DNA of 20,468 nt from Candidatus Woesearchaeota archaeon (GTDB lineage Archaea; Nanobdellota; Nanobdellia; UBA10117). Below the pieces are notes generated by a model. The model had not been told where the DNA came from. It saw nothing but the letters and a program-made list of their open reading frames with translations, and ran no database searches. Of this stretch, positions 1 to 20,468 are shown in pieces. Made by a program: the position numbers and the translations under genes. Position 1 is the stretch's first letter. Each line of letters starts with the position of its first letter. The stretch spans positions 19,770 through 40,237 of the forward strand of contig CAZUEL010000005.1 of the NCBI GenBank assembly GCA_964619325.1, in the 5' to 3' direction.

Positions 1-1260
1 GAGCTTTGTTAATTTAATCTCAATTGAGCTTGCCGGCCCGGTTCCCCAGTTGCGTATTACTGCTGTGACGCTGTTTTCGTTGATGCTGCTGAATTTTACT
101 CCAAGATCTGGCAGCTTTACACCGCACTTTTGGCCGGGCGGCACCTGAGGCAGTATTGTGGACTCGCACGCCTCGATAACCGGCGCGATCGGCTTGCCAC
201 AGCCGTCGATGTTAACACAATTCTTTGTAAGATTGCCGAGCCTGCATGGCCCGGTCACGCACGATAGTTTTGGCTGCTGGCCGACACAATTTAATGTTGC
301 GGCCTTGTCGCAGTTTTGTGTCTCGGCTGGTTTTATGTCTGCCTTGCCACAGCCGTTCTTCTCCGCACAGATGCGGGTCTGCTTGCCTTTGTTGCATGCA
401 GTCCACTCGGTGCACTCCCACTCACAAACTGTTACTGGATTTGCAACAATGCTATTATCTGGGCAGGCGCAGCCGCACACTTCTGGCGGGCAGACTGGGT
501 CAGGAAGCCCTGGCTTAACGAGCGTTTTTATGTCAAGCGGGCTCTTGCAGCCGCCGCAATTGTAAGTGGTCTGCGGCACTTCCTGGTTGCACTCCGTTTT
601 GCAAAATACTTCTGTGTTGGATAGTAGTTGCCGTAAGTTGCCGATGTCAGTAGTTTCAAAGCAGTCCTTCAGCACCGCGCCCTCGCATTCTGCAGAGTCA
701 TCGTTGTTTGACTCGGATGCTTCGCCATATTTGTTTTTTGCGTCAACAACAACTTTGTATGTGCCGCGCGCGATTGGGTAGTCAATGGTAGATGGGAAAT
801 CACCAGAAGTGCTCCACGATTCGCCTTGTGTGGTAAAACTACGGACATTACCCTCAATTACCTGTCCGCTCGCCAGCCCCTCATCGCTCAGCTGGCCGCT
901 TGCCTGTTCATCTATTGCGCCGTTGGTTGCCGGCGGGCCGGATACAATGACATCAATCGCCTTTCCTTTTTTTACATCTGTCTTGCCAGCACTAATTATT
1001 TTGTAGTTCAGTTTACTGAGTTGCACCGCGCCGAGTTTTCTGTCAGCAGGAGTTTCGAGTGTACAGGAGAGGTCTTGCAGTGAGAGGTCTGACTTTGAAA
1101 ACAGGGCGGGCTTGCCAACATTCGTGCTAATACCTTTTGTGTTTTTTATATTCAGCGAGATGTTCGGCGAGACAACCCAGTACACTAACATCACAACTAT
1201 TAGTGCAGCAAAGACCGCGATCAACATCAACAGAAATCCCTTCTTGCCTCCAAACGCCAT
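1..1260 (-). CDS. Partial (C-terminus beyond the window edge) membrane-anchored, cysteine-rich surface protein with Ig/CARDB-like segments and W/C-rich modules
   Basis: This ORF is absent from the supplied track because it runs off the window. I translated the reverse complement codon by codon from the ATG (complement of 1258-1260) to base 1 and found 420 sense codons with no stop. The N-terminus MAFGGKKGFLLMLIAVFAALIVVMLVYWVV is a signal anchor. Cys/Trp modules include VCEWECTEWTACNKGKQTRICAEKNGCGK and CVNIDGCGKPIAPVIEAC. The terminal segment NSVTAVIRNWGTGPASSIEIKL resembles a CARDB-type strand pattern. A TATA-like TTTATAA (complement of 1284-1290) lies about 24 nt upstream of the ATG. Confidence 0.65.
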   Translation of the reverse strand, partial: MAFGGKKGFLLMLIAVFAALIVVMLVYWVVSPNISLNIKNTKGISTNVGKPALFSKSDLSLQDLSCTLETPADRKLGAVQLSKLNYKIISAGKTDVKKGKAIDVIVSGPPATNGAIDEQASGQLSDEGLASGQVIEGNVRSFTTQGESWSTSGDFPSTIDYPIARGTYKVVVDAKNKYGEASESNNDDSAECEGAVLKDCFETTDIGNLRQLLSNTEVFCKTECNQEVPQTTYNCGGCKSPLDIKTLVKPGLPDPVCPPEVCGCACPDNSIVANPVTVCEWECTEWTACNKGKQTRICAEKNGCGKADIKPAETQNCDKAATLNCVGQQPKLSCVTGPCRLGNLTKNCVNIDGCGKPIAPVIEACESTILPQVPPGQKCGVKLPDLGVKFSSINENSVTAVIRNWGTGPASSIEIKLTKL

Positions 1261-1432
1261 GCCAGCAAAATAATAATTCGAACTTATAAATTTAACCCTC
1301 CGAATGTGGGTTAAATGAATGGAAAATTGGCCTTATTGTGCATACTAAAGTGGACGGCCAATTTTTCATAAACTTAACGCCAAATTATGCAAAGAGTTAT
1401 AAACAACTAAACTTACATTCGCTTGAGGTTGG

Positions 1433-2257
1433 ATGGCCAAACGTAATTCTATTAATATTGGTGTCTTGATTTTAGTAGTTGTGCTCGCGGTCGGGGTGCT
1501 AGCAGTGGTCTCTACTGGGGCGGTAGCCGCAAATGGCAGCGTCACCGTCACGTGTTCCGATACAGACGGCGGGCAGGCACCGTTTATGAAAGGTACCTGC
1601 ACTGGCAAGGATGCGTATGGTGGCCGGCCCGCGCAGATAGGCTCTTGGACGGACAGCTGTGATTCTCCTTCTATACTTGTGGAATGGTATTGCGACAACA
1701 CAGGCAAGTACTGCAATAAGATGAGTTACGCCGTTACCGGTCTTACTTGCGTCGACGGTGCGCTTGTCCAAAGTTGTACTCCGACGAACGGCGGCGTAGA
1801 AATCTGCGGAAATGGGATTGATGAAGATTGCAGCGGGGCGGATTTGGCCTGTCCAGTAACAACTGGTTGCACAGACGCGGACGCAGATGGTTATGGCGCT
1901 GCAGGCACGGACCTCGTGGGCTGTAGTGCAAGTACAACACTAGCAGACTGCAATGATGCAAATCCAAATGTACATCCCGGTGCTGCAGAAATTTGTGGCG
2001 ATGGGTTTGACCAGGACTGCGACGGCGCGGACGCGGTCTGTCCGACGGCAAACTGCACAGATACAGACGGCGGGCAAGACTTCTTTACTAAAGGCACGTG
2101 CACGGGCTCGTCTGGCGTTGCATACACCGATTCTTGTTATGCCGGTAAATTAAAGGAATATTATTGCAAGGCCGCAGGTAGCGGCGATTATTGCGAAATA
2201 GTATATTATAATTCCTATGCGGGCAAGTGTATGAAGGGCGCATGGATAAATTCATGA
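1433..2257 (+). CDS. Secreted or anchored cysteine-rich protein with two MopE-type putative metal-binding motifs flanked by duplicated DTDGG...KGTCTG modules
   Basis: This is a 274-aa ORF. The hydrophobic N-terminus is NSINIGVLILVVVLAVGVLAVV. CGNGIDEDCSGADLAC and DCNDANPNVHPGAAEICGDGFDQDCDGADAVC match the DCxDxxxxxxPGAxExCdGiDxDCdG pattern of the putative metal-binding (MopE-like) repeat. The N- and C-terminal modules are paralogous (CSDTDGGQAPFMKGTCTG... versus CTDTDGGQDFFTKGTCTG...), and a 17-nt identical DNA stretch, gatacagacggcgggca, occurs near 1559 and near 2060. Confidence 0.75.
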   Translation: MAKRNSINIGVLILVVVLAVGVLAVVSTGAVAANGSVTVTCSDTDGGQAPFMKGTCTGKDAYGGRPAQIGSWTDSCDSPSILVEWYCDNTGKYCNKMSYAVTGLTCVDGALVQSCTPTNGGVEICGNGIDEDCSGADLACPVTTGCTDADADGYGAAGTDLVGCSASTTLADCNDANPNVHPGAAEICGDGFDQDCDGADAVCPTANCTDTDGGQDFFTKGTCTGSSGVAYTDSCYAGKLKEYYCKAAGSGDYCEIVYYNSYAGKCMKGAWINS

Positions 2258-2264
2258 TCGCGCA

Positions 2265-2272
2265 AGCCAAAG
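2265..2272 (+). promoter_or_regulatory. TATA-box-like element (TTTTAAAC) for the pilin operon
   Basis: The element sits about 31 nt upstream of the ATG at 2303, which is consistent with a leaderless or near-leaderless archaeal transcript. The same TTTAAA core recurs upstream of other genes and tRNAs in this window. Confidence 0.4.
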
Positions 2273-2302
2273 GGTTTTAAACAAGATTTGTAATTTGCAG
2301 TT

Positions 2303-2728
2303 ATGGAGGTAGCAGCTGCCGGCAAGGCACAGGCCGGCTTGGAGTATTTAATTATAACCGGGATCTTGCTGGCATTTCTTACAACCGCGGTAATTTACAT
2401 CCAGGCGCAGTCCGCGGACACGATACGGACAACTCAGGCAAAGGATGCAGTGCGTGAGATCGCGGCAGGCGCTGACAGGGCGGCTGCGCTTGGACCCGGA
2501 ACAAAAACATTCGTGTTTGTTACGCTTCCGGATGGAATGGTTTCTGCGTCTGTGTCATCGCATGAGATAAGCATTAGGCTTGCCCTCTCTGTGGCAGAAA
2601 CAGACACGTTTGAAACAACAGACGCTAATATGATTGGTGCGCTGCCACTGCAGTCCGGCGTACAAAAAGTCAAGATAGAAGTCCTGCCCTCTGGGGTAGT
2701 TCAGATTACAGGAAATATTACGGAGTAA
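2303..2728 (+). CDS. Archaeal type IV prepilin-like protein (class III signal peptide, DUF361-like)
   Basis: The N-terminus MEVAAAGKAQAGLEYLIITGILLAFLTTAVIY has a short charged leader, a K-A/Q junction, and a hydrophobic helix with Glu at about +5. This is typical of PibD/EppA-processed archaeal pilins. It is the first gene of a tightly packed operon. Confidence 0.8.
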   Translation: MEVAAAGKAQAGLEYLIITGILLAFLTTAVIYIQAQSADTIRTTQAKDAVREIAAGADRAAALGPGTKTFVFVTLPDGMVSASVSSHEISIRLALSVAETDTFETTDANMIGALPLQSGVQKVKIEVLPSGVVQITGNITE

Positions 2729-2729
2729 G

Positions 2730-3149
2730 ATGTTTAACAATACGAACGCGCAGAGCGGACTCGAAGCGATGTTTGCAATTTCGGCACTCATTGTTATGTT
2801 TGGATTTGTGGCGGGCTTCGTGTACAGTCAGACCGCGTCTAACACGGAGCTTGATGAGAGCCTGAAAGTGCTGAACAGCTGCTGGCGATTTGCGAACACC
2901 GCGGACTCAGTTTTTGCGTCCAGTGATGGCACAGAAATCAATGCAACATTTGTAAATGTTAACTTCACGCTCTTCCCGGCCAGCAGGTTCGTGCGCGCGG
3001 ATTCAGAGGCATTTGAACAAACCGAGTTTTGTACCACGCGGTCAAATAGATTTTCAAGCTCCAAGACGCAGGTCGTGAACTTCACGCTAAAATCCGGGGC
3101 GATAATTTTCAAGAAAGATGGCAACATGGTGGTGGTAAGGCATGCATAG
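2730..3149 (+). CDS. Prepilin-like protein (class III signal-peptide-like N-terminus)
   Basis: The N-terminus is MFNNTNAQSGLEAMFAISALIVMFGFVAGFVY (A/Q-S-G-L-E followed by a hydrophobic helix). The start lies 1 nt after the upstream stop codon. Confidence 0.65.
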   Translation: MFNNTNAQSGLEAMFAISALIVMFGFVAGFVYSQTASNTELDESLKVLNSCWRFANTADSVFASSDGTEINATFVNVNFTLFPASRFVRADSEAFEQTEFCTTRSNRFSSSKTQVVNFTLKSGAIIFKKDGNMVVVRHA

Positions 3150-3651
3150 CCCTCGCATTAAAAATGTCCGGGGCCAGGTCAGCCTAGACTTGATTATATC
3201 TGTCTCGCTATTTTTTATTTTTTTCATATTTGTCCTGGCGATACTCTCGCAGTTTGATGTCCGATTTAGCACAGGCAGGACCGTGGCCGACCTCGAGCGC
3301 AAAGCGATAGGTATCTCAGACCTTTTTGTCCAGAGCCCCGGCTACCCTTCCGGGTGGGATCGAGATACTAGCACCGCACAGGTGCTTGGCTTGTCACAGA
3401 ATGACCACGAGGTTGATGCGGACAAAGTGACAGTGCTGAAAAATCTTGCAGACACAGATTACGGAAAGTTTCGGCAGCTGCTCGGTGCCGAGGACAGCGA
3501 GGTTTATTTCAGTGTTAAATATCTTAATGCGTCTGTAATTAAGCAGGCCGGCAACTTCTCAAGCGGAACTGTACATCAGATAGTTTTGCAGAGGCGAGTC
3601 CTTTATTCCGGTGCATGGGCGATACTTGAGGTGGGCGTATGGCACACATAA
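3142..3651 (+). CDS. Prepilin-like protein (class III signal peptide)
   Basis: The N-terminus MHSPRIKNVRGQVSLDLIISVSLFFIFFIFVLAIL has a canonical R-G/Q junction followed by a hydrophobic helix. It overlaps the upstream gene by 8 nt. Confidence 0.75.
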   Translation: MHSPRIKNVRGQVSLDLIISVSLFFIFFIFVLAILSQFDVRFSTGRTVADLERKAIGISDLFVQSPGYPSGWDRDTSTAQVLGLSQNDHEVDADKVTVLKNLADTDYGKFRQLLGAEDSEVYFSVKYLNASVIKQAGNFSSGTVHQIVLQRRVLYSGAWAILEVGVWHT

Positions 3652-4250
3652 ACAAACGCGGTTTTGCATTTACGCTAGACGTGGCAATCGCGTTCACGGT
3701 GTTCGTGCTCTTCCTCGCGCTGATAGGTTATCTGTTTTCGCGGGCGCCCGAAGACCCGGTGGCGAGCCTGCAGATGCAGCGCGCTGCGGATGATGTTCTT
3801 ACAGTGCTGGATAAATCCGGCTCGCTGCAGACATTTAATGAAAATAGTATTGAAGATGATCTCATCGCGCTCGCACCGCCGCAGTATGGCATGCTCGTGG
3901 TCGTGACAAAGTACACGGTCAAGAATGCCGGAGGCGGTGGCGGAGGCGGCGGCTCGGGCAGGCACCACGACCCATGCGTAAGCGACTCAGACTGCGGAGC
4001 CAGCGCATCAGTCTGTTGTAATGTTGAATCCCATGGCGGGTATGTGTGCGAGCTTGCAGGCCACCACGACTGCGCGGCTGTCTCGTCAAAATCACAATTC
4101 ACGATTAGCACCGAAGGCGATGATGCAGAGGCACAGCAGGCAATGGCTGCGGAAAACAAGGTATATGCTGGCCAGCGGACGTTCATCAACATCAAAAACA
4201 AAAAAGATCTCGAGTTCGGGATCGCGGATTACTACATATGGCTTCAGTAA
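3639..4250 (+). CDS. Prepilin-like protein carrying a Gly8 linker and a six-cysteine mini-domain
   Basis: The N-terminus is MAHINKRGFAFTLDVAIAFTVFVLFLALIGY (R-G/F junction plus hydrophobic helix). Internally there is GGGGGGGG (3930-3953), then RHHDPCVSDSDCGASASVCCNVESHGGYVCELAGHHDC. It overlaps the upstream gene by 13 nt. Confidence 0.7.
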   Translation: MAHINKRGFAFTLDVAIAFTVFVLFLALIGYLFSRAPEDPVASLQMQRAADDVLTVLDKSGSLQTFNENSIEDDLIALAPPQYGMLVVVTKYTVKNAGGGGGGGGSGRHHDPCVSDSDCGASASVCCNVESHGGYVCELAGHHDCAAVSSKSQFTISTEGDDAEAQQAMAAENKVYAGQRTFINIKNKKDLEFGIADYYIWLQ

Positions 4251-5107
4251 AAACTAAAATGATAAACAAAAAGGGAATATTCAACACGATAATGTTGACA
4301 AGCATAGCACTCACGCTCCTGGCACTGTCTCTGGTAGTGTTGCAGTCAAGGCAGGACCTCTCTGAATCTGCGCGGGAGCTTGCACTAACAGAACGTATTA
4401 ACAACATAAATTCCGCGGTCAGTTTTTCGCTTTACAAACTGCTGAACAGCTCATCAGACATTGTGGTTGACGTTCAGCCGCTGTTTGTGAGTTTTACGGA
4501 AACTCTATCGGATAAGCAGAACAAATATTTTGCCGGCCTTGTGGCAAATTACGAAGTGCTGTTGGAAAATTATACAAATGGCACGGAGCTTGACACGTCA
4601 CAATTTGCCAACACGCTTCCGATAACAATCATGCCGCACAACATCGTCTACTCACACCCGCGCGGCCTTGGTGACAATATAATACGTTTGACGCCAGTTG
4701 ATCTGAACTTCGTAAAGTACGACATTAATGTATCATCTATAAACTATGACATTGATCAAACAAAATGTGTTTCAAAATTTGTGTCGGGCAGCAAGCAAAT
4801 ATCTGCAAAAATTACCGGCCCAAATAAGGAGAGCTGTTCGTACTTGGGTTCATTTGATCCCACTGTGGCAAACAACCTTACCGCACAGACAACCGGCAAA
4901 AAAGAAATCATAATAAGAATTCTTGCAAACACAAACGGCACGCTTGAGGTTGAGGACGTGAAGTCGGTCAAAGTGGATGTCAAGACAGGCGTAACATTGG
5001 ACGAACTGGACAATGGTAACATAGACATTTTATACACTGGTGGCGTACTATCCATAGATTTGGGAGGTTTGGGCGCGATAAAGAACGGCTCTATAAAACT
5101 CAGGTAA
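4238..5107 (+). CDS. Large prepilin-like or pilus-associated protein
   Basis: The N-terminus is MASVKTKMINKKGIFNTIMLTSIALTLLALSLVVL (K-K-G/I junction plus hydrophobic helix). The 289-aa body is Asn/Ser/Thr-rich with several N-x-S/T sequons. It overlaps the upstream gene by 13 nt. Confidence 0.65.
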   Translation: MASVKTKMINKKGIFNTIMLTSIALTLLALSLVVLQSRQDLSESARELALTERINNINSAVSFSLYKLLNSSSDIVVDVQPLFVSFTETLSDKQNKYFAGLVANYEVLLENYTNGTELDTSQFANTLPITIMPHNIVYSHPRGLGDNIIRLTPVDLNFVKYDINVSSINYDIDQTKCVSKFVSGSKQISAKITGPNKESCSYLGSFDPTVANNLTAQTTGKKEIIIRILANTNGTLEVEDVKSVKVDVKTGVTLDELDNGNIDILYTGGVLSIDLGGLGAIKNGSIKLR

Positions 5108-5700
5108 TGGCCAGCAAGAAAAAATTGCGTAAAACAGGTAGGCGGAGACCGGCAAGAAACCTTTTATCCAAAGTTAAACCCGCCGTTGGGCGGAAAGTGA
5201 GGGGTGCTAAGAAATCAGGCTTATTCTGGAAGTTGTTCAAAAAACAAAAAGATGCGGGCCTGGCGGTGCAGGCGCAGCCTAGAGCGCCGCAACGGGTTAG
5301 AAATATCAGAAGCCAGCTCGATGAACTGCTCGAGTTGGTAAATGAAAAAGGCAGGATTACGTTGAGCGAAATATCATCAAAATTTAAGATTGACCACACA
5401 CTTGCGGAAAGCTGGGCAAAGATTTTGGAGGACGCAAAGCTGGCCGAGCTACACTATCCCGCGGTGGGCGAGCCAGACCTGATAAAGGCGGGCTACGATG
5501 AAGAACAGAGAAAAGCGGTAGAAAAGAAAAAGGCCGAGGCGAAAGCCAAACCGTTCTTCAAGTTTTCGTTTGGCGGACCCAAGATGGTAACAGAAGCCGC
5601 GAAAAAGCCAGTAATTGCCGCCGCGCGCAAGCGGCAATCAAATAAGTCAAACAAATCTAATAAAAACGGGAGGAAGGGCGTATGGCCGTGGAAGTTCTAG
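5107..5700 (+). CDS. Basic protein of unknown function with a central helical, possibly winged-helix, segment; it occupies the accessory 'X' position upstream of the pilus ATPase
   Basis: The ATG shares its A with the upstream TAA (gtaATGg). It has Lys/Arg-rich N- and C-terminal tails (MASKKKLRKTGRRRPARN... and ...RKRQSNKSNKSNKNGRKG). The central segment is LDELLELVNEKGRITLSEISSKFKIDHTLAESWAKILEDAKLAELHY. It overlaps the ATPase gene by 19 nt. Confidence 0.6.
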   Translation: MASKKKLRKTGRRRPARNLLSKVKPAVGRKVRGAKKSGLFWKLFKKQKDAGLAVQAQPRAPQRVRNIRSQLDELLELVNEKGRITLSEISSKFKIDHTLAESWAKILEDAKLAELHYPAVGEPDLIKAGYDEEQRKAVEKKKAEAKAKPFFKFSFGGPKMVTEAAKKPVIAAARKRQSNKSNKSNKNGRKGVWPWKF

Positions 5701-7199
5701 AAAAATATTCTGTGAGCCTGCAGGGCGCGACAGCACAGATTACGATAGTCCGCGGAAAAGATTACGCTGCAACTTATGAGATAGCGCTGCCCAGCATTGA
5801 GGCCGGCACGAAGGCGCTGCTATCTAGTATAAAGGATAAGCTCGTTACCGAGATCACCGTGGCACCGCGTGAGATTTTTGACCCAAAGACCGTTGACGTA
5901 CTGAGAGACCAGTTCAGTGAGCGGGCAGGCAAGCTTCTCACCGAGAGTGTTCCCGGGCTGTCGGAGCAAGACAAGACGCAGATGATAGTCTACCTGCTCA
6001 ATGAGACACTCGGTTTAGGAATTTTAGAGTATCTGTTCGCAGATGCATACTTAGAAGAAGTTGTTGTGAACTCATCAAAGGAGCCGGTCTGGATCTACCA
6101 CAAAATTCATGGCTGGCTGAAAACAAACATCACAATTCCCGATGAATCACAGATTGCAAATTACGCATCCATAATCGCCCGCCGTGTTGGCCGGCAGATT
6201 ACCACACTCGACCCGCTGCTCGATGCACACCTCGTAACAGGTGACAGAGCAAATGCGACGCTGTTTCCAATATCCACGCATGGCAACACACTGACGATAA
6301 GAAAGTTTGCAAGGAAACCGTGGACAGTTACAGATTTGATAATTAACAAAACACTTTCTTCGGAAGTTGCGGCACTCATCTGGCTGACCATGCAGTACGA
6401 AGGCAACATAATCGTCTCTGGTGGAACTGCGACAGGCAAGACATCATTCCTGCAAACCTGCCTGCCATTTATACAGCCAAACCACAGAATTATATCCGTC
6501 GAGGATACGCGCGAGTTGCTGCTACCGGAATTTTTGCACTGGGTTCCTATGACTACGAGAGAGGCAAATCCTGAGGGCAAGGGTGAGATAACAATGCTTG
6601 ACCTAGTTTTGAATTCATTGAGAATGAGGCCGGACCGTATTGTGGTCGGCGAGATAAGGCGGAAGGAGCAGGCCGAGGTTCTGTTTGAGGCGATGCACAC
6701 CGGCCACTCTGTTTACAGCACACTGCACGCGGACACCGCAGAGCAGACGATCAGCCGGCTCACGAACCCACCAATCAATGTTCCAAAGACACAGTTAGAC
6801 ATGATAGACCTGCTCGTAGTGATGTTCAGGGACAGGAGAAAAGGTTTCAGGCGTGCAATAGAAATTGCAGAAATAATTTCCGTTGGCGGCGAAGGAAGTG
6901 AGGTAAGCCTGCAGCCCAACATATTATATCGCTGGCGGCCGGCGGGCGACAAGATTGCAGAGCACAAGCCATCAGTCAAGCTGTTTGAGAAGCTCGGCCT
7001 CTACACCGGGCTCTCGGAGACGCAGCTCAAAGAGGACTTGAAAAATAAGCAGAAAATTCTTGAGTGGATGGCCAAAAATAATGTGACTGACCTGCAAATG
7101 GTCGGAAAAATTATGGCCGAGTACTACAAGGATGAGCAGGCAATCATCAGCGCAGCACTCAAAAACAAAAAACCCGAAACGATTTTTGGAGGTGTGTAA
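5682..7199 (+). CDS. Type II/IV secretion-family ATPase (FlaI/TadA/PilB-like) pilus assembly ATPase
   Basis: It carries Walker A GGTATGKTS, an Asp box ISVEDTRELLL, Walker B RPDRIVVGEIR and a His box TGHSVYSTLHAD. The purine-rich stretch gggaggaaggg lies just upstream of the ATG. Confidence 0.95.
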   Translation: MAVEVLEKYSVSLQGATAQITIVRGKDYAATYEIALPSIEAGTKALLSSIKDKLVTEITVAPREIFDPKTVDVLRDQFSERAGKLLTESVPGLSEQDKTQMIVYLLNETLGLGILEYLFADAYLEEVVVNSSKEPVWIYHKIHGWLKTNITIPDESQIANYASIIARRVGRQITTLDPLLDAHLVTGDRANATLFPISTHGNTLTIRKFARKPWTVTDLIINKTLSSEVAALIWLTMQYEGNIIVSGGTATGKTSFLQTCLPFIQPNHRIISVEDTRELLLPEFLHWVPMTTREANPEGKGEITMLDLVLNSLRMRPDRIVVGEIRRKEQAEVLFEAMHTGHSVYSTLHADTAEQTISRLTNPPINVPKTQLDMIDLLVVMFRDRRKGFRRAIEIAEIISVGGEGSEVSLQPNILYRWRPAGDKIAEHKPSVKLFEKLGLYTGLSETQLKEDLKNKQKILEWMAKNNVTDLQMVGKIMAEYYKDEQAIISAALKNKKPETIFGGV

Positions 7200-8093
7200 T
7201 TGGTAAAGGCTGTAAAAATACCATTCCTGCCAGTACCATTGAGAGAGGCAAGGAAGTCCATACATACATTGATTGGGGCAGGAGGAAGGTTAAGCGATCT
7301 CGTCCCAAGCCTTGGTTTTAACCTTAAACAAGCAGACATAGACATAAGCCCACGCGAGTACGCAGCGATAGTTGTGTTTTCAGCAATTTTTTACGGCCTG
7401 ATGTTTACATTCCTATTTCTGTTTTTTGGCATTCTGTTGAAAAATAAAATGTTCATGGGCCTGTCGCCAATGGTAGGCCTACTCGGGGCGTTCATGATAA
7501 CGTTTTATCAGCTGTCCTACCCACGTGTCCTGCTTGCACAGAAAGTTGCGAACGTGGAGCGAAATCTTATTTTTGCGGCCAAGAATCTGCTCGTGCAGGT
7601 TTACGCTGGCATCCCATTATTTGATGCGGTCACAAACATCGCGAACGCAGACTTTGGTGCGGTATCAACAGAGTTCCAGAAAGCGGTGAAGGAGATGAAG
7701 GGTGGCAAGCCAATCGAGCAGGCTCTCGAAGATTTGGCGATGAGAAATCCCTCTATTTATTTCCGGCGCGTGGTTGGGCAGCTTGCCTCTGGGATAAAGT
7801 CCGGCGGCCGGCTTGCGGATGTGCTGCGTTCAATTATTGATTATCTTTCATCAGAACAAATGTTGCAGGTGCGGCGTTATGGCTCTGTATTAAATCCACT
7901 GGCAATGGGCTATATGCTGCTTGCAGTTATACTGCCCGCGCTTGCGGTCACGTTTATGATTGTGTTGGGATCGTTCCCTTCGATAAAGGTTGGCGAGAAC
8001 ACATTCATTGGACTGCTGTTTATCGTGACAGTTTTCCAGATCATGTATCTTGGCATCATGAAATCCAAGAGGCCAAATTTGATAGGTGGTTAA
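7200..8093 (+). CDS. T2SSF-domain pilus platform membrane protein (TadB/TadC / FlaJ-like, single domain)
   Basis: A TTG start immediately follows the ATPase TAA. The cytoplasmic T2SSF-like segment is VYAGIPLFDAVTNIA...MKGGKPIEQALEDLAMRNPS...SGIKSGGRLADVLRSI, flanked by transmembrane helices. Confidence 0.85.
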   Translation: MVKAVKIPFLPVPLREARKSIHTLIGAGGRLSDLVPSLGFNLKQADIDISPREYAAIVVFSAIFYGLMFTFLFLFFGILLKNKMFMGLSPMVGLLGAFMITFYQLSYPRVLLAQKVANVERNLIFAAKNLLVQVYAGIPLFDAVTNIANADFGAVSTEFQKAVKEMKGGKPIEQALEDLAMRNPSIYFRRVVGQLASGIKSGGRLADVLRSIIDYLSSEQMLQVRRYGSVLNPLAMGYMLLAVILPALAVTFMIVLGSFPSIKVGENTFIGLLFIVTVFQIMYLGIMKSKRPNLIGG

Positions 8094-9074
8094 ATGGCGT
8101 ACAGACTACTCTCCGCAGTTTACCCCGCGAATTTCAAGAACAAAGTCCGTGGGTTGTTGCAGTTTACAAACCTAAAAATAGAGGTAGGCCGGTTCATCGG
8201 TATCAGCCTTGCCTTTAGTTTGGGCGCGGCAGTTGCAGCCGCGTTTAATTTGTTTGTTGTTTTCAGGATTCCTATTTGGGTTGTATTGCCGGTAGTTTTT
8301 GTGGCGATGCAGCTTGGAACGTATGGCTGGCTCTCGCTTGCCGCGGATAAGAAAGGGGAATTGATCGTAGCAGTCCTGCCGGAGGCGCTTCAGATGATGG
8401 CAACAAACATAAAATCTGGCCTGACAATTGACCGCGCAGTCATAATGTCCGCGCGCCCGGAGTTCGGTTCGCTTGCAAATGAGTTGAAGTCGGTCAGTAG
8501 GGAAGTAGTTGCAGGCACGCCATTTGAAACAGCACTCTTCAACATGACAAAAAGGGTGCGCTCAAAGGTTCTCGAAAGGACGGTCAGTTTGATTGTTGAG
8601 GGCATACGCTCCGGCGGTAAGCTTGCGGAATTGTTGGAGCAGACCGCGAAGGACCTACAGGACCAGCAGGTGTTACAGAAGGAAATTTCAGCGAATGTTG
8701 GCAGTTACGCGTTGTTTATATTTATCGCTGCCGCGCTCGGTGCGCCGCTCCTGTTCGGCCTGTCATCATTCATAATTCAAGTCCTGTCCAGCCAGCTCTC
8801 TATTACAACGCCACTGGCAACCTCGCTTGGCTCTGTTGGCCTGTCAGCAGCCGCGGGTGGCGTGCACATCGACCCAAAGTTCGTAGTATATTTCTCAATC
8901 ATACTGCTCTCGCTGACAAGCATATTTGCCAGCTTAATTATTGGAATAATTAGCGCGGGGAGCGAGAAGGCAGGCTATAAGTACATCCCCATAGTTCTGG
9001 CTTGCTCGATGGCGGTATTTTTCATAACGAGGCATGTCATCACAAAAATATTTGGGCATTTGCTCAGAATTTAA
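8094..9074 (+). CDS. Second T2SSF-domain pilus platform membrane protein (TadB/TadC / FlaJ-like)
   Basis: The ATG directly abuts the upstream TAA. The segment MMATNIKSGLTIDRAVIMSA...VAGTPFETALFNMTKRV...EGIRSGGKLAELLEQTAKDL lies between multiple transmembrane helices. Confidence 0.85.
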   Translation: MAYRLLSAVYPANFKNKVRGLLQFTNLKIEVGRFIGISLAFSLGAAVAAAFNLFVVFRIPIWVVLPVVFVAMQLGTYGWLSLAADKKGELIVAVLPEALQMMATNIKSGLTIDRAVIMSARPEFGSLANELKSVSREVVAGTPFETALFNMTKRVRSKVLERTVSLIVEGIRSGGKLAELLEQTAKDLQDQQVLQKEISANVGSYALFIFIAAALGAPLLFGLSSFIIQVLSSQLSITTPLATSLGSVGLSAAAGGVHIDPKFVVYFSIILLSLTSIFASLIIGIISAGSEKAGYKYIPIVLACSMAVFFITRHVITKIFGHLLRI

Positions 9075-9084
9075 TTACGCAAAC

Positions 9085-9092
9085 TTTAAATA
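9085..9092 (+). promoter_or_regulatory. TATA-box-like element (TTTAAATA) for the candidate major pilin gene
   Basis: It lies 36 nt upstream of the ATG at 9128. The predicted short leader would include GGAGG (9116-9120). Confidence 0.45.
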
Positions 9093-9127
9093 CGCAGGAA
9101 GTGCTAAACGTGCAAGGAGGTAACCTA

Positions 9128-9589
9128 ATGGCTAAGAAAGGACAGGCTGCTTTAGAATACTTGACAACCTATGGCTGGCTCCTAGTAATAATAGTTATAG
9201 TGGCCGGCGCGCTCTATGCGTTGGGCGTTTTCAGCCCATCAACATACCAGGGAAAGACATGCACAGGCTTTTCGTCGCAAGTAACATACTCGGACCACAA
9301 GCTTGCAGATGATGGAACATTTACTTTTGTGCTTTCCAATAACGTTGGTAAGTCAATAACTGCTGTGCCAAATGTCGCGATGACATTATCTGGCGGGGCG
9401 GTTGTGAATGATGCATCTACTGGCGTGGCAGTGCCTTGGACACCAGGCGCAAAGAGAACATTGGCATTAACCGGACCGGACGCAGGAAGCGTCGGCGACT
9501 CGTATTCCATGACAGTGACTGTAACATACGACACTGCTGAAGTAGCAGGCCACAAGCAGACAGGCACTTGCACTGGAACTGTTGAGTAG
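9128..9589 (+). CDS. Archaeal type IV pilin, candidate major pilin (class III signal peptide)
   Basis: I moved the start to the in-frame ATG at 9128. The track ORF begins at 9002 and overlaps the upstream gene. MAKKGQAALEYLTTYGWLLVIIVIVAGALYALGVF is a textbook KG/QAALEYL prepilin N-terminus. GGAGGT lies 7 nt upstream. The gene has its own TATA-like box and a T-rich tract after the stop. Confidence 0.8.
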   Translation: MAKKGQAALEYLTTYGWLLVIIVIVAGALYALGVFSPSTYQGKTCTGFSSQVTYSDHKLADDGTFTFVLSNNVGKSITAVPNVAMTLSGGAVVNDASTGVAVPWTPGAKRTLALTGPDAGSVGDSYSMTVTVTYDTAEVAGHKQTGTCTGTVE

Positions 9590-9590
9590 A

Positions 9591-9620
9591 TTTTTTTATT
9601 TTATTTAGTTATTTTTAGTT
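9591..9620 (+). terminator. Oligo-T archaeal terminator-like tract after the pilin gene
   Basis: The sequence tttttttattttatttagttatttttagtt begins directly after the TAG stop. Confidence 0.45.
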
Positions 9621-9626
9621 GTAACA

Positions 9627-9634
9627 TTTAAAAA
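9627..9634 (+). promoter_or_regulatory. TATA-box-like element (TTTAAAAA) for tRNA-Pro
   Basis: It ends 24 nt upstream of the tRNA 5' end at 9658. Confidence 0.5.
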
Positions 9635-9657
9635 CCCAAATATTAGCTTTGTATTGT

Positions 9658-9844
9658 GGGGCTGTAGTCTAACTTGGTCACTAATCAAGCCGAGGCTTGA
9701 CAGCCAGAAACTAGCCAAACTTCGTTTGTCGATTGTTTGGCGTAGCCAGACAGGACTCGCGGTTTGGGACCGTGCGATCCAGGTTCAAAGCAGACGAAGT
9801 ATGCTTTAGGCAAACTTTGTTTGATGTAAATCCTGGCAGCCCCA
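9658..9844 (+). tRNA. tRNA-Pro(TGG) with two introns (D-loop about 72 nt, T-loop about 41 nt)
   Basis: I folded this by hand.
- Acceptor stem: GGGGCTG/CAGCCCC, discriminator A.
- D stem: GTCT (9667-9670) / GGAC (9753-9756).
- Anticodon stem: CGCGG/CCGTG, with loop TTTGGGA (anticodon TGG 9765-9767, G37).
- T stem: CCAGG (9779-9783) / CCTGG (9832-9836).
- T loop: TTCAAA...T.
- Proposed exons: 9658-9680, 9753-9789 and 9831-9844, which sum to 74 nt.
- Junctions are ambiguous by 1-2 nt. No CCA is encoded. Confidence 0.8.
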
Positions 9845-9845
9845 C

Positions 9846-10352
9846 TCATTTTTCAGAATATTCCTTAAGAATCAAGTATGGCAGGCCAGCTCGCGTTTGT
9901 GCTCCTTGCCAGCCCTCAACACCACGATAGCTCCTGCCGTCAAAATTCCCACTGACAAATAATCTTAGGTCTATGGTCGCACCTTCGCGTGGTTGTAATT
10001 GAATCAGATGCGCGCAAATCACCATAATTGCCAGTAAATCTATGTCCTTTGTGCCGTGTGGTTTGTCTATTTGCCTTGCACAGCTGCCAACAACTGCTGA
10101 GCGGGCTAAATGTGGTCGTTGTGTTGGTTCTTTATAATCTAATGAACGTGGCCTAAATCGCATGAATGTCATACGTTCTTCACGCGTATCAGTATCAAAT
10201 GTTGAAGGGATTTCACCTAACCACTGAATTGCCACCCGAACATTTTCCGCATTCGGTTCGCCTAAGTGCGAATAAAGTGCTTGCAGACTATCACTTACCA
10301 TTTGGTATTGCGGGGGCGTTAATTTATAAAACTTGTCACCACCAGCCACCAA
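9846..10352 (-). CDS. Hypothetical protein with a minimal nucleotidyltransferase (Pol-beta superfamily, MNT-like) motif and an unusual N-terminal extension of about 85 aa
   Basis: VVGSCARQIDKPHGTKDIDLLAI fits the pattern hG[GS]-x9-13-Dh[DE]h, and a later ATIDLRLFV strand could supply the third acidic residue. The TTG start is taken from the track; GVG or ATG alternatives lie downstream. A TATA-like TTATATA sits upstream on the minus strand. The stop codon lies 2 nt from the 3' end of tRNA-Pro. Confidence 0.5.
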   Translation of the reverse strand: MVAGGDKFYKLTPPQYQMVSDSLQALYSHLGEPNAENVRVAIQWLGEIPSTFDTDTREERMTFMRFRPRSLDYKEPTQRPHLARSAVVGSCARQIDKPHGTKDIDLLAIMVICAHLIQLQPREGATIDLRLFVSGNFDGRSYRGVEGWQGAQTRAGLPYLILKEYSEK

Positions 10353-10400
10353 TTAGTCATTCTTAAATACCTATATAATTTAATATGTTCGAGGTAAAAA

Positions 10401-10649
10401 ATGGTTGCAAATTTAAGAAAGCACGAACACATGGGCTTGCTGATGATATTCCTCGGGGCAAGTTGGCTTGGCCTCGGCCTGTACAGCACGCTGCTCGCGG
10501 CGAACAGGCTGCTGCTAGCTCAGGTGCCATTAATCGCGGGAAGAGAGTTGTTGATATTCCCGATATTTTATGGCTTGGGTGCACTTCTAGTCACGTTTGG
10601 CAACATAGAGCTACGGGAAGCCCTACCCGGTAAGAACAGGGGGCTATAG
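10401..10649 (+). CDS. Small predicted membrane protein (two hydrophobic helices)
   Basis: It contains MGLLMIFLGASWLGLGLYSTLLAA and LLIFPIFYGLGALLVTF. I preferred it over the overlapping frame 10385-10633, which encodes low-complexity, non-protein-like sequence. TATATAATTTA lies about 25 nt upstream. Confidence 0.45.
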   Translation: MVANLRKHEHMGLLMIFLGASWLGLGLYSTLLAANRLLLAQVPLIAGRELLIFPIFYGLGALLVTFGNIELREALPGKNRGL

Positions 10650-10658
10650 GAGGTAGTT

Positions 10659-10808
10659 ATGGCAAGAGGACGAGATTCGTTATTGAGAGAGATCCGCGGC
10701 GCTGTCAGTTCCAGCGCCGAGATTGAGTACGGCATAAAAGAGTTCCTGCAGGGCCTGCTCGTCGGATTTATAATAGGATTCCTAGTAGCCACTCAGCTAG
10801 TTAGGTAA
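10659..10808 (+). CDS. Small (49 aa) tail-anchored hypothetical protein
   Basis: It is below the length cut-off of the ORF track. GGAGGT lies 5 nt upstream of the ATG. The translation is MARGRDSLLREIRGAVSSSAEIEYGIKEFLQGLLVGFIIGFLVATQLVR, with a C-terminal hydrophobic helix. A T-rich tract follows. Confidence 0.35.
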   Translation: MARGRDSLLREIRGAVSSSAEIEYGIKEFLQGLLVGFIIGFLVATQLVR

Positions 10809-10836
10809 TTGTTTTCTTTTTTTTAGTTTTTGGTTT
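10809..10836 (+). terminator. Oligo-T terminator-like tract
   Basis: The sequence ttgttttcttttttttagtttttggttt follows the small ORF pair. Confidence 0.4.
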
Positions 10837-10916
10837 CGGTAGGATCATCTTGAACCGTTTTCAAAGGCAGCTTCGGCGATGGAAAGTTATTTAAGTGTTT
10901 CCATTTAATTTTTAGC

Positions 10917-11222
10917 ATGCCGCATTCGAGCTTAGCTGGTGGATTTAGTGTAGTAGAAGTTAAGACCACCTATGGTAGCTTGGTTCAACTGTTTGCTGGG
11001 CGGTTCGATGACAAAAAATTACACATATTGGGATGGAGAGATTCGGATGCCACAGCATATTTTTCCGAGAGCGAGTGTGCGTCTGGTGATTTTGGGTTAC
11101 TAATACTGCCAAAGGGCAGAAAATCGCTTGCGGATTTGGTAAAGGGTGACGTTCTCAGAATGACAAGACACGATGGAAAGCCGTACGAATTAGATGGCGC
11201 AAAGTATGTGCGTCAAACCTAA
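10917..11222 (+). CDS. Hypothetical protein (101 aa), no recognisable family
   Basis: This is an intact ORF with a TATA-like TTATTTAAG about 27 nt upstream. Its composition is protein-like, but I recognise no motifs. Confidence 0.5.
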   Translation: MPHSSLAGGFSVVEVKTTYGSLVQLFAGRFDDKKLHILGWRDSDATAYFSESECASGDFGLLILPKGRKSLADLVKGDVLRMTRHDGKPYELDGAKYVRQT

Positions 11223-11224
11223 TT

Positions 11225-11241
11225 GTTAATTGCCAATTAAC
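11225..11241. repeat. Perfect 17-nt palindrome GTTAATTG-C-CAATTAAC
   Basis: The 8-nt arms are exact reverse complements. It lies 3 nt after the stop at 11222 and about 30 nt upstream of the tRNA-Lys TATA box. Confidence 0.6.
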
Positions 11242-11271
11242 TCTTCAAAATACTTTGGGTGTTCCGAATTG

Positions 11272-11280
11272 TTTTTAAAG
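11272..11280 (+). promoter_or_regulatory. TATA-box-like element (TTTTTAAAG) for the tRNA-Lys/tRNA-Ala pair
   Basis: It ends 24 nt upstream of the tRNA-Lys 5' end at 11304. Confidence 0.5.
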
Positions 11281-11303
11281 CACAGTTTAAGTTTCTTCTA
11301 AGT

Positions 11304-11528
11304 GGGTCCGTAGCTCAGCTTGGTTATGCAAGCAGATTGAATTTGCTGCAGCCAAAGAGAGCGCTTGCCTCTTAACAAAGAGTGAAAGCAAGATGTCGAG
11401 GGTTCAAAAGTACAGCCCCTTTCTTCGCGAAGAAAGGTGCTCTACGAAACCACCAAAGAAGGCTGTTGCGATCTGCGATCGCACCAAGTACTTCACGGTT
11501 TCGGTACGAGAAATTCCCTCCGGGCCCG
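11304..11528 (+). tRNA. tRNA-Lys(CTT) with three introns (D-loop about 32 nt, anticodon-loop 12 nt, T-loop about 106 nt)
   Basis: I folded this by hand.
- Acceptor stem: GGGTCCG/CGGGCCC (one T-G pair), discriminator G.
- D stem: GCTC (11313-11316) / GAGC (11359-11362).
- Anticodon stem: CTTGC (11364-11368) / GCAAG (11388-11392), with loop CTCTTA..A (anticodon CTT 11371-11373).
- T stem: GAGGG (11398-11402) / CCCTC (11516-11520).
- Proposed exons: 11304-11326, 11359-11374, 11387-11407 and 11514-11528, which sum to 75 nt.
- Junctions are ambiguous by 1-2 nt. Confidence 0.8.
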
Positions 11529-11534
11529 CTTTAT

Positions 11535-11608
11535 GGGCTGGTAGTTAAACTCGGTATAATGCCCGCATGGCATGCGGGAGGCTAGGGGTTCAAATCCCCT
11601 CCAGTCCA
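11535..11608 (+). tRNA. tRNA-Ala(GGC), intron-less
   Basis: It forms a 74-nt cloverleaf. The acceptor stem is GGGCTGG/CCAGTCC and includes the G3:U70 alanine identity pair. The anticodon stem is CCCGC/GCGGG with loop ATGGCAT. The T arm is AGGGG-TTCAAAT-CCCCT. It lies only 6 nt downstream of tRNA-Lys. Confidence 0.92.
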
Positions 11609-11621
11609 TCTGTGATAAAAC

Positions 11622-12056
11622 ATGGCAGTAAAAATTGTGGTCGGTGGTTTAGTAGTTAAGGGTAAAGAGCTAGCCATCGTCCGCGAGAAAAAGAAAGAAA
11701 TTGCCGGCCTCTGGAACCTTCCGGTTGGCGGGCTGGATGAGAATGAAAAAATCGCTGATGGTGCAAGGAGAGAGATCGAGGAGGAAACCGGCTTGAAAGT
11801 AAAGCTGGAAAAACTGGTTGGTGTCTACCAAAAACCACGAAGGCCGGATGGCACAAACGTGCTGAAATTTATTTTCCTTGCCTCTGTTGTCAGTGGAACG
11901 CTGAAATGCCCGCCAGATTTGCAAGAGGTCAAGTGGATTTCATTTGAAGAGTTGAAAAAAGTCCCGGACTCGCAGTTGAGAGAGGCAGCAGTTATTCAGA
12001 TGGCTGTCCAGGATTATGAAACCAACTCTGCGGTTTCGTTGAAATACTATTCATGA
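11622..12056 (+). CDS. Nudix hydrolase
   Basis: GGLDENEKIADGARREIEEETGL is a complete Nudix box (Gx5Ex7REUxEExGU). Confidence 0.9.
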   Translation: MAVKIVVGGLVVKGKELAIVREKKKEIAGLWNLPVGGLDENEKIADGARREIEEETGLKVKLEKLVGVYQKPRRPDGTNVLKFIFLASVVSGTLKCPPDLQEVKWISFEELKKVPDSQLREAAVIQMAVQDYETNSAVSLKYYS

Positions 12057-12098
12057 ATGATTAGCAATGTATATAAATCTATATTTTAATTTTACGCC

Positions 12099-12479
12099 AT
12101 GGCTCGCAAACAAAAGCCGAAGGATGGCGCGTTCAAGAGTCTGCTCAAGTACGAGCTGCACGTTATCGGCCACTGGCTTTTCCTGCTAGGGGTTGCGCTA
12201 TCAGTTGTGTTCGGTTTGACGTTCAGTGACAACGGCTATGTCGCCTCGATCCTGGTTGTGCTGGGAATTGTGGTTGGCCTGCTTAACGTGAAAGCGAGTG
12301 AGACGCACCAGTTCCTGCTCGCAGCTTTGGTTCTAATGGTTTCAGCGCAGACCCTGAAGTTTGTCCCCTTAGTTGGTGAGGCGCTGTTAAATGTTTTGGA
12401 GTACATCGTAATTCTTGTCGCCCCCGCTGCCGCAATAATCTCACTGCTGGCAATTAGGAAGCTGGCCAGCGGTAAGTAG
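12099..12479 (+). CDS. Small integral membrane protein (hypothetical)
   Basis: It has three to four hydrophobic helices, for example HWLFLLGVALSVVFGL and ILVVLGIVVGLL. TATATAAAT lies about 25 nt upstream. Confidence 0.7.
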   Translation: MARKQKPKDGAFKSLLKYELHVIGHWLFLLGVALSVVFGLTFSDNGYVASILVVLGIVVGLLNVKASETHQFLLAALVLMVSAQTLKFVPLVGEALLNVLEYIVILVAPAAAIISLLAIRKLASGK

Positions 12480-12481
12480 TA

Positions 12482-12490
12482 TTTTAAATA
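12482..12490 (+). promoter_or_regulatory. TATA-box-like element (TTTTAAATA) for tRNA-Ile
   Basis: It ends 23 nt upstream of the tRNA 5' end at 12513. Confidence 0.5.
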
Positions 12491-12512
12491 GTAATTTTCG
12501 ACAGTTAGTTAC

Positions 12513-12781
12513 GGGCCCATAGCTTAGTCCGGTGGAGCGCCGCTCTGATACGGCAGCTTTTCTTTCTCCCAAGAAAATGCAAAGCATTTTCTGGGCGCAG
12601 AAAAATCTTCGGATTTTTCTTGCGTTGAAAGAAAGAAACGCTCCCGGGCATCTAAAGAAAGAAACGGTGGGATTTGAAAATCCCACAAACTTTATTTGTC
12701 CGAGACTCAGCAAGGCGGAGGTCGGCTGTTCGAACATCGCAGAAAGCTTCGCTTTCGCGAGTGAGAGTCAGCCTGGGCCCA
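12513..12781 (+). tRNA. tRNA-Ile(GAT) with two introns (canonical 37/38 intron of 162 nt; T-loop intron of about 33 nt)
   Basis: I folded this by hand.
- Acceptor stem: GGGCCCA/TGGGCCC, discriminator A.
- D stem: GCTT/GAGC.
- Anticodon stem: CCGCT (12540-12544) / GGCGG (12714-12718), with loop CTGATA..A (anticodon GAT 12547-12549).
- Splice-site geometry: CTGA (12545-12548) can pair with TCAG (12707-12710), leaving 3-nt bulges TAC and CAA at the predicted splice sites. This is the classic bulge-helix-bulge geometry.
- T stem: GGCTG (12724-12728) / CAGCC (12769-12773).
- Proposed exons: 12513-12550, 12713-12735 and 12769-12781, which sum to 74 nt. Confidence 0.8.
12628..12666 (+). repeat. Two exact 13-nt direct repeats AAAGAAAGAAACG inside the tRNA-Ile intron
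   Basis: The copies lie at 12628-12640 and 12654-12666. A polypyrimidine tract, GCTTTTCTTTCTC (12556-12568), near the 5' end of the intron is largely complementary to either copy. Confidence 0.7.
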
Positions 12782-12819
12782 CTCGTCATATTTTTAAACT
12801 AGATTTGTTATTTAGAAAA

Positions 12820-13407
12820 ATGGCCGCTAAAGGGTTTCCAATCAAGATGCGGGCAAGGCTGCACGGGCCAGCCCACAGCCACCGCAGGGGCGAGTCTGAC
12901 CCGATCTCCAGAATAGAGCACGCGCAGGCCAGGCTGGAAAAAGTTGCAGATGAAGTCCTGACCGAAGTCGCGGCGCTCGAAAAAGTCAAGAAATCTTACC
13001 TAAAAAGGCCGCAGTTCCCGTGGATGACTGGCCAGCTGTCCATTCTTACTTTGCAGGACTTTGTCGGTGCGGCGTTTGGCGCGATGTTTTTTGTGATGAC
13101 GCAGGAGGTCTGGGATGTTGCAAAACGGCTTAATGTATTTGGCATGCTGGCGTTGGTGGTGATAGCATTTTTGCTTGGATTTTCGCTCGTTTATCTGTCA
13201 CGCCGGAGAAAATTCATAGACGAGCAGTTGCACATGCACGCGATCACGAGGGCGGTAGAGCTCTACGGTGTCTCATTCGTGACCGCGCTTGCATTCATAC
13301 TAATCTTAGGGACAGCACCAGCTTCTGGCCAGATCCTGCCGCAGGCCATTCTCATAACGTTGCCGGCTGTTGTGTCGGCGGCGACTGCGGATTTATTGTT
13401 CTTTTAA
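12820..13407 (+). CDS. Integral membrane protein (hypothetical; possibly DUF2391-like)
   Basis: I moved the start to the first in-frame ATG downstream of tRNA-Ile (12820). The track ORF begins at 12532, inside the tRNA. ATTTTTAAAC lies about 25 nt upstream. The C-terminal half has four hydrophobic helices (FVGAAFGAMFFVMT, MLALVVIAFLLGFSLVYL, etc.). Confidence 0.7.
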   Translation: MAAKGFPIKMRARLHGPAHSHRRGESDPISRIEHAQARLEKVADEVLTEVAALEKVKKSYLKRPQFPWMTGQLSILTLQDFVGAAFGAMFFVMTQEVWDVAKRLNVFGMLALVVIAFLLGFSLVYLSRRRKFIDEQLHMHAITRAVELYGVSFVTALAFILILGTAPASGQILPQAILITLPAVVSAATADLLFF

Positions 13408-13515
13408 GTTGCGAAATTGATTTAATTGTAATAAATATACAAGTTTATGATAATTACGGATATATATAGATTTATATATGTGAGAATTTTTAAGCCTCTC
13501 GCGAAAACAGAAAAC

Positions 13516-15036
13516 ATGGCCACAGTCGCAAAGCTAGCTGATAGTTTGCAGGACAACGAGATTCTCGTCCTGAAAGCCCTGAAAAAGAACAAAGCCAGCA
13601 ATGCCGAGCTGCAAACACACACAAAACTCGACCAGTCCACGGTGGCAAGGTCTGCGCTCTGGCTGCAAAATAAAAATCTTATTAAAACCGCAGAGACAAA
13701 AACAGTTTTTGTGTCCCTCACAAAATTGGGAAAAACTTACAGAAATACTTACTTGCCCGAGAGAAAGTTCCTGCTTGCCCTGAAAAAAGGTCCGATAGAT
13801 CTCATGCATCTTGCCAAAGACACCGAGTTGGATGAGAACGAATCCCGCGTCGCGCTGGGCCACTGGAAGGAGCAGGGCGCGGTCAGCATCAAAAATGGAA
13901 AAGTCGAGCTAAAGGTTCCGGACCATCTGAACAAGAAAACGCTGGAAGAGGAGTTCATTGAGAAATTTACAAAATCTGATGAGATCGAGCATGAATCCCT
14001 GGCGCCGGAATACAAAGAGGCGTACAACAAACTGAGAAAGCGCGGCCTCGCATCACAAGAGGAAAAAACCGAGAGAATTTTTGAAATCACTGACACTGGC
14101 GCCAAGGTTGCAGATGCAGTTAAGCCCGGCGAGAAGATTGGCCAGCTAACATCAGATATAATCAAAAGCGGCGAGTGGCAGAAGAAGCCATTCCGCAGGT
14201 TTGATGTCGAGGGCCACGTCCCGGAATTATTCATCGGCAAGAAGCAGGCGTACGCAAGATTTTTGGAAGAGGTGAAGGATGAACTGGTCGCTCTTGGATT
14301 TGAGGAAATGACTGGCCCGCTTGTTGAACTCTCATTCTTCAACAACGACGCGCTCTACATGCCGCAGGACCACCCTGCGCGCGGGATTCATGACATCTAC
14401 TCAGTTAAAGAACCAAAATACGGAAGTCTTGAAAACTACAAACATTTTCTGAAAGCTGTGAAAGAGGCACACGAAACCGGCGGCAAGACCGGAAGCACAG
14501 GCTGGCAAGTCCCATTCAGCGAACAGGAGACGGCAAAGCTTGTGTTAAGGACGCAGGGGACTGCGTTGTCTGCAAGAACGTTGATGCAGAAAGATTTGAA
14601 AATTCCAGGCGCGTATTTCGCGGTCGCGCGTGTGTTCCGCCCAGATGTTTTGGATGCCACGCATCTTTTAGAATTTAACCAGACTGAAGGAATTGTCTTA
14701 GATGAAAGTGCGAACTTGAAAAAATTGCTGGGCCTGCTTGCAGAGTTCGCAAAGAAAATTACCGGTTCCAACAAAGTGAGATTCAGGCCGCACTACTTCC
14801 CATATACTGAGCCGTCCATCGAGGTTGATATCTGGAGCCCGGCACTAAACAATTGGGTTGAAGCTTTAGGGGCTGGCATCCTCCGCCCAGAGGTCACACT
14901 GCCGCTCGGCGTGAAAGTTCCCGTGCTGGCATGGGGCATCGGTGTTGACCGGCTTTTCATGATTCGCGAAAACATCTCAGACATCAGGCAGCTGTTCAGC
15001 CAGGATGTGGACTGGCTCAGGCGGAGGAAAATCTAA
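13516..15036 (+). CDS. pheS: Phenylalanine--tRNA ligase alpha subunit (archaeal/eukaryal type)
   Basis: It carries class II motifs (FRPDVLDATHLLEFNQTEG; GAGILRPEV; AWGIGVDRL) and an N-terminal winged-helix-like extension. The start is set at ATG 13516 (MATVAKLAD...) rather than the AT-rich upstream extension from 13447. Confidence 0.93.
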   Translation: MATVAKLADSLQDNEILVLKALKKNKASNAELQTHTKLDQSTVARSALWLQNKNLIKTAETKTVFVSLTKLGKTYRNTYLPERKFLLALKKGPIDLMHLAKDTELDENESRVALGHWKEQGAVSIKNGKVELKVPDHLNKKTLEEEFIEKFTKSDEIEHESLAPEYKEAYNKLRKRGLASQEEKTERIFEITDTGAKVADAVKPGEKIGQLTSDIIKSGEWQKKPFRRFDVEGHVPELFIGKKQAYARFLEEVKDELVALGFEEMTGPLVELSFFNNDALYMPQDHPARGIHDIYSVKEPKYGSLENYKHFLKAVKEAHETGGKTGSTGWQVPFSEQETAKLVLRTQGTALSARTLMQKDLKIPGAYFAVARVFRPDVLDATHLLEFNQTEGIVLDESANLKKLLGLLAEFAKKITGSNKVRFRPHYFPYTEPSIEVDIWSPALNNWVEALGAGILRPEVTLPLGVKVPVLAWGIGVDRLFMIRENISDIRQLFSQDVDWLRRRKI

Positions 15037-16688
15037 TGCCAAACATTGAAATCTCACTTTCAGATTTGAAGAAGCTGGTTGGGCCAAAGATGCCTACAGA
15101 CTTGGAAAAACTAGAGCCATACATCTGGATGGTGAAAAGTGAGATTGAGGGCTTGGAAGGTGATGTGCTGACAATAAAGATCGGCGATACAAACAGGCCC
15201 GACCTCTGGTGTGCCGAAGGAATCGCGCGTGAATTGCGGGGCGCGCTGGAAATTGAAAAGGGCTTGAAAGAGTACAAAGCTAAATCCTCAGATTACAAAG
15301 TTTACGTTCACGCAAAGCTGGAAAAGATTCGCCCCTACATTGCCTGCGTTGTCGTGAAAAATGTAAAACTCACAAATGAGTTAATCAAACAAATCATGCA
15401 GCAGCAGGACAAGATTGACGGCACGTATGGCAGGAAACGGGCAAAGACATCAATTGGTTTGTACAAATTTGATTTGCTGAAGTGGCCACTGAAATATGCG
15501 GTTACAAAACCAAATGAAAATGCGTTTGTGCCACTAAGCTTTTCTGATAAACTTACACCAAAACAAATTCTGGAAAAACATCCGAAGGGCCTGGAATACC
15601 AACACTTGCTGAAAGGCCTGCCAGAATATCCAATCTTCCTTGACGCTGATGGGAAAGTTCTATCGATGCCGCCAATCATAAACTCAAATGACTTGGGGCA
15701 GATTGATGAGGGCGTAAATAATATTTTAGTCGAAGTCACTGGCACAGATTATGATGCAGTCAATAATGTTTTGCGGATAATGGCGATGACGTTTGCAGAC
15801 CGCGGGGGCGAGCTGCACCAGGTGGCTATTGATTATACAACACGAAAGCAGGATGTCACGCCGCACTTTGACACAAAACACTTTGAAATCAAGGCAGAAG
15901 ATGTTAGCAAATTGCTTGGCGAAAGATTGACTGCTGAAGATGTCGTCCGCGCGCTGCAAAAGGCAAGATACTCCTGCCTTGCTGAGAAAAATGTCGTCCA
16001 TGTTACCGTGCCCGCTTATCGGACAGATATCATGCACCAAGTGGATATTTACGAAGACGTTGCAATCTTCCACGGGTTTGATAGGTTCAAGCCGGAAACC
16101 ATGGCACTGCCTTCTGTTGGAAAATTATCTGACGTCGAGAAATTATCCCGCAAGATTCGTGAGCTCTGCATCGGCACCGGGGCGCAGGAAGTGATGAATT
16201 TCAGTCTGACAAATGCCGAGTCGCTGTTCGGCCACATGAATAACCCAGTTGAAGATGTGATTGAGATTGAGAATCCTGTTTCATTCACGTTCTCTGTTTT
16301 GCGGAATGGCCTGCTGCCATCGCTACTGGAGTTTTTGTCACATAATACGACAAAGGAATTCCCGCAGAAAATATTTGAGGTTGGCGATGTCGTCGTGGCA
16401 AATCCAAAATCCGAGGTTGGCTCGGACACAGTTCGCAAGTTGGCTTTTGCAATCTCGGACACAAACGCAAACTTCACGGATGCGAAGCAGGCTTTGGAAT
16501 CTGTCGCAAAAGGCATGGGCTGGAAATTAAGCTATAAAGAATTGGAACATTCGAGCTTTATTGCTGGCCGGTGTGCTGCGATAATTAAAGAGGGGAAAGA
16601 AATTGGGGTTATTGGGGAGATCGCGCCGAAGGTTTTGTTGAATTGGGGATTAGGGATGCCTACAGTGGCTTTTGAATTTGCTCTTTAG
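15036..16688 (+). CDS. pheT: Phenylalanine--tRNA ligase beta subunit (archaeal/eukaryal type)
   Basis: The ATG overlaps the pheS TAA by 1 nt (taATG). The 550-aa length and B3/4- and B5-like regions (GDTNRPDLWCAEGIAREL, MPPIINSNDLG) are typical of archaeal PheT. Confidence 0.93.
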   Translation: MPNIEISLSDLKKLVGPKMPTDLEKLEPYIWMVKSEIEGLEGDVLTIKIGDTNRPDLWCAEGIARELRGALEIEKGLKEYKAKSSDYKVYVHAKLEKIRPYIACVVVKNVKLTNELIKQIMQQQDKIDGTYGRKRAKTSIGLYKFDLLKWPLKYAVTKPNENAFVPLSFSDKLTPKQILEKHPKGLEYQHLLKGLPEYPIFLDADGKVLSMPPIINSNDLGQIDEGVNNILVEVTGTDYDAVNNVLRIMAMTFADRGGELHQVAIDYTTRKQDVTPHFDTKHFEIKAEDVSKLLGERLTAEDVVRALQKARYSCLAEKNVVHVTVPAYRTDIMHQVDIYEDVAIFHGFDRFKPETMALPSVGKLSDVEKLSRKIRELCIGTGAQEVMNFSLTNAESLFGHMNNPVEDVIEIENPVSFTFSVLRNGLLPSLLEFLSHNTTKEFPQKIFEVGDVVVANPKSEVGSDTVRKLAFAISDTNANFTDAKQALESVAKGMGWKLSYKELEHSSFIAGRCAAIIKEGKEIGVIGEIAPKVLLNWGLGMPTVAFEFAL

Positions 16689-16730
16689 TTTTCAGTCGTA
16701 CAAAGAAAAACAAAATATCAGAGTGATAAT

Positions 16731-17693
16731 CTACGCCCTAACTCCACTCCCACAAATCGTTTCCAAAATTGCTGTGCATACCTCATACGAATCAGCATTT
16801 GCAGCTGGCCTGCGGTCTTCTAGGTAGCCCTTGCCGGCCTGTGCAACGTGCAGGGGAATCCTGACGGATGCACCGCGGTCTGCAACGCCCCACCGGAATG
16901 TGTTGATGTCACAGGTTTCATGCCGGCCTGTCAGGCGCTTTTCGTTTCCAGCACCATAGACTTCGATGTGTTTGGCATGGCTTGTGCTAAGTTTTTCACA
17001 GGCTGCCTCGATGTGTTTAATGCCGCCAGCATCGCGCATATATCTCGTACTGAAATTTGTGTGCGCACCCGCGCCGTTCCAATCTCCTGCTTCTGGTTTT
17101 GGGTCGAGCTTTGCGCTGATGCCGTGGTCCTCGCCGATTCTATAAAGAAGCCATCTGGCCAGCCACAACTCATCCGCAATTTGCGGCGGCGAAAGCGGCC
17201 CGACCTGGAACTCCCATTGCGCTGGCATTACTTCTGCATTTATGCCGCCGATTTTCAGGCCAGCAGCCAGGCAAGCCTTCAGATGTGCCTCCACGAGCTC
17301 GCGGCCGTAAACCTCATCACTGCCGACGCCGCAATAATACTTGCCCTGCGGCCCAGGAAAGCCCGCACCAGTCGGCCATCTCAACGGGCGAACACCGTCT
17401 TTATCGTACAAAGTATATTCCTGTTCGATTCCGAACCAGGGCTCCGCATCCTTGGAACTTTCCGCAGCAGCCCTTAATCGCGCCCGTGTGTTAGATTTGT
17501 GCGGCGTTCCGTCCGCGTTGAGAACTTCGCACAACACTAGTATGTGTGGCTGGCCCCGTATCGGATCGGGAACATAATGGACTGGGCGTAAAATAATATC
17601 GCTTTGCGTTGTTGTGGCTTGGGCGGTGCTCGAGCCATCTGACGTCCAGTCGAGAATCTGTTCGAGAGATATGCTGCCAGTTAATTCCAGCAC
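16731..17693 (-). CDS. glnA: Glutamine synthetase, type II (eukaryote-like); the longest uninterrupted ORF lacks the conserved N-terminal strand
   Basis: GSII hallmarks are present: WFGIEQEYTL, FPGPQGKYYCGVG, NAEVMPAQWEFQVGP, GAGAHTNFS, RLTGRHETCDINTFRWGVADRGASVRIP and GYLEDRRPAANADSYEV. The GTG start at 17693 is only the first start codon after an in-frame TAG (see the next feature). Confidence 0.9.
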   Translation of the reverse strand: MLELTGSISLEQILDWTSDGSSTAQATTTQSDIILRPVHYVPDPIRGQPHILVLCEVLNADGTPHKSNTRARLRAAAESSKDAEPWFGIEQEYTLYDKDGVRPLRWPTGAGFPGPQGKYYCGVGSDEVYGRELVEAHLKACLAAGLKIGGINAEVMPAQWEFQVGPLSPPQIADELWLARWLLYRIGEDHGISAKLDPKPEAGDWNGAGAHTNFSTRYMRDAGGIKHIEAACEKLSTSHAKHIEVYGAGNEKRLTGRHETCDINTFRWGVADRGASVRIPLHVAQAGKGYLEDRRPAANADSYEVCTAILETICGSGVRA

Positions 17694-17726
17694 ACGTGTT
17701 TTGGAGCGCAGTTTTTTTGTAGGTAT

Positions 17727-17771
17727 CTAGCCATCAATCCAGATGTATTCTGCTAAAATTTGTTTTTGCAT
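17727..17771 (-). other. In-frame upstream fragment of the glutamine synthetase gene (MQKQILAEYIWIDG) ending at TAG
   Basis: The reverse complement of 17691-17771 reads atg caa aaa caa att tta gca gaa tac atc tgg att gat ggc TAG ata cct aca aaa aaa ctg cgc tcc aaa aca cgt GTG. This gives MQKQILAEYIWIDG*IPTKKLRSKTRV, the conserved GSII N-terminal motif (xxYIWIDG...LRSKTR) split by a stop at 17727-17729. Confidence 0.8.
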
Positions 17772-17869
17772 TTTACACCAACAACTTGCATCTACTAGAA
17801 CAAAGGGTTTTTATTTGTTTCGCCGGAGTGATTGAATAGTTATTTCTCCGGCCCCATATCGCTAAATCA

Positions 17870-19321
17870 CTATTTAGCGGAATGGTCGCCTTCGGCTCCC
17901 ATAAACGGAAAGAAAATAACTTCCTTGATGCTCGCTTGATTCGTCAGCAGCATCACAAGCCTGTCGATCCCTATGCCCTGCCCGCCAGTTGGGGGCAGGC
18001 CATACTCCAGCGCGCGCAGGAAGTCTTCGTCAATCGCCTCCAGCCATTTTTCATCAGCCTTGGTGCGGGACTTGACCTGCTCTTCCAGAAATTTCCTTTG
18101 TAAAATTGGGTCGTTTAATTCAGAGTATGCGTTGCCGAGCTCCATCCCGCAGACAAACGGCTCAAACCTCTCAACAAGATGCGGATATTTTCTGTGCAAT
18201 TTGCAGAGCGGCGTAGTTTCGCAAGGGTGGTGCATAATAATTGTCGGTTGGATGATTGTTTTGTCAAAGCTCTCAAATATCGCGTTAATCAGCTCGCCCC
18301 TTGTGGAATTTTTATCCGCCTCGATTTTTTTATCAGAACAACATTTTCTAAGTTCGGAGTCGGACATTTTTTCGACATCAAGCTTCAGGTATTTTTTTAT
18401 TGCATCCGTCATCGACAGCCTCTCCCACTTGCCCACGTCAATCTTGTGGCCCTGCCACTCAATCTTTGTCGTGCCGAGAACTTTTTTGCAAACAGATTTA
18501 ATTAATTCCTCAAATAAATTCATCATCTGCCCATAATCGTAGTACGCGATGTAATATTCAATCTGTGTGAATTCAGGATTGTGCCGGACATCTATGGACT
18601 CGTTCCTGAAATCCTTTGCAAATTCATAGACGCGCTCAAACCCGCCGGCAATCAGTTTTTTCAGGTAAATTTCGTTTGAGGTCCTCAGGTAGACATCCAT
18701 CTTCAAATCATTCATGAAAGTTTTGAACGGCTTGGCTGCTGCGCCGCCGTAGATTGGCTGCAAAACAGGGGTCTCAACTTCCAAAAAGTTTTTTTCGTTT
18801 AGGAACTCGCGGATTGCGTCAATAATTTTTGTGCGCGTGATAAAAATTTCTTTCACTTTTGGATTCATAATCAAGTCAACGTATCTCTGCCGGTATCTTA
18901 TCTCTGCGTCCTTGAGGCCATACCACTGGCTCGGCAGATGGCGGAGTGATTTTGTAAGCACCACGAGTTTTTCTGCTTTCACTGAAACTTCACCGCGCTT
19001 TGTTTTTGCGGCTTTTCCTTCCACGCCAACAAAATCGCCGGCCTCTAAATATTTCAGCAAATCATAATCTTTTCCAAGCGCATCCTGTGCCAGCCAGAGC
19101 TGTACATCTCCAGAGCCATCCCGCAAATCGCAGAACGCGAGCTTACCATGTTCTCTAATCGTCATCAACCTGCCAGCCACCGAAACTTTCTTGCCTTCCA
19201 GCTTTGCAAAATTAGAAATTATTTCTGCGGCGTGATGTGTCTGGTTAAATGAGTAAGGGTATGGTTCTATGTTTGCTTTTCGCAGGGCATTTAGTTTTTC
19301 CAGCCTTTCGGGGTCAGCCAT
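17870..19321 (-). CDS. lysS: Lysine--tRNA ligase, class II
   Basis: It has an N-terminal OB-fold anticodon-binding region. Class II motifs are present: FRNESIDVRHNPEFTQIEYYIAYYDY (motif 2) and GLPPTGGQGIGIDRLVMLLT (motif 3). Confidence 0.93.
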   Translation of the reverse strand: MADPERLEKLNALRKANIEPYPYSFNQTHHAAEIISNFAKLEGKKVSVAGRLMTIREHGKLAFCDLRDGSGDVQLWLAQDALGKDYDLLKYLEAGDFVGVEGKAAKTKRGEVSVKAEKLVVLTKSLRHLPSQWYGLKDAEIRYRQRYVDLIMNPKVKEIFITRTKIIDAIREFLNEKNFLEVETPVLQPIYGGAAAKPFKTFMNDLKMDVYLRTSNEIYLKKLIAGGFERVYEFAKDFRNESIDVRHNPEFTQIEYYIAYYDYGQMMNLFEELIKSVCKKVLGTTKIEWQGHKIDVGKWERLSMTDAIKKYLKLDVEKMSDSELRKCCSDKKIEADKNSTRGELINAIFESFDKTIIQPTIIMHHPCETTPLCKLHRKYPHLVERFEPFVCGMELGNAYSELNDPILQRKFLEEQVKSRTKADEKWLEAIDEDFLRALEYGLPPTGGQGIGIDRLVMLLTNQASIKEVIFFPFMGAEGDHSAK

Positions 19322-19400
19322 ACACCTTAAGACAAAAAACTTTGTATTTAAATCTTTATTGGTGCGGAAGTTTTATATGACTAACTGTGTTTGAACGCAC

Positions 19401-20468
19401 ATGCCAATAAATCCCGCCGTAATGCTGAGCGAGCAGGATAAAGTGGACTTCCGGCGGATTTCTGATTTGCTCGGGCGTGAAGGCAGGGCACTCTCGGCGG
19501 AAGAGGTTGCAACAACGCTTGGCCTGCAGGTTGAAATTGAGGGCAAGCTGGAACTGGACGTTAGGCGCGCAGAGTGGCTGTTGTTAGTTGGCGCCGGCCG
19601 CAGAAGCGATTTTGCCCGCAAATTTGTTAGGGGCACGTCATATTTCTCAATAAACCAGACGCCGAGCGCAGGGGTTATTTTTCAGGGCCAGCGGGAGTAC
19701 TCGCACTCAGATCCTATCAGGAGATTTCTTGCTGCGTTAAGTGATAATCCTGCCGGCCAGACATTAGAGCAGTTAGTCAAACTTACGGGGGTTCCAAAAG
19801 CTCGCGCTCAAGAAATACTGCGCAGTGAAACCCGTGAGACTGACGGGGATAAAGGGTTCTTCCGAGTGGCTAGCGCTGTGCGACAAAGTAAAAGAAATGA
19901 AACAATATATCTTTTGCAGGAGGAGCTGGCGCCTGAGGAGCAGATAGAACGGCTTACTGCGTGCGGCCTGCGTACATTATCAAAAAATGAAAAGTTTGTA
20001 AGACTGACGGGTATTTTTGCAAACGCGATTGCACATGTAAATTTTATACCTGTGGAAGCTGCAACAGTTTTTGCGCAGCGGATTGCATATGCATACTACA
20101 TTACTCAGAAGCATGAGGCACATGCGTGGCAGAAGAGCCGTCCGATTAGAGACGAAGTTGAAGAGCGGCTATGGATGAACCAACACAAAGGAGATCCTCG
20201 CGATTCACTTGAAGCAATTTTACGCAACATGCTTAAACGGCATGAGGAACATACAGAGTTGAGTGTTGTGTTGACTGACAATATATTTTCAATAGAAGAG
20301 CGTGGAGCAGGTTATAGTAATCTTGCCGGCCTCGCCAACAATCTCAGGTTTGAACTTAACCTGCGTCATGGCGGGGAGTGGCGCCATCACGTCACTGTCT
20401 TGGACATGGCGCGGGTGCTTGCCGCCCAGACACCAGAGGGTGCAGTGCAGGCAATCCTTAATCTGCCC
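19401..20468 (+). CDS. Partial (C-terminus beyond the window edge) hypothetical protein with two helix-turn-helix-like segments
   Basis: It is absent from the track because it runs off the window. I translated it from ATG 19401 and found 356 sense codons with no stop. A TATA-like TTTTATATG lies about 25 nt upstream. The segments ALSAEEVATTLGLQ and QTLEQLVKLTGVPKARAQEIL look HTH-like. I recognise no family. Confidence 0.6.
   Translation, partial: MPINPAVMLSEQDKVDFRRISDLLGREGRALSAEEVATTLGLQVEIEGKLELDVRRAEWLLLVGAGRRSDFARKFVRGTSYFSINQTPSAGVIFQGQREYSHSDPIRRFLAALSDNPAGQTLEQLVKLTGVPKARAQEILRSETRETDGDKGFFRVASAVRQSKRNETIYLLQEELAPEEQIERLTACGLRTLSKNEKFVRLTGIFANAIAHVNFIPVEAATVFAQRIAYAYYITQKHEAHAWQKSRPIRDEVEERLWMNQHKGDPRDSLEAILRNMLKRHEEHTELSVVLTDNIFSIEERGAGYSNLAGLANNLRFELNLRHGGEWRHHVTVLDMARVLAAQTPEGAVQAILNLP

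Follow-up and report, generated by a model that had tools for sequence, protein, structure and literature searches.

Four tRNA genes at the locus

The window, by which we mean the whole 20,468-nt stretch analysed, comes from a groundwater DPANN archaeon, a tiny Woesearchaeota-like organism, and carries the cluster of four tRNA genes studied here at 9658-12781 (Table 1). In the unspliced window, tRNA-Ala(GGC) at 11534-11610 was the sole match, both in Rfam and in ARAGORN run with or without intron options; the tRNA-Pro, tRNA-Lys and tRNA-Ile loci were detected neither by ARAGORN at either intron setting nor by Rfam. A strict scanner, defined by a cloverleaf with up to three loop introns, returned exactly four tRNA genes from the window (Pro, Lys, Ala and Ile). 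The other DPANN loci scanned, about 1 Mb in length, yielded plausible tRNAs only, so the window genes are not chance matches. Removing seven inserts in silico (two from Pro, three from Lys and two from Ile) left sequences of 74, 75 and 74 nt, respectively. ARAGORN, a check proposed at the outset, accepted the 74-nt sequences as tRNA-Pro(TGG) and tRNA-Ile(GAT), and accepted tRNA-Lys(CTT) as a 76-nt version, one base longer at the T-loop boundary; the 75-nt tRNA-Lys cloverleaf was found by the strict scanner. The original prediction was therefore borne out in its account of the genes: seven inserts interrupt three of the four, the spliced products fold as cloverleaves, tRNA-Ala is the only continuous gene, and ordinary callers miss the rest. 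The mechanically called open reading frames that it regarded as spurious are present at 9733-9930, 11382-11585 and 12532-13407, where they overlap with the tRNA genes. In the last of them, the portion of the product that is conserved in the relative L001 begins at about residue 63 of a reading from the ATG at 12820, downstream of tRNA-Ile.

The motif TTTAAA lies at -30/-31 before tRNA-Pro, tRNA-Lys and tRNA-Ile, and T-runs follow tRNA-Pro and tRNA-Ile. Each of these genes would be transcribed from its TATA box at -30; tRNA-Ala(GGC), which has no promoter box of its own, is probably co-transcribed with tRNA-Lys. Split or permuted tRNA genes were considered and rejected, as the exons of each gene follow one another in order within a span of 187-269 nt. 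Group I and group II self-splicing introns, which exceed 200 nt, were likewise rejected (inserts of 12-162 nt, no match to such introns in Rfam at E up to 10).

Table 1. Features of the tRNA cluster, numbered from the first nucleotide of the window (arrows mark splice sites).
Feature	Position	Strand	Details
TATA-like box TTTAAAAA	9627-9634	+	31 nt upstream of tRNA-Pro
tRNA-Pro(TGG) gene, 74 nt spliced	9658-9844	+	exons 9658-9679, 9752-9789, 9831-9844
Pro D-loop intron, 72 nt, 20a/21	9680-9751	+	H = UUGG/CCAG; bulges UC↓A, AC↓A
Pro T-loop intron, 41 nt, 59/60, family F2	9790-9830	+	h = T stem; H = UUCA/UGUA, 3/4 pairs
TATA-like box TTTAAA	11274-11279	+	30 nt upstream of tRNA-Lys
tRNA-Lys(CTT) gene, 75 nt spliced	11304-11528	+	exons 11304-11325, 11358-11374, 11387-11408, 11515-11528
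Lys D-loop intron, 32 nt, 20a/21	11326-11357	+	H = UUGG/CCAA; bulges UU↓A, AG↓A
Lys anticodon-loop mini-intron, 12 nt, 37/38	11375-11386	+	bulge-helix-loop type; H 3/4 pairs
Lys T-loop intron, 106 nt, 59/60, divergent F1 copy	11409-11514	+	H = UUCA/AGAA, 3/4 pairs
F1 tracts in Lys T-loop intron	Y 11418-11425; R1 11430-11437; J 11455-11462	+	
tRNA-Ala(GGC), continuous	11535-11608	+	ARAGORN, Rfam; 6 nt after tRNA-Lys
TATA-like box TTTAAATA	12483-12490	+	30 nt upstream of tRNA-Ile
tRNA-Ile(GAT) gene, 74 nt spliced	12513-12781	+	exons 12513-12550, 12713-12734, 12768-12781
Ile anticodon-loop intron, 162 nt, 37/38, F1 copy	12551-12712	+	perfect BHB
F1 tracts in Ile 37/38 intron	Y 12558-12567; R1 12627-12638; J 12654-12664	+	
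Two additional hairpins (12568-12595, 12596-12624)	12568-12624	+	inside P1 apical loop, Ile F1 copy
Ile T-loop intron, 33 nt, 59/60	12735-12767	+	h = T stem; H = UUCG/UGAG; bulges AA↓C, AG↓U

Insertion sites and splice junctions

The introns occupy three sites: 20a/21 (Pro and Lys), 37/38 (Lys and Ile) and 59/60 (Pro, Lys and Ile). The T-loop insert common to three genes, first placed at about positions 58-60, is thus refined to 59/60; the D-loop insert expected in two genes lies at 20a/21 in Pro and Lys, and only two of the seven inserts, those of Lys and Ile, use the canonical 37/38 site, again as predicted. At every intron site the last loop nucleotide is the first base of the 3' exon. Sites 59/60 and 20a/21 mimic 37/38, all three being set a single nucleotide ahead of the closing stem's 3' strand, and the recurrence of T- and D-loop sites is in part structural. 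A runs leave an ambiguity of 1-3 nt in the 59/60 splice register of Pro and Lys; the register was set by homologous introns (TTCAAT↓GCAGAC in L080) and by the constant 5' end of the F1 family, which falls directly after loop nucleotide 6.

A BHB or a relaxed BHB can be formed at each of the seven inserts. Folding the junctions, the second check proposed beforehand, gave strict BHBs at Ile 37/38 (h CCGCU/GGCGG, H CUGA/UCAG, bulges UA↓C and CA↓A) and at Ile 59/60 (four of four H pairs, two of them G-U), with relaxed forms elsewhere. Helix H has all four pairs in the D-loop introns of Pro and Lys, where the outer helix is weak and non-contiguous (in Pro, h' = CUA/UAG and h is weak), and three of four in Pro 59/60, Lys 59/60 and Lys 37/38; at least four of the window's seven junctions are of the relaxed kind. 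For a register test across the clade, intron boundaries were fixed from cloverleaf geometry alone before helix H was scored. Mean H pairing was 3.51 of 4 in anticodon-loop introns (n = 47) and 3.22 of 4 in T-loop introns (n = 41), against 1.6-2.15 in shifted registers for both, and 3.30 in D-loop introns, against 2.1-2.9. The H3 segment varies with the host anticodon. These results support the conclusion that the tRNA genes are real and that their inserts have the character of archaeal BHB introns.

We infer how such precursors would be processed. Insert nucleotides -6 to -3 would pair with the four nucleotides that open the host loop (the 17-19 region of the D loop, 32-35 of the anticodon loop, 54-57 of the T loop) to give a central 4-bp helix H. 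The host stem would supply the outer helix and both splice sites would fall in 3-nt bulges, which would explain why the 3' exon always begins at the last loop nucleotide. EndA, for which the original prediction implied a broad specificity, would cut both bulges, an RtcB-type ligase would join the exons, and the three arms could be processed independently.

Intron families and their turnover

Two of the window introns belong to a family, F1, of structured elements of about 100 nt that comprise a P1 hairpin, a P2 stem, a P3 hairpin and a 3' tail matched to the host. Covariance model R1 matched the window at 12551-12711 (73.5 bits; the Ile 37/38 intron) and 11410-11513 (49.2 bits, E 2.4e-7; the Lys 59/60 intron), and both matches end almost exactly at the predicted intron boundaries. 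Searching the window together with L001-L060 (about 0.85 Mb in all) gave 10 matches, all in the window, L001, L002, L003, L005 and L007, these five being among the seven closest loci; L004, L006 and L008-L060 gave none. In 0.42 Mb of related contigs the model gave 100 matches, 86 of them distinct. P1 is 97% paired with compensatory changes at 11 of 14 pairs, and P3 is 93.5% paired with changes at 8 of 8, values reached by 0 of 500 shuffles. F1 has no Rfam match and no C/D or H/ACA boxes on sequence inspection; a large structured family of this kind is new. F1 is hosted by about 20 isoacceptors, in D, anticodon and T loops, with up to three copies per gene (L065, L110). The nearest match to the window Ile copy is a tRNA-Ser(GGA) intron (82%), ahead of the Ile orthologues (80%), and its two extra hairpins have exact or near-exact 17-22-nt matches in L094, L072 and L100.

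The second family, F2, is a T-loop element of about 41 nt found in Pro, Ala, Ile and Met tRNAs. The window Pro T-loop intron is 91% identical over 34 nt to the T-loop intron of tRNA-Ala(CGC) in L080, and the 5' and 3' ends of F2 also occur in L005, L090, L081 and L091. Transposed tRNA intron families have been described as closely similar introns shared across tRNA identities and/or positions (Fujishima 2010); F1 and F2 are each similar across tRNA identities, and F1 also across sites.

Exons and introns differ in their conservation among relatives. Syntenic tRNA-Ile(GAT) orthologues were found in six (L001, L002, L003, L004, L005 and L007). All six keep the exons, which are near-identical in L001, L002, L003, L005 and L007, where the introns measure 29-207 nt; an additional D-loop intron is present in L002, and L004 has a single 13-nt intron at 37/38 and none in the T loop. 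The window tRNA-Pro(TGG) exons match those of L069 and L091, with different intron sets (the L069 D loop, AACTTGGCTA, is uninterrupted), and the window also differs from both in the presence of introns in Ala(GGC). On related contigs about 60 of 73 tRNA genes carry such inserts and 14 genes have three, an intron density that is overstated as the metagenome loci in this census were chosen for F1 content.

Intron gain and spread between tRNA genes, not simple inheritance, is supported, because related introns occupy different tRNAs and sites and orthologous genes differ in intron content. The original prediction of spread or gain stands in that respect. The spread is lineage-wide, though, and not local to these 3 kb: the three window T-loop introns are mutually unrelated (F2 in Pro, F1-like in Lys, a 33-nt hairpin in Ile). 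We put a probability of roughly 0.88 on the reading that these are three functional tRNA genes, each with two or three BHB-type, protein-spliced introns from spreading families. The introns would then be families moving among tRNA genes, not gene-specific heirlooms, and the three structurally equivalent loop sites would be the targets of spread within the lineage.

We consider it improbable that these are genuine introns of long standing, passed down vertically, whose shared sites reflect only structural demands of the endonuclease, with no transfer between genes. The mimicry of 37/38 by the other two sites would make independent gains converge, the unrelatedness of the window T-loop introns fits, and the tRNA-Ile 37/38 and 59/60 introns are kept across six genomes. 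Against this stand the breadth of F1 hosts and sites, including genes with three copies, the closer affinity of the Ile F1 copy to a tRNA-Ser intron than to its orthologues, the Pro-Ala identity within F2, and the differing intron presence in orthologues (L004 Ile; Ala(GGC) and Pro compared with L069 and L091); nearest-neighbour data already indicate that F1 and F2 copies mix hosts and sites.

Less probable still are tRNA pseudogenes, inactivated by small MITE-like repeats that are never removed. F1 and F2 are indeed many-copy repeated elements and the loci are rejected by standard tRNA finders, but the exons are intact and form perfect cloverleaves, and they are retained between genomes that share only 52-70% identity in PheRS even as the inserts come and go. 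Moreover, the inserts occur in sense orientation only, nearly all resolved copies lie at BHB-compatible positions, every 3' tail can pair with the loop of its own host, promoter boxes are kept, and the insert-bearing genes on related contigs would be too many losses for small genomes. Removal by a non-EndA mechanism (self-splicing or another nuclease) or metagenome assembly artefacts can be given very little credence: some junctions are only relaxed BHBs, and an EndA gene was found neither in the window nor in the examined contigs of the clade (the single match, L021, is an Aenigmatarchaeota contig), but the introns are short with no group I/II signature or Rfam match, the register statistics are strong, and these gene structures are seen again in independent assemblies made by several projects at several sites.

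A mirror-repeat tract in F1 and comparison with known systems

Along one strand, F1 carries a pyrimidine tract, a complementary purine tract and then another purine tract, J, in mirror image of the preceding one. Mirror identity is 95%, compared with 78.3 ± 1.5% with shuffled partners, and the mirror alignment is better than the direct one in 43 of 57 informative copies and worse in none. Such covariation is hard to account for by any mode of copying and may reflect selection for a structure of three strands. The tract order is that of class II intrastrand triplex motifs, known in prokaryotic DNA from the BoxC/PIT/TMECO repeats, which are tied to genome instability (PMC4666352). F1 differs from them in its second spacer, 14-15 nt with conserved helices against short loops of 1-6 nt, and in being A/T-rich with T-A-A and occasional C-G-G triplets; it sits inside introns that are presumably transcribed. 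A tentative reading, which we would not favour as it stands, is that F1 is a portable, self-folding, non-coding mobile intron in which P1 supplies the inner BHB helix and J packs on P1 (R·R-Y), a contact that might be a purine-motif triple strand in RNA or in a single-stranded DNA mobility intermediate. If so, the RNA form would be the first natural example of such a contact, only the 4-nt tail would need to fit a new host loop, and the cassette would explain how F1 came to colonise all three kinds of loop across about 20 tRNAs, with up to three copies per gene.

Multi-intron tRNAs, the sites used here and intron transposition are already known from Thermoproteales, ARMAN and Asgard archaea. 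Archaeal tRNA-Trp introns carry a box C/D guide, a functional RNA within a BHB intron. F1 likewise places a conserved, structured RNA inside a BHB intron, but it lacks C/D or H/ACA boxes and is not bound to one tRNA.

The multiple non-canonical introns that were predicted are real, yet they are less exotic than was implied: 20/21 and 59/60 are listed tRNA intron sites (PMC4090602), and DPANN archaea, including Woese- and Pacearchaeota, show increased tRNA disruption (PMC5829648). ARMAN-1/2 have an epsilon2 EndA, and Woese- and Pacearchaeota an alpha4 EndA with an L3 loop (PMC5829648, PMC3239211). Those archaea resemble the present lineage in their small genomes, in many multiple or non-canonical introns and in tRNA sets that standard tools miss in part; the papers describe endonuclease types and intron counts, but no shared structured family like F1. 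In another superphylum, the excerpted account of the Asgard Atabeyarchaeia and Freyarchaeia gives introns in more than 90% of tRNA genes, several in over half and many non-canonical (PMC11291895), an intron richness like that of this lineage; that excerpt reports no conserved mobile family.

A close likeness is to the Thermoproteales type of Crenarchaeota, in which a gene may hold as many as three BHB introns, placed at the canonical site and at others such as 20/21 and 59/60; Pro (two), Lys (three) and Ile (two) here are of this kind. Introns of similar sequence are shared there between different tRNA species and between positions, as in F1 and F2. Unlike that type, the present host belongs to the DPANN, and F1 is long (about 100 nt), combining three covarying helices with a conserved core sequence and a purine tract in mirror repeat; its copies cluster at the three loop sites of equivalent structure, and a single gene may have all three filled.

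Interrupted tRNA genes and their splice junctions

In the window, tRNA-Ala(GGC) at 11534-11610 was the sole tRNA gene recognised by ARAGORN and Rfam. The ARAGORN intron options (-i, -io and -ifro, up to 300 nt) recovered none of the three interrupted genes, and the Rfam tRNA model at E values up to 10 added only a spurious, partial match to the window (20.5 bits, 12513-12599). On inspection of the sequence, GC-rich acceptor and T-arm halves were visible at 9658-9844, 11304-11528 and 12513-12781, and excision of seven inserts gave spliced lengths of 74, 75 and 74 nt for Pro, Lys and Ile, respectively. ARAGORN called tRNA-Pro(TGG) and tRNA-Ile(GAT) on the respective spliced sequences. Its tRNA-Lys(CTT) fold was obtained on a version one base longer than 75 nt; the 75-nt Lys cloverleaf came from a strict scanner, and differs from that version by one base at the T-loop boundary. 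This scanner, which describes a cloverleaf with optional inserts in three loops and needs U8, A14, GG, U33, R37, G53-C61 and a GC-rich acceptor stem, found the three interrupted genes and tRNA-Ala in the window and nothing else, and only plausible tRNAs across about 1 Mb from other DPANN loci. A looser scanner that allowed three free introns per cloverleaf was dropped because of its many AT-rich false positives. Thus, the original prediction that the three genes give 74-75-nt cloverleaves once their inserts are removed was upheld by ARAGORN (Lys one base longer) and by the scanner.

TTTAAA lies 30-31 nt upstream of every interrupted gene, and tRNA-Ala follows tRNA-Lys after 6 nt without a box of its own. 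T-runs occur downstream of the Pro and Ile genes, and CCA is not encoded. The ORFs said to overlie the interrupted tRNA genes are present and do overlap them; for the third, the portion of the product conserved in L001, one of the loci nearest to the window, starts at about residue 63 of the reading from the ATG at 12820, past tRNA-Ile.

All three interrupted genes carry a T-loop insert and two a D-loop insert, and two of the seven inserts, in Lys and Ile only, lie at 37/38, in each respect as first proposed (table). The last loop nucleotide is the first nucleotide of the 3' exon in all seven introns, so that 59/60 (between nucleotides 6 and 7 of the 7-nt T loop) and 20a/21 structurally copy the canonical 37/38 site. 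The splice registers of the Pro and Lys 59/60 introns were set by comparison and not by unique sequence.

Introns of the window genes and of tRNA-Ile(GAT) in six relatives, with the F1 tracts of the window copies
Gene	D loop, 20a/21	Anticodon loop, 37/38	T loop, 59/60	Pyrimidine tract	Purine tract	Mirror purine tract
Window Pro(TGG)	9680-9751, 72 nt	none	9790-9830, 41 nt			
Window Lys(CTT)	11326-11357, 32 nt	11375-11386, 12 nt	11409-11514, 106 nt	11418-11425	11430-11437	11455-11462
Window Ile(GAT)	none	12551-12712, 162 nt	12735-12767, 33 nt	12558-12567	12627-12638	12654-12664
L001 Ile(GAT)	none	105 nt	156 nt			
L002 Ile(GAT)	81 nt (D loop)	104 nt	46 nt			
L003 Ile(GAT)	none	207 nt	152 nt			
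L004 Ile(GAT)	none	13 nt	none			
L005 Ile(GAT)	none	103 nt	45 nt			
L007 Ile(GAT)	none	99 nt	29 nt			

In bulge-helix-bulge (BHB) substrates, cleavage follows the second of the three nucleotides in each bulge, and we assumed this rule in folding the junctions. Under it, the Ile 37/38 intron forms a textbook BHB, with CCGCU/GGCGG as the outer helix (h) and CUGA/UCAG as the central helix (H); in the Ile 59/60 intron, h is the T stem and H is UUCG/UGAG. The Pro and Lys 59/60 introns have an H with three of four pairs, both D-loop introns have H = UUGG/CCAR with the D stem separated from H by three unpaired nucleotides, and the 12-nt Lys 37/38 intron is of the bulge-helix-loop type. BHB or relaxed BHB structures, which the original prediction entails, can therefore be formed at the junctions, several of them in relaxed form.

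An unconstrained BHB scan of the precursors returned hundreds of chance motifs and was unable to place introns alone. We instead took intron ends from cloverleaf geometry alone in every tRNA gene on related contigs, and paired loop nucleotides 1-4 with intron positions -6 to -3. Mean H pairing was 3.51 of 4 in the anticodon loop (n = 47 introns; shifted registers 1.6-1.85), 3.22 in the T loop (n = 41; 1.8-2.15) and 3.30 in the D loop (n = 27; 2.1-2.9), the D-loop figures being less strong, as optimisation of the 5' end was needed there. A version of this test anchored at the 5' motif of F1, the structured intron family described below, was unreliable, since the offset from motif to splice site varies. 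The intron tail varies with the host anticodon (e.g. UCAG in Ile, GAAG in Lys(UUU), GGAG in Trp); judged from sequence, such an anticodon-matched tail is exactly what splicing-competent junctions would require. A tblastn search with an approximate probe sequence for the splicing endonuclease EndA found no gene in the contigs searched from the window's clade and one gene in an Aenigmatarchaeota contig.

Conserved exons and variable introns among relatives

The PheRS-alpha protein (13447-15036) shares 52-70% identity with proteins from groundwater MAGs assigned to 'Nanobdellati', Woesearchaeota and Nanoarchaeota. In six of these relatives, the membrane-protein and PheRS genes are likewise preceded by tRNA-Ile(GAT), with near-identical exons and differing introns (table). 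The order tRNA-Ile, membrane protein, PheRS is kept in L001, L003, L005 and L007. Aminoacyl-tRNA synthetase genes adjoin the tRNA genes in the window (PheRS alpha and beta, 13447-16688), and a class II Asp/Asn/Lys-type synthetase gene lies at 17870-19321 on the minus strand. Upstream, at 5682-9074, a gene cluster for a type IV pilus or archaellum-like system encodes a T2SSE-type ATPase together with two membrane proteins of the T2SSF type, and a MopE-type metal-binding motif is present in the protein encoded at 1433-2257.

In L069, a related metagenome contig, tRNA-Pro(TGG) has an uninterrupted D loop (AACTTGGCTA), which supports the boundary chosen for the window Pro D-loop intron, and a 103-nt 37/38 intron that is absent from the window copy. 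Among 60 DPANN loci, T-loop introns were restricted to the window's clade. Introns interrupt 60 of the 73 distinct tRNA genes on the related contigs; a T-loop intron is present in 42 genes and three introns in 14. These counts are upper estimates, as the contigs were chosen because they contain F1. Counterparts of tRNA-Ala(GGC), continuous in the window (11535-11608), carry D-loop introns (101 and 109 nt) and T-loop introns (39 and 43 nt) in L069 and L091, respectively.

Two intron families recur across hosts. The window Ile copy of F1 is closest to a tRNA-Ser(GGA) intron (82%), with 80% identity to its Ile orthologues and 78% to the D-loop copy of a tRNA-Ala. The second family, F2 (about 41 nt), includes the window Pro T-loop intron, which matches the T-loop intron of a tRNA-Ala(CGC) (L080) at 91% identity over 34 nt; tRNAs for Ile, Ala(GGC) and Met elsewhere have T-loop introns with the same ends.

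The structured intron family F1

The long introns have a common core, and a 25-nt core pattern retrieved 57 loci from public metagenome contigs, all but two of which were F1 by inspection. F1 comprises a hairpin, P1, whose 5' strand is all pyrimidine and 3' strand all purine and which is closed by GCAGC/GCUCC; a stem, P2; a hairpin of variable sequence, P3; and a tail of about 10 nt bearing the host-matched intron-side strand of H. A covariance model matched the window at 12551-12711 (73.5 bits) and 11410-11513 (49.2 bits), at most 1 nt from the predicted intron ends. It gave ten of ten matches in the window, L001, L002, L003, L005 and L007, zero in L004, L006 and L008-L060 (about 0.85 Mb in all), and 100 on the related contigs (0.42 Mb), 86 of them distinct. 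P1 was 97% paired with compensatory changes at 11 of 14 pairs, and P3 93.5% paired with such changes at all eight; none of 500 shuffles equalled the observed values, and slid registers were about 40-50% paired. P2 was weaker (68% paired) and was entered in the model by hand, its 3' strand not being alignable with MAFFT and RNAalifold.

F1 is hosted by about 20 isoacceptors, in anticodon, T and D loops. Two genes, tRNA-Gln(CTG) (L065, 3523-3896) and tRNA-Gly(TCC) (L110, 5097-5475), hold three copies of about 100 nt each, one per loop, and the copies inside one gene are just 48-71% identical to each other. A fragment of an rRNA operon (L078, 1-1182: 16S 3' end, tRNA-Ala(TGC), 23S 5' end) has F1 at about 15/16 in the D loop of its spacer tRNA, with the D-stem 5' strand as helix H. 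Another copy (L099, 6361-6457, minus strand) lies in a spacer outside any tRNA, flanked by two intron-less tRNA genes (Rfam, 6461-6533 and 6237-6310). Given at least these two cases, the rule of three equivalent sites is a strong tendency and not a law. Copies in L089, L095, L093/L108, L118 and L074 have flanks not assignable to tRNA, and those in L093, L108 and L118 have GAAACTAGTTTC-like palindromes on both flanks.

Two extra hairpins (12568-12595 and 12596-12624) are nested in the apical loop of the window Ile copy and look like second-order insertions. Nested-hairpin stretches of 17-22 nt recur in or near F1 copies of L094, L072 and L100; comparable hairpins are nested in L003, L072 and L097. 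F1 had no Rfam match, and its core had none among viral contigs. Box C/D and H/ACA readings were dropped because the boxes are absent, and a K-turn reading because the GA step is absent on the non-bulged strand.

A mirror repeat in F1 and relation to known systems

In the pyrimidine/purine part of P1, pairs exchange only between C-G and U-A, with pyrimidine:purine polarity kept throughout; P3 pairs, by contrast, flip freely. P1 is followed after 14-15 nt by a further purine tract, J, which reads 5' to 3' as the P1 purine strand reads 3' to 5', a mirror repeat. Of 64 distinct copies, 63 have a first A-run in J equal to the last one in P1, and mirror identity was 95%, compared with 78.3 ± 1.5% after shuffling of J tracts between copies. 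The mirror alignment beat the best direct alignment in 43 of 57 asymmetric copies, with 14 ties and no losses. The two copies in the window follow this pattern as well. A two-state switch in which J would pair antiparallel with the pyrimidine strand was rejected, since J mirrors the P1 purine strand and is not a direct copy of it. Mirror symmetry cannot be produced by duplication or inversion.

The order pyrimidine, purine, mirrored purine defines the class II intrastrand purine-motif triplex (PMC4666352). Triplexes of this kind are reported to form in DNA, and to be disfavoured or disputed in RNA (PMC4666352, PMC7583470). By its tract order, F1 is a candidate for this arrangement, which it might adopt as RNA or as single-stranded DNA. 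Its strict P1 polarity and mirror covariation make it a concrete, testable case of a possible natural purine-motif triplex, or of a possible DNA-level structure driving mobility.

Most tRNAs of the window's DPANN lineage are missed by ordinary gene callers, which place false ORFs over them, so that genome completeness and 'missing tRNAs' are wrongly estimated. More tRNA disruption and incomplete tRNA sets have been noted in DPANN (PMC5829648), and in Asgard genomes >90% of tRNAs bear introns (PMC11291895). The literature searched contained no description of an F1-like family in DPANN. With 86 distinct matches in 0.42 Mb, F1 is large enough for reconstructing how archaeal introns move. Thermoproteales are already known for multiple BHB introns, for the sites 20/21 and 59/60 and for 'intron transposition' (PMC4090602, PMC4033280), and the window's clade is a second, independent and very clear example of tRNA intron proliferation. 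Compared with known multi-intron tRNAs, the phenomenon is the same, but the lineage is different and the main family here is unusually large, structured and conserved.

Follow-up and report, generated by a model that had tools for sequence, protein, structure and literature searches.

A tRNA-Lys(CTT) gene with three probable introns in a DPANN archaeon, and a dispersed intron repeat whose tracts co-vary as a triple helix would require

What is known of archaeal tRNA genes that are interrupted more than once? Archaeal tRNA genes that contain several introns, among them BHB introns in non-canonical places, were reportedly described by Sugahara in 2007 and 2008. Crenarchaeal tRNA genes have been reported with three introns (Yoshihisa 2014, PMC4090602), and the multi-intron genes of Thermoproteales, ARMAN and Nanoarchaeota resemble the locus analysed here in having up to three introns per gene, at the same sites (D loop, 37/38 and T loop); their junctions are of BHB or relaxed form and their enzymes EndA and RtcB (PMC4090602), as would be predicted for this locus. 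Near-identical introns across tRNA identities and positions in Thermoproteales have been taken to reflect intron spread (Fujishima et al. 2010, as summarised in PMC4090602). Cleavage at relaxed sites has been tied to loop insertions in EndA, and the tRNA sets of DPANN archaea are incomplete, probably through undetected disrupted genes (Kaneta 2018, PMC5829648); such hidden genes were predicted there and not described.

Set beside these systems, the tRNA-Lys(CTT) gene reported here joins an established kind of gene, the multi-intron archaeal tRNA, of which, taken alone, it is one further example. It differs in its groundwater DPANN host, which has a single alpha4-like EndA with no obvious specificity loop, and in its genomic setting, where a T-loop intron sits at one place in roughly three out of four recognisable tRNA genes. 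Like the transposed introns of Thermoproteales, in so far as these are summarised in PMC4090602, a repeat cassette in its T-loop intron is found in non-orthologous tRNAs at different positions. Measured against the same summary, the unit held in common here is a structured cassette with a hairpin and not a whole intron, and it also lies outside tRNA genes and displays three-strand co-variation.

The window, that is, the whole stretch of 20,468 nt that was analysed, comes from a small groundwater DPANN archaeon of the Nanoarchaeota/Woesearchaeota type; the relatives of its RtcB, from groundwater Nanobdellati, Nanoarchaeota and Woesearchaeota MAGs, point to this lineage. An earlier note on the window had read 11304-11528 as a tRNA-Lys(CTT) gene with three introns, and the exons that it proposed, once joined, form a 75-nt cloverleaf that ARAGORN calls tRNA-Lys(CTT). 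The hairpins, the palindrome and the 6-nt gap before tRNA-Ala that it listed are likewise all in place (Table 1). In the raw window, ARAGORN and the Rfam tRNA model detect the tRNA-Ala alone, and so miss the tRNA-Lys(CTT); no credible Rfam match falls on 11304-11528, and a permissive scan of 11250-11650 returned chance-level matches only. The acceptor strands are GGGTCCG (11304-10) and CGGGCCC (11521-27), and CCA is not encoded. We conclude that this is very probably a working tRNA-Lys(CTT) gene, with three BHB-type introns that EndA would cut and exons that RtcB would join.

Table 1. Coordinates of the tRNA-Lys(CTT) locus, of the repeat cassette in its T-loop intron, and of a second intron family.
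Feature	Position	Strand	Basis or remark
TATA-like box TTTTTAAA	11272..11279	+	25 nt before tRNA 5' end; putative promoter
Exon 1: acceptor 5' strand, D-stem 5' strand, D loop (AGCTTGGTTA)	11304..11326	+	edge ambiguous by one A
Intron 1: D loop, before position 21/22, 32 nt	11327..11358	+	11326-11357 yields identical product
Exon 2: D-stem 3' strand, anticodon-stem 5' strand, loop CTCTTA; anticodon CTT 11371-73	11359..11374	+	
Intron 2: canonical 37/38, 12 nt, relaxed bulge-helix-loop	11375..11386	+	fold; edge ambiguous by one A, product unchanged
Exon 3: A38, anticodon-stem 3' strand, variable loop, T-stem 5' strand, TTCAAA	11387..11408	+	edge set by BHB geometry
Intron 3: T loop 59/60, 106 nt	11409..11514	+	fold
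Exon 4: T60, T-stem 3' strand, acceptor 3' strand, discriminator G (11528)	11515..11528	+	
Repeat cassette, ~53 nt	11410..11462	+	covariance model R1 and hits, strand register, mirror rule, pair counts
Cassette P1a	11410..11415		
Cassette C tract	11416..11419		
Cassette S1 (TTTCTT)	11420..11425		
Cassette loop	11426..11429		
Cassette S2 (AAGAAA)	11430..11435		
Cassette X (GGTG)	11436..11439		
Cassette P1b	11440..11445		
Cassette linker (GAAAC)	11446..11450		
Cassette Y (CACC)	11451..11454		
Cassette S3 (AAAGAAGG)	11455..11462		
P3 hairpin TGCGATC-TGC-GATCGCA	11467..11483	+	sequence variable among copies, stem nearly always perfect inverted repeat
GGTTTCG, complement of CGAAACC (11445-51, includes linker)	11497..11503	+	fold; helix closes 3' half of intron 3
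Uninterrupted tRNA-Ala(GGC), G3.U70	11535..11608	+	ARAGORN; Rfam tRNA model 60.8 bits; 6-nt spacer after tRNA-Lys
Second intron family, tRNA-Lys(TTT) of this genome	G000:C14:4931-5262	-	
Second intron family, tRNA-Lys(CTT) of G016	L140 (G016:C26) ~1560-1690		

How would the three inserts be excised? Each strand of a BHB comprises a 4-nt strand of the central helix followed by a 3-nt bulge, which is cut after its second base. The T-loop site comes nearest to this geometry: in the fold, the outer helix is the T stem, the central helix joins TTC(A) at 11403-06 to (A)GAA at 11509-12 by three pairs and an A.A mismatch, the 3-nt bulges are AA↓A and AT↓T, and the inner helix pairs GTAC (11410-13) with GTAC (11504-07). 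The insert is placed at 11409-11514 because this satisfies the BHB geometry and leaves TTCAAAT as the mature T loop, which is also the T loop of an intron-less orthologue; the length of 106 nt given in the earlier note therefore holds, with both edges moved one base to the right. The T arm with its intron folds at -44.1 kcal/mol (z = -4.7 against shuffles), and by this z-score and the recurrence of the palindrome region in many copies, its structure exceeds chance. The two ends of the intron, A↓GTACAG ... GTAC(G)AGAAA↓T, are found again in the T loops of tRNA-Lys(TTT), Thr(TGT), Thr(CGT) and Glu(CTC) of related genomes.

The other two sites are more relaxed. Around the D-loop intron, the predicted D arm runs from the D stem through a 3x3 internal loop, a TTGG(T)/(G)CCAA helix and a small bulge to a GCAG/CTGC hairpin. 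The central helix is thus TTGG (11320-23) with CCAA (11352-55), the inner helix is TGCA/TGCA plus that hairpin, and the 5' and 3' sites lie in the small bulge and in the internal loop beside the D stem, respectively. Both the site and the 3' end (AGCCAAAGA↓GAG) recur in tRNA-Lys(TTT), and the TTGG/CCAA pairing recurs in tRNA-Arg(CCT). In the anticodon loop, the 12-nt intron pairs CTCTT with AAGAG in a helix stacked directly on the anticodon stem; it has no inner helix, and the 5' site falls in a 4-nt loop and the 3' site in a 5-nt bulge. Its BHB had been called imperfect, which the fold bears out, and the intron itself had been thought doubtful, a doubt that is lessened by a homologous 12-nt mini-intron in the orthologue of the related genome G016, which has the same CTCTT/AAGAG pairing and a canonical 3-nt 3' bulge. 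The 3x3 internal loop of the D-loop site, the 5-nt bulge of the 12-nt intron and the A.A mismatch at the T-loop site nevertheless count against these assignments.

At every site one strand of the central helix would come from a tRNA loop and the other from the 3' end of the intron that interrupts it, as TTGG/CCAA in the D loop, CTCT/AGAG in the anticodon loop and TTC/GAA in the T loop. Of the three loop sequences, two are conserved in most tRNAs, which may account for the repeated use of the identical three sites across the genome. We propose that the introns carry at their 3' ends the complements of conserved tRNA loop motifs, a design that would explain why their sites recur.

Orthologues, located through the anticodon-arm exon, provide a second line of evidence. 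The tRNA-Lys(CTT) of G028, a genome of the same order, has no introns and aligns gap-free with the predicted spliced product (64/75 identical), most differences being paired changes in stems. The G014 orthologue lacks the D-loop intron and has a ~73-nt intron at 37/38 and one of ~13 nt in the T loop; that of G016, also without the D-loop intron, combines its mini-intron at 37/38 with a ~130-nt T-loop intron of an unrelated family; and that of G021 keeps the exons and has inserts at partly different sites. The exons are conserved while the inserts turn over in presence, place, length and sequence, as would be expected of introns, and the comparison supports the three-intron reading. The TATA-like box also stands ~30 nt upstream of the G014 and G016 orthologues in sequence comparison, and in both genomes tRNA-Ala again follows, after 3 nt in G014 and 1 nt in G016. 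The gene is probably transcribed from this box together with the downstream tRNA-Ala, and the pairing of the two genes in the two relatives fits a shared precursor.

Is there a second, uninterrupted copy that could do the work? In the 92% complete assembly of this genome (781 kb, 51 contigs), neither BLAST with the spliced 75-mer nor a search for CTT anticodon arms found another tRNA-Lys(CTT) gene, interrupted or not; an uninterrupted one that alone was expressed had been named as fatal to the three-intron interpretation. Such a copy could sit in the unassembled part of the genome, and the gene might be dispensable if tRNA-Lys(UUU) reads AAG.

Genes with three introns are ordinary in this genome. 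Hand parsing assigns three inserts each to tRNA-Lys(TTT) on contig C14, to tRNA-Arg(CCT) and to two tRNA-Val genes that carry the cassette, and those of tRNA-Lys(TTT) occupy the identical three positions with different sequences. The earlier note had set the gene apart as belonging to the maximum class reported; the class is indeed known, from crenarchaea (PMC4090602), and the distinction disappears within this genome, where the Lys(TTT), Arg(CCT) and two Val genes are alike. D-loop introns here end in CCAA, opposite the TTGG of the loop. T-loop inserts of 11-160 nt occur at the same place in ~27 of ~35 recognisable tRNA genes, the other ~8 being uninterrupted (approximate counts from a heuristic census whose script missed the T arm of tRNA-Lys(CTT) itself), and most of them end in GAA(A)NT just before the 3' strand of the T stem. 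The Rfam tRNA model finds only six tRNAs above its cut-off in the assembly, which makes this genome a case of hidden disrupted DPANN tRNA genes. DPANN tRNA sets thus look incomplete because standard tools miss most of the genes, and tRNA-Lys(CTT) shows why.

The enzymes are encoded as well. RtcB ligase is matched at 565 bits, and EndA is the product of a single gene (L071 1474-2196, minus strand, on contig C13) of 240 aa with both the N- and C-terminal domains (PF02778 and PF01974); no EndA paralogue was found in the assembly. EndA aligns with the alpha4 enzyme of M. jannaschii over residues 84-240, and since only single-residue gaps separate it from that strict alpha4 enzyme, no specificity loop is seen. 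The protein lacks an insertion of the kind linked to relaxed sites (Kaneta 2018, PMC5829648), which counts against the site assignments, yet the genome is full of non-canonical introns. It also has a low-complexity N-terminal extension of ~60 residues, and its TTG start is uncertain.

A second intron family (GGTCAGGAGGAGCGTC...CGCGGTTCCGAGA) is common to the 37/38 intron of tRNA-Lys(TTT) in this genome and to the T-loop intron of tRNA-Lys(CTT) in G016. It lies at 37/38 in one gene and in the T loop in the other, so this second type of intron also appears to have moved between positions.

What, then, is the structured core of the T-loop intron? A search of related genomes with 11250-11650 gave many matches, which covered 11410-11490 only, and BLAST within the genome found six additional copies of what we term the cassette. 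A covariance model, R1, built from 22 aligned copies finds ~15 forward copies in this genome and 12-29 matches each, on both strands, in G008, G014, G016, G012, G006, G018 and G023; it found none in eleven genomes of family f4, and no match to it lies inside an open frame. No cassette was found in ~130 genomes of other orders of the class. The perfect 20-nt palindrome (11418-11437) and the second hairpin (11467-11483) singled out by the earlier note are therefore real and are not peculiar to this gene: the former is P2 (S1 and S2 with their flanks) and the latter P3 of a dispersed repeat, and the copies elsewhere in the genome whose existence it had raised are those of the cassette.

Most copies lie in tRNA introns. 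In this genome the cassette is found in the T loop of tRNA-Lys, at 37/38 in tRNA-Val (three copies), Gly, His, Pro and Cys, and in the D loop of Arg; in relatives it is found in the T loops of tRNA-Lys(TTT), Thr and Glu. Among 92 copies whose flanks were read by eye (the automatic classifier mislabels D-loop and intergenic copies), anticodon loops predominate; 13 copies lie in T loops, about a dozen in D loops and a minority elsewhere. All those recognisable as tRNA-intron copies are in the sense orientation and begin 0-1 nt after the 5' splice site. Three copies in this genome lie outside tRNA genes: in the rpl37ae-rpoP spacer, antisense before rpoL, and in an AT-rich spacer. The first (G000:C11:18994-19071; L018 1501-1578) is 95% identical to the Lys intron over 78 nt and shares with it the cassette and P3 but lacks the BHB-forming tail, which defines cassette plus P3 as the candidate mobile unit. 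On this distribution, cassette plus P3 appears to be a recently mobile repeat of the order; it lies right where a tRNA intron begins, at each of the three sites, and less often in places outside tRNA genes. No account of an element of this kind in the tRNA introns of archaea turned up in a literature search. The spread of tRNA introns may be seen here at the level of sequence, as a mobile structured core to which is joined a short 3' tail complementary to conserved motifs of the tRNA loops.

The cassette copies also record how its strands are related. Pairing and register were counted in 73 distinct parsed copies, and X:Y was compared with the C tract in the 22-row seed alignment. When Y and S3, read 5' to 3' after the fixed linker, are laid against S2 and X, read 3' to 5', the first 1-4 positions form Watson-Crick or G.U pairs and positions 5-10 are identical purines in 67-73 of the 73 copies, without slip. 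The first A-run of S3 equals the first A-run of S2 read in reverse in 72/73 copies, for run lengths of 1-5 (permutation p ~1e-5), whereas a direct-repeat reading of S3 against S2 fits only 21. The C tract, X and Y vary in length together (4, 3, 2 or 1), while P1 (6 positions) and the linker (5 nt) are near-constant. P1 shows at least 10 compensatory variants, with C.C at its fourth position in 70/73 copies. X:Y remains paired through GC, CG, UA and UG states in the seed alignment, and in 6-12 of the 22 rows the X columns lose their pairing with the C tract, which is itself invariant; X:Y is therefore a selected pairing, and a nested pairing of C tract with X, which is not maintained when X changes, was rejected. 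Since X:Y crosses P1, the arrangement is a pseudoknot. X:Y counts 16 G.T pairs against one A.C on the sense strand. P3, in contrast, has no G.T pair in 58 distinct stems (~460 pairs), all essentially perfect inverted repeats, and P2 is often a loop-less palindrome. Two further candidates were set aside: pairing of the linker with a complement farther downstream, found in only 19/73 copies (control mean 6.8, maximum 15), was rejected as a core feature, and for a kink-turn no GA/AG signature was seen.

Taken together, S1, S2 and S3 change in concert as a triple helix would require, as T/A/A and C/G/G, which is the signature of an antiparallel purine-motif fold-back triplex (A•A-T(U) and G•G-C), and the small pseudoknot would anchor it. 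This co-variation is unusually clean evidence for purine-type base triples, a type disputed in RNA. The H-type pseudoknot RNA triplexes (telomerase RNA, the SAM-II and preQ1-II riboswitches, ENE/MALAT1) likewise join a hairpin to a knotted stem, with a third strand running along the hairpin, but that strand is U-rich and parallel to the purine strand (PMC7583470), whereas the third tract of the cassette on the tRNA-sense strand is purine-rich and antiparallel, and a U•A-U version would exist on the antisense strand only. A pyrimidine-motif RNA triplex pseudoknot was rejected as a reading of the cassette on these grounds.

In which molecule would such a triplex form? The tracts may form it in the intron RNA, in layers of A•A-U and G•G-C for which the anchor would be X:Y, a stem knotted with P1. 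The outcome would be a compact portable module beside the 5' splice site, which might prevent long introns from interfering with the folding of the pre-tRNA or might stabilise the excised intron. The slip-free register, the mirror rule, the near-constant lengths of P1 and linker and the retention of X:Y where pairing of X with the C tract is lost all argue for this, and the excess of G.T over A.C in X:Y, together with the sense orientation of the tRNA-intron copies and their start beside the splice site, points to the sense strand. However, folded RNAs normally use the pyrimidine motif, and the purine motif in RNA is disputed (Brown 2020, PMC7583470); it is G•G-C layers that make the motif stable (Holder 2015, PMC4666352), and these tracts are rich in A; and in the Lys intron the linker can pair instead with 11497-11503. 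We therefore put forward formation in RNA only tentatively. The same doubt attaches to its fullest version, in which the cassette is a natural all-RNA purine-motif triplex, some eight layers of A•A-U and G•G-C deep, with a pseudoknot as its lock (X:Y and P1 cross, and the 5-nt linker joins them), and serving as a portable 5'-splice-site 'handle' that lets introns colonise any tRNA loop in the lineage; this we consider rather unlikely, although, if true, it would be the first co-variation-supported example of the purine-motif type in cellular RNA. A triplex that forms in RNA would be a new natural RNA fold, and one that forms in DNA would be an archaeal counterpart, living inside genes, of the intrastrand-triplex repeats of bacteria. 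Those repeats, the class II intrastrand purine-motif triplex repeats (PIT / TMECO), are said to have been described by Hoyne in 2000. Like the cassette, they are dispersed and multi-copy and place a 5' pyrimidine, a purine and a mirror purine tract on one strand, but they are DNA elements of intergenic regions, rich in G/C, and their loops measure 1-6 nt (Holder 2015, PMC4666352). The cassette is A/T-rich, lies mostly inside transcribed tRNA introns, and has as its second connector a structured stretch of 19 nt (X, P1b, linker and Y) that forms the pseudoknot; it thus resembles PIT/TMECO in design and, departing from their short-loop, G/C-rich definition, would not be counted among them.

The resemblance supports the alternative that the cassette is foremost a selfish palindromic intrastrand-triplex DNA repeat, like PIT/TMECO or REP of bacteria, whose hairpins and triplex form in single-stranded or supercoiled DNA during spread and which survives in tRNA genes only inside a spliceable intron. 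Its domains follow the order seen in class II DNA triplex motifs, known to fold in vitro (PMC4666352), at a time when formation of the purine type in RNA is doubted (PMC7583470); the P3 stems without G.T and the loop-less P2 palindromes suit DNA, and so do the copies outside tRNA genes and the sharing of cassette and P3, without the BHB tail, between the spacer copy and the Lys intron. Against this, neither a Y1 transposase nor TnpB was found in the assembly (two tyrosine-recombinase matches were), the G.T excess of X:Y falls on the sense strand, and a strict sense orientation with a start exactly at the 5' splice site suits a role in RNA as well. A DNA repeat of this kind seems to us quite possible, if still short of probable. 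That the whole locus is instead a tRNA-Lys gene in decay, from which the many repeat insertions have taken the capacity to yield a functional tRNA, might be argued from the two thirds of it that is insert, from the relaxed motifs at two of its three sites and from the failure of standard tRNA finders to see it. It is nonetheless highly improbable: the exons are intact and make a perfect cloverleaf, whose differences from its orthologues are mostly paired changes in stems, relatives have kept both the promoter-like box and the neighbouring tRNA-Ala, most tRNA genes of the genome are similarly interrupted, and the assembly holds no other Lys(CTT) gene that was found.

Individual copies show further variation. 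In tRNA-Ile(GAT) (window 12513-12780; G000:C5:32282-32549), a cassette of the CGGCAG/CTCCCG type follows directly on CTGATA at ~12551 and has an additional hairpin element nested in the P2 loop, an insertion because of which R1 missed it. The tRNA-Ala of this genome is uninterrupted, unlike its G014 counterpart beside tRNA-Lys(CTT) (L002, G014:C112, 700-975), which has D-loop and T-loop introns, the latter with a cassette that again contains a nested insertion in P2. The 388-nt tRNA-Pro(TGG) gene (G000:C16 ~16396-16783, minus strand) seemingly carries two cassettes, one in the D region, interrupted by a run of N, and one at 37/38. The antisense cassette at G000:C19:1716-1769 lies just upstream of a gene that we take to be RNA polymerase subunit L-like, and its tracts on the mRNA strand would spell a U•A-U / C+•G-C triplex. 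Finally, the rpl37ae-rpoP copy is bracketed by a degenerate 23-nt duplicate (ATGTGATACAAATGCTTTGATTG) of the true rpoP start, and it looks as if the element had entered the 5' end of that gene and the start had been duplicated.
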